From Lytechinus pictus (lineage: Eukaryota): DNA of 64,000 nt. Numbering within the stretch: position 1 is the first letter of the stretch; each line of letters starts with the position of its first letter. Both the position numbers and the translations under genes were made by a program. The notes below the pieces were generated by a model. That model ran no database searches, was not told the DNA's origin, and saw only the letters and a list, made by a program, of their open reading frames with translations. Positions 1 through 64,000 of the stretch are shown here, piece by piece. Location: assembly GCF_037042905.1 (NCBI RefSeq), contig NC_087251.1, forward strand, positions 11,410,001 to 11,474,000. Direction: 5' to 3'.

Positions 1-429
1 TTTATCAAATTTATGAAATTTTGAATGATATAGTAAAAGATAAAAAACAACACCCTAGTAATGAATGGGAAAGTAAGCAGAAATAATAAGCCAGTTTATA
101 TATAATTAATCCCAAATCCAGCTGAAGTAGCCCAATATTGTTATGATTATATTTTTTCTATTAAAGAATTAATTATTAAGGAGTGTCTTTCATCCATACT
201 TTTACTTTGCCACTTTTATTGATTGTTGATAATTAGAAGCACACTGATATTATTTTTCCTAATATTATATCTAATATGTGCAAGTGGCGTGTTCCCTTAA
301 TTAACAACTAATAATTTATTGATTAGAGGTAAAAGAGTAGGTTTAGATAGTGTAGCTATGTGATTAGATAGAACCAACTTCTTGAATTTAATTTATATTA
401 TTTTCTTTTCCCCCTTAACTCTCCAAAAG

Positions 430-492
430 GACTTTGACGATCTCCCTATAGGCAATAATATGATGGACAAATTACATGAGAATGAAGAAAGA
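430..492 (+). CDS. KIF16B: KIF16B exon, post-motor coil (DFDDLPIGNNMMDKLHENEER)
   Basis: aag|GAC...AGA|gtgagt, phase 0-0; KLHENEER precedes VKVLTKEW, as KLQQNEAR precedes VQELTKEW in vertebrate KIF16B. Confidence 0.8.
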
Positions 493-1314
493 GTGAGTAA
501 TTTTATTGCTATGAATTCAGCAAATTGAGGGTTGATTTGAAAGCATATTTATTCAACTGTTAGTGATGAATCAATTCTGAGTAAATTTCTTGCATCTTCT
601 TTATTTATTTCCTATTCTTTTCTGTAAAGCAATAAGACACGTACATTGGATGACTAGATTATATCATACTGTATATCACCCATCTTCTTTTTGTCTCTCT
701 CTTCTTATCCTCCTCCTCAACCCTCCCCCCCCCCCCTCATCTTCCTCTCCCTTCTCATTATACCTCAAGTCTTGAAGACTTTGCATGTAGATGTACAAGG
801 TTTCTTGCATTCTCTTTTCAGGGAATGTTGTTGGTATAATGGAATCATTGATTTGAATTCCTTTCCTGAATTCAATATGTTACTCTCTCACTATGGTCAG
901 TTGTCTTGTACATAGCAGTAGTACATCATATCTTTATTAGAGATCAAGAATAACAAGAACCAGGCCCTGCATCCTATCAGGTTGGCCGGCAGGTTAAAAT
1001 TTACATTATTACCAGATACATAACAAACAGTACATTATACATTACAATCATAATACATTATATGCAGATGCCAGATGATATACATATAACAGTAAAAGCA
1101 CAAATAACGATGTTGTGAACAGCTGCCAATAGCAAAAGTGCAGAGGTTTGCAGTGGTGCGACTACCATGCTACCGGCGCCATGTCCTTTTTTTTTTGGTC
1201 AGTTTAACTTTTCTCTTATACATAACTAGTGTTTGCAATAAATATTTCTGATTTCAGAACTGTTCTTTTTCTGAAAAAGAGTTAAACAATTAAGTTTATT
1301 TCAATGTCACTGTC

Positions 1315-1465
1315 TGAAACTATATTCATTTGTAGAGTTTCAAGAAATTAATCTGTCAAATGACTTCTGTCTGTCTCTCAACATGTATTCATTTTGAAAC
1401 TATATTAATTTGTAGAGTCTCAAGAAATTAATATGTCAAAGGACTTATGTCTGTCTCTCAGCATC
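1315..1465. repeat. Imperfect tandem duplication, about 80-bp period
   Basis: tgaaactatatt..tgtagagt..caagaaattaat..gtctgtctctca occurs at about 1315 and 1395. Confidence 0.8.
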
Positions 1466-1668
1466 AATTGTGACCACCTTTCACAACCATTATTACAGTG
1501 ATCCTTATATCATGCAAGATGATGTGACCTTGTCATTGTTGCCTGGCCAACAGACAGATGAAATTCCCCAATGTATCATGTTGCAGTACTAGAAATAACA
1601 TAACTGGGTTTGGGCAAGATGGGGATGGTAAAGTGGAAGGGAGACATTTCTGACTGTACTAGGACATC

Positions 1669-1950
1669 AGGGGTGTATTTTATGGAGAGTTTTGTCAGTG
1701 GTTTTCACTGACTAATTTGCTCTCAGCCAATCAGATGCAAGGATTTCCAGTACCTTTGTACACTGTACATGTGTTGATGAAAGCCACCGAGAGAACTATT
1801 TATGAGATGCTCCCTAGGAGAGCATTTGAGGACGTGTTGTGCTAGTGATTTTTTCACATACTGATTTGTGTTCATCCAATCAGATCGAAGGATCACAAGA
1901 GCACATGAAAGTTGTCACTGAAAACTCACTGCCAAATTGCTTCATGAAAG
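1669..1950. mobile_element. Two adjacent degenerate short MITE relics (ggggtgt..tcatgaa-type termini, internal ccaatcagat)
   Basis: Imperfect inverted ends and a shared core ccaatcagatgcaaggatttc, seen again near 16905, 41775 (reverse) and 62615. Confidence 0.5.
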
Positions 1951-2648
1951 CGAGCTGAAAACAAACACAAATTTCATGAAGATGTACATGAATATTTTAT
2001 TTGGTTTTATTGACAAGTTTAACACAGGCATAAAATTTTACAGCTCAAAATACACTTTCATGTGCTTAAAAGAATACACTTAACATCAATTTGTGTTCCT
2101 TAAAAAAAAAAAAAAATAATAATTCCTTTCCTCTTTATCATGTGAAAGTAAATTCTTTTAATTTGAATAAAGCATAGAGATATTTTTTTTATATTACTGT
2201 GAAGGAGCATGTTGCTAGAAATATATTTAGTAAATTTTGATTCACTTTGAAACTTTTGTAGTACTTTTATTATATTAACTAGCCATTTAATGAAGTGCAT
2301 AATTTAAAACCACTGACAGGTAAATTTCATTGAAATTCTCTTTTTGTTTGTAGTAGGAGTAGCTTGAGATATTTGGAAGATTTAGGGAAAGGTCGCATTA
2401 AATTGAAATTTTTTTGTAATACTTTCATTAGCTCCGTACCACTTATTATAGTATCCATAGTGTAGACAAATCACAGAATGTATTTGCATGAGGTGAAATA
2501 GTGATTTCCTTTTTGCCAAAGACATGAAGCCAATTTAGGGCTCTTTAATGTAAGTAAATTGTAGCTACATACATGTATATCCTGTTGAATTGTGATCTTC
2601 TCATTAAATTGATGACCAGCCATAGTTAATCTATTGCTTCAGCCAAAG

Positions 2649-3568
2649 TTAATCTATTGCTTCAGCCAAATTTTTATCAGGGAAAGTTCTCCTTTCACTA
2701 ACAGACCCTGAAACTGTCTTAATACCATTTGCACTGTTTTTTCCTAAAGAGGAGCATGGCTTGACTTCTATTGAAGACCGTTCGTCTTTGACAAAACTTG
2801 GAAAGTACCTTTTGAGGAATGTTTTTCTAAATGGTGCAAAAGTGATCATATATATAAAGGGGTTCATTGCACTGTTGAATTTGGCCAGGAATTCAAATGT
2901 GACGGATAGTTGCCATGGAAACTGATGTCTGGTGATGAGGCCGTAGTGCATCTCGATGGCGAATGGTCCCCAGCATATGAGGAATACGACGATGACCACG
3001 AAAATGCGGGCTGTGATGGTGATTTGTCTCCTAGTTTCTTCCAAACTTGTCTTTTCTCTGGCCGTGACCTGGTTCTGAACGTTTATCTTCTGCCCGGCTT
3101 TCCAGCTAATGTTTGTGATGCGTAAGCAGCAGTAGAAGATCACTCCCAGCGAAATGTAGAACCCGCACGTCAGTAGAATGATGGTGTAGGGCCTTGTGTT
3201 GTTGCTGGTGACATCGATCCCGCAGTTGTAGAAGAATGGCTGGAACTTGATGAAGTGTGATACCGTGACAGAAAACAATGCCATTGCAGATCCGTAGCCC
3301 CACGTTAGGAGGAGAAGGGAGAAGACGCGCCTCTTGGAGAAGATCAGTTGATAGCATAAGGGAACAGAAATGCAGACCAAGCGGTCAATACTGATGAGGG
3401 CTAGTGAGGTGATGGAGACAATGACCGTGCAGATGGCCGTAGAGGTCATGACCCTACAGAAGAGGTCAGTACTGTACCACTGACCTGTAATCACAACCGG
3501 GATGCAGAATGGCAAGTAGAAGATGCCGATGGATAAATCAGCAATGGCAAGGTTGATCAAGCAATAAC
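2649..3568 (-). CDS. Class A (rhodopsin-family) GPCR, last coding exon (TM2-TM7 and C-tail); opsin-like Lys at 7.43
   Basis: ORF with NLAIADL (TM2), FC (top of TM3), ISIDRL, TW (TM4), CGID (ECL2), FLICWGPFA (TM6), FEFLAKFNSAMNPFIY (TM7); acceptor ttcttgtag with AG at 3570-3569. Confidence 0.93.
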
Positions 3569-4235
3569 CTACAAGAATACACACAAGCAGCGAGGTAAAT
3601 CAAAGTGTAATTGAATTAAGACATACATTTCAGCAAGGACCGTTGCCCTGAAAATGATCTGAGCAAACTGTAGTGTCATAAGAGCATTCTGATTAGGCAA
3701 AAGACTGGAGGGGCTAGCTGTTCATAATCCATAGTGGCTTGCCCCTACAATACCTTTTGCTATGAATGTTCTGATACAACCACATTCTACCATATTTCAA
3801 TTTCAACACCTTGATCAGAAGACATTGTTTTATCCTAAAGTGTTCAACAGATTTATGAAAATCCATTAAAGTGAATTTTTCATATTCACTGTTTGCTTTC
3901 ATTTCCATATTGGTCATATTAGGCTTAGGGGATGTGCTTTTTTCATACTGTTAATAATGAGGTTTTGTGTGAAATGTCTCGTGCACATTGCAATTTTAAT
4001 CAACAATTGTAATAATTAGTGTTTCTTTGTTTCATCAAACCACAAAAGCCAGCAATTAGCCATGATACTTATTTTATAGGAAAGCAAAAATTAAAGAAGT
4101 TATGAAAATAATATCCTTATTTTTATCCCCTCAGAGTTAACTCAGCATGAAAAGAATTGAGCCTGATTTTCATTCACACTTCCAAATATCCCCTCCTTCA
4201 TAGGTTTCACTAGAAAGTGGACATAATGTATTTAC

Positions 4236-4404
4236 CTGTTTGGTTGAAGAGACTGGGTGTGGAGACTATTGTAATGATACTCAGTGTATTACCTGTGATG
4301 ATAACTGTTATGAGGATACAGATCATGATTAGTAGAGGGTAGTTTGGAGCCAAGACTTCCACTGGAGGAACCGTCTCAATTAGAGATGACATTTCAGTAA
4401 CATT
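4236..4404 (-). CDS. GPCR exon, N-terminus and TM1 (NVTEMSSLIETV...IITGNTLSIITIVSTPSLFNQTG)
   Basis: TM1 GN motif; donor CAG|gtaaat in phase 1 fits the next exon (G|GT-TAT); acceptor ctcctctacag at 4406-4405; an in-exon ATG at 4392 is the alternative start. Confidence 0.85.
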
Positions 4405-4609
4405 CTGTAGAGGAGATTAAAGTTGTATCGTATTTCATAGAATTCTTTTTCAATACCTGACAAACACAGTCCCAATTCATAATTAAATAAATTTCTTATG
4501 ATATGGATTTGATGCGAAGATGAAATCAGAAACACTGCTTCAAATCGGTGTACAGCGAGAAACAAAGAGACAGACAGAGAGACAGTGAGAGAGAGGGAGA
4601 GAGAGAGAT

Positions 4610-5410
4610 TAAAAGGTGATAAACAGTGAATAATTACAAGAAATATGCAGTGTACTCTGTATTATACCTATATGAAAGAATGAAGAAGAAAATCAACACT
4701 GAAAAGTTAAAATAAAAATTGGATATTAAATAAAAATGTTATGAAATTGAAATTTCACTTATTTTTTAACAAACAGTTATGCACAACACATGTAATATGC
4801 AAATGAGAGAGTCAATGATTTGCATTTTATTATATGAAATAGAAAATATTTCAATTTTTACAGATTTGACAATAAGGAAGCATCTTCATTGAATCCATCA
4901 ATATAGGTTGATTGAATATGAAAATTAAAATAAGAACCCATATTTCATTGTTCAAAATATTAATCTGAATTAGAAATCCTTCATAAATTCATTTTGCTCT
5001 ATCGATCGTGGGCCTGGCAGCCATTGTGCAGCGTCAGATGGACAGTGCTCTATCCCTTCAATCATTGAATGCCAAAAAGGGTAGCAACAACTCATTTAAC
5101 GTCTATTTGGTCTGATTCGGCTGGGGCTTGGACTCCCGACCTCCCTATTGTGCGACAGACTCTCTACCAACTGAGCCAATACGTAATGACATTCCCATAT
5201 ATTCAAAGTGGAACCAATCCTGTTTCACATTATAATGAGGAAAGATTTGAGACATTTCAAATTTCATACTGGCAAGGTTGTGCATTTAACTTTAAAATTG
5301 TGAAAGTAAGTGAAACTTCAAAATGTCATATCTTTTTATTTCATATCTGATTTGATGAATTTCTCTTTTCATGCAGATCAAATTTTTTTTGGTTTGGACT
5401 TGCCCTTTAA
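4610..5410. mobile_element. Degenerate TTAA-flanked (Kolobok-like) MITE interrupted by a SINE
   Basis: Patchy similarity to 12913-13515 (aacactgaaaa, cagttatgcac, atgcaaatgag); ends ggacttgccct-ttaa. Confidence 0.55.
5010..5180 (-). mobile_element. tRNA-derived SINE, 5' part
   Basis: Minus strand tggctcagttggtagag (A box) ... ggtcgggagtccaagccc (degenerate B box) followed by a non-tRNA body. Confidence 0.7.
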
Positions 5411-6732
5411 GTACATAATGATTGTTCAAGTTCATGCCGTTGTGATGGCCCTGCTATGTCACTGGACCAGCTGCGAAATGCATATTTAAAGTTCAAATGA
5501 TAGATCATATTTTCGCTGATGATAAAAGGAATGCATACATTATAAAAAATATATTGTATTACCGACAAATGCCATGTCAACATGCATGTACATTTTCTGT
5601 TTGACTTTTAACTATTTATCCCTTTTACATATCAAAGTATATTAATTTCTTGTTTGAAATAGATTCATGGAATGAAAGCATAAAATGGTTAAAGTGGATA
5701 TATCTCCATTTTTCTACATGTGAAATTTGATTACTGAAGCTATTAAAGGTGAAAATGTAAATTTGAACAGGATTGGATATCAGACAAGGAAATTAAATAT
5801 GTGTACTGTAAAAAATAATATGTTTAGATATCTGGCAACTATAACACAAAGCCCATCTATTGATAGCACATAATGATCAGTGCAATAATCATAATGATAC
5901 ATGTATTGACATCTGAAGATTCCAACAACGTGGTAAAGAAGAGATAACAACTAAAAAATTAGAGCAATTGAGGATAGACCAACATTTACAGAAATCAAAT
6001 CTTCATAATAAGGTTTTAGTAAGATTTTGAAGCAACCAACAGAGGAAATGATCTTGGAAGTGTGTTTCCATAGGAATTGTCTGCTATATTATAATGATGT
6101 ATTCTAAGAATGGTGAGATTGTGCTATATCAAGTAGAGATGGATTGGAAGGATACAGATTTCCACATACTAAGAATCTCGCTATATAATTGGTCATAAGT
6201 CAGGCATGTATTAGTTTCCCCATAAATCATAACACTCAGTGATGACACTTTTATGTTTGGCTGATAACTTAGCACAAATAGTCTGAAAACAATGTGTTAT
6301 GGATGATTTAGACTATGCGAGACTACTGAGTGAGATTATAGACACCACATTTCTAGTGGGAGCGGCAGCATTTCCAACATTGAAATCTTAACCAAGGTTA
6401 AGTTTTTGAAATGTCATCACATCTGTTAAAGTGCAAGGACTTATTCTTTAAAACGTAGACCTTTGGTTTTTATTTTCAAATAATTTTTCATTCTCCAGTT
6501 TTGAATAATTATTCATTTACATTTTTTCATATTCAGTGAAGCATGTATATAGGAGTATCATGTATCAGCCATCATGTGAGTAAAATTTCAGGTAATTTGG
6601 CTAAGGTCAAAGGTCATTTTAGGTCTAAAATCTAGATGAAAATTTATGTTTTGTCCTAGATGGTTATATCCACTCATTTCCTTTTTTCCATTTAGCTTTT
6701 CTGTCAAGTATTTGTTGCATATGTACATACAG

Positions 6733-8605
6733 CAAGGCTCCACATTAACTTTTATTGGTGGTGGCTCGTTCGGGCCACCAAAACCATCAAATAATTTTTT
6801 TTGGTGGCCCGATATTAAAGTTTGGTGGCCCGAAAAATATAAAGAAAAACATTAAAAATTAATAAAACAAACTTCTGAAATATTAATTCTGCAGCCACTA
6901 CCACTAAGTTACTTTCACTTTATACATCTTGTATGTAAACCTTGTTTGCTGTTATTTTACTTTGCTAATTGATAATTGTTTCTATCGTTGTAAAAATGAA
7001 ATGATTGAAAGTGAATAAATGAATTGTATTGTTTGCAGGTTGTGTGGACTTTTTTTTAAATCTCTGTATAGAGATAATGGTAAAGTAAATAAATAGTGCA
7101 TAGCAAACTCAGATAGATACATAGTACAAAACAATGGTTTTTCCTTCCTTCCTCTTTGAATCCTAAAACCTAGATTATGCATGCCCCAAATCCAGTTTAT
7201 TTCTGTTTTCTCTTTTGCAGCATATTAAAGGAGAAAATCACAGAAAAATATGCTGCAAAATTAGAACAATGCATAAAAGGGGGAAACAAACGAAAAAAAT
7301 TTTCAAAAATTATATAACAAAAAGAAAACAAAAATAATAAAAGAAATTAGTGAAATAAAACAAAAGAAAGAAAATGAAGAAAGAAAAAAACAAAGTCAAA
7401 GAACAGGGGGAAAAAAAGAAAAAAAGAAAAGAAAAAAATTAGAGAGAAAAAAGAAAAGAAAATGAAAGAAAAATTAATAAAACAAAGTTAATATAAAAAT
7501 GGGGAAAAGGGGAAAATTAAGAAGCCATTACATATATTTTTTAACAGCTGTGGCGACAGTCTATTCTGACTGGAATATAATTAAAAGCCAAGCAAATAAT
7601 TTTCACTTACCTTTTGGGAATGGCACATTTTTATTTTTATATCCTTTAGTTTGTATTATTTTATTTTCAGTAGAAACGTGTTTTTTTAATCAGGCATATT
7701 CGATGGGAAGGGGTATAAATGGTTTAACCACTGTCAAAAAAAAAAATGAAAGACAAAAAAAAAGAAAACGGCAAAAACTATATCTGTAAAAAGTGTGAGA
7801 ATAGTCCTTCCCTATATTTGCCAAAATGTTGGGGAAAAAAATCACATTTCATATCAATGAAATGCCTTCCCAAAGTATTTACTTTCTCAAGAGTGGTTTA
7901 AGAAGTCATTTATAAACAAGAAAGAAAGAAAAGAAAATACACAGCTTCGAAAGAAACCAAGTATCAACATACATACAAATGCACATGTGGGACTGTGATG
8001 TACTTGCCTATGTGTTTTTATGTGTATTAATTCATGTGGAAATCGGTCTTTTTGAGTCAAAAGAGAGGTCATAATTCCTCTTCTTAATACTTGCAAATAA
8101 TCAAGGTACACCAGATTTTCGTAATATAGACTGTAGAATTGCATTTCATTGGTGTAAAAGGTGACTTTGACTTAGATTTTCAAAGTTCTGTGGAAGATTT
8201 CTCAGCAGCAACATTTTTTATCGCAGCTCCCTGAGTCTGAATAGGCTGAGCTAGATCTAGAGCACAGCTGTATGCAGGGGCTTCATGCAAAGCTCACGCC
8301 AGCCGGCCGGCGCGGCTGGCTGGATAATAGCTACTGTAGGCTATAGCTGCAGGCCTAATATGCAAACTTTGTGTGTGTGTATTTGTGTGTAGATCAACAA
8401 AAAGGGCGCATGACAAACTGGCTTGCAATTTGAGCTGTAGAAAGTTGATAAATGCGTGCAAAAATGGGAGAAAAATTGCGCTACTTTGAAAATTATTGGT
8501 TGCCCGATTCGGGCCACCAAAACTTAACATTTTATCAATAATGGTTGCCCGAGGTGAATTTTTGGTGGCCCCGGGCCACCGGGCCACCGCTAATGTCGAG
8601 CCTTG
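6733..8605. mobile_element. Non-autonomous TIR DNA transposon (hAT-like ends)
   Basis: 17-bp TIRs caaggctccacattaac / gctaatgtcgagccttg (2 mismatches); clustered subterminal ggtggccc/gggccacc motifs at both ends; no transposase ORF and no clean TSD; lies within an older aggtcaaaggtca-rich repeat (about 6390-8950). Confidence 0.75.
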
Positions 8606-9487
8606 ATGACATACATGTACATGTTTTCATATACATGTAAATGTTAGATCAATATTTCTATAGGGCACATATTATATCACAAATTGGGAAAATTAAACAA
8701 GTGCTTCTGATTTCATCAAATCCATATAAGAAATTTATCTAATTATAAATTGGGACTATGTCAGGTATTTGCAACTATAAGTCACTTTTCAACCAAACTT
8801 GGATTGTAGATGTAATTAGGTGACTCACATGTTATGGTGCAGTCGCAGGTCACCTGTAAAGGTAAAAGGTCATTTTGAGGTCAACGTTAAAGTTTAAGTG
8901 CAAGGCACTGGTAATACACATAATCTGCAACTGTAAGTCACTTTTCACCCATAATAAGAAGAAACATATTAATGAATATCTAGCAACAACAAAAAAACAA
9001 TTGACTTAAGGCAGAGTTATGAATTTTTTTTTTTAGTTATTTAATGTCACTGTGAGCAGCTCCGCTACTTTTTAATGATAAAAGTCAATTTGTTGCCATT
9101 TTAAATGGTTTACAATGATTGAATAAGTATTCCCTTTATTTGTCCAAACATGATGAGGATAGTGTGTCTTATGAATTGAATTGATTGGTAAGATCATTTT
9201 CAGTTTTCAAGAAATGTCACTTTATGAATTCATGTGATGAAACTACATTCATAATGAAAAGAACCTTTTCTTGTATTTTCTCTTTGCATTTTATTTCTGT
9301 TCAAATTTTAGCAATTTCATTTTTTTATTTTAAGAATGCCACTGCCAGAACATTTAAAATGTTCACAAAATACCTATTTGATGAACAAAATTGAGCCATA
9401 TGAATTTTTTTCTTAAAATGAATATTTGATTTCATAATGAAAATATAACTTTCATAAACTTTAATTGATTACCAGCCTTAAGTTTGA

Positions 9488-10090
9488 AGGGGTACCCCAG
9501 GCTGAAGTTAATATGATTTGAACAGATAAAGAAAAATCAGACAAACAAAACACTGAAAATTTGATCAAAATCGATGAATGACTAAGTTATGACATTTTAA
9601 AGTTTTACATTATTCCGGTGAAACAGTTCTAGACATGTCTTCATGATTATTCAGTTAGCAAATTGATGATGTCATATCCCCACTTGTTAGACTATTGTAT
9701 TTTATTATATGAAATTAGGTTCATTCAAAGTTTTTCCTGCAAGAACTAAAAAAAATGGATTGACAACTGATTTAGTGCATTAGATATTCATTGCTGCAAC
9801 TTATTTCATTATAAGGGAGACAAATTATGCACACATGTATGAAATAATGAAACATTTATGATTTCATGTAATAACATAAGAAAAAGGAAATTGGGGATGT
9901 ATCATCATCAGCCCACCTAAGGAATATTCATGACGATGTGCATATAACTGTTTTCACAAAATATTGATAAATTTTAAAATTCAATAACTTTTTTTATTTC
10001 TTATCAGATTTTGATAAAATTTTCAACATTTTGCTCTGTGAATCTAACTCTATTTATTCAGATATAAATGTTTTCAACCCGGAGTACCCT
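9488..10090. mobile_element. TTAA-flanked Kolobok-like MITE
   Basis: Ends ttga-aggggtacccc ... ggagtaccct-ttaa; long imperfect inverted arms related to 12913-13515. Confidence 0.7.
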
Positions 10091-10294
10091 TTAACTTTGA
10101 AATGGCATACTGTAAGTAGTAAGACACCTGGAGAAAAGCCAAAGCAGCATTCTTTGCTTCCTAAGCGTCTTTTCATCACTAATCCGCAGAAGACGCATAG
10201 CACATTTATAGCTGTGGAATTCCTGCTAAAAAGATGCAACACAGACTTATTTTAGTTTAGGTAAGGGGGTTCTAGAGCAAGAATATTATCTTAC

Positions 10295-10300
10295 CTCCAT
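10295..10300 (-). CDS. Candidate first coding exon of the nested GPCR (Met-Glu; whole exon 10295-10325)
   Basis: Minus strand aatttctcag|tgtcgagcccttgtctggaagatcaATGGAG|gtaaga; phase-0 join gives MENVTEMSS with an N-V-T sequon. Confidence 0.55.
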
Positions 10301-11845
10301 TGATCTTCCAGACAAGGGCTCGACACTGAGAAATTAATGAAGACAAATGTTGAAGTTTCTTCCAATGAACATAATAATCCTATTAATTAGAAGACATGTG
10401 AGTAACAGATTTAAGCAAATTACGTTTATATTTGATATTTCTGTAATACTGAAACATGTATGTTTCAGACCTGGTCACTGCTGTATGGGATGATGGGCCT
10501 TCTACACAAGTCTCATCAACCAGGTCATATTAAATGGACACAACTTATCCACAATAAAATGTCTCGAGTTCTTCTTTCCCAAGTTCATTAGATAATAGAC
10601 AGAAACTCTTGGCTTGGGTAGCTGCTGATACCCTTCCAATTCACACACCTTCTCAATGAGCTGGGTAAAGGAAGATCTATTGTTTATAGAATGAAGGTGC
10701 ATGATGGAAGAATGATCAGCTCTTTGATTGGATAATAGCAGGCTTAGCACATGATCCAGTGAATAGCCAACAGCCAATCAGAGCACAGAAGGAGTGGGTG
10801 GCAAAATAGTTGAGAGTATCCCATGCATAGTGTGTGTTGGGGAATGAAATCAGGAAAATTCTATTTTCAGTAGCAATGCATCTTCTGTTAATCATTTTCT
10901 TTGTCACTTTGCAGTGCAAGTCACCATTAATTGATAGTTTAATAAATTAATTTCTGCTGCTTCCTTTTGTTTTTGTCTTATCTTAATGTAATTGTTAATG
11001 AAAATATTTATCATGTAAATTGATTTACATGCAATGTTTGGTTAATATTTTGGTGATTGTTTTGTTATAGTGTTATTATGATATTGATTGTTTGAATGAT
11101 TGATTAATGAATGATTATTTTCTTATTTATGCACATTCATTTACTTATCTATTCAATTAATTGATCAAATGATTGATTGATTGTAGAAGTTACTGAGAAC
11201 TCATTTATATATTCACCTACATGTACTTATTCGCATTTTAAAAACTTATTTATTCAACTTATTCATTAGCGTATTTCTTTATCTACATGTATGTGCTGTG
11301 TATGTTGTATATTTGTCCACAGGATGTATCCATTCATTTTAATGTTTAATGATGTATTAAAGATTATCTAGGTTACAATAAGAATCCCCTACCAATAGCA
11401 AGTTACCTATGGCTATGAAGACAGATACCTGAAGGTAACACAATAGGTGAATCTTCTCCTCTATCGAGTAAAATTCAACATTTGCAGGTTGTTTTTCTAT
11501 CCATCATTATAATGACACAAGTTGGCCATTTCCCATTTCCATTTGACATCACTGATTTGCTGCGAGGAGGAAAATGATTTTCAAACCCCACTTTGATGTC
11601 CGGAGATAACTGTCGTGCTGTTTACAGGTTTAATTTTTTTTTTTCATTTGAAGGGTGTTGATACAGTTTTTTGGAGGTTAGGGGCTTTCACACGTGCCCT
11701 GTTAGAAAAAAAATGGTATTTTGTAGTGTGAAAGCAAATAGGATATCAGCAGTATGAAAGTGAACTATCCCATCTGCAAGATGAACATATAATGTTATCC
11801 ACGACCACAAACATGAATATCTCAATGCTTGCTCATGACAATCTC

Positions 11846-12016
11846 AGGGGGCTGTTTCATAAAGATGTTCATAAGTTAAGAGCGACTTTAAGAACGACTG
11901 CCGAACCTTTCTTATGCGCTAAGTAATCACCATTGAACATTTAATGGTAAAAATTATTTACCATAAGAAAGGATCACCAGTCGTTTTTAAAGTCGCTCGT
12001 AACTTACGAACAGCTG
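11846..12016. mobile_element. Short palindromic MITE (Harbinger-like gggg..tttcataaag end), right end truncated
   Basis: taagttaagagcgactttaagaacgact mirrored by agtcgtttttaaagtcgctcgtaactta. Confidence 0.65.
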
Positions 12017-12912
12017 GTACTTTACCAAAAGTCAAAGCCACATCATTCTCACTGAAATCTTGCAAGCACTTTTATTTCATTGGGAATTCTGACATTTCAT
12101 CAATGACAAAGAAATTAACAAGCTGGAAAGTTACTATGAAAAGATGCTTTGTACCTTTTAGCAGGATTCCTTGCTAAAAGATATGACATAGACTTATTAT
12201 TTTGAAGTCAAACTAGTTCTTGTAATTTTACAGGTATTTTACTTGATATGGTAGGTCTGAATGTACCCCATGTGATGCCATGAGTTAATTATCATGCTGG
12301 TTTTTGGTTTCATTTTGGGAATGTCGATGGTGTTTTCATGAGATTGCCATGGTTATCATCTAAATGTCTGGAATCTTCCATGGTGAAGTACTGGTCAACT
12401 GAAATAAACACTGGTTTTCATTCAGTTGCAGAGAAATTTAATGGAGGACTGACCGGATGGTGTTGTAAGCCAAGTAGTTGATTATTTAAACCAAAGTTGG
12501 ATCATGATGATGCAGATTTATTTACACAAATTTTCATTCAGCGATATCAGAAAAGTCTGAGCATACATGTTCATAAGAGTGGAGTGGCAAATTATTGTCG
12601 ACACATTATAGTGGTTAACCCCTCCAATCCTTTGTGTACTCAGTGTTTTGGTGACATTTATATATGCCACAATAAGAATGAGATTGATATATAAAGTCAC
12701 ACCTTGTTTATCATCAACCAAATAATGGACCCAGGAAGTAATTCCTATTCTAGCCCTTCATTAGGTAAAGAATTAATGTTCAAATCTGCTTCTTTTGACC
12801 CATTAAATGTATGAGAAAAAAGCAAAGTTCTTTTAATCTTTTATAATATTTATTACAAATATAAACAGAATAATTATATAATGCTGATTTTTTAAAGATA
12901 TTTTGAGCTTAA

Positions 12913-13515
12913 AGGACAAGTCCAACCCAACAAAAAGTTGATTGGGATAAAAAGAGAAAAATCCAACAAGTATAGCACTGAAAATTTCATCAAAATCGGA
13001 TGTAAAATAAGAAAGTTATGACATTTTAAAATTTCGCTTAATTTCACAAAATAGTTATATACACATCCTGGTCGGTATGCAAATGAGGGAACTGATGACA
13101 TCACTCATTCACTATTTCTTTTGTATTTTATTATATGAAATATGAAATATTTTGATTTTCTCATCATTGTCATGTGAAATGAAGTTTCATTCCTCCCTGA
13201 ACTGGTGGAATTCCATTATTTTAACATTTTGTGCTTCAGGCAAGGAGGTCCTAATCGTCAAATTCGCAAAAATTGAAATATTGTATAATTCAAACAATAA
13301 AAAACATAAGAAATAGTGAGTGAGTGACATCATCGACTCTCTCATTTGGATGTAACTGGCTCGTTCATATAACTATTTTGTTAAAAATAAGCGAAACTTT
13401 GAAATGTCATAACTTTCTTATTTTACATCCGATTTTGATGAAATTTTCAGCATTGTGCTTGTCTGATTTTTCTCTATTGATTCAAATCAACATTTTTGTG
13501 AGGTGGACTTGACCT
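12913..13515. mobile_element. TTAA-flanked Kolobok-like MITE, well preserved
   Basis: TTAA|AGGACAAGTCCA ... TGGACTTGACCT|TTAA with long imperfect inverted arms; sibling at 45361-45941. Confidence 0.85.
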
Positions 13516-15051
13516 TTAAGCAATATTTTCTTCTCACAAATATTTTGGGAGGATTTGCTGCTTGTGTCATTTTACAGGTGAACTTTTTCATTTTTTTATT
13601 TGACCCAAACCTTGCCTTCATTCTTGGTTTCCTTGTTCACTGAATTATTGCAAGTGAAAAAGAAAAATAATCAATCACATCCTGAAAGAAACTCATTAAT
13701 TTGATAGTCATTCTTCTATGATCTCTCTCTCTCTCTCTCTCTTCCTCTTTCAGAAAATAATTACAAAAAGAGAGAGGGTAACATTGGGAGAATAGAGAAA
13801 TAGAGAGGGATGTTGGTGAATATTATCATATAAAATCTGCATAGAGTGTCCATGGAGTATTCATTTGAAAACTAATTGAGTAATTGTTTACATGTATTTC
13901 CCGATCATCGAACATTCAAATGATTTTACCTCCGAATAATCCCACATTATGATTGATCTTTCAAATCTTCTTTGTAATTCTATACTATCTGCGTACTTCA
14001 GAAAACAAAATTCTTTCTCTTCTCTTAGTTAAAAGCTTCCTCTCTGACTCAAGAAACCAATTAGACAAGAAAAAAAATTAGCTGCGATTACAATGCCACC
14101 AAGAGTGCTTGTTGGTAATTGACTCTAGTTTTCATCTTTTGAAGAAAAAAAAAACACTTATTGTGATTGTATATTTGAAGTCGATTGTGTTGTCACTCTA
14201 AAAGAGTAAGTTTTATTGAAAATTTCTTACTGGAATTCAAAATTTCCAAATTGTTTACTATATCTTTTGTCATCATATCAGGAGGGGGGAAGGGGTTTCC
14301 CAGTTGCATGCAGTATTTATTGTATCACCACATTGGTTAAATCATGCCAATGTCATGTGATCTGACGTGATCTAAAATCGGGAGTATTGTCTGAGTCTTT
14401 GTGAAACACTCCCCTTTTCAGGGCCCTCTGACATAAAAGGTAAATTCAATGGTAAAATTCATCATAACTAATTATATGGTAAGCTATAAAAGAGGAGCTA
14501 TCAGTTCTAAACATTTATTAATCATAAGACTAATTTTATGATTGATTACATTAATATTTAATGTAAAAATCAATTGTACAATCTTACTAATTTAGTTTGA
14601 TGTTTCCCAGGTTGATAAAACATACACAATAACAGATTATAACACAATTTATCTGTTATCACAGTTAAATTCAATTCCTCAAGCTCATATAAATTAATTT
14701 CAGTAATACTGATAGGTTTTACATACCTGTATTTTTCATAATCGCTTGTAGATTTGCAGAATATGTCTAGAACAGCGGTGTTCACGAATGGAAGGTCTAA
14801 GAAAGCAATGAAGCTTCCATTAAAGTATAAAAGAGTTGCATGTTCAAGTGATATTTAGATTGTCATTAATGTAATATATCTTTCTCATCTACATCCAACT
14901 TGTTTTATACATCTAGTAACCTAGAAACATTATCTATACTGATAGTTCTTCTGTCTCCTTTTTGAATAAAATTCTTCCTTTATGCATCTCTTTAGTTTTA
15001 TTAGCCAATACAGTCATGTTAAAATACTTTTTGTATTTTTTGTTCTTATAG

Positions 15052-15111
15052 GTGAAAGTCCTGACTAAAGAGTGGGCTTCCAAGTGGAAGGAAACACAGA
15101 ACCTTCTTGAG
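15052..15111 (+). CDS. KIF16B: KIF16B exon (VKVLTKEWASKWKETQNLLE)
   Basis: ttatag|GTG...GAG|gtattt; conserved kinesin-3 LTKEW..KW.ET motif. Confidence 0.93.
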
Positions 15112-15636
15112 GTATTTAATTTATTTAAAAAAAAATTGTTTCAATATTTGCCGTGGAAGGAGTATCAGCTAGATATTTGGTGGTGTTTCATGAAAAAAAC
15201 TCTAATTACAAATTTCACTTAAATTCTCTGATGGTGTGTTACGTATTACATTGATTACTACATTGTTGAGAATAAGCCTATGTGCTGCGTATTAATCAAT
15301 GAGATGATACATTAGATATCAGGAATACATTGTCTCTAAAGCATTTCTGTTACGAATACATTGGATGTGAATCATTTCTTATAGTCATATTTAAATCTTT
15401 GTAAAACACCCCCTTGAACTAATGAAACATTTCAAGATTCTTTGCACAGAATGCAATATTTTGATGGCATGGCCGCACAGTAGATGCCATCTACCAGTTA
15501 CTGAATAAATCCGGTACTCCTTTAAAATTCTTGCTGCCAAAGTGTTACCCAAAGAATGAATACATTGTAAGTTCAACTTTAATATGCTTGGAGATATCTT
15601 TCCAATAAATATAGTTATCATAGTATATGTTGCACC

Positions 15637-15780
15637 TGGGATCCTTTTCATAAAGATTTACAACTATGGTAACCTTGCCTTTATTGTAAATACCACAGAA
15701 AGCTAGATTGTGATTGGCTGCTGAGCCCAGTTACCATGGTAAAGTTACCATATCTGTAACTTTTTATGAAACATCCCCCC
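15637..15780. mobile_element. Short MITE relic
   Basis: gggatccttttcataaag...atggtaac mirrored by gttaccat...ttttatgaaacatcccc. Confidence 0.55.
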
Positions 15781-15996
15781 CTCGATTACCTCCATATTTG
15801 TGCTGCTGCGGTAGCTAGCAGTGCACGGCAAAGTGTTATGACACAATGAAATGTCAAAGGTTTTGACCGAGTAATTTTTAAAAATCTTTCCCAGTGCATA
15901 AGTGTCAAATTCCTATGAAATTTAATTCTTGACAGTCTTTGAAATAATATTCAGATTCCCACCTGCATGACCCTAACTAACTTTTCCTGATCACAG

Positions 15997-16168
15997 GAAC
16001 GGACGCTAGCCCTGAGGTCAGAAGGTGTCGGGGTGGTGCTGGACTCGGAGCTTCCTCATCTGAGTGTGATTGATGATGATCCGTTGAGTACTGGTCTTAA
16101 GCTCTACCATATCAAGGAAGGAACCACCACTGTAGGTCACCAAGATGCTGATAATAAATGTGATATCA
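15997..16168 (+). CDS. KIF16B: KIF16B exon, start of FHA region (ERTLALRSEGVGVVLDSELPHL...CDI)
   Basis: cacag|GAA...ATC A|gtaagt. Confidence 0.95.
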
Positions 16169-17441
16169 GTAAGTCAGTCAGTCATCCAGGTTTCATGTCC
16201 CTGACTACGGGGGCAGCCAGATTCACCTTGCACTGTCAGAGTTCACCCTCTCTCTCTCTCCACTGTTCAGTGCATCCTCCTCCCTCAACCTAACCATCCT
16301 CCTTTCCTCCACCACCTGCTTCTTCCATGTCCACTTCAGTCATCTCCTTCCCCTCTAACCAGCCACCTTGAACTCAACCACCCTTCTCTAAACATGATCA
16401 TTATCCCTCCTGAACACATCTCCATACCTACATATTGAAAAAGTGCACAATGGAATCTGTCATGTTGTTATGACGTTGACACAAAACCCATATTAGTCAG
16501 ACTTTCAGGCATCATTGTATGAATTTCACTGAAATTTACTCAAAGTGCACCTTTAAGGTGACATTGATATTGGTGCAAAACATAAGGAATTTCACTCCTT
16601 CAACATTGTAATGTTGAGAGAAATTTTGCAAATCTGCCAGACAGCTCACTTCTTCAACAAGCTTTATTGTATGTCGCTGCAGATGAGGAGTCTCAATCAA
16701 TATTTGGGCTTTTATTTTTGTCTTCTTTGAGGTCAGCATTCTGACCTATGTGTAATTAATACTTGTAGTGATCAGTATTGTGATGGATACAACTTTTTAA
16801 ACAAAAATTATCAAACCCTATCAACTTGTTTTCAGCCAGAGGAAATGGGAATTTTTAATGAAAAGTTTTGTCAGTGATATTTATCGACAGTATTGCTGTT
16901 GGTTAATCAGATGCAATGATTTCAGTTGTTTCTAACAAAGGTCAATGAAGATGACTATCTTCCTAAATCGGCAATTATTCATGGAGTCTTTCTGAAAATG
17001 GAATGATTTCAGCATCCGAATTTTAATATCTGTGTGATTCTTTCATTGATTATGATTACTTTCATTAGATTATGTTTAGTTGAGGAAGGCCTCCATAATC
17101 AACTCTTATTCCTATCCAAGAAATATAAAGTTTAATTACTTGGATTTATCATGTACTTCCCATTTAAATATTTGGTGCAGATCATATAATATATTGAGCA
17201 GCTTTTACAGCCACATGCACACTCCCTACCCCCCTCCCCCTTATCATTGCTGCATATCATTTTTCTCTCTTCATTTACGATTCCTCTTATTTCTTTTCTA
17301 ATGATCTTATTTCCTGCTGTTCCTCATGTTGCCATCCCTCTTTTTGTTTCCCATCCCTTCTTTTGACAATAATGTACATTAAGCATCATACTCTCGACTG
17401 TATCACTAATCAAAAGATGTTTTCCATGCTTTCCTCTTCAG

Positions 17442-17579
17442 TGCTAATAGGCCATGACATCCACGATGAGCATTGTCGTATTGTGTGTACCAATGGTAAG
17501 GTGGTATTACACTCAATCCAAGGGGCAGACTGTGCAGTCAATGGCAAGGCTATCACGGAACCAACCAAGCTTACACAAG
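17442..17579 (+). CDS. KIF16B: KIF16B exon, FHA domain (LIGHDIHDEHC...VNGKAITEPTKLTQG)
   Basis: cttcag|TG...CAA G|gttagt; EHC and VNG motifs of the kinesin-3 FHA domain. Confidence 0.95.
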
Positions 17580-19509
17580 GTTAGTGAGGCAGAAGATTCC
17601 GTGTTTACATTTCAGAGTTGCATGGGGAGTGAAATGTATTTTAAAGGGTTTCAATGACTTTGTGGAAACTTAAATGATAATTGTGACACAATGTTACTTA
17701 TAAAATGTTATATTCATGTTTCATCTTTATCCCTGAGGCAGGGGGAGGCCCCGGAAAATTTGTATGATAAATTGTGATTGGCAACAATGCATTGACTCAT
17801 TAATTTTTATTGCTTATCATTTCTGATGTCATAATGTAGACACTTCAATATGATTTTATTTAGATAGATTTACAAAGAACCGGTAGTATGAAGGATTTGA
17901 ACTGAGTGATATAATAATCAACTTATCTATGACTTAATGGTGCTTTCATGAAATGGTTTTATGGTACCCTTTTACAACCCTGCTGTCTATAATAAAGGAA
18001 AATCACCTGGAAATTTCAATCTTTTGCACATCTTCTTCATCATTTAAAGCACATGATTCTTTAATATGAACAAAAAGGTTAAATATTTTTATTGGTAAAA
18101 GAAGATTATAAAAAGATTAGTTTCATTTAAAGGTATATGTAACATTAGATGAAAACTGTAAGCAGGTTGCTGCCTTTGTAGTATTTAATTTTAATGCAAC
18201 TGAAGAAATCTTTCTTTTTTATGAGAAGAATAGCATACAGCAAGTAACAGGGAAGAAATGTTTTCAATGAAAACAGGGGATGTGACACAAGAAGAGGCAA
18301 AAGAATATTGATGCATATACAAACTAATCACTTTTGAAATAATATCTGATTTCAAATCATTTTGCTAAAGATCCCTTATAAATTGGAATTAATTGAATTG
18401 ATGTTTGTAGTCCAATCAGGAGAAATTTGTTTATATGTAATGGAGCTGCATTGTTTTTGTATCTATGAGTGTTTATATTGATATTTTTTGTAATCATGCC
18501 AGCTGATCACAAAGGTCGATACTCTTAAGTAGACATTGAATATAATGAATACTTAATCTTGAATATTTACATCAATAACTGGGATATACTCATTTGATTT
18601 GCTAGTTCATTACGATTAACTTGCACGCCGAATAAAAGTACACAATTTTTCCTGCGCGCGCGCAGCATCTCCCTACGCACGCACTATCCCAAGATCATCA
18701 CGCAAAAAGGCGTCCATTTCCTCTTTTACTTTCGCCTGCCGCCGTGAGCAGACGTTAGCTAAGTACACTCCCACTTTTCTATAAAAAGTGTCCGTTGTTT
18801 ACATATTTATCTATGTATTTACAGCCTATTTCAATCCTTTGCCTTCGACTATAGACTGATTTCATTTATATCATAGTGCATGGAGCATTCGTGTTATTAT
18901 TCACGTTTTTCTTTAAATAAACTTGTGAGTTCCGAACGTCAGTTTCGTTTTCTCACAGACGGGTTGCTTCCGCTTCCCTTACCCGTAGCTCCGTGCTCTA
19001 TTCCTGCGTGCCGCAGGCATTGATACGACGCCAAATCTTTTTAATTCTTTATTATTCTTGACTTGCACCTTTGCCTCGTCTTGAATTGAATTGATTTTAT
19101 ATTCCTCCCCACAGCTTAGGCTATGGGACAGATAGGAGCGTCGTCCTTGTTTGTTCTCAAACTTGTTTTCAACTTGTTCCTTTGTGAGTTGGTTGATTGT
19201 CTCAATCAATATTTTGTTTTTGTTTGATTAATTGATTGATTGATTAATTAATGAATTTATTAATTGTTAATTAACCAATTGGTTAATTGTTTAATTATTA
19301 ATTAATTTTAATAATTATTTTTGTATTGAAATTTTTTTTTTTTTAGACTTATTGTCTTAAAAAAAATTTTCTCTTAAATTTTTTTGGGAAGCCCCCCTGT
19401 TTTCTATTAGCGTCCTTTAAAAAAGTTTTCGGCTTTCCAGTTTAAGGGAAGTAAGTTTTTACTTCTTCCTTTCAGATCAGCTCCTTTACTTATTTCTTTT
19501 GACCCTTGT

Positions 19510-19554
<45 letters not shown>

Positions 19555-19649
19555 TTTTTTTTTTTTCTTAGCTGATCCTGCTCTTCGTCCTTGGACTTAG
19601 ACGTTTCTGTTTTTAATTAATTAACGTCATGTTTACGTGTAATTGATTC

Positions 19650-19680
<31 letters not shown>

Positions 19681-20024
19681 TAGTTTTTTTTTCTCACTTC
19701 AGCTTCTTAACTTTGTTTGATCTCATGTTTAAGAAGTCGATCCTGTTCTTCCGAAGTTATTAATTTTATTATTAATATTTCTGATAAGGATCTTGCTTTG
19801 TCACCTTTCTTGTCCACCCACCCCTCCGCCCCCTCTCTGTCTTCGACCCTCCTTTTGTTCTTTCAGCTAAGAACTTACCAGGTAGATGAGCTCTTTTGAC
19901 TCATCTCCTGATGACTCCAAACCTGCCGCTGGGAGAGAACCAGACATGGTATTATTGTTCCCGTGATCAGCGGCGGTGAGTATGAGGGCAAGAGAGTGAG
20001 ACCCTTTGCGATGGGCTCTATAAA

Positions 20025-20520
20025 GGGTGGAACCGTGGAGTTGCGTCCACGTGCCTTGGAAAAAGGAGGGTGGAACCGTGGAGTTGCGTCCACGTGCCCA
20101 AGAGGGTGGAACCGTGGAACCGCGCCCACGTACCCGAGCGTTTTAGGGTGGAACCGTGGCGCAGCGGCCACGTGCCTGAAAGGTGATAGCCAAGGCTCCC
20201 TCGATGGGACCTGAACCTATTTTGGGGAGTGTGGTACTAGTATAGAAAACTTCACTCCTCCAGGGCTGCTTTACCCACCGGCTATCGGGTCCATCAAGTC
20301 CGGGTTAAGAGCATGGGACTCTTTTCCCGGCACAGACTAGGCTCGATGTTTTGTCAGCCTCCTTCAGGGAGCATTAGCAAAGGGCTACCAGCCCCTAGTC
20401 GCTAGAGACACGTGAGCTCGACTCCGTCATTCTCACGATTATCTGATCAGGGTGGAACTGTGGAATCGCGTCCACGTGCCCTTAAAGGTGGAACCGTGGA
20501 ATTAGCGTTCATGTGCCTAA
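20025..20520. repeat. About 40-bp GC-rich repeats inside DIRS (gggtggaaccgtgga..gcgtccacgtgcc)
   Basis: Four copies at 20025-20177 and two more at about 20449-20518. Confidence 0.85.
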
Positions 20521-20764
20521 ACGGCTTGATCAGATTTGGGTGATTTTTCTCATGCGAGATATTACGTCCCCCCTGTCTCTTGTGCCCTATTCTGCCCCCC
20601 GGCGGGGGCCGCATAGAAGAGGAAGAAGAAGAAATTCTAGGTTGCTAACCCCGCTTCGCGGGCAGACCCTTTCTTTCTAATTCTTGTGCCGATGGTCAGG
20701 CGTCGTAACTTCATGTTACAACAGAACGCCCTCGAGCATCACAGATTTTTATCCTCATGCTCTC

Positions 20765-21260
20765 TGTCAGCTAAAACCGCCGTGTCAAACACCAGGCAGG
20801 TCAAGCAGACATTCGCCATCTCACACCTCGGAGAGTCACCGGCAATTTCATGATTCGCCGGCGCACGCACCTGCAAGGGAAATTCCCGCTAATACACAGG
20901 TGTTATCGACATACGGGCATCGCCCCCCATTATGTCACCAGACTCCCGATAATTGTGGGTCACGCGTCGCAACTCTCATGTTGCTTCACACGCCCACGAG
21001 CAGTGCGGGTAAATTCCCCCACGCTTCATGTCAGCTTCAGCCGCCGTGTCAAGCACCGGGCAGGCCAAGCAGACATTCGCCATTTCATACCTCGGAGAGT
21101 CACCGGCAATTTCATGATTCGCCGGCTCACGCACCTGCAAGGGAAATTCCCGCTAATACACAGGTGTTATTGACATACGGGCATCGTCCCCATTATGTCA
21201 CCAGACTCCCGCTTCATGTCAGCTTTAGCCGCCGTGCTAAGCACCGTGCGGTTCAAGCAG
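20765..21260. repeat. About 263-bp tandem duplication inside DIRS
   Basis: tgtcagc...cagactccc block at about 20765 and 21029; partial third copy at about 21217. Confidence 0.88.
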
Positions 21261-21679
21261 TCACCTGCCCTCTCACGCCGGGCTTTTATTGAAACGCTGT
21301 TCACCTACACGGTGACCCCGTTTCCATGCAGGTGCTTCCAACATACGGCTTTCAAGCCAACATGTCGGCAAGCTCTCGATGACCGACGGCTGGACGTTGC
21401 ATCCTTACAGGTTGCATCAACACGTCCCGAGCATTACGGGTTCTTACCCTCGTGTTCTCCGTCATTACAGACCGCCGCTACGCGACGGCTGGGCTTATCA
21501 ACAGCCTCGCACCAGCCACCGGCCCTTTTCTTTGAAATTGCCGGCCCTTTTCACCCGCACGGGTGTTTTCATGATATGCACAGGTGCTGCTGACGTATGG
21601 GTCTCACCCAGCAAGTCGGCAAGCCCTCGTATGTCGCTGGTTGGTCGCTGCAGCCGCTTGACTGTTTTCTGTCGGTCTT

Positions 21680-23420
21680 ATTGCCGGTGACGGGCATTGA
21701 GCGGATTGAGTTTCTCCCGCCAGCCCGCACTCCGGGGAGCCGTCGGCGAGTTCACCTGCATGGGTATCCCCCATTAATATGCAGGTACTCCCGAATTCGC
21801 CCTCTACGTCAAGCCTCACAGTTTGACCGGGCATCGCTTTCGGCAACGGCTCTTTCAGCGGTAACTCTCTCCATTCTACCCCCTAGGCGGGCCTGTAGAT
21901 TGGAGGTAAGATTTTCTAACATACCGCATGCCTTCCTTCTCTCATGAGAATGTTTGGCTATCCGATAGACTGCCCTCTATGTGGGTCAAGCTTGCGGGCG
22001 TCTCCGCCGCTTCCTCGTGTGGAGTGGGCTACGGTCGATGCATTTACCGTGCCCGTGTGTCGAGTTGTCTTTTTTTTAGAAGCTTTTTCAATCGGCACAC
22101 TTGAGTCGCCTCGCAGGCTGCTTTCATCCTCCTTCCATGCTATGTATGTGACCGAGGATGATGTAATCGTGGTGGATATACATTTATGTATAAAATGTAA
22201 ACGTGTGTGTATGCATACTTATGCCTGTCTAACCACGATCACCACGACCCGCTTTCTCTCGGGCCGACTGTGGATGAGTCCCTCCATGAAAGTGATTTAC
22301 TTCACTGGAGTTCTTCTTTTTAGAAGCATAGATTCTCATCCCCCGCTGCTTAGGGCGTCATTTTTGCCGCCCCCCGCAGTTTCTCGGAACTCCTTATCTT
22401 ACCGATATCGGACTGTTCCATGCTGTTGCAACCGGCGCCGGCGGTGCTTGCCCTTGCGATCACCAGAGAAACCAGGCCTTGTGGCTGTTTTCGTAAACAA
22501 CTGGTTCTCATCGCAGACTGAGGGAAATATTGGTGATTATTTTCCTCAAGTCGCCTTTCTCCTCCGCTTGTTTCGTCAAGCGAGGACTTAGACACTCTTA
22601 GCCAGTTTCCGTCCCTAACCTTGATAGGACAGGGCCGTTGTTACCTCACTCGATCCCGTCGGGAACGTAACTGTTGAGGTATCATGTCTGGCGTTGTCTG
22701 TTGGTTCAGAACATCTTGACCGACATCTCTTGATCATCGTTTACACGTAAGATCATGACAGAGACATTGTTCGCCAGCTCATCTCTGGCGTACGCTTGCT
22801 GCGACTAGGGATTACTCCGCTCAGCGGACATCCATCGTAGCCTAGTCTTACGGACCCTCTCGGCGATGGTGGCTTCAGCCAAACCACCGCCCACCTCTCC
22901 CGCCGCGGGCACTGCACCCTCGGGCGGGTGTTTTATTTAGTACGGGACAAAAGGGATCCGCTGTCTATCACACTTATTATGTCGTGATGCGTGCCGCGTT
23001 TTTCTCCGACACGCCCGTTTGAGCTGCTTTGACCAGACTGTTCTATTCTACATAGACAGCAGGTCCGTGGCATTTTCTTATTAACAGAATGGCACTCAGT
23101 CGCCTTTCTCGACACATTGACTGCCTTACGAGTGGTTTACTTCAACCTTACTCTCTGTCGTTCCATGTCCTTTTCGGACCGCTGGAAACGTCCTGCCACA
23201 GCTCTCTATCAGAATTCTGCAGATGTTCTGCCCTCACGCATTTGAGACAGATATCGAATTCTGGGCGCCTTCTCCCACGCGGGGGCTTCTGAGTTATCTC
23301 GCATTCCTTACGTTTGCATGGTTGCGGCTTGGCTTAAATTATTAAGCCGGTGACTTGACCGTGGCTTTTATTAGCCCCGCTGTCGCCTTCTCAGATTGAT
23401 TGATGGATCACTTACTGAAC
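21680..23420 (+). pseudogene. Highly degenerate DIRS RT/RNase H remnant
   Basis: Fragmentary motifs in the expected order: EWATVDAFTVPV (about 22022; cf. DAYFHVPI), a TD..G.G-like segment near 22850, and an INRMG/GT.S-like segment near 23080; many frameshifts. Confidence 0.45.
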
Positions 23421-23871
23421 CGTACAAGTTTCAGTCTTCCGATCACGATTCTTGTCGAAATTTTCAACAAAATCGGATCGTTTTTTGATCATCGGCAATT
23501 ATCATCCCTCCGGTTACGGATGATTAATACCTTCAATCCGAATCTTACAACCTCTTAAGTTTTTCTCAAACGTTGAGCTTGTATGGCTTAGTCCGTCATG
23601 GCACATGTCGGTCGTTCTTGACGCTTGACTAACTCCCTCTTGGGTCGGTTTTCAGGGTATCTTTTGTCTGTCTATCAGTCGAGATCCCTCCTGTATCTGT
23701 TTATATATAACCATTTACAGTACAAAGCTTTGCATACTTATGCATTGCTCCCGGACCGTTGCCAGGATAGGCTTAGATTAGGTGTTACTTCTAACCCTCG
23801 TCTTTGTTTGCCATTCTTCAGACAATTCCCAACTCTGTGCAGTTGGTTGTTTTGTCGCGCGAGCCGTTTGC

Positions 23872-24070
23872 GGCAGCTTCTCGAGACATCTTCTCACGCT
23901 GGATTGTTGAAACGATCAAGTCAGTTGGTGATGATGTTCTCCTTCTGACACTAGGCCGAGGGCCCATGATATTATAGTATTATTCTTCTTGGGCTCTTTC
24001 TATGGAATCGTCGTATACGACATCTTGAGGACCGCCTTTTTGGCGCTCTTCTAATTCCTTGTCCTTAAGG
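23872..24070 (+). pseudogene. DIRS tyrosine recombinase C-terminal remnant
   Basis: Reads across frameshifts as AASRDIFSRWIVETIK ... RAHDI ... SSWAL ... DILRTAF-WRSSNS, matching the DIRS YR pattern SRW..RAH.TR..SWA..DI..AA.W. Confidence 0.75.
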
Positions 24071-24807
24071 ACCTTTCTTCACATGAGGCCTTATTTACCT
24101 CCTCTGTCCTTAAGGCAGCGGCCTTTCGTGTCTTCATCTCCCTATTTTTGTACGCACTTTCTTAGTCTAGACATGCCTCCCTTCACGTTGAATCCGTGTT
24201 GGTCTAGCAAATCAAATGAGTATATCCCAGTTATTGATGTAAATTATGAAAATACTTACCATGATTTTCTTATTTACGAGATAACTGGATATACTCATTT
24301 GAACCCTCCCACCGACCCCTCGCCTTGCGTGGCAACATGTCTTGCGTTCAGGCTCATGAGAGGAAATGGACGCCTTTTTGCGTGATGATCTTGGGATAGT
24401 GCGTGCGTAGGGAGATGCTGCGCGCGCGCAGGAAAAATTGTGTACTTTTATTCGGCGTGCAAGTTAATCGTAATGAACTAGCAAATCAAATGAGTATATC
24501 CAGTTATCTCGTAAATAAGAAAATCATGGTAAGTATTTTCATACTTGATGAAATACATGTAGAGATCTTCAGTAATGTATTCAGTAATGTGTGTAATAGG
24601 AATATACTCTCAATTAGATATGCTGAGCTGACGGTTTGATTGATATATCACTGCTGGCTAGGTATTTAATCACAGTAGATAGTAAGGTACCATGAACTGT
24701 AGTTTCTCGAGAACTTGTATTTTGACGTCAGCCCTTTGGAGTCTCATAGTCAATCAGAGGCAACACAAGATGAAAACATTTAGATTTTTTTTTCTTTTTT
24801 TCTTCAG

Positions 24808-24967
24808 GTTGTTTTCTGTCTATCGGTCAGAGCAATCTCTTCCGCTTTAAGCACCCTGCTGAAGCTAGGAGATTAAGAAAAGAACTGAAATCCAAATCCA
24901 TGAACGATCTCTCTCTCTACCGATCCATGGACAATCTTCTTGCACCGTTGTCCTTTTCTCCGTTTGG
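24808..24967 (+). CDS. KIF16B: KIF16B exon, end of FHA (GCFLSIGQSNLFRFKHPAEARRLR...SPFG)
   Basis: cttcag|GT...TTT GG|gtaagc; FRF.HP.EA motif. Confidence 0.95.
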
Positions 24968-25656
24968 GTAAGCACTAAATTAACAAACTAAGAAAACATG
25001 CACAATTTGTGACACTTTATGTGCAAGGAGAATAAGATCTCACTGATACAGGCAGTATTACAGCCCCCTCCCCTTCCCCCCCTGATTCTCAAGCAGTTTT
25101 GGGGTGGGATGGTTGGAAGAGAAGGAAAATTAAGGAAGAAAGAAGAAACAGTATCAGAAGTGAGGTCTGGATTATAACACTGCAGTATACAACTCCTGAT
25201 ATTCCATTAAGAAAGAAAAATATATTTCAGCCCCTCCCAAAAAAAAAAAATTAATAAAAAAAAGTAAATAAATAAATAAAGTAAAATATAAAAAAAAGAA
25301 TGAAATAAAAACCACACAAATACAAATGAAATTCCCTGGTTCTGCCTCTTTATTGATACTGTTCTGTTATTATCGATCTGTGAAATATAGAAAGTACTTC
25401 AAATACGTGGGATTTTTTTCTACAATCATGTGACATTGATGCTTCATTAACCTGTAAACTGCCTAAGCTTTCCCTCAAAAATGCACCCCAAAGAGCTAAA
25501 AAAAATTAAATAAATAAATAGGAAATAAAAGCTTTAAATTTGAATTGCTTAAAGATGCAAGTGATATTGAATAAGATAATACCTTTGCATTCAAAATTGA
25601 TATATTTCAATAATCTTCTCTATTAATACTAAATAGGTTCATTATTGCGGAATGAA

Positions 25657-25866
25657 ATAATCGCTAGAGGGTATTCATTTGTCTCGCAATCTACTATGGT
25701 CAACACTTGATAAAGAGTTGCAGCGGCACTCGAAAGCTCGTGAACTTGTAAGCTAGTGAACACTTTTTGAGAGAGTGATCACGAATTTCCTTTTGCGAGA
25801 GTGATCACGAATTTCCTTGTTGACCATAGTAGATTGCAAGACGAATGTATACCCTCTAGCGATTAT
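25657..25866. mobile_element. Small MITE with about 50-bp TIRs
   Basis: ataatcgctagagggtattcatt..ctactatggtcaaca / tgttgaccatagtag..ataccctctagcgattat; internal direct repeat gagagtgatcacgaatttcc. Confidence 0.8.
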
Positions 25867-26530
25867 CTTCTCTATTCATTCTACATCTATGTATTATGAT
25901 GTTGATATTTGTACTGTTTTGTACTATGGGTTCCATGTGTTCCATGCTTTTCTATTATTTCTAAAATCTTTATTAGGTATTAAGATTTTATGTTCAGAAG
26001 TCAATATTTCATGTATTTGTCTGTCACTATTTCCGATCTATATTGGGGTTGTTATTTTTTTTTGTATCTCACATTATGCATAGATGTACCTTCACTTATA
26101 AAACAAGGAATAGTCATGAAAGCAGCAATTTTTTGTCTTCTTCGTGCCGTTTGTTCCATGTTTGTGAAAATAAAATTGAATGGGCACACTTTAAAAATAT
26201 ACTGAATTTGTAATGTTTTTACTGTGAATTTGTATATTTTCTTTTTTGATTGCCCATAATACATGTAATTCTTTGTCTTCTGCTGCCCTCCTTTGTCTCT
26301 CTGTCTCTTTCTCTATGTGTCTCCTATTTTCTAAGTCTCTTTCTCTGACCCTATTTTAAAGTACCCCTTTTTAATACCTTTGTTTAATTTCAAGAACTCT
26401 ATTGGTTTTTTTTATTTAATTTTGTTTCATAATCATATCCCAATATTTCGATATATATATTTTTTTTCAACTCTAGTTTCTATCCCTTTTCTTATATCAG
26501 TATTTTCCCTAACAACTCTTTAATTTTCAG

Positions 26531-26584
26531 CCTTGAAATTAGACAAAAGAACCAAGAGGAATGGAATAGATTAAACTTAAAGAG
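26531..26584 (+). CDS. KIF16B: KIF16B exon (LEIRQKNQEEWNRLNLKR)
   Basis: ttttcag|C...AAG AG|gttaga; phase 2-2; aligns with vertebrate GLEFERQQREELEKLESKR. Confidence 0.85.
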
Positions 26585-27081
26585 GTTAGAGTACCCCCTC
26601 TTTGTTTCACCATCTGACGAACCACCCCACCCTTTCTTTATTATTTTCCATTTGCACGGTCATTAGGAATGATAGAAGTGCCAAAATTTTAGTTTGGCCA
26701 TTCACATGTGTATTCAGTCTTTTTGTGCTGCTCTTTATTTGACTCACTGAGATTTCAGGAATTTTTTATGAATCTCATTTTGTGGAGGTAGTGATTTTTA
26801 ACAATTTCAATTCAATTTCAATTTATTTACCATCTTTAAAAATAATCATATCCATAAAAATCTGACATGAAATACAATTACGTATTATTTTAATATAGAG
26901 GGATACCCTTAATAAGCACAGTGCTTGTAAGCAGGGTCCCAACGATATGTTTTCATTTTGAAGCATTTCTAAAGATGAGCCTCTAAAATATCAATACGTA
27001 TGTGAAATGCCATTTTGCTCTGATTTGCTTTTTTTTTCATTTGCAGCTGATGTACTTTAAAGTGATTTTGTTTATGTTCCT

Positions 27082-27272
27082 TTGGTTACATAACATTTTG
27101 CCCCAGTGACAATTGCTCTGCTTTAAATTCCACACACCAATTGAATGACTAAGTACTGATTTAGTACTGCCCTTCTCCAAACCTAAATAAAGCCCTATTG
27201 CAACCCTAACCTAACATCTCAGAAAAAATAAAGCCTAGAGCAATTATCATAGGAGCAAATGTTGTGTCACCA
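27082..27272. mobile_element. Degenerate small foldback element
   Basis: ggttacataacattttgcccc..acaattgctct mirrored by agagcaatt..ggagcaaatgttgtgtcacc. Confidence 0.5.
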
Positions 27273-29202
27273 TTCTCTTAAGCTATGTATTTATGCTTTT
27301 ATCTGCTGTTTGCTTTGCTGATTGTTTCCAAAGCTTTATATATCATACATTTTTATGGGAGGAAATACATGTTTACCTTAAAAAAAAATCCATAATTTCA
27401 GGAGGAGTCGTTTAAGTAATTAAAAAGAAAAGAGCAATCAAGCTGTAAATGAGTTGTCCTTTAATTTGTTGGATATTCTTGATCTGCAGTCATATTTTGT
27501 TTTAAGTATTGCATGCACATTTATGAATAATATTTGTTGTACATATGAAATCATCAAGTCATTGCATGTATCCTTGTATTGTTATATTGAGTTATGATTC
27601 ACCCAAGTATTTTTTTTTATGTTTTTCCATTGTACGGTGTCTTGTTTTGCAGTGGTATTTTGTTGATGTTTACAAGTATATAATGGATGGGGATGGTTCT
27701 GTGTTTCACAGAAAGGTCTTACAGTTAAAAGTTAAATTTACAGAGGGCGATTATTGGTTCATGATTTTTTTTCATATAATTGTTGGAAAAAGAAAGGACA
27801 CTCATGCGGTTTAAATTTAGTCACTTTTTTTGCTGTCAAAATGAGTAGTTCCTTTTAATAATAGTTTGAAAATTTAAATCTGCAGTCCTATTTATTTTCA
27901 GCATGGTATGCATATCTGGGAATACCTTGCATTATGTATGTGTTATATGTTGTCCATCTGGAACCAGCAATCCTTGCTTTCTTTGTCTTGTTCACATTTT
28001 TATTATCATTGATATCTGTATGTACGATGTTTAGAAGTATATATTGGAGGGGAAGAGAGGGCTATTGTGTTAAGTTATTTGATTTTACTTAAAATGAAAC
28101 TCTCAGAGAATAATTGAATGTCTCTCATCTTGCAATTTTTTAAAAGAATTAGTATTCTTTTGAATAGAGAATGAATAAGAAAGGAGAAGTTTTTCTGTGT
28201 TAAGTGATTTAATTTTGGTAAAGGTCCTACAATTGAAAAATGAATTTGCAGTGAGCCTACATTGCTGTGTTCTGTTCATGGAGCTCTTAACCCTTTCCAC
28301 GCGTACTTCGCACCAATGCACACTCGGTGCCGTGCGAACTTCGCATTTCACACTCAACAAACAATGCATTGTTTCCCTTCCTGAAAATAATTCAGTACAG
28401 ATGGGTTCATGGTCCAGCGCACAAAGAGTTGATGTGTTTTGAGGAATGTGTATTACTGTAAATAAAAATAAATAATGGAGCAGAGGGGTTCTGTGTTAAG
28501 TTATGTAATTTTATCAAAGATCTTATAAATGAAAGTTCAGTTCAATTTATTCATTTCCATGTGAAATTGAAATTTGCATTGAGTATTTTGATAAATCTTA
28601 CTTGGTAAAAATAAAATTAGAGGTCTCTGACATTTGTTTTTCAGTATTTTGTTGCTCTTTATCTAAACTAACCTACATCATATACATATATACTAACACT
28701 ATGCATGGTACGGTAAATACAGTTGGGCTTGAACATTATATATCTTGAGGAAGAATTATGTTGCAACCCTTGCTCAATTGACCATATCTGTTCATGCACA
28801 AATGGACACAATTCCTAAAACTGATTAAATTAAAGGCCATTGACTTGTCTTGTATTTTGATGTTGTACATGTATGTGCAAACATACATCCTAACTGCAAG
28901 GGTTGAATAATTCTGCATGCAACTGAATGTCTTGTACATCATTGAGATTTGTAATAGTTTTCCTCACTGAATACAAGTTTTCAGTGTGAATTGTGTGAAT
29001 CCACATGAAAGATTCAAACATTTATGCCTGATATGCATCTATATATTACTGTTTCCTGTTAATATTTTATTCCAAGGATCTGAAGCTCCTTAACAGCTTA
29101 CACCAGCAATATTCTGAATGTTTCAAGTATTTTTTATTAACACCTGCTGTGATACTCTCCTTCAAGATTTCTCTGATCATTTTAATATGTTCCTTATCAT
29201 AG

Positions 29203-29567
29203 GTCAGAGATCCAGGAGCTTGAAGAGAAGCACAAGCAGCAGGAGGCAGCCCGGATCCAGGAGCAAGAAGCCCAGGAGCGGAGCCTGGCCGAACGTATGT
29301 CGACACTGGACCGGCTCCGGGAGGAAGGGGAGACGGCCCAGCAGGAGACGGCCGAGGCAGAGCGGAGGCTGGAGCATGAGAGGCGGAGACTGAAGCGACA
29401 GAGCATTGACATCATGCAGCAGTTGGAGGAGTTCCAAAAGGAGAAGACCCGACATCAGAGGGATATTGAGGAGCGGCTCAAGGAGCTGGAGAGTGAGAGA
29501 AACTCCTTAGATCAGATTAAGAGGATGGTGGATACGCAGATGGAGAAGAATAGACAAGAAATGGAAG
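29203..29567 (+). CDS. KIF16B: KIF16B exon, coiled coil
   Basis: tcatag|G TCA GAG ATC...ATG GAA G|gtaaga; E/Q/R-rich. Confidence 0.92.
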
Positions 29568-29990
29568 GTAAGAATTATTCAACCATTTGATTAAAGTTTA
29601 AATTCAGACAATTTTTTTTGCTGTTGCTTGCTCAAGTGGTTGAGCAAATTTCTTGAGCTTGGCGTTAACTTTTAGATTGTATCATGTATATATGCCTACC
29701 CATAAGTACCTATTCAAGATCCTATAGACTTAAATGATTTCCCTTGTCTCTATGATACACATTCTGAACAAAGGCTGTACATAATTAAGGTTTATATCCA
29801 AGATTTATGTTGCCTATGAACAGATAAATATATTTTTTTATAGTGAATGTTTGAGTTATCCATATTTTAGTACTGGCTCCCGGTTGGACCCAATAGCTAC
29901 TAATTCAAACCATGGTGTGAGCTACATGTATTCATCACGACTTCAGAATATCACTTAATATATTTCACTTGCCTTTTCACTGCTTTATAG

Positions 29991-30187
29991 AGGACCTAAA
30001 TGCAGAAAAGGCTCAATTGTCTGCACTTGAACACAAAAGGGCGGGAGAGGTATCTAAGGCTATAGAAGAATTGGCCAAAGAGAAGCAAGAGCTAGAGCGT
30101 CAGCTAGAGGAACATGAGAGGAAACATAAAGAAGATCTGAGATTGGTGGATCAGAAGGAGGCTAAGATGAAACAGGCAATGAAGAAG
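29991..30187 (+). CDS. KIF16B: KIF16B exon, coiled coil
   Basis: ttatag|AG GAC CTA...AAG AAG|gtcggt; frame-compatible. Confidence 0.9.
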
Positions 30188-30639
30188 GTCGGTTTCTTTT
30201 GCTCACAAATTCCACTTTTCAATTTGCATGTGTAAACTCCTTGCTAAAAATAAACACAATTAGTAGGCCAAAATTAATTCTGTGGTTTGTTTTCTTTTAG
30301 TATAATTTGAAAAAGGTGATATTAAGCTTTAAAATCTTAAAAATAGTAGATTGCTTGTCAAAGTAGATAAATCAAATACTAGGAGTGAGCACTTTTAAGA
30401 TAATAGATATACTCAGAATAATATTCTTAATTGAATAGGTTTAATATATTTCCATCTTGGTGTTTGAATTTAGTTTAGAGTTTAACAAATAAACCAATTA
30501 CATTTTGAAGTGTAGTTTGAGTGTGTAAAACAATAACAAGAATCATGTGCATTGATCATAATGTTGTGTTTCAAATCATAAATTTATTATCAGATAAGAA
30601 ATTAAAGTGAGGTTTTATTCTTTGTTTTCTCTTCCTTAG

Positions 30640-31734
30640 CTACAAGATGAGGTTAACATGAAGAAGGAGAAGCTACAGCAAGAAAGGGACGAAGAGCGCC
30701 ATTTTCTCCTGGTGGAGAAAGAGAAGCTGGAGGCACTCCGAGCCAAGCAGGAGATTGCTCAGAAGATCTCTTCCCAGATGGAAGATTCAGTCAAACAAAG
30801 ATTAGCCAGGGAAAGCAGTGAGATTGCCAAAGCTAGGGACCAGTTTGAAAAGTTGAAACAGACGCAGCTGGATGCCATCGAAGAAGAGGAGAAAAACATT
30901 CAGTCCAAGGCAGAGTTCTTGATAGGACAGATCTGGGAGAAGAGATCGCGATTAGAAAGTGAAAAGATAGAGTTGGATGACAGGGAGAGAGAAGGGCAAC
31001 AAAGGCTGGATAATGATTTGTTTACAAGTGTGGAAGAGAAGGATCTGCTGGAGAGAACTTTGAAAGAGGTCAGCAAGAGAAGGAGAGCTGTTCTTGAGGA
31101 AAGAGACTCTTTGGACGATGAGGAAAAGAAAGTGGAGAAGGTGATTGAGGCAGAGTTTGTGGTCCTCGAGCAACAGAAGCAAAAAGATGAGAAGCTATTA
31201 GAGGAGGAGTGGAAGAGCCTTCTCCAGATTGAGGCGGCAAACTTGGAGTTCATTGAACAGGAAGTGGTGGATAGGACAATGGGCTGGGAAAAGCAGAAGA
31301 CAAAGCTGACTAATATGGAGAAACAGCTCAAGAACTACCACCAGCAACAGAATGACTTGAGCAACCAGCAGCAGGCAGCTGTTGGGAAGCTTGAAACGGA
31401 GAGGACAACCATCAAGAATGAGTTCCATCAGTTGGAGCATGGTCTCCAGAAAGAGATCGGCCATCTGGAGCAGAAGATCATCGAGATTGACTCCCAGGAT
31501 GCAGGAGGGGCTGCCATCAAGGACCAGAAGGTCAAGGTGGACAGCATGGAACACAAACAGGCAGAGATCCTGGAGAACTACCAAGAGAAACTCAAGTCCA
31601 GTGAAGCAGAACTAGCCAGGGTCTTAGAGGAGATCACTAAGGAGAGATCGAAGTTGGATGAACTCAACCAGACTGGTAGCTTCATGGAAGGACAATTCAG
31701 AGTAGAGCAGAAGAAACTCAACTCTAAACTAGAG
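30640..31734 (+). CDS. KIF16B: KIF16B large coiled-coil exon (365 codons)
   Basis: ccttag|CTA CAA GAT...CTA GAG|gtatgt; corresponds to the 364-aa ORF in the track. Confidence 0.93.
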
Positions 31735-32066
31735 GTATGTCATAGAGATTAAGTACCAAGTCATAAGGCGTCATTGAATGTTATGGGTAAACCTGTCTTG
31801 CTCCCAACTGAGCAAGGTTTCAAATCATCTGACTGTAAAAAGCCAGCTATTCCATAATCCATCATATCTGGGCATAGTACTCGTAATTCTTAATTATACC
31901 ATTGCTTTTTTTTTCCTTGAGTCTATGACCAAGTTTGATCAATTATCGCTTATTGTGATATGTGAACACCCATACATGTATGTTGGCGATAATGATGAAG
32001 ATGATAAGAGTTTCATTGCTTGATTAATACAACTTTAATTTTTATTTATCATCTGCACATTTACAG

Positions 32067-32212
32067 AGTGTTCAAATCCTTGAGGAACAGATGCAGCAGG
32101 CCGAGCAAGAACTGGTAAAGAGAAGAGAAAACTTTGAAGAGGAGCGAAAGAGAGAGCTTGAAAGAATAGAGGAGGAGAAAAGTAAACTCAGTGATCTTGA
32201 GAATCAGGAAAG
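32067..32212 (+). CDS. KIF16B: KIF16B exon, coiled coil (SVQILEEQMQQ...LENQER)
   Basis: ttacag|AGT...GAA AG|gtaata. Confidence 0.9.
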
Positions 32213-32449
32213 GTAATATTCATTCTTCATATTTCAAAGTTAAGAATGGAGAATAATTTTTTTGATAAAGTTAGAAACTTTGAGACTGAGCATGCTTGTA
32301 AGTTGAGCCCTATACCTGAGATAACTTGGGCTATAATCTTTAAAAAATGTGGGTTATAATAAAAAGTAAATTGTGTTCAACGGGTTAAGATTTGTTTTGA
32401 AATTCATTCGAGCCACAGTCATATATTATTGTTACAACATCGAAGTAAG

Positions 32450-32698
32450 GAAGCTCTCAAGTGTCATCGACTTGACAAGGTGGTGATATTTTTATCTTGC
32501 CAGGTTGACTTATAAACAGTTGTAAGATGGCAAGATGCATAATAGATGTATCTTGCCGTGTCAACATAAAAAGAGTATTAAGTCGACTTTAATAGCAAGA
32601 TCACATATATCAACTTGTTGACATAATATCACTTTAAAGTTGACATGACAAGATAAAATATCTCACCATTTTGTCAAGTTGATGGAACTCTAAAGCTT
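32450..32698. mobile_element. Degenerate palindromic MITE
   Basis: catcgacttgacaaggtggtgatatttttatcttg mirrored by caagataaaatatctcaccattttgtcaagttgatg. Confidence 0.65.
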
Positions 32699-32748
32699 CT
32701 TTGTCTAAGGAACTTGTGCATGACCTATTTTCTTTCAATGATTGACAG

Positions 32749-32928
32749 AATAAACCGACTGGTGGAGGAGGAGGTAAAGAAGAGACTCCTAGAAGAACAG
32801 ATGGAACGTGAGAATGCCATCCTAGTGGAAAAGGAGAGGGAAAAACTTGAAAGAGAACAACAGCTGACAGCCATGAGGGTGGCTCATGAGAGAGAGATGA
32901 GTGAAATGAGACATCAACTAGCTATGAG
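32749..32928 (+). CDS. KIF16B: KIF16B exon (RINRLVEEEVKKRLL...QLAMR)
   Basis: gacag|A ATA AAC...ATG AG|gtaggt; matches vertebrate RINAYIEEEVQRRL. Confidence 0.93.
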
Positions 32929-33230
32929 GTAGGTCAAAAGAGAGGGGGAGGGTTCGTGGGAGTGATGGAGGGAGGAAAGAAAAAGAAGAGGAAAATAGAA
33001 AGAAAGGAGAGTCCAGAAAGGGAACAGCTGACAGCCATGAGGGTGGCTCGTGAGAGGATTGAAATGAGACATCAACTAGCTATGAGATAGGTCAATAGAG
33101 AGAGGGGTTTGTGGGAGTGATGGAGGGAGGAAAGGAAAGGAAAAAGAAGAGGAAAATAAGAAGGAAGAGAGAAACTAGAAAGTGAACAACAGATGACAGC
33201 TTTTACAGTGACCCATGAGAGAGTGATAAA
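32858..33230 (+). repeat. About 165-bp tandem repeat of an exon end plus intron start (about 2.3 copies)
   Basis: aacagctgacagccatgagggtggctc...gaaatgagacatcaactagctatgag repeated at about 33023; decayed third start at about 33185. Confidence 0.85.
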
Positions 33231-33498
33231 AGAGATAGATGAAATATAATGAGAGGGAAGGGGAAAGAGGAGTGATAAAAATAGAAAGAGAGATGGAACA
33301 ATCAAAATTCTTTCTAAGAATATAAGAAGGGGGAGGAGGGGAAAGAGAGAAAGAGAGAAAAAAAAAACGGTTTTGTATATGCAAATCAGGGATGCCACTT
33401 TTCAGACAAAACTAGGAATTCAATCTCTTTTAACCTTTTTCTTCCTGAATAAAATGTCCTAATGATATGAATAATTTTCTTTTCTTATAATTATTTAG

Positions 33499-33541
33499 GA
33501 GTCATTCCCTTGCTGATTTGAGGACATCTATCCTATCATTG
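33499..33541 (+). CDS. KIF16B: KIF16B small exon (SHSLADLRTSILSL)
   Basis: atttag|G AGT...TTG|gtaagt; supplies the required phase 2 to phase 0 change. Confidence 0.75.
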
Positions 33542-34849
33542 GTAAGTTACATACTCATTCAGTCCCATCACATTTTTTTTGACTTGGTAAAAAGATATAT
33601 ATATAAACATACATGTATATTAATCTCCAAAGTTTAACCCTCCCTAAAGCTTTGATATAGTTAGAGAATGTCTCAAAGAGACAGATAAGGTCTCAGAATA
33701 TTGAATGGAGAAATATGTTAAATGATGTATTTCGATAAATCTCTTCTTAACCCTTAGCATGCCACAGATACATTTTTGTGAAATCGGATTCACTGGAATG
33801 CTGTCGTTTGGGCCAAATTTTCCTTCAAATACTTCATTAAAAGAACATTTTCTATTGAATAGATTTTATGCATACAAGTCTCTCTGGAAAGACAACAGAG
33901 GTTAAATTAACCCAAGTATTACAAGGGTTATTCTCAGAATTTAATTATACAGAATAAATGTAATATGAGTATTTTAACTGACAACATAGGTATATATACA
34001 TAATAAACATAGTGTGATAAAGTATTTATATATATATGCATACATCCTACATGTACGTAAGGGCGAAGTCTATGAATGGGTTTATAATACACATTTAGAT
34101 GTTAAATCGAAGGTAGAGGGCGTTAAGGCGCATTACGAACATTGAAAGAAGACAAAAAAATTTGCCTTAAACACAGATGTAGAGAAATATATATATCTAT
34201 ATATATATCATTAAACATGTTAAATACATGTACAATCATCAGCGTAGAATCTGGTGGATATGTCATTAATGAAACATAATAATAAAGTTGGGCCAATAAT
34301 TTCCCTTGAGCTTTTGATGCTTTACTCATCGCTTAGTTGATCAACCTTGTTTCTTTCAACCCATCTGCCACTATCAACCAAAGTGGATGTTTGAAACATT
34401 GAAGACGTTGCTTTATAGCATTTCCGTTGATGACTTGGTCTGTGTCTTCTTGAGCTTTGTCTGGCCATTGTTACCACAAGTCACCATCAACCAACTCTTC
34501 AAACTCACTACTAGCGATGGGATTAACTTGGTTATCTGACTGAAAGCTCACAGTAAATGCATGCTACATGTTTACTGCATTGTCACGCAATATGAAATCC
34601 AATTTGTTTTGTACTTCATATTCATCACAGATGCCTTCAAATTCATATCTATTCCTTGTGTTGTATGCCTTGAGGTCAGCTCCTTCTCGAGGTAGGAAAT
34701 TGCATTCTTGGCCTCGAAGCCTGATGTCTCGTCCTCATGTGTGGACAGCCATATCTCATTCATGGCTGAGCCAGCCTAGGATAAAACAATGCTTATCCTG
34801 TTACCTGTATGGACTCCTTTATGAATATTATTTGTTTGTCTATATATAG

Positions 34850-34897
34850 AATGCCAACGCTGACAGCTCTCCAGAGGAAAATCATAATAGAATATCG
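34850..34897 (+). CDS. KIF16B: KIF16B small symmetric exon (NANADSSPEENHNRIS)
   Basis: tatag|AAT...TCG|gtaagt; 48 nt, open frame; could be skipped. Confidence 0.65.
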
Positions 34898-35100
34898 GTA
34901 AGTGATTTCACCTTTTTAGGACACATATAAATTTTGCATTTTTTGTCCTAAATGCTAGCAATAGACCATGTACATTCACATCATGATGTCTTACATGTAG
35001 CAATACATTCTGTCATTAGATGAGTCTTTTCTCTCTAATGTAAGATATATCATGTGCCATTATATGCTTATTGTTGTGATTTTTCAGCATTTTTAGGGAA

Positions 35101-35586
35101 TTTTAGGCTCGCCAGAACAAAGTTTGGCAGAGACCTAGTAATCACTTTTCCTGTTGGTCTGTTAGTCCGTTGGTCTGTTAGTCTATTTGGTCTGTTAGTC
35201 TGTCTCAAAATGTTAAAGTTTTTGTTCAACTTGCTCTCTTTTCTTTATTTGTGCATCAATTATGTTTATACTTAGTACGATTGATCCTTTAGGTAATACC
35301 GCATGTGTGTTCATGAGGATGGTGGGGTCAAAGGTCATATAGGAGTCAAATAGTCAAACTATATGAGGTCATGTCCATCCTTTTCAAGTTAATGTTCAAC
35401 TTGCTCTCATTTCTTTATATCTGCATCAATTGAGTTTATACTTGGTAAAAATAATCATTGGGTAATACCACACATGTGTTCTTGAGGATGATACGGTCAA
35501 AGGTCATCTAGGGGTCATGAGATCATTTTGCATATTTTATGGATCGCAAAATCAGGCGAGAAACATGGTTTGTGAACCAAGTTTGT
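35101..35586 (+). mobile_element. Helentron-associated (HINE/DINE-1-like) non-autonomous element
   Basis: T-run start, sub-terminal ctcgcc / ggcgag inverted pair, gtct/gtcc-type microsatellite, about 175-bp internal duplication containing ggtcaaaggtca, 3' hairpin aaacatggtt..aaccaagttt. Confidence 0.6.
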
Positions 35587-35839
35587 ATTTCATTTGGTTT
35601 TCAATATAATGTAAAAATCTTGCTCAATATATTTCAGATTTTACAATTCTCACCATTCATTTTCACACACAATCAACCAGAAAATCTAATAATTAATTTA
35701 AAATTCAGTTGTATTTGATCTTATATGCACACTTTCCGCACACAGTGTGTGCACATTCTCCGCTCTCCGGGATTATGTGTAGCTTATTTAGAAAGGGAGT
35801 ATGCCAATTTCTCTATCCCACTAATCTTCCCCTCTTCAG

Positions 35840-35959
35840 AATCTAACATTCATTGAGACGCCTCACACCGCAGCCCTTGACAACCCCATTCAGATCACAC
35901 TTCCGAGGTTTATGCAAAGAGGACATGGATGGGATTCATACTTTGTCTTTGAAATACAT
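35840..35959 (+). CDS. KIF16B: KIF16B exon, PX domain start (…LDNPIQITLPRFMQRGHGWDSYFVFEIH)
   Basis: cttcag|AAT...CAT|gtgagt; cf. vertebrate DPIKISIPRYVLCGQGKDAHFEFEVK. Confidence 0.93.
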
Positions 35960-36008
35960 GTGAGTATTCTTGGGATGAATAGAGGTGCATGGAGAGGGAT
36001 GTAGGGCT

Positions 36009-37612
36009 TGTTACAACCGATAATGTCACAGCAACGCATAATGTCTCAGATTGCGACATTATGCCAAGAGCGTCCAATGCATAATGTCGCAGTCAACGCA
36101 TAATGTCGTAACTTTTCTAACGCATAACATCATGATCACATGTCGCAACGCATAATGTCGCAGCAAATTTCTAACGCATTACATCACACGTCACAACGCA
36201 TTATGTCACAGCGGTATTTTCTTCAGGACTCGAGTTTCAGATAAGATATAAAATGTGTTTTCACTAAGTATTTTGAGACACGAGAAAGAGAATTAAGTGA
36301 TTTGGAAATCAGGATTACTCTTTGGATATTTGTCGGCTGATTGTCATTTCGTCTACTGCCATTTTGCCCACTATCACAAGGTCTAATATCATTTCGACTA
36401 CCATTAGTTAGTCAACTATCAGCATAGTCCAATAACCATTTCGTCTTATTACCACTTTTGGTCTAATAACCACTTGGTCTACTTTCATTTCGTCCATTTT
36501 CCATTTGGTCTAACTGCAGTTGGTCCACTATCATATTGTCTTAGCCCATTTCGGCTAATAATCATTTGGTATCGTTGCCATGGCTCCAATCACCATTTCG
36601 TCCCTTAGGCATATTCATTTCATCTTATAACCATAATGGTCTGCTGGCACTAGACCCATATGGGGACTCTCTGTATCATTGCCGCCAGTAGGGGGGGGGC
36701 CGGGCCCTTTCTCTGGGTCCGCCTATGCCCTGTCGGCGGATGGTAGAGGGTTTTTTTTTGCACGCGAGCTGATCTGAACCACAAAACAGGAGTAGTACAA
36801 CAAGTCGGCAATGATACAGAGAGTCACTGTAGGGGTCAAGTGCCAGTAGACCATTATGGTTTATAAGATGAAATGAATATGCCTATTGGACTAAATGATG
36901 ATTGGACGAGATGGTGATTGGACTTATTGGTGATTGGACCCATGGCAACGATACCAAATGATTACCTAGTATTAGCCGAAATGGGTTTAGACAATATGAT
37001 AGTGGACCAACTGCAGTTAGACCAAATGGAACATGGACGAAATGAAAGTAGACCAAGTGGTTATTAGACCAATTGGCAATTAGACCAAAAGGTCATAGAC
37101 GTAATGATATTGGACAAAGTGGATATTGGACTAATTGAAAAAATACAATTAGACCAAATGATAATAGACGAAATGGCTATTAGACCAACTGGCTATTAGA
37201 CGAAATGGTAATAAGACGAAATGGTTATTGGACTATGTTGATAGTTGACTAACTAATGGTAGTCGAAATGATATTAGACCTTGTGAAAGTGGGCAAAATG
37301 GCAGTAGACGAAATGACAATCAGCCGATAAATATCCATACAAAGAGTAATCCTGATTTCCAAATCACTTAATTCTCTTTCTCGTGTCTCAAAATACTTAG
37401 TGAAAGCATATTTTATATCTTATCTGTAGCTCGAGTCCTGAAGAAAATACAGCTGTGATATTATGCGTTGCGACGTGTGACATTATGCATTAGAGATTTG
37501 CTGCGACATTATGCGTTGCGACATGTGACGTTATGCGTTAGAGAAGTTACAACATTATGCGTTGGACGCTCTTGGCATAATGTCGCAATCTGCGACATTA
37601 TCGGTTGTAACA
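36009..37612. mobile_element. 1.6-kb foldback element with TGT...ACA ends and 5-bp TSD (Ginger-like, non-autonomous)
   Basis: GGGCT|TGTTACAACCGATAATGTC ... GACATTATCGGTTGTAACA|GGGCT; arms complementary up to a spacer at about 36683-36806. Confidence 0.9.
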
Positions 37613-38378
37613 GGGCTGGCGTTGAGGCCGAATTAAGGTAATATTTTATGGTCATACCCTTGGGTCTAGGCACATGTACAAACTCTGTGGAAGAAACAAT
37701 TATACAATGGCCTCATGACTTGTATCACTCAGCCTCAACTCCATTGCTGAAAGAATACAGGGGAGGTATAGATTTATAGAAAAAGCATAAAAAATGTCTT
37801 ACTGAAAAGAATTGTCTAAAAGTTATAAATTCATTTTGTTGATTTAGTGTTGTGTGTCATTGTGATGCTTTTTCTGCACAGCTATTTAGTGATTGTATAT
37901 GACAGTTTTGTAGGGCGGCATATTGCAATGTTTCTGTTAAAAATGTGCTATATTCTATTGTAGTTAACCCAGAATTGTATATTTATTGCAACATAATGTG
38001 ATGTCAGTTAAATCATGTTTTGGATTACTGTTGCATTGATAATATTTCGAACTGTTTCTTGAGAAGTGCATTTTTTTCTTATTTCCAGTATATGTTTTAG
38101 CCTGGAAATGTTATGAATGCTTCTTTAAAGAACTTTCTCAGTTAAGAAAATTTTCATAAATTAAGTTTAATGAATAATTAGTATACATTTAAGTACAATC
38201 ACTGTACTGCATAATTTGACCACCAACACATGTTGGACATTTACATTGAGTATAGCATACAACCTGACATGTTAAAACCAGATCTGATTTAAAGTTTCTT
38301 ATGTAACAACATTTTTTACTATTACTACTTCTTGTCCAGCATTTATATATGTTGTTTTCTCTCATGTATATTTCTTAG

Positions 38379-38468
38379 GTGAAAGTTATAAATGAATCCT
38401 GGATTGTTTTCAGGAGGTATAGGAGATTCAGGGAGCTTCATGATTATTTGAGAAGGAAATACAAAGAG
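38379..38468 (+). CDS. KIF16B: KIF16B exon, PX core (VKVINESWIVFRRYRRFRELHDYLRRKYKE)
   Basis: cttag|GTG...GAG|gtaagc; PX RRY..F..LH motif. Confidence 0.96.
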
Positions 38469-38669
38469 GTAAGCAGATTATTTTGTATGACCATATGTTA
38501 TTGTGTAATGTAACAGGTGTGGCCATGGTAGGGGGCTGCATTCCTATGATTTTTAAGGGGAAAAAAGGTAATAGAAAAAAATAATAAAAAATAGAAAGAA
38601 TGGTGTTAAAAAAGAGTGTACTTGGACGAGTATATTTAATAAAAATACACAGTTCTTGTATAGCGCATA

Positions 38670-38900
38670 TCACGTTTTCATATAATGTCCCTATGTGCTT
38701 CCAAAGGACTTAAGCCCCTTAGCTTATTACAGCGTGCACGCATTTCAAGAACTTAATCCAGACAGGTCTCTATTTACCTCACCTGGGTTGAGTGAAGTAA
38801 AGTGTGGATGTATTCCTTGCTGAAGGAAATCAACCCCATAGCTTACATTCAAACCCTACGATCCTCTGGTTAACAGGCGAGAGTCTGAATCAGTAGAATG
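38670..38900 (-). mobile_element. Degenerate SINE (tRNA-like head at right, tatagcgc tail at left)
   Basis: atttacctcacctgggttgag..ttccttgctgaaggaaa..ttcaaaccc pattern typical of reversed tRNA-derived SINEs; a similar tail fragment at about 46000-46075. Confidence 0.55.
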
Positions 38901-39369
38901 CAACACTTTCATATGATAACCATATTATTTTAGAGGAACATATAAAGTCCATTTGAGATTACCTTCCTGATCAAATTCCATGGCAATGCTCATGCATAAA
39001 TAATATACACTAAATAAGGTAAGCATATAATTATCTTTCAATAATCAGTGGTGTCGTTTTATTGAAAATTGTGCCATTAGAGAATCAAATGTGCGCTTAG
39101 ATTTGGAAGCTTCACAATTCGCTCACAGGAGTCGTTTTTACTTTGGCTCTTTTTTAAAATCTAAACCACTCATAAGCACATCCTCGAACATTGTTCTCCA
39201 TAATTTATTTTGAAACATGTCTCAAAAGCTTCGTCATATGCACAGGATCTTCTAAAAACCTTTTTCCCCCAAAGTATTCATAAATCCATAGCTAGCTCAT
39301 GAAAGTTTTTTCAAGTGTTATAAGTCATTAGTGAATGTAAAGAAACACTTCATCTTTCCACCTCTCTAG

Positions 39370-39453
39370 GTGAATGCCTTACAGTTTCCACCTCGTCGTC
39401 TTTTTGGTAACAAATCAGAGAGGGTAGTGCTAAGGAGAAGGATGGAATTAGAG
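39370..39453 (+). CDS. KIF16B: KIF16B exon, PX (VNALQFPPRRLFGNKSERVVLRRRMELE)
   Basis: ctctag|GTG...GAG|gtatag; FPP..LFGNK motif. Confidence 0.96.
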
Positions 39454-39949
39454 GTATAGTAATTCTTGGAAACTTCTCATAAGCTCTTGTAACATAACAT
39501 TATATTCAAATGTTCTTCATTGTATGCTGCTGTTCATATTGATGTATGTCAGATTATGAACAAAGACAAGGAGATAAACTAGTTATCTGACATTTAATTT
39601 GATTTTATTTTGATATATATATATATATTTTCTATTTCCAACAAATGAAATATGTTTGTTTGTATCCCACATCATGATCTCAGTCATTAAACAATAGATT
39701 ACCACATAGACAAGAGAATTGTTCAATTATGATTTATTCCTAACTGAAATTGGAGCAAAATTTCAAGCTCTACTTTCCCATCTATGCATTTCATATTAGG
39801 TATCAGGATAAAGTTTACAATTTTCAATTATTTGTATTAAATATCAAATATTTTTGCCTATGCTGGAGTTAATGACTCAAACTCCCCTTTTATTACCTTA
39901 ACACACCTTTGAATTTTGACCATATTCTTTGAATAAATTATATTTCCAG

Positions 39950-40105
39950 AGATATCTCCAAAACCTTATGCAAGTATGTATGAAGATCCCAAAGTGCCCC
40001 ATTGCTCCTGGTCCCGGCCGCGTCATCTCAAAACAGGTTCTCTGTGAGTGGTCACCGTTCTTCCGCAAAGGTGCCTTCGATATCACTAAGTACGGAACCG
40101 GGTGA
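39950..40105 (+). CDS. KIF16B: KIF16B last coding exon (RYLQNLMQ...SPFFRKGAFDITKYGTG*)
   Basis: ttccag|AGA TAT...GGG TGA; C-terminus matches vertebrate SPFFKKGVFDYSSHGTG. Confidence 0.95.
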   Translation, partial: RYLQNLMQVCMKIPKCPIAPGPGRVISKQVLCEWSPFFRKGAFDITKYGTG

Positions 40106-40804
40106 TGTAAACAATATCACTGAAGAACAATTTTGAAATCTGAACAGAACTTGCCAAAAAAAGTAAATGATTCCTACGTCAAGATGTTACTGGTGTATTA
40201 TGATCAGTGCTTCAGGAATTTACGCCTCGCTGTTGACCTTGCCATATTTTGTCTTGAAAAATGGAACAAATACAGTGGATTTTTCAAGTTTCTTTTTTTT
40301 TTGTCTGTATATTGTTTATGTTATTTCACCCGACTGCTATAGAGAAAGCATAAATGCTTGTAAATACACAATCTTCCAGAGGACCAATGACTTCACATCT
40401 TCTCTAAGGGACCTGGTAATTTGGATCAATTCTTTACCAAGGGTTGCTACTGCATTGACTTGTTTCAAACCCTGGTTGCTATATGTTGATGAGACTCTAT
40501 CAGCTGAAGCTTGAGCTATAATGTATTTTCAAATAAGGTATGGTCATATGATGTAATGTAGACTTGCAATTCAATTCTAATATACCTATATGTTAACCCA
40601 TTAAACACAATTTGATTTCTGCATATTACAAATTTTCCAAAGGTTTAACCAAAGTTATCTAGAGCATGGGGCTTAAAATTTTAGTAAATTTTGGGTCACA
40701 CTCATTCCTTGGATAAAATTTAGATTATCGGGCTCATATTGATCATCATATTAGAAATACAAGTATTTAAGAAATGTGTTTGAAATATCATCCTCTCTAC
40801 AGAG

Positions 40805-40940
40805 TGATTATAAAAGGTAATTTCTTTTTCATTGCACTCCAAATCACAGATCAATCATAATTGTAACCAGATTGATTATAAAAGGTAATTTCTTTTTTCA
40901 TTGCACTCCAAGTCACAGATCAATCATAATTGTAACCAGA
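40805..40940. repeat. 68-bp tandem duplication in the probable KIF16B 3' UTR
   Basis: tgattataaaaggtaatttc...cataattgtaaccaga twice. Confidence 0.9.
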
Positions 40941-43388
40941 ATGAATCTAGTTGAAAATCCTTTCATTTACAGCACTTGTTCTATAATTAATGCAGTTCTG
41001 AACCAAAAGAACAACAGTAAAGCCAGCACACTACACAATCCACTGTGATTTGCAGCAAAGCAGATTTCTGATTTTAGTATTCTTGGCATTATGCCAAACT
41101 TGAAATGAAGTAATTTTACCTATTGGCACTTTCATATTTCATGTAAAGTGCAATTTATTTTAAAATCTTGTTGTCGGATTGTGTAGTATGTGGCAAGCTT
41201 AAGAGTGTACAGTCCGTAATTGACTAGGGCAAGTAAACATAGATTGCTTTATATTCATAATATGCATAGTATATAATATATATGCACCAATAATGAAAAG
41301 ACTACTTAATCTTGCATTACAATCCTTTCACCATTGATATGAAAAGAAAAGCAACTGTTAGACATGAAATCTTCTAATTTGTAAAATACTGAAATACTGT
41401 GTTGTCGATCCCTTTATGATCAGAGAAAAAGGCTTTCATCTACTTTGTGTAATTTGTATTTATCATGATGATAATTTCTACTTAATGCATTTCATTGTTT
41501 CCATGTGTTTTTTTATGAAATTGGGTTTATGTGAACCTGCTACCTGTTTAGCAGTTTTATTTGCAATAGTAATTAGCCTTTGCTGACTTTGGAAAGGATT
41601 TCTGCAAAATAGAGGCAATAGTGGGCTGTGTGTAATAGATAATCAAGATTATATGAAATTAAGTTTAAAAAAAAACTTTGTTTAATGTGCTAGAAACGTG
41701 TGCTAATAAAATGCACCGCTCTTTCATTTTTAATAGAAAACAGAGTAGCACATGTGTTTTAAATGATAAATCCTTGCATCTAATTGGCTGATGCAATTTT
41801 ATTAGAGAGAAAAAGCACCAACAAAATGCTTTATGAAATGTTCCCTGGTTTTGTTATAGAAGTGGTGGTCTGGGTTAGGGTAGGGCATGTTTTCTACCCC
41901 CTTCCCCCCGATTATTTGATCCAGAAGTCTTATCCACTTTCACATATGATCAGTCTGTAATCGAGAAATTTTACCTTTCATCATTACCGCCTGAATTGAA
42001 AACTGTTAGAATGACCAGAATACTATATAAAGTACAATTTTCTAGTTAGCTTATCACATAATATCCATCAAGGACACAATGAAACAGAAATGAAAGAGCA
42101 TATGACAAAGATATTGTAAATTTTTTACTCCTCCTTTATTTACTTTTCTTTAATTTTTTTTTGGGGATGCAATAGCAGATTTTGGCTCTGAATAATATTA
42201 TGGTATATTATGTAATCTTTATTGTTAATGATTTATCTAACATAATAATACAAAATGTTCATTGTAGTTGCATGACTGTCGGACTGTCCACTTTACTATG
42301 ACTACTGCTATATAAGGAAATATTCAGAAATCTTGTTATAAAAAGTTTTTTAAGGTTTTCTCACCAGTTTTATGACCCTGATTAGATTATATTTTGTATT
42401 TTACAAGAAAGTTCCATCCTCATGGCATGTGAAGAAAGAAATAAATATTTAAATGGTGTATGTTTTAAAGAAAATATAGTCCCTGCAATGCTCATATATT
42501 ATTGTGAGAAAACTATTATATCAGTGACTATAATGATCATATCGCTTAAAGGGGCAATTTGTTAGCAATTGAATGATATGGGCCAAGTAGAATCAAAGTA
42601 TCATTCAAATGATAACATTTTAAAATGATTACGTTTTTGTTGTCACCAATTCAATATTTGTTCTCCTAAAAATATTTCATATTTGAGTTTCCTTTTTAAA
42701 TATGGGTTGAACACATACTTATTGTGTTTTTGTCTTATCAATTCAACTCAGATTCTGATATGTATAGCTTATAGTGTCACCACAGGTTGGAGATTCAAAG
42801 AATTATCCATTACAAAAGCAATGAGAGCTACTTATATATAGATTATTAATGTATTGATATATGTACTAGTATTGTTTATGTTCATTGTGTTTTGTTATCG
42901 GTTCATGTGTGCAGTTGTTATTTTAAATGTTATTTATGTAGCTAATCATTTTTGCTGCAGTCTTAATTTATTCTGTTAATGTTTGTTTTAAGTTTGATGA
43001 AGTTATAAAAGTTCGGTACTTGATCCATATGAATAATAGTCATAACAACTTTAAATCTTGTTTTGTTTTTGTTTTTATTTATTATTAGGGGGTATATTTT
43101 TAAGGGGGACGGGGTATAGGATATAAAATAGATTGATGGAATTCATTAAGGTGGTTGAGATTTAGATCATGGACTTTTCATATTTTGTGGGATGGGTACA
43201 CTTCATTTATCTTGTTTAGCATGTTCCTACCATATTGTTTGCATTGTAAACTTTGAATTACAACTCATTCATTTTAATAATTGTATAACATGTGAAATTA
43301 CAAATTCCAGGCATGGAATTAGTCTCCTATTCACAAACCTCAAATAAAAAGTATCATACCTCACACCACATACATATGTATGTACATA

Positions 43389-44037
43389 CAGTTGAGGCCA
43401 AAAGTTTACAGACACCCATGGAATTCACTGAAATTTATTCACTTGCCAAACATCCTAAAATTTACTATATCTTCAGAAATATAAATACTACCACGATGAG
43501 TTTGTTATCAAATGAAAGAGCATATTAAGCTCTTTCACATAATTGGGATGACGTTGGGATTAAAGTATGTTTCAGGTAAAATTTTCTTTGAAAAAAAAAG
43601 AAGTAATATTCATGCCAAATGTATTCTATTGATTGTTATTATATTTTCAAACATTGTTTCACAAAAATAGAGACATGTCAAATCTATTATTTATATTACA
43701 TTTTCTATCAAGATATGTCACCATTGAACTAAAAAGTGTAATCTGAAATGTTTGTGTTGAGAAGAAACTAGCACAAATATGAAATTTTTTTGTCAAGGTT
43801 TTATTTCAAGTTTGTCTAAAATATGAAGATTTTTGGGGAAAAAATGACACCTCAATATTTTTCAGCTCCTGATGACAAAGCAATGTGAAGAAGGGGCATG
43901 ATATACTAATTTCTTTTATATCAAATTTATCATGATAGCACAAATATTTTATAAGATACAGTAAATTTTATGATGTTTTGCAAGTGTCAACTTTTCTTTT
44001 AATTCCCTGGGTGTACGTAAACGTCTGGCCTCAACTC
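43389..44037. mobile_element. Tc1/mariner-type non-autonomous element
   Basis: TA|CAGTTGAGGCCAAAAGTTTAC..ACACCC ... GGGTGT..GTAAACGTCTGGCCTCAACTC|TA. Confidence 0.8.
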
Positions 44038-45360
44038 TATATGTTTCAAATGTTTCAAAATGTATTTTAACAATGTATTTTAACACTATATCAGGCAAAT
44101 GTTTTTCAGTGTCTATAAAATCATTTTATGTGATATTCATCCCACTTATGTCAACATTTCAAATTTACTAGATTTTTTTTCCATTTAAGAAAAAAAGGCA
44201 TGCTGCTTTTTTTTTCTAAATTGCTATGAAAATGTCAGTGCAATAAACAGTGCGTATCATAATTAAGGTAATTTATATTTAGAGGGCTAAACTATAAGAA
44301 GATATCGAATATTACTAGCTGAACTTTTCAGAATATGAATATTTTTTCTTGTATCACTAACATCATTGGTAACTGAATTCATTGATCTGAATGACATTTT
44401 TTCTGAGTTTTTGTAAAAGTGCATGGAAACTGGTGATTTAGTCAGAAAATCCACCTTTCGGCCTTGCATTCATGGACATAACCCCCCCCCCCAAAAAAAA
44501 AAGGTCTATCCAAAATTATAATAACTTAATCTCATGAAATTTATACCAACATGGCCATTTCCAGTCATAAAGAAATCCCCCAGTTTATGCATCAGTGAGA
44601 GTTTCACCTCGGCCTCTACTTGCCTAAACTTGGAGGAAAAAATAAATAAATTGTATGTGATGTCTTTGACATCTATTTATTTGATTCATTGTGGTGTCAG
44701 ATGTAAAGGTTATGTATTTTTGAAAAGCTGAGAAGTTGCTCTTTCATATTCTGGCATTTAGATTGTAATATATTCAATATTTTATGAATATATTACACCT
44801 CTAAAATTTTCATTAAATTTGTTTGATACACACTGTAGCACTTACTCCCATTTATAGTTATTCTAACTCAAATCATTTACTTATTCATTATTGTCTGTGC
44901 TACTTGTGTAAGCTCTTCAATAGAATGTTTTTCACAAATTAATGGGTTTAATCTCTTTTGATACCTTATTAATATGTCATTACACTTTCACTTCGATATA
45001 AAAAAAAGTATCACAATGTATTGTTTGTTTTAGTTTGTGCAAGAGGATATAACTTCTCCTTCTTTTATATTCTTAAGCTATATTGATGCGTCTTTAATAC
45101 TTATAAAGATAAATACTTAAGAATGTATAAATGTTTATTTTGTACATAATGTTGTAGATATTGTATATTGAAATGTCTTTCTATTTTCTTATCTTTAAGC
45201 TACATAATGATATGATGCATTGGTAATCACAACAAAAAATTGACATGGATAAGAATATTTTCTTTGATTTAATAGGATAACTTAAATGCAAGCCCAGAAA
45301 GTTAGAATTGTTTCTAAAATGATTATCAAGACATTATAATGAACGTGTTGCATGTTTTAA

Positions 45361-45941
45361 AGGACAAGTCAACCCCAACAAAAAGTTGATTCAAATATAA
45401 AGAGAAAAATGCAACTAGCATAACACTGAAAATTCCATCAAAATCTGATGTAAAATAAGAAAGTTATGGCATTTTAAAGTTTCGCTTAATTTCACAAAGC
45501 AGTTATATGCACATCCTGGCTGGTATGCAAATGAGGAGACTATGACGTCATCCACTCACTATTTCTTTTGTATTTTATTATATGAAATATTCGAATTTTC
45601 TCATTGTCAAGTGATACAATTATTAATTCCTCCCTGAACATGTGGAATTAGCATTGTTTAATACTATATGGTTCAGTCAAGTTGGTCCTTATTGTCAAAT
45701 CTATAAAAAATGAAATATTGTATAATTTAAAAAATAAAATACAAAAGAAATAGTGAGTGATGGACATCATCGACTGACTCATCTAGTTGTGCATATCACT
45801 GTTTTGTGAAAAATAAGCGAAACTTTAACATTTCATAACTTTCTTATTTTACATCCGATTTTGATGAGATTTTCGGCACCATGCTAGTTTGATTTTTCTC
45901 TATTTATTCAAGTCAGCATTTTCCTGAAGTGGACTTGACCT
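45361..45941. mobile_element. TTAA-flanked Kolobok-like MITE (family of 12913-13515)
   Basis: TTAA|AGGACAAGTCAACCCC ... GTGGACTTGACCT|TTAA. Confidence 0.85.
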
Positions 45942-48900
45942 TTAAAATATGAATTGGGTCAAAATACCATACGACTTATTTGTAATAATGATGATAATAA
46001 TTGGATGTATATAGCGCTTTTTGCCTGAGGATACAAAGCGCTTTTTATTATTACCCCGGCTTCAGCTCAAGCTACCATTTGTAAACTTTATCATAGACGT
46101 TGAAGTTGCCTTGTGATATATTATCTTTCAACAAAACAAACAAAAAATTGAAATGATTGTATCGGAAGGTTGCAGGTTTTTTGTACTTTTTCATCATTCT
46201 TAACTAGTATTCTGAGCAGTCAGCAAATGTTTTCTTGTATATTGAATGTGAAAGAAGATCCTATCATATCATTCTTGTGTTAATTCTGTTAGGAAGCAGA
46301 AAAATAAAACATATTATAGTGTCATAAAATTCACCAGGCATTCTGACAATATAAGCACATTTTAATACCCACTGTAATTATGGTATTGAACTATTGTTCT
46401 GAAGCTAAATGACTCGATCACTGATTGAAGAGATATACGTTCCACTAGTATGATGATGAAATGATGGTGTTTTATGAATTAAACTGAAAGTAGTATTCAT
46501 CATGTGTATTTATTGTCAATATCTTTCTTTTTCCTCATTCATGATGATCTTTTAGCATTTTTTTTGTTTTCTGTTATGATTTATCATCCCCTGATCCGGT
46601 TCCAGAAATAGTCTAAATTTTATCCTTTCTTTCAGTTGATAAACTTTCATTAGAGTGACAAAAAGGCCTTTGGCCTGACCATATATATTAAGTTAAGGTA
46701 ATCACCTTTTGAATGACCTAAGTTGAAGATGTAACTTTGAATGGTCAATGATAATTGACAAAATAAATCATGAGTATTTTGATGCAAATAAATAATTTTT
46801 CTAGACTGAAGAAATTTTTCCATGGTATTTTTATTTTATGTGTCAGCCCCCGACGTCTTTCAATTACTTTCTCTTTTTACTATGAAGGCGATTTCCCGAG
46901 CAAATATGATTCAAGATTATTGCAGCTTCTTTTCTTCCTCCTTCTCTTCCTCCTCTTCTTCATTTTAATATTAATGTCCAAGTCTTTTGGTAGCGCATAG
47001 AAATGATATGCGCTATATACAAGAACGGTTTATTATTATTCTTTCTTTCTCTCTCTCTTCTTCCTGTGCTTCCTCTTTGCCTTTCTCTTCTGTTCTTCAT
47101 TATTTCCCCCACTCTCTTTCCTCTTCTCTTCTCTTCTCTTCTCCTCTCCTCTTTTTTTTTAATATCCCCTTTTCTCTTTTGCCCTTCCAGAAGAGGGATT
47201 CGGCCCCCTTCTGGATCTGTCTATATATGATCATTGTTATTTTGATTCCTACTGTACATGAGACATCCTTGAAATGTGTAGGGATCACATACCCCCTCCC
47301 CTGTCAATCTAGGTCTTTTGATCATGATTATTTTGTTTCAATATATTATCTTTACACTACAAAACAAGAAAGAAACAGAAATGGGGAATATAAAGAGTGA
47401 GAGAAAAAGGAAAAGATAAAGTTGGTATGATAGAGAATTTTTTTTCCACTTATCCACTGGAGCTGAATGCAAGAAATTTTGTAACTTTAGGGCACCAAGC
47501 CAAGTTGTTTTTTTCTTTCATAACCCGTTATTAATTCTAATAGTTTTTTTTTGGGGGGGTGTCAGGTATCCGACTTTGGCATCCACTTATTTGGGGTAGG
47601 AATTTATCTTTCATACCGGCGACTTATTTTGAAAGAGCTAGTTCTGCATTATGCGGCATTTTTTTGGCATTTTGAACAAATATTTAAATATCTCGTTAAC
47701 TCCGTATATAAGCCTATATAGGAAGAGGGGTAGGGGTGCTAAAATCCTTGAAAATTATGACTAAAATTGTTGTTTGTCAATGTTTGTAAATCCATTGAAT
47801 TTGATATAAACATAATTTTCAGTTATTTGTTTTCTAATATTTTGGTCGGTTTGAGAGAATCAATTATATTTTTTTTGCCATTGTTGTTGAGGTTACTTTT
47901 TTCAGTTAGTTTCTTGATTTTTTTTTTTTCAAATTCATATCTTAAAAAAAAAAAAAGGGAAGAAAAAGAAAAGAAAAAACCCTGAAATTGTTTATTGTTA
48001 CATGTTTTTGGAATTAAGGTATCTGATATAACAATTTTCAGTTAGTAAAATATATGTATTAGTCGTTTTAGAGAATCAGTTATTGTTTCATTTCTTTATA
48101 TGTATTTCCTGTTATTGCTTTTTCACTTAGCTACCTAATTGTTCTGTTTATTTTTTTTAGAAAGAAAAAAAAAGAGGAAGAGAAAGTTTCCCTTGGACCC
48201 TGGACACCCCCCCCCCCCCAGATGTAAAAATATATTTTTTTACGTAACTGATAATCGTGTCATATATCAGATACCATAATTTCACAAACATATAACAAAC
48301 AAATATCAGTGATTTTTTAGGAGCAGTAGCCCCACCCCCTGCATCCAACTGTACATGATGGAACACTTGTTACTTAATTGTATTTCCCTTGATCGGTATT
48401 AAGGTCACCTTCTCATTGTATCCGCCTGTATCTATCCTTGAAGTTTTCAACACCGTTTGGAAAAAAAAGAAAAGCATATTGGGAATCGAACCTGGACTTC
48501 CACTGTCAGAAACATTGCACTAGTGTGAGTGCTTTCTGGGCATTCCTGTAGGCAGCAGGGCCAGATAGCTTTTAAACCAAACCTGGCTCGGTGCCTTAAA
48601 ATGACGAAATATCATGCGTTGGGCTCCTGCCGTTCAGTGGTAAGGCATGTGTCGAGGTGTAGGGTTCGATGCCTACTGTTTCTTTATCCTTTTTTTCTAT
48701 TTCTTTCCGTCTTTTTTTTTTAGGGGGGAGGGGGCCTGCTGCCTACAGGAGCGCCCAGATAGCAACTGACATAAGTGCAATGTTTATGACCCTGGAGGTC
48801 CAGGTTCGATTCCCAATATGTTTTTTCTAAATTTTTTGTAAACAACTTTGGAAGCTGCAAGAATACACGAAGGCAAATATAGTGAGGTGACATTAATACC

Positions 48901-50559
48901 GATCAAGGGAAATACAATTAAAGGAGAATGAAACTCTTGGAGCAAGTTAGCTTTTGTGAAAGCAGAAAAATCAAAGAATAAGATTGTAGGATCTTATTCA
49001 AAGTTAGATAACCCTTTTGTTAAAGTCCATGTTTTGTTAAACTCTTTTGTTAAACTCCATGTACAGATGTGGACTGCATACCTTAGTAACTGAACTATAG
49101 GCATGATAGGTTGCCTGGTATTTCAACAGGCTGGGTTGTCATAATAAGTAGACTATAGGTTAACAGGTGTGTAGGATGACAGACTCTTTGTGTTACATAT
49201 TTCTGTTTGGTGTGCTGGCGAGAAAAGCCAAGCCAGCTCACTCTGACTTCTGATTTTGGAGAGGAAGGTCCGTTTTGGGGTGTTTCCTAACCAAGGAAAA
49301 GGGCGTGTGCCACAGTGCGGGCAGGTTCCTTTCTACTCATGCCGAATTGTAAGTAATGTTTGGTTTATATGGTTTTAATGTTAATACAATTCTTATGCTT
49401 AATATGGCATGTCTGTTTTCGGAAAGAAAGATAGATTTACATATATATATTCTGCTCATTTTGTCACCAAATTACATATATTTCTTATCTTACTCCATTC
49501 CTCAAAGTGAATACAATTATCCTTACTAAAATGAACAAAGTTGTATTTTGCTATTTAAAGTCGTACAATTCTGTGTCATTTATAAAAAGCTTGTTATGCA
49601 AATTATGAATATTTCATGTGATACCTCCGGTGAAGGAAACGTATTTTGCAAGTCTGTTAAAGTCAATTATATAATCGATCTACGATTCAGAGAGAAAGTT
49701 AATTATATTAGATTTCTCCACACTGTTATGTATTTTTTGACTATCACAAAGCTCATGCTAATAAAAGCTTGTTATTTATTTACTTTGATAATATGACAGC
49801 TAATTTCGATAAGCTGACATCTTTGTGAATAGAAAATTGTTAGGGTCTTTGCTGTTAAGTATTTGGTCTATTCCTATTTTAGGCGGCTGTCAACCTAGGG
49901 TCAACCCAGGGTTAATGTAGAGTCAACGTACGTAGGTCAGGGTAGCACCTATACCCGCTATGTCAAGGTCATGAGTCACAGAGGGGAATGACTCACTTCA
50001 GTCAGCCGAAGCTACGGTTCGTCGGACTCGACCATAATTCTTAACAGCAAAGACCCTAACAATTTTCTATTCACAAAGATGTCAGCTTATCGAAATTAGC
50101 TGTCATATTATCAAAGTAAATAAATAACAAGCTTTTATTAGCATGAGCTTTGTGATAGTCAAAAAATACATAACAGTGTGGAGAAATCTAATATAATTAA
50201 CTTTCTCTCTGAATCGTAGATCGATTATATAATTGACTTTAACAGACTTGCAAAATACGTTTCCTTCACCGGAGGTATCACATGAAATATTCATAATTTG
50301 CATAACAAGCTTTTTATAAATGACACAGAATTGTACGACTTTAAATAGCAAAATACAACTTTGTTCATTTTAGTAAGGATAATTGTATTCACTTTGAGGA
50401 ATGGAGTAAGATAAGAAATATATGTAATTTGGTGACAAAATGAGCAGAATATATATATGTAAATCTATCTTTCTTTCCGAAAACAGACATGCCATATTAA
50501 GCATAAGAATTGTATTAACATTAAAACCATATAAACCAAACATTACTTACAATTCGGCA

Positions 50560-52303
50560 CACTGGCGTAAATCCGTGTTGAGGGGTGGGGGGGATGACTG
50601 AAATATTTTGGCATTTTTTTTGCATTCATGTTTTTAGATATGCAAGGAATTGTAATTGATATGTCCACAATGGCGTACCGTGGGTCACGGTATTGTGGGG
50701 GCACCAGCAAAATTTTTGAATCACTGAGTGAGCGCGCGAAGCGCGCTCAGTTGCTAGTTATTCTGACCTAATAGAGACATTTTAAGGACAATGTCATTGA
50801 ACGGATATGTATCTCACTGATCAAATAATGCGAGCGCGAAGCGCGAGCTGAATTTTTTTATATTCACACCTAAAAAGGGACATTATAATCAAATTTGCGT
50901 AATCATGATAGTTACCTGTCTCGCTAAACAATGCGAGCGCGAAGCGCGAGCTTAAATTTTCGTATAATTTGACCCCAGCAAACAGCGAGATTTTAAGGAA
51001 TATATTTTAGGAATCCATTAAGAGTATGCATATCTCACCATAGTCATCTAATGCGAGTGCCAAGCGCTTGCTGATTTTATTAGAATTACATCTGAACACA
51101 TGAAACACTTTTTGTAGTCATTGCAATCATGATTATCATACGCACCTCACTAATCAAATATTGCGAGCGTGAAGCGTGAGCAGAAAATTTAGATAAGTTA
51201 GATAATTCAGACCTGAAGTGGGGCATTCTAAGGTTTCTTTGTAGGAATTAACTTGGACCATACGTATTTCATTAACCAAATGATGCGAGTGCGAAGCGCG
51301 AGCTGAAAATTTTTGATATTCAGATCAGAAAAAGGGACATTTTAAGGACTGATTTTAGGAATTCATGAAGAGCAGACATATCTCACCAATCCACTAATGC
51401 GAACGTAATCACGGACAGGAAATGTTTTTATATATACGAAGACCTTAACATGGGGCAATCACTTTTTGAGTTATGTAAAAGAAGCATACTAGGCCTATGT
51501 CACTACATAAAACAATGATAACTCAAGTGCTAGGAAATATATTTGGTTTATATTGACTTGAAAACGGGATGTTTTAGTACAACAGGATTATATATCTCGT
51601 TGAACAGACAATGCGAGCACCAGGAACAATGAAGACGTAGGCCCTGGGCAAATTATGTTTCATAAAGTTATGATAAAAATGTTTCTTATGTAATGTAACA
51701 TAACATACTTATAATATGATATAACATTATAATGAATAATACTTTCTTCTTTCCCACTACGTTTCTTTTCCTTTCTCCCTCTTTTCTCTTTTTCCCCATT
51801 TCCCCGGGGTTTTTTTGGTCAGCCGATGGGGGAGCATGTGCCTCCCATGCCCCCCCCCCCCCGTAGTTACGCCACTGTATGTCCATATTGCAAATACCCC
51901 TCCAATAGTATTATCTTTTACCCCATGATGGTTTAATGATTTTTATTAGAGATTACATTCAAAAAATTTTGACATTCCATCTTAATCCCTTCCCAAAGAC
52001 CCCAACATTGATGAATTGGAAGAAACGGGGGTTTCTCTTCAATGTTATAATAAGGACATAAGTATTTCGTTTGGAAATGGTGAACTGGCTCTTTATTTGC
52101 ATTTTATGATTCAATAATATTGTTTTATTTGTTAAGCGGTATTTTAGGAAGAATTTTCACCAATAAAACAATTATCTCTTGTGATTTTTTTAAATTTCTT
52201 TCGTAAAAAGTGGGGGGGGGGGATGATTGTACAGGCCATCCCCCCCTCCTCGAAAAGTGGGGGGGATATATCCCCCCCATCCCCCCCGGGATTTACGCCA
52301 GTG
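50560..52303. mobile_element. hAT-like non-autonomous element, 8-bp TSD ATTCGGCA (nest layer 4)
   Basis: ATTCGGCA|CACTGGCGTAAATCC ... GGATTTACGCCAGTG|ATTCGGCA. Confidence 0.92.
50668..51877. mobile_element. hAT-like non-autonomous element, 8-bp TSD TATGTCCA, internal tandem array (nest layer 5)
   Basis: TATGTCCA|CAATGGCGTA ... TACGCCACTG|TATGTCCA; about 100-120-bp units carrying gcgagcgcgaagcgcgagc. Confidence 0.9.
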
Positions 52304-53544
52304 ATTCGGCATGAGTAGAAAGGAACCTGCCCGCACTGTGGCACACGCCCTTTTCCTTGGTTAGGAAACACCCCAAAACGGACCTTCCTCTCCAAAATCA
52401 GAAGTCAGAGTGAGCTGGCTTGGCTTTTCTCGCCAGCACACCAAACAGAAATATGTAACACAAAGAGTCTGTCATCCTACACACCTGTTAACCTATAGTC
52501 TACTTATTATGACAACCCAGCCTGTTGAAATACCAGGCAACCTATCATGCCTATAGTTCAGTTACTAAGGTATGCAGTCCACATCTGTACATGGAGTTTA
52601 ACAAAAGAGTTTAACAAAACATGGACTTTAACAAAAGGGTTATCTAACTTTGAATAAGATCCTACAAAGATCAACAAAAGTTTGAGTAAAATAGGACTAG
52701 CAATAGAAGAGTTATGAGCATTTGAATGTCGAGATCACTAATGCTATGGAGATCCTACCATTGGCAATGCGACCAAGATCTATGATGTCACAGATGAACA
52801 ACTCTCCCCTTTTGGACACTGAAAATATACCCCAAAACATCTCTTTTTGCTCATTCTAATCATATGACAAACGATTCATCAAAGATATAATGTTGTGAAA
52901 CCTCTGTACTTGTCCTCTCATAAAGAGAACACCTCACCTTGTGATAGACTCTATAAAAGTGAGAATATAAGTGAAATAAGTACTAAAGTAATGGAGTTGT
53001 ACGTGTGTGACATCACAGATCTTGGTCGCATTGCCAATGGGAGGAACTACATGGCATTAGTGATCTCAATATTCAAATGCTCATAACTTTCTTATTATTC
53101 ATTCAATCTTCCTCAAACTTTCAACAATATGTTTCTTTGATTTTTCTTTTATATGGATTCAGCTGGTTTCAAGGGTTTCATTCTCCTTTAAGTAATAAGG
53201 GATACATCATGTAACGGTGGCGGATGGGGAGGGGGCTGAAGCATCTGAAAATTTTCACTGAAATTATTTGATATCTTATATATTTCTTAAATTCTTTTCT
53301 GTTATGAATACAACTTTGATTTTTTTCCCCGTAATATTTCGGTAGGTTTAAGATGATAAATCATCACATTTTCTCCCTTTCTAACTTAGCTTATTTTTCT
53401 TCTTCTTCCTATTTATCCCCCCCCCCCTCAGTTGTCCAGGTCTTTTCCTCCTTCTTGTTATTTTTGTTCTTCTCATATCCCCTTTTTCACTTCTTTTTGT
53501 GAATTCAATCATTTAGCAATCCATTCTCTCTTTGCTTTATAAAT

Positions 53545-53855
53545 CCATCCATCAACTTATCCATCTGTCCATTTCATCCACCAACTCATACTCCATCCTT
53601 CCATCCATTCTCCCATCTATCCATCCATGCATTCATCTATCAAACCATCCATCATCCCATCTTTCCATCCATGCATTCATCTATCAATCCATCCATCCAT
53701 CCTCCCATCTATCCATCCATGCATTCATCTATCAATCCATCCATCCATCCTCCCATCTATCCATCCATGCATTCATCTATCAATCCATCAATCCATCCAC
53801 CCACCCACCCATCCATCAATCCATCCTTCCATGATCCATCCATCCATCCATCAAT
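53545..53855. repeat. (CCAT)n-based microsatellite with about 48-bp higher-order unit
   Basis: ccatccatcc arrays; ctcccatctatccatccatgcattcatctatcaa repeated about four times. Confidence 0.9.
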
Positions 53856-55542
53856 TGCTTTCATGCAGCAGATCAATTAAAGTTTGTATTGATATTTACC
53901 TATGTTAAATATCAATTTGGAGGGAGAGGGGGGGGGGGGGGCTTTATTATTGGATAAACTTTTTTCTTCAGACAATAAAACAGATACTGATACAACTTCA
54001 AAAATCAATTCTGATCCCAGCTCTCAAATACCATTTTTTAAGAAGCTTTCACTTTGGCCAATATTTGCATCCATTCTACAACATACTGGAATATCAATGC
54101 ACAGAACAATCCAAACTTATCCCAGCTGACACAATTCATGCAGAGAACATTGAAAAACAATAATAATAAACAACATATGACATTTAGATATATTTATTAA
54201 AACTTGCAAATTCATTACTTACATTAATGTATAAATCATTTAATAATATTGTAATTATACTTAATACATACATGTTTACATTATGTACATTATAATAAAA
54301 CAATAGATAACAATAGTTATTTACAAGTTACCTCAAGTAATTTGTATATTTACTAGTAACTGTTTGCATGAAGACGAGGTGGCTTGGACGGAAATATAAA
54401 GTAGACGATAATATATGGATTGCTTTTTCTTTAAAATTCAATATAGAACATCTGAAAAATATTTCAATGTCAAGAGAAGGATGAAGTATCCATTGCTTTT
54501 ACAATCTAAAAAGTAGTGCATTATTGGGGAAGGGAAAACACTGAAAACAAATAGGAAGATATAAAGAAGACAAAGTGTTATGGATGTTTAATTAAATATG
54601 GTGAAAGACAATGTGCCATTCTGTAGAAAGATGAAGCTTAACTTGGCAAGGCTTTTTAGGAATAACCTGCAAGATTAAACCTTCATGCATGGCATTTTCA
54701 TAATTCAACCAAGGCTTAATTCCAAACTAAAACATATTCCAATCTACACTTGTATGGTATGCTAGTTTTCTTCTTCAATATCAATGACAGAAATAGTAGT
54801 TAAGAATTCATGAAATTCATTTTATATTCATACTTTCATTCTCTTCATACTCACAGCAGGATATAAATAATCTGCACTTTATGAATTATTAAGCCACTAG
54901 CATTCTATAAGTGTGGTTTGAGTTAGGTTAAAATAAGTTCACCAATGCTAAGAGCATATTAAGCCATTGAAAATGATTTCCTGTTGATGTGTGTCGTCAT
55001 ATATCACTGACTCACCCATTTACCAATTAACACAATTATCACAAGATATTTAATGGGTCATTTGAGAATATGTTTCAATGATACCAGGGTTCCCTCTTAT
55101 AAGAGTTGTGATTGATCCGATCAACTTCAACCATATGGAAATCCATCGATGTCATGATTTTTCCTACAGGAAATTTGCACAATGTCGTTTGGTAAACAAA
55201 GAGAAGCACACTGAATTGTCAAGATGATGATGAATGTATGAGCATATATCATATCAAGGAAACATTTTGAACAAACATGCATTTTAGAAGTTTGCATTGC
55301 TGGCTTTCCATAATTGTGGTTGAAAATGGAGAAGTGTATATTTATAGAATACAAGCATAAGGCAACATTGTCATGGTTGCATCACACACAGGGGATGCAC
55401 TTCTGCATATTCATCAATAGGATAATGCTAACTACCATCAGATCATTTGTTTTTAAGACTTTAAATCACTCTTTCACTTTGTGAAACCCCCTCCAGAACC
55501 AACTTAGACATGAAAAGAACCAATGTTACTCCATGTTTTTTC

Positions 55543-55773
55543 TCAGAACTGTGGATTACCAAACCCCACTTCCTCCTGCGTCTTGTTGATTTCCTCCAGA
55601 AGCCCATCATCAGACAGTCCCACCTTGAGGGAATACTTGTAGGCCTGCTCAGCCTCCTGCTGTCGACCGGTCCTTAGGCACACCAGGGACAGGTAGCCCC
55701 AAACCTCAGGGTCGCTGTTGTTCAGTATGTTAGCCTCACAGAGAGCATCTTCTGCTTCAGACAGTTCTCCAAG
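55543..55773 (-). CDS. CFAP70: CFAP70 (TTC18) last coding exon ([19 protein letters not shown]...EVGFGNPQF*)
   Basis: Matches the known CFAP70 C-terminus pattern [41 protein letters not shown]; acceptor tctgaag. Confidence 0.93.
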
Positions 55774-57176
55774 CTTCAGACGAAAAGGGGAACAGAGTGA
55801 CCAATACTGTATCAGTTGAAATTTAGAACTGGTTGTATATCTTTTAAGCTAACATGTACCACATCATCCAAAAATTCTACTTCTGTATATTTCCATTGCT
55901 GTACATGAAAACAACAAAGTGTTAAAATTACAACTTATAACTATGCTGAATCAGTGAATTATAGTCATAGTATACGTACAACAGAATATTGGCTTATTCA
56001 GTTGCATGGTTTCCAGTCATTTTATTTAATGAAAGTTGGTCTCATTTCGGGGAATTTTTCACAGAAAGAGTTTCGATTAAAACTACTCAAACAGTCAAGA
56101 GCGAGTCTCAAATGCACCCTGGTTGAAAATCAAGTTGTGTTTGACTTTCAGAATTGTATTTTGCATTTGATTGCAAATCTTTTTTAAATGGGTCCCTGAT
56201 CACCACTACCGACAATTTTAGATGGTTTTTCAGTCTCATTTGTGCCCCTGAAAAGGCAGCTATATAGTGGTGCTCTGAAAATTACCTGATTGGATTGTAT
56301 TAGACCATTACCACGACAACCCAAACCCTGCTATATTTGGCCAACACCTCTTGATTTTAACAAGGATTATTGAAAGGTAATCTTAAGATAAGCACTTCAT
56401 TTCTTACATAAGAAAATTACATTGTCTATGCCAAAATGTCTACAATCCTCCCATCTTTAGTAGGAAAATTACAAGATTAAGAGAATAGAGCTTAAAAGAA
56501 AATGGGTTTTTTTCTGCATATATTGTGTTTTGTTGCTATTTCAGGTGACAATCCTGAATAGATACCATTCCTCATAATGCAGTTAAAGTCATATATACAC
56601 ACATGGTGCATTTCTATTGATACTGACAAGTAATGCACAGCATGTAGTCTAGGACATTTCATTTGTGTTTCATTAGTTTCATTAACTGTTTTTAAAGTAA
56701 CATTATCAAACTTTATGAAGAGGAAAATGGCAAGACGAATATTCCTCTCAAGGATTTTTAAAGTATAAGAATATTTTGAGATATGGAGATTTGATGAACA
56801 TTTTCACTGCAAAACTACATTTTCAAGAAATTTCTTTAAAATCATTTGAAATATAGTAAAATTAATAAGAATGTGGGGAAAATACTTGGCCTCGCATTTC
56901 AAATTCATATCCTAGTCGTTTGCAAAGATATGCATACTTTAATGAAGGGGGGGGGGGGATATTCCACAAAGAGTTAAATGTGACTTAAATGCTGACACAC
57001 ACATTATATGTAACACTCAGTCTTATTGAGTAATATGCAGAAGCGTACATTCTCTTTGCATGATTTGACCAATGCGGTGATGCAAGCTACTGTGAATTAA
57101 AGTGTAACTCTAAGTCATGCTCAAGTTTTTATGAAATATCCCCCAGGTCTATGAAACAGGTGTCATGTGTACTTAC

Positions 57177-57266
57177 CCTGAAGCATGCAATGCCTACACC
57201 AAGCCATGAAATGCAAGATGGAGAGTTCTTACAGGCAAGCAGGAATATTGTCTTGGATTTATCATA
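57177..57266 (-). CDS. CFAP70: CFAP70 exon, TPR (YDKSKTIFLLACKNSPSCISWLGVGIACFR)
   Basis: tttcag|TAT...AGG|gtaagt; ACK.SPSC..WLG.GIAC motif. Confidence 0.93.
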
Positions 57267-57620
57267 CTGAAAAATAAAACAAATAAATCATGATTATGTT
57301 GTCTTCATGCTGCTTCTATATAGTGAAACAAAAATAAGATCTTGTAGACATCCAGGACCCCATACCATAAAGCTTAGTAATTGACTGTAAAGTTCATTTG
57401 TACAATCGATTGCACAAAATGATAAATGTAATTAATCTTAAAAATCATTGCTTTGACCAATTTCTTAACTTTGTGTTAAGGAGCCTGGAAGACAGCCGAT
57501 AAAACGCCTAAAGGCTAAGAGCATTCTTAAAAACAAGTTGATTTTAATATATAAAGAACATCAAACAGGCATACATGTAACAATAAAATCTCATAAAAAA
57601 GTTTCAGTTAAAAAAACCAA

Positions 57621-58615
57621 AACAAGTGGAACGCCTCTGGCAGTCTCGCCTGCATTACGCAATTTAATATAGCAGCAGTGCTAACTTTGAAACTACTATA
57701 AAATAATCATTCACAAAAACACCATTCATATAATGACATAATACCACGTTCATTGACCATAAATGACATTTGAATGGAGACTTAAGACTGTCAACTACAC
57801 CCATGTCCACATTTCATTCACTCTATCCATAAACTTTCAAAGTTATGATGGCAATTCAACAATTACCCCAACATGGCCTAAGTTTTATTGAACTTAACTG
57901 ACCTTTGACTTGGTTTTGTGACCTGAAACTCACAGGGGATGTTCAGTGATGCTTGATTACTCTTATATCCCAAGTTTTATGAACTAGATTCATAAACTTT
58001 CAGAGTTAGGATGGTAATTCAACAAATACCCCCAACACGGCCAAAGTTCATTGACCTTTAATGACCTTTGACCATGGTCATGTGACCTGAAACTTGTACA
58101 GGATGTTCAGTGATACTTGATTACTCTTATGTCCAAGTTTTATGAACTAGATCCATAAACTGTCAGAGTTAGGATGGTAATTTAACAAATACCCCCAACA
58201 CGGCCAAAGTTCATTGACCTTAAATGACCATTGACCATGATCATGTGACCTGAAACTCGCACAGGATATTCAGTTGTACTTGATTAACCTAATGTCCAAA
58301 TTTCATGGACTAGATCCATGAATTTTCAAAGTTATGATGGTAATTCAACAAATACATGTACCCCCAACTTGGCCAAAGTTCATTGACCCTAAATGACCTT
58401 TGACCTTGGTCACGTGACCTGAAACTCAGGCAGAATGTTCACTAATACTTGATTAACCTTATGTCCAAGTTTCATTGACTAGGTTTATATACTTTCTAAG
58501 TTATGATGTCATTTCAAAAACTTAACCTTAGGTTAAGATTTGATGTTGACGCCGCCGTCGCCGTCGGAAAAGCGGCGCCTATAGTCTCGCTCTGCTATGC
58601 AGGCGAGACAAAAAA
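57621..58615 (-). mobile_element. Helentron-associated (HINE-like) element with about 163-bp internal tandem array
   Basis: Sub-terminal inverted pair gtctcgcctgcat (57643) / atgcaggcgagac (58597); A-run ends; about four units containing tgacctttgac; interrupts a decayed TTAA MITE (about 57510-58850). Confidence 0.7.
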
Positions 58616-58939
58616 CAGGGTTGCAGGGATGTGCACAACATGGGCAGTATGCAAATGAAGAGAAACCGATGTTACACAAACACTGTTAATTTCATATTTG
58701 ATAACATAAAATTTCAAACATTAAAAAAAAATTCTCAATAATATATAATATGACTTGTCTCCTCATGGAACAAAATCTAGTTGACTATAAGTTATTATGA
58801 TTAAATGGAGAGCTGCTTTATCAGAACTGAAATATAGTAAATCTTTTTAAGAGGATAAAGATACCAATAGAACGATACCACATTTCAAAGTAAATAATTA
58901 ATTAAATCAAATATCAAAATAAGAAGATGGGATAATTAC

Positions 58940-59101
58940 CTGTCCATCTTGGAGATAAATGGAAGCCAGACGAAGGTAAATGGCATGCATCTCCCTGGCA
59001 TCAGCAACAAAAGACAAGGTCCTCTCATAGCAATCCTTGGCCTCCTCAAAGTTACCTTGAAGGTAACGAAGATGGCCCAAGATAGACCAGGCATCAGGGT
59101 C
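58940..59101 (-). CDS. CFAP70: CFAP70 exon, TPR (DPDAWSILGHLRYLQGNFEEAKDCYERTL...YLQDGQ)
   Basis: gtccag|GAC...CAG|gtaatt; TPR consensus W..LG..Y...G...A...Y. Confidence 0.93.
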
Positions 59102-59712
59102 CTGGACCAGAAAAGGAAAGGAAAGTTTGTCAGCAACAAGGTTTAGTTTAATTCATTCAGGATAATGAGATTATTTGCAAACTTAAATGTATCGGATTTA
59201 TTATTAAAATCGTGTGAATTAGTATTCTTTTTATTATTTTGTTACCTTTTTCTTTGATCGTTAATTATAATAAATAACAATTATAAATGAAAATACAAAT
59301 AATAAAGTGCTTGTATCCACTCTGAAGAGTGCTCAAGTCATTAATTATCATTTGCTCTAGCCCAAATGCTTTCCTGGTGCACACTCGTTTCAAGGAATGA
59401 ATATGCAGAAAAAGATAAAGATAGAGTCTTTTAAAAATTCGAAATTGGCAAATTTTATTGCATTGCCATTTTAAGGATTTGGATATCATTTTTTGTTAGT
59501 ATTGAAGGAGGGACACTTTAGGCAATAATCATGAGTACAGTACGTGTGATTTTTTTCTTTAGTGATATAAAAGAGAAATTGAAATGAAATATGAGTGAGA
59601 TTTCTGTGAATAGATACCAACTATGAGGTGCATTCTAGATGTGATCTATTGCTTTTATCATCATTTTCAATTTACATAATCCAAATTCAAATGAAAGAAA
59701 CTTAAATCTTAC

Positions 59713-59865
59713 CTGATAGTTTAGTACCAGTGCTTGGTTGAGACTCTCATTGGCTTCTTCTAAGGCTTTCTTCTGTAGTTTGAGTCTAGCTAGGGCTACA
59801 TGATAGGCTGTGGTTGGTCCTCCCATTGGGTCTAACAATTCATGGGCCAGGGCACGTTCACAGAA
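59713..59865 (-). CDS. CFAP70: CFAP70 exon (FCERALAHELLDPMGGP...ALVLNYQ)
   Basis: atgtag|TTC...CAG|gtaaga; phase 0-0. Confidence 0.9.
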
Positions 59866-60192
59866 CTACATGATGAGAAGACAAATTGAATGAATACTTG
59901 ACAATAACAGGCAACTTTAGGTTTGCTAAACAATTTTGATTATATTAATCTAAATAAATTGAAGGAAAAGGAATTTAAAAAAAAATTAAAATTAGATCTT
60001 GAATTGCCTAATTTTCTCCTTCCTGCATGCTTTTATCTCCTAGTAAGTACTCTACAAGAAACGTCTTGTCAACTTCTACAATGTAAAGTTGGCATGTATA
60101 ATAGATAAATGTGAGATCCTTAAAAAATATAATAAAATAACAGAAGGTAATATAAAAGGAAAAGTACAGCTCGAACTGCAAAATTGTCTTAC

Positions 60193-60401
60193 CTGCATGC
60201 CTTTAACCTCCAGTAGGAACTCCACAGCAATCATAAAGATTGTGGTCTCTGGGACAGGAGGACTTTCCTTCTGAGTGGCCCCACCCTCTTCTTCCCCCTC
60301 CTGTTGTGGTTCGGCAATCGCAGAGCCTGGCCGACTGACCCCCTTGACGCTGCCTGCTCTCTGACTGGTAGCACTGGTTGTCCGTTTGACCTGCTCTGGA
60401 C
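60193..60401 (-). CDS. CFAP70: CFAP70 exon (GPEQVKRTTS...TIFMIAVEFLLEVKGMQ)
   Basis: ctcttag|GT CCA...ATG CAG|gtaaga; IFM....FL motif precedes the LAHELL exon. Confidence 0.85.
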
Positions 60402-62750
60402 CTAAGAGAGTACGACGACGATGATGATGATTATGACGATGGGGATGGACTATATATATATTCATTCACAAATAAATGGATTAGGTTTTGTGGGATTTGA
60501 TATGGCAATGGTAAAGATAAGAACAAAATTGATTGCACATGATTGCAGGTTGTCAAGAGATAATTATAATTTATCTTTGATACTTGCTCAAGCATCACAT
60601 CATCATATAAGATGATTTGAAAAGTGGTAATCTGAAATTATGAAATGGATAAAGTTAGTATCTCAATCACCAATGGTATATATCACTGAATGAAAAAATA
60701 TATATATATTTATATATATATTTATATATATATTTACAAGAGTTTGCATTTCAAAGATATTGATTGCAAAACCCCCAAAAAGCAGCTTTTAAATAATTTA
60801 AATTATTTTAAAGTAAGATGGGCAAGATAAAGACAAACATTTGATTTTGGGAGGGGCGGGGTCATTAATCTTTGAACTGATTTCAAATTGAATTTTGAGA
60901 AACACCCTCTGTAACATGTATGTAAAATAGATAATAATTATTGCAAATTCCACACACATGATGTACATATTTTTCCTCTCCAAAAAAATCATAATGTGGT
61001 CCCTGTGGATGTTGCATCAATCCCTAATAATAAATTATAGAATAAATATAAAATATATTAAAAAATCACAAATCAATGAACTTTAAAGTGAATTTACACA
61101 TATCAGATAATGCATCATGAAAATGGTGCATAAACATAAGAAATGTTAGAGCTATATGTTTCTTTATTCATAATCCATGAATAATACAACTGCTCAAACC
61201 TTTGACTACCGTTATTTTTCTTGTCTTCAAACATCAAAGTTATTTTTCTTTGACTTTGGAGTATGATATATTACATCATTACCAGCCATTGAAATGCTCT
61301 TGTTATAAAAAGAATCTATACCCACAATCTTTCTTCATCACTTATTAAGACAACAGAATACATGTTTGCCTAAAATTCTTATATTGTTAATGGAATAGAA
61401 CTCTATTTAGTTATAAATCTTTGAATTTAACATAATCATTAGAAACTTCACACAGTGTTTGATTAATAAACACACTTCCAATGATAGGGAAAATAAATCC
61501 ATGTTAATAGTAGGATTGTGGTTTGGTGTGGGGTAATCATATTGTTGATGGGACATGGAGCAGGGAGGGTGAGGGGGATTGTGGGGTGAAAAGAGTGTGG
61601 AGGTAATGATAGTTTAAATAGCAAAAATGTACATGATAGTGATTTCAAATTCATTTTACAATTCATGTACTGCTTTTCTTTTATAATGCTTAAATTATAA
61701 CTTGTATCATTCTTACAGAAGTGTTTTTTAAAAATCACCAGAGAGCAGTTTTAGATGAAAAAAAAGCCTAAAGTCACCAAATAACACCTTTTCTCCATTT
61801 TACTACAATTTCAAGCAATTTTACACAATCAATTGCTAGCCTCCTTTTTCTTTCTTGTTCTAAGATGATGCTATTTATTGTTTTCGTTTCTGGTTTTCTA
61901 CCCAGAAAAATTATGTGTGTTTTAAGGGAAATTATACTATTATATTTTTTGCTAGCTGGCAAGATACAAGAGGGGATTATTCTAAAATATATGTGGGATG
62001 AAGGAAAGCAATAGATATAACTCAAATATTAAGTAAGTATCCCAAATTGCATCCCATTGTGTGATTTATTCCTCTGAAAAAAAAATGACAACTACAAAAT
62101 ACATTCTTTAATAAACAAAATATTCCCCTTGAGTATAATTAAACTTTGCATGTAATACATCAGAATTTACATTTGCAGGCATTAGGAATCAAAAGTTTGG
62201 TTATAGTTAGTTCAATAAAATACAAATCTTAATGAATCCTTTTGGTTCCTGGTAATTAAACACAAATGGAACATCTGAAATTGATTGGAAAAACTTCAGA
62301 AAGACTTTTTCTCTCCTTTTTGTTTTACATACATCAATAAAGGTTTAGCTGAAAGAAAACCAAATTTTGAATTTACATATGTGAGAATAGCTCCATAATT
62401 TATTTCTACATATTATTCCTCTTTAAGAAGAAATTTTTTGGCAGCAATCATGCATTCTTTATACCAAATGATTGCAACCACATAATAGCTTTAATTGGCT
62501 TACTGCATATGTCAGTTAGTTTAATGGAAGCCTCTTTTCTGGACAGTGTTTGTGTCATTTATGACAATTATGACATCTAATCAGTGATTTTCCACTGACA
62601 AATTTGCTCTCTGTCAATCAGATGCACAGATTTCATTCGCTTCTACCAAATGTCAGTAACATCTACTGCCAAAAAACATTTTCATTAATTACTCCAATGG
62701 TGAATGTAATGACACCATGATATTTTCAATAGACTCCTTTATATGTAGAT

Positions 62751-63190
62751 TTAAAGGGGAAGTCTACCCTGGCATCAGGTTGGCTTAATTGAGAGCAAGA
62801 ACATGAGAGAAACATATCAATGAGGGTTTGGTTAGAATGTAAAAATTATTTTATCTTCAAATGTTTGATGTCTTAAATGACCAGTTTCCACATGTTTCAT
62901 GAAAAATAAATTCTGTAAATTACCATTTTAAGGGTGTTTTATAATGACTGATTGCATGTATATATTTTCATTCTGATAAAAATGCACAGGTAAAACAATT
63001 CCATTTTCTTGAGTAAAAGGCACTCTTAATGGAATTCACGTTACATGACATATGGGGGAGATGTTGATATGTAAATTGCAAATTTCAAATTAAAAAAATG
63101 TGTAATTCCGTTAATCTGTGATGGATTTTCACCAAACTTAGTTTCTCCATACGTTCTGCTTTCATTAACATCAACTTGCCAACGGGAAGG
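62751..63190. mobile_element. Decayed TTAA-type MITE
   Basis: ttaa-aggggaagtctaccctggcatcaggttg start; atcaacttgccaacggg near the end. Confidence 0.5.
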
Positions 63191-63340
63191 ATTTATATAG
63201 CTTGGTTATTTCCATTTCATTTATATGATATTTAGCAGTTGTTAATATGCAGCACACACAATCTTTTTATGTTACTTCAAATACATGTTAATGATCTTTG
63301 CTTCATTATAATCATCAGAGCAAACAATATAACAAGTTAC

Positions 63341-63365
63341 CTTTCTGGCCAGTTTGATTAACAGA
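63341..63365 (-). CDS. CFAP70: Candidate CFAP70 25-nt microexon (SVNQTGQK-G)
   Basis: ctcatttcag|TCT GTT AAT CAA ACT GGC CAG AAA G|gtaact; phase-1 end fits exon 60193-60401; supported by splice signals only. Confidence 0.45.
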
Positions 63366-64000
63366 CTGAAATGAGTCTAAACAAGTAAATGAAATCAAAC
63401 AAAATTAACAGAAATACACACGCAAAACATTAAAAAGAGAGTCATCTATTAAGCAAAATATGAATTAAAAGCAAAATGCCAATGCCCAAGTCTCAAAGAA
63501 AAAACATCGCCACCTGAAAAGGCAAGAGAACATTATACAGCAATGGAAAAGAAAAGATAAAAAATAAAAAAATCTGTGTGAAGTATTTAACTGAAGCGAT
63601 GTTGAAAATGATTTTCTGAATCAGATTTTAAAGATTCCTAATTTTAAACTCAAGAGCACAATGAACTTTTTCAAAATCACTGAGTCAATATGAATATAAT
63701 TAGTGGGATATTTTAAGAGCTTAAACATGCCAACAGAAAAAAAAAATTGACAGGAAGAAAAAAAAATCTGGCAGTTGTGAGTTTTATGTAAAAGATCATC
63801 GAATCATTGTTGATTGCCTAACAACTCCTATACCAATGCATCATTGGTATTCATATGTGTTTGATTGTAATATTCTTTTCATTTTCATTTCCCTGTTAAA
63901 CCGTTATCCAGGTGATGCAATAGTAAAACATATTGCAAAAAGCGAGCCTGTACAATACACAGTTCAAATAATGCAACTGAGATATTTGAAACTCATATAG

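Follow-up and report, generated by a model that had tools for sequence, protein, structure and literature searches.

A Lytechinus pictus orphan class A receptor with a Lys7.43/Glu7.39 pair, probably ligand-activated rather than an opsin

A lysine at position 7.43 is the practical criterion by which a G-protein-coupled receptor (GPCR) is called an opsin. The text of Guhmann et al. (2022, PMC9368030) gives a count of 2 in 1084 for non-opsin GPCRs with Lys7.43 and describes sea-urchin astropsins, in which K296 is replaced by Glu. ASO-II opsins, in the description given by Sakai et al. (2025, eLife, PMC12401545), possess Glu292, are non-acidic at sites 94, 113 and 181, bind retinal and use chloride.

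The window analysed here is a stretch of 64 000 nucleotides of Lytechinus pictus DNA (NC_087251.1, positions 11 410 001 to 11 474 000), the minus strand of which encodes a seven-transmembrane protein at 2649-4404, as seen on translation. The gene at this locus is intact, is transcribed and correctly spliced, and encodes a class A (rhodopsin-family) GPCR. The first-pass annotation had described a hidden GPCR and candidate photopigment, but the gene is already annotated in RefSeq, as ‘D(2) dopamine receptor-like’ (XP_063957987, L. pictus; 100% identity). The spliced length of 364 residues given in the first-pass annotation equals the length of RefSeq isoform X1, of which residues 1-2 come from an exon further upstream. 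We consider it very probable that the product is a ligand-activated orphan class A GPCR with a lineage-specific Lys/Glu pair, and not an opsin. The parts of the gene are as follows.

2284..2648, minus strand: 3′ untranslated region, reaching at least to 2284 (1724-nt contig of run X2, from 2284 through the exon for TM2 to the C-terminus)
2649-2651, minus strand: stop codon TAA (translation)
2649..3568, minus strand: last coding exon, TM2 to the C-terminus (translation; Pfam 7tm_1; 100% identity to XP_063957987)
3569..4235, minus strand: phase-1 intron of 667 nt, GT..AG (spliced contigs and an RNA read)
4236..4404, minus strand: coding exon for the N-terminus and TM1 (translation; contig of run X2)
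4291..4292, minus strand: GT, alternative 5′ splice donor of predicted isoform X3 (P0156 compared with P0003)
4390-4392, minus strand: start codon ATG of isoform X2 (sequence)
4405-4406, minus strand: acceptor AG upstream of the TM1 exon (sequence)

The 667-nt intron is absent from contigs of sequencing runs X1 and X2, which are counted as RNA only because their contigs are without it, and from one raw X22 RNA read. The stretch skipped is 3567-4233 (667 nt), with ends CT..AC on the plus strand and a cut that is ambiguous by up to 4 nt, and a contig of run X2 covers 4234-4406, joined to the exon for TM2 to the C-terminus. The depth over the gene was below 1 in two raw RNA runs. The protein matches Pfam 7tm_1 (PF00001) with an E-value of 1.5e-34 (120 bits against a cutoff of 30.5) and has the class A microswitches GN1.50, D2.50, DRL in place of DRY, CWxP, N7.45/S7.46 and NPxxY, while Pro5.50 is replaced by Ser in the alignment to the β1-adrenergic receptor (β1AR). 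Predicted isoform X3 is without 19 residues, including N1.50 (P0156 compared with P0003). The placement of the gene in an intron of KIF16B was left unconfirmed, as no kinesin motor exon was found among 93 open reading frames of at least 75 residues on both strands, or among 78 plus-strand frames of 38-74 residues at 1-17.8 kb. A weak FHA/KIF1A-like open reading frame at 17198-17581 of the plus strand is the sole hint of a kinesin gene.

TM7, in the minus-strand translation, is VTFEFLAKFNSAMNPFIY, and the residues on which the opsin reading was based lie at the following positions.

2880..2882, minus strand: AAA, Lys288 in isoform X1, position 7.43; the N of NPxxY follows six residues later
2892..2894, minus strand: GAA, Glu284, position 7.39, four residues before Lys288
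2958..2975, minus strand: TM6 motif CWGPFA (C6.47, W6.48, P6.50, F6.51, A6.52; translation)
3210..3227, minus strand: ECL2 motif NCGIDV, in which Cys174 is the conserved loop cysteine (translation and alignment)

These observations of the first-pass annotation, namely a lysine equivalent to K296, a glutamate at the 292 equivalent, both motifs and three non-acidic counterion sites, all hold. Lys288 falls in the K296 column, which is Lys in 44 of 44 opsins and in none of 45 non-opsins, and lies opposite Y7.43 of β1AR. The 94 equivalent (2.61, counted from D2.50) is Cys, the 113 equivalent (3.28) is Met99, and the 181 equivalent is Gln168, in a column with Glu in 39 of the 44 opsins; an acidic counterion is thus absent from both the 3.28 and the 181 sites. 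A role for Glu7.39 as a substitute counterion is possible by analogy with the ASO-II opsins only. The strings ‘CGID’ and ‘CWxPxA’ are weak opsin evidence: of 44 non-opsins that possess the ECL2 Cys, about nine likewise have Asp at Cys+3.

At the rate of Guhmann et al., one to three receptors with K7.43 are expected in an urchin genome that has about a thousand class A candidates (first-look counts, 977 and 1429). Lys7.43 alone is therefore not beyond chance, whereas its conservation together with E7.39 is. Four L. variegatus accessions, those of two isoforms of the orthologue and of two paralogues, do not occur in the supplementary text of PMC9368030. Judged by title, no paper from a literature search on K7.43 or Lys7.43 concerned a non-opsin receptor carrying it.

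The receptor belongs to an ambulacrarian family of eight, from sea urchins and one hemichordate, whose RefSeq automatic names are D2-like, beta2-like, TAAR7f-like and TAAR13c-like; the phase-1 intron after TM1 is shared with the paralogue L002 (NQTG before the junction, xCLINLAIADL after it). In the L. variegatus orthologue, which is 91% identical, TM7 is the same; no annotated Strongylocentrotus purpuratus orthologue was found in database searches. Position 7.43 is Lys in L. pictus, L. variegatus and P0005, Asn in Diadema antillarum, Val in Ptychodera and Glu in P0006, P0007 and L002, and Glu7.39 is found in three of the seven family rows that span TM7. Conservation of the lysine in orthologues thus extends to L. 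variegatus and P0005 but fails in Diadema, which has lost both residues (Gly at 7.39, Asn at 7.43). P0005, at 53-58% identity, has a nearly identical TM7 and keeps both the Lys/Glu pair and NCGIDV, which suggests that they are under selection for something. We also considered whether the Glu7.43 paralogues might be astropsins, and rejected this: P0006 has an intact NPxxY, and its 60 best PDB matches include no opsin.

In one alternative reading, a non-opsin GPCR has acquired a Schiff-base Lys7.43 of its own and binds retinal or another aldehyde, with Glu7.39 as the counterion or a chloride-site residue. The retention of the pair in P0005 speaks for it, as does the arrangement of K7.43 and E7.39 with no acid at 94, 113 or 181, which is as described for ASO-II in PMC12401545. 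An AlphaFold2 model built from a 108-row alignment (pLDDT 88.8, pTM 0.85), which replaced a single-sequence model with a pLDDT of 40.5, has seven helices, helix 8 and an ECL2 predicted to form a β-hairpin (strands 165-168 and 173-176). The pocket is mostly hydrophobic (Met3.28, Ala3.32, Ile3.33, Val3.36, Leu5.42, Leu5.43, Phe6.51 and Ala6.52), and position 3.32 is Ala103, aligned to the Asp of β1AR in a column that is Asp in 25 of 45 non-opsins. The absence of D3.32, together with A7.42, A6.52, W6.48 and the predicted hairpin, is compatible with an opsin-like pocket. Set against this, position 3.36 is Val, in contrast to the Gly, Ser or Ala of all 44 opsins, and 6.51 is Phe, where all 44 have Tyr; 7.38 is Phe rather than the Pro of 42 of the 44, and 7.45 is Asn rather than the Ser of 37, with Asn7.45/Ser7.46 the same as in ligand-gated receptors. 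Overall, the receptor matches two of eight opsin-signature columns (A7.42 and K7.43), and at 12 non-opsin-signature columns it has the non-opsin residue at six and the opsin consensus at none. An ESM Atlas feature search placed clusters named ‘opsin-5-like’, ‘opsin 8b’, ‘parietopsin’ and ‘Opsin-5’ among the nearest, in favour of a photopigment, and these were intermingled with cnidarian GPCR, HTR4 and DRD4-like clusters. The expected number of chance K7.43 receptors, the loss of both residues in Diadema, the missing annotated S. purpuratus orthologue and the depth below 1 in the raw RNA runs all count against a photopigment, and we regard one as very unlikely. The first-pass suggestion of a non-opsin receptor with a convergent retinal pocket is upheld for the lysine, the convergence of which is considered below, but not for the pocket.

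In order to place the receptor relative to opsins, we constructed a tree with IQ-TREE (LG+C20 PMSF, 97 rows by 363 columns), with added AU tests. Its opsins numbered 44, from six or seven classes (c-, r-, Go-, opsin-5-type, peropsin-like and echinopsin types), the cnidarian, xenopsin, ASO (ASO-II included) and ctenophore opsins being outside this set. A branch with a UFBoot of 99 and an SH-aLRT of 99, recovered in 100% of 200 bootstrap trees, separates the 44 opsins from the rest of the tree, and the receptor family is a clade of eight (100/97) on the non-opsin side, a position with which a quick tree agrees; the four orthologues within the family form a clade at 100/98. On this tree, K7.43 requires three changes, of which one falls on the opsin branch and two fall within the receptor family, and the sequence evidence supports an origin of Lys7.43 within the family, independent of the opsin lysine.

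The tree also bears on the possibility that the receptor represents a true but extremely divergent opsin lineage, sister to or within the opsins, in which K7.43 is ancestral and was lost from other members. Deep nodes on the non-opsin side are weakly supported (UFBoot 15-57), and an AU test does not reject a sister-group relation between the eight-member family and the 44 opsins as a whole (ΔlnL 6.5, p 0.39); grouping the family with the opsin-5 type clade is marginally rejected (ΔlnL 40, p 0.041). Loss of the lysine also has a parallel in urchins, in the K296-to-Glu astropsins described in PMC9368030, and two of the paralogues here have Glu7.43. An ancestral lysine would nevertheless require at least three losses (in Ptychodera, the Glu7.43 clade and Diadema), against one gain and one loss for an origin within the family; the opsin-only branch stands at 99/99, and the P0006 paralogue has its intact NPxxY and 60 best PDB matches free of opsins.

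Similarity searches point in the same direction. In a phmmer search of the PDB, the receptor matched β1AR at 91 bits, TAAR1 at 68 and MT1 at 57, and the first opsin, squid rhodopsin, came at rank 56 with 50.7 bits, whereas for a divergent intronless L. pictus opsin (P0284), used as a control, opsins made up all of the top 31 PDB matches. No opsin occurred in the Foldseek rows to rank 50, which comprised adrenergic, histamine H3, 5-HT1D, D2 and OX2R receptors. A TM6-7 profile made from seven L. pictus opsins retrieved 71 proteins, with neither the receptor nor any member of its family among them, and BLASTP against L. pictus’s own opsins gave 40-76 bits only. These opsin sequences are database proteins, rather than assemblies from DNA; the L. 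pictus genome was searched with an 89-residue opsin fragment, and six stretches of 341-401 nt were taken. Among the best 150 of 10 547 matches in an exhaustive search, the sole opsins were two of r-opsin/melanopsin type, and among the best 150 representative matches only the query, P0005 and one r-opsin had K7.43. A position outside the 99/99 opsin group, which includes the echinopsin types specific to echinoderms, the absence of six of eight signature residues and solved relatives that are amine receptors together leave the first-pass alternative of a very divergent opsin extremely unlikely, and an opsin reading is not supported by these comparisons of sequence.

The remaining explanation, a decaying or functionless gene whose odd residues reflect relaxed constraint, could draw on the unfound annotated S. 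purpuratus orthologue, the low RNA depth, the deletion of N1.50 from predicted isoform X3 and the Ser at P5.50, but is hardly credible in view of the open frame, the presence of all other microswitches, the 91% identity of the L. variegatus orthologue, the nearly identical TM7 of P0005 and the existence of a correctly spliced transcript.

A ligand-activated orphan receptor is therefore our preferred reading, and its protein resembles, in sequence and predicted fold, the amine, trace-amine and melatonin-type receptors most closely. It would be an ordinary ligand-activated receptor that works through standard microswitches, in which Lys7.43 and Glu7.39, one helical turn apart on TM7, would constitute a charge-compensated pair in the ligand pocket. 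The partner of the pair may be a polar or charged group on a small ligand, or the two residues may form an intrahelical salt bridge. The receptor is a rare curiosity, and a role as a light sensor is improbable.

The gene is a clean, expressed counter-example to the lysine criterion, with a conserved Lys7.43 of independent origin in a non-opsin family, and calls for care when opsins are mined by motif. It also provides a test case for whether Lys7.43 is enough for a retinal pigment. Were retinal binding true, GPCR photopigments, and GPCR-based photoreception with them, would have arisen a second time in animals, by convergence; if, as we expect, retinal is not bound, the Lys/Glu pair would suggest that the ligand chemistry of this echinoid-specific orphan receptor is unusual.

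In comparison with known systems, the best solved sequence matches are amine and trace-amine receptors (turkey and human β1AR, TAAR1, TAAR13, α1A, D2 and H2), at 91-60 bits, and these also give the best Foldseek matches (TM-score of 0.79-0.87, normalised on the target). Common to the receptor and the aminergic group are C6.47, W6.48, P6.50, F6.51, N7.45, S7.46 and the NSAMNP string. In contrast, the aminergic Asp3.32 is absent (Ala103), W7.40-G7.42-Y7.43 is replaced by F, A and K (F-L-A-K in TM7), the polar 5.42/5.46 positions (Ser) are Leu and Gly, Pro5.50 is Ser, and ECL2 is a predicted β-hairpin; strictly speaking, therefore, this is not an amine receptor. With animal opsins (urchin c-opsin, two Go-opsins, r-opsin, echinopsin and opsin-5 types) it shares K7.43, A7.42, A6.52, W6.48 and the Asp at ECL2 Cys+3, but not their aromatic residue at Cys+4. 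Coral ASO-II (Antho2a), likened here through the description in PMC12401545 rather than by sequence, has, like the receptor, Glu7.39 and no acid at the three counterion sites. The K7.43 non-opsins of Guhmann et al., as given in the text of PMC9368030, are likewise non-opsin class A receptors with Lys7.43.

Reading and translating the minus strand of 2400-4700 gave a seven-helix receptor with a Pfam match to 7tm_1 (E 1.5e-34), encoded as follows:

4236-4404, minus strand: coding exon, N-terminus and TM1 (from translation)
3569-4235, minus strand: phase-1 intron of 667 nt, GT..AG (from translation and transcript contigs)
2649-3568, minus strand: last exon, stop codon TAA at 2649-2651 (from translation)

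The first-pass annotation had called this gene hidden; its product is 100% identical to L. pictus XP_063957987 (364 aa, 'D(2) dopamine receptor-like isoform X1'), and the gene is therefore annotated. It is also transcribed and spliced, because contigs of sequencing runs X1 and X2 and one raw X22 RNA read join 3566 to 4234, a junction that coincides exactly with the predicted intron. A contig of 1724 nt extends from 2284 across both exons and then into 268 nt that map elsewhere, and the depth over the gene was below 1 in two raw RNA runs. An alternative GT donor within the first coding exon (4291-4293, minus strand) yields a predicted isoform X3 of 345 aa, with an equivalent isoform predicted in L. 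variegatus; it is without 19 residues, Asn1.50 among them, and is unlikely to adopt a receptor fold. An exact 23-nt tandem duplication, tttggctgaagcaatagattaac, lies in two copies across the stop codon (2625-2670, minus strand). The L. variegatus orthologue continues at its C-terminus with ...AEATMAGHQFHGNITIQHDIHV, and a similar L. pictus peptide, TMAGHQFNEKITIQQDIHV, is readable only past the stop, in the open reading frame 2471-2638; judged from the duplication and the position of this peptide, the L. pictus tail appears to have been shortened by an indel.

Every residue claim of the first-pass annotation was correct, on translation and on alignments to opsins and to the beta1-adrenergic receptor:

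2880-2882, minus strand: AAA, the Lys of TM7 (VTFEFLAKFNSAMNPFIY)
2892-2894, minus strand: GAA, the Glu of TM7
2958-2975, minus strand: TM6 motif CWGPFA
3210-3227, minus strand: ECL2 motif NCGIDV

The Lys stands six residues ahead of the Asn of NPxxY, at position 7.43, in the K296 column of all 44 aligned opsins and opposite Tyr7.43 of the beta1-adrenergic receptor. The Glu is at 7.39, and the counterion sites are non-acidic: Cys at 94 (counted from D2.50), Met99 at 113 and Gln168 at 181.

The L. pictus genome contains at least seven opsin loci with K7.43:

G000:C18:18492135-18493319: intronless echinopsin-type gene (L012, protein P0284)
C18:7.27 Mb: second echinopsin-type gene
C18:6.56 Mb: r-opsin
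C7:9.26 Mb: c-opsin
C2:68.02 and 68.07 Mb: two Go-opsins in tandem
C7:17.62 Mb: opsin-5-type gene

When all PDB chains were searched with phmmer, the best matches of the candidate were the beta1-adrenergic receptor (91 bits), TAAR1 (68 bits), alpha1A, D2, H2 and MT1 (57 bits), and the first opsin, squid rhodopsin, came at rank 56 with 50.7 bits. As a control we used P0284, the intronless divergent opsin, which found opsins at all top 31 ranks (142-104 bits) and amine receptors at no more than 90 bits, so the test does recognise divergent urchin opsins. The top 60 matches of P0006, a Diadema setosum paralogue of the candidate with Glu at 7.43, were free of opsins, as in the candidate's pattern. 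An AF2 model of the candidate (108-row alignment; pLDDT 88.8, pTM 0.85) retrieved adrenergic, H3, 5-HT1D, D2 and OX2R structures and no opsin among the Foldseek ranks 1-50 listed, a result not fully independent because the model alignment consisted of non-opsin relatives.

For phylogeny, r-opsins were gathered via P0116, the sole K7.43 opsin in the best 150 matches, and named c-, Go-, opsin-5-type, peropsin-like and echinopsin-type proteins were fetched with a TM6-7 profile from the seven L. pictus opsin loci; the 71 matches of this profile included neither the candidate nor any member of its family. The input comprised 8 family rows, 43 opsins hand-picked from about 190 with preference for named, near-full-length proteins of varied classes (fragments and the 706-aa P0286 excluded), and 46 non-opsins, the first 46 of 66 best-match proteins passing a filter that required a length of 300-520 aa and the presence of both DRY-like and NPxxY-like motifs. 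One of the last, P0056, is cod opsin 4xa and was relabelled, giving 44 opsins. In the careful IQ-TREE tree (LG+C20+F+G4 PMSF, 363 columns), which was without cnidarian (ASO-I/II, cnidopsin), xenopsin, ctenophore or placozoan sequences, these 44 fell on one side of a branch (UFBoot 99, SH-aLRT 99, 100% of 200 bootstrap trees), and the divergent-opsin reading was not supported, the candidate lying outside the sampled opsins. The family of eight formed a clade (100/97) and the four orthologues another (100/98); the quick tree agreed, and support was weak at the deep non-opsin nodes. K7.43 required three changes, a single one on the opsin branch and the other two inside the orthologue group. AU tests did not reject a sister relationship between the family and all opsins (delta lnL 6.5, p 0.39), and rejected its union with the opsin-5 type clade only marginally (delta lnL 40, p 0.041).

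Eight alignment columns served as an opsin signature, with conservation of 80% or more among opsins and no more than 25% among non-opsins. The candidate matches two of the eight, A7.42 and K7.43, and misses six, including Glu181 (Gln), Tyr6.51 (Phe), Pro7.38 (Phe) and Ser7.45 (Asn). Of 12 columns with a non-opsin signature, six carry the non-opsin residue in the candidate and none the opsin consensus. It carries seven of the nine residues invariant in the seven L. pictus opsins (W6.48, P6.50, Y6.51, P7.38, A7.42, K7.43, N7.49, P7.50 and I7.52), and Val at 3.36, a position held by Gly, Ser or Ala in all 44 opsins. The fourth residue after the ECL2 Cys is aromatic in all 43 opsins having that Cys and Val in the candidate. 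The Asp at Cys+3 also occurs in about 9 of 44 non-opsins having the Cys, and 'CGID' is, as sequence, weak evidence for an opsin.

Close relatives were few: scanning 1.84 billion representatives exhaustively with phmmer gave five proteins at E<1e-30, and a word-indexed search gave three at E<=1e-10. Conservation of the Lys/Glu pair was divided. It is kept in the L. variegatus orthologue (91% identity, identical TM7) and in P0005, a 244-aa ENA protein (53-58% identity; TM7 FEFLAKFNSAVNPFIY, ECL2 NCGIDV), and both residues are lost in Diadema antillarum P0004 (56% identity; TM7 FGFLANFNSAMNPFIY, ECL2 SCAIAV). Position 7.43 is Val in Ptychodera P0008 and Glu in the paralogue group of P0006, L. variegatus P0007 and the L. 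pictus locus L002 (G000:C20:2173745-2174554), the next-best match within the genome (34% identity). This subgroup is without Asp3.32 and has the same phase-1 intron after TM1; its acidic 7.43 might assume the role of counter-charge for an amine. Strongylocentrotus purpuratus is closer kin to Lytechinus than Diadema is. Both database searches, in which that species is represented, found no orthologue among its annotated proteins, which means either gene loss or missed annotation.

The candidate is thus an orphan class A receptor that is expressed and belongs to a small family of echinoids and a hemichordate. It lies outside the opsins that were sampled, and its Lys7.43/Glu7.39 pair is an innovation of its own lineage. 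We consider it very probable that the receptor is chemically activated, and that the pair would contact a polar group of the ligand or form an intrahelical salt bridge. Convergent retinal binding outside the opsins is distinctly improbable, although K7.43 is rare there, with 2 cases in the 1084 outgroup GPCRs reported by Guhmann et al. 2022 (PMC9368030) and none in 45 non-opsins of our tree set, and although P0005 keeps the pair and NCGIDV at its level of divergence. In addition, small residues occupy 3.32 and 6.52 in a hydrophobic pocket, the AF2 model predicts a beta-hairpin for ECL2, and opsins can function with Glu292 and chloride and no classical counterion, as described by Sakai et al. 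2025 (PMC12401545). ESM Atlas feature-search neighbours included opsin-5-like, opsin 8b, parietopsin and Opsin-5 clusters, a lead only, interspersed with cnidarian GPCR, HTR4 and DRD4-like ones. However, the 2/1084 base rate over roughly a thousand class A candidates predicts one to three K7.43 receptors in this genome by chance, and the joint loss of both residues in Diadema is easier to reconcile with a charge-compensated pair than with a chromophore site that could not be spared. That the family is a hidden lineage of true opsins is slightly less probable again.

The proposed setting in a KIF16B intron was not confirmed, the sole hint being an ORF of weak similarity at 17198-17581 (plus strand; FHA Pfam E 6e-4, narrowly missing the cutoff; KIF1A PDB E 8.6e-4), which these matches mark as a possible kinesin-3 exon on the strand opposite the candidate; no kinesin motor exon was detected among the window ORFs searched. 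Tetratricopeptide-repeat ORFs at 55546-55848 and 58910-59152 (minus strand; TPR_1 E 3.4e-8) probably represent exons of a further gene. Four segments immediately upstream of the receptor gene, 4670-4936, 6272-6538, 8675-8941 and 9476-10000, have summed contig depths in the thousands, with many loose ends and strand-switch joints, and resemble abundant repeats or transposable elements. Unusually long open frames of 203, 223 and 370 aa within 20681-22588 and 30640-31749 (plus strand) lack Pfam matches at E<=0.001 and are possibly degraded mobile-element genes.

The urchin opsin classes listed in PMC9454927 are c-opsin, Go-opsins 3.1/3.2, r-opsin, echinopsins A/B, peropsin and RGR-opsin, and the candidate fits none of those listed. 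The paralogues with Glu at 7.43 are likewise unlike the urchin 'astropsins' (E296), opsins being absent from their best PDB matches. The candidate also differs from strict amine receptors, having Ala3.32, F-L-A-K in place of W-x-G-Y, Leu5.42 and Gly5.46.
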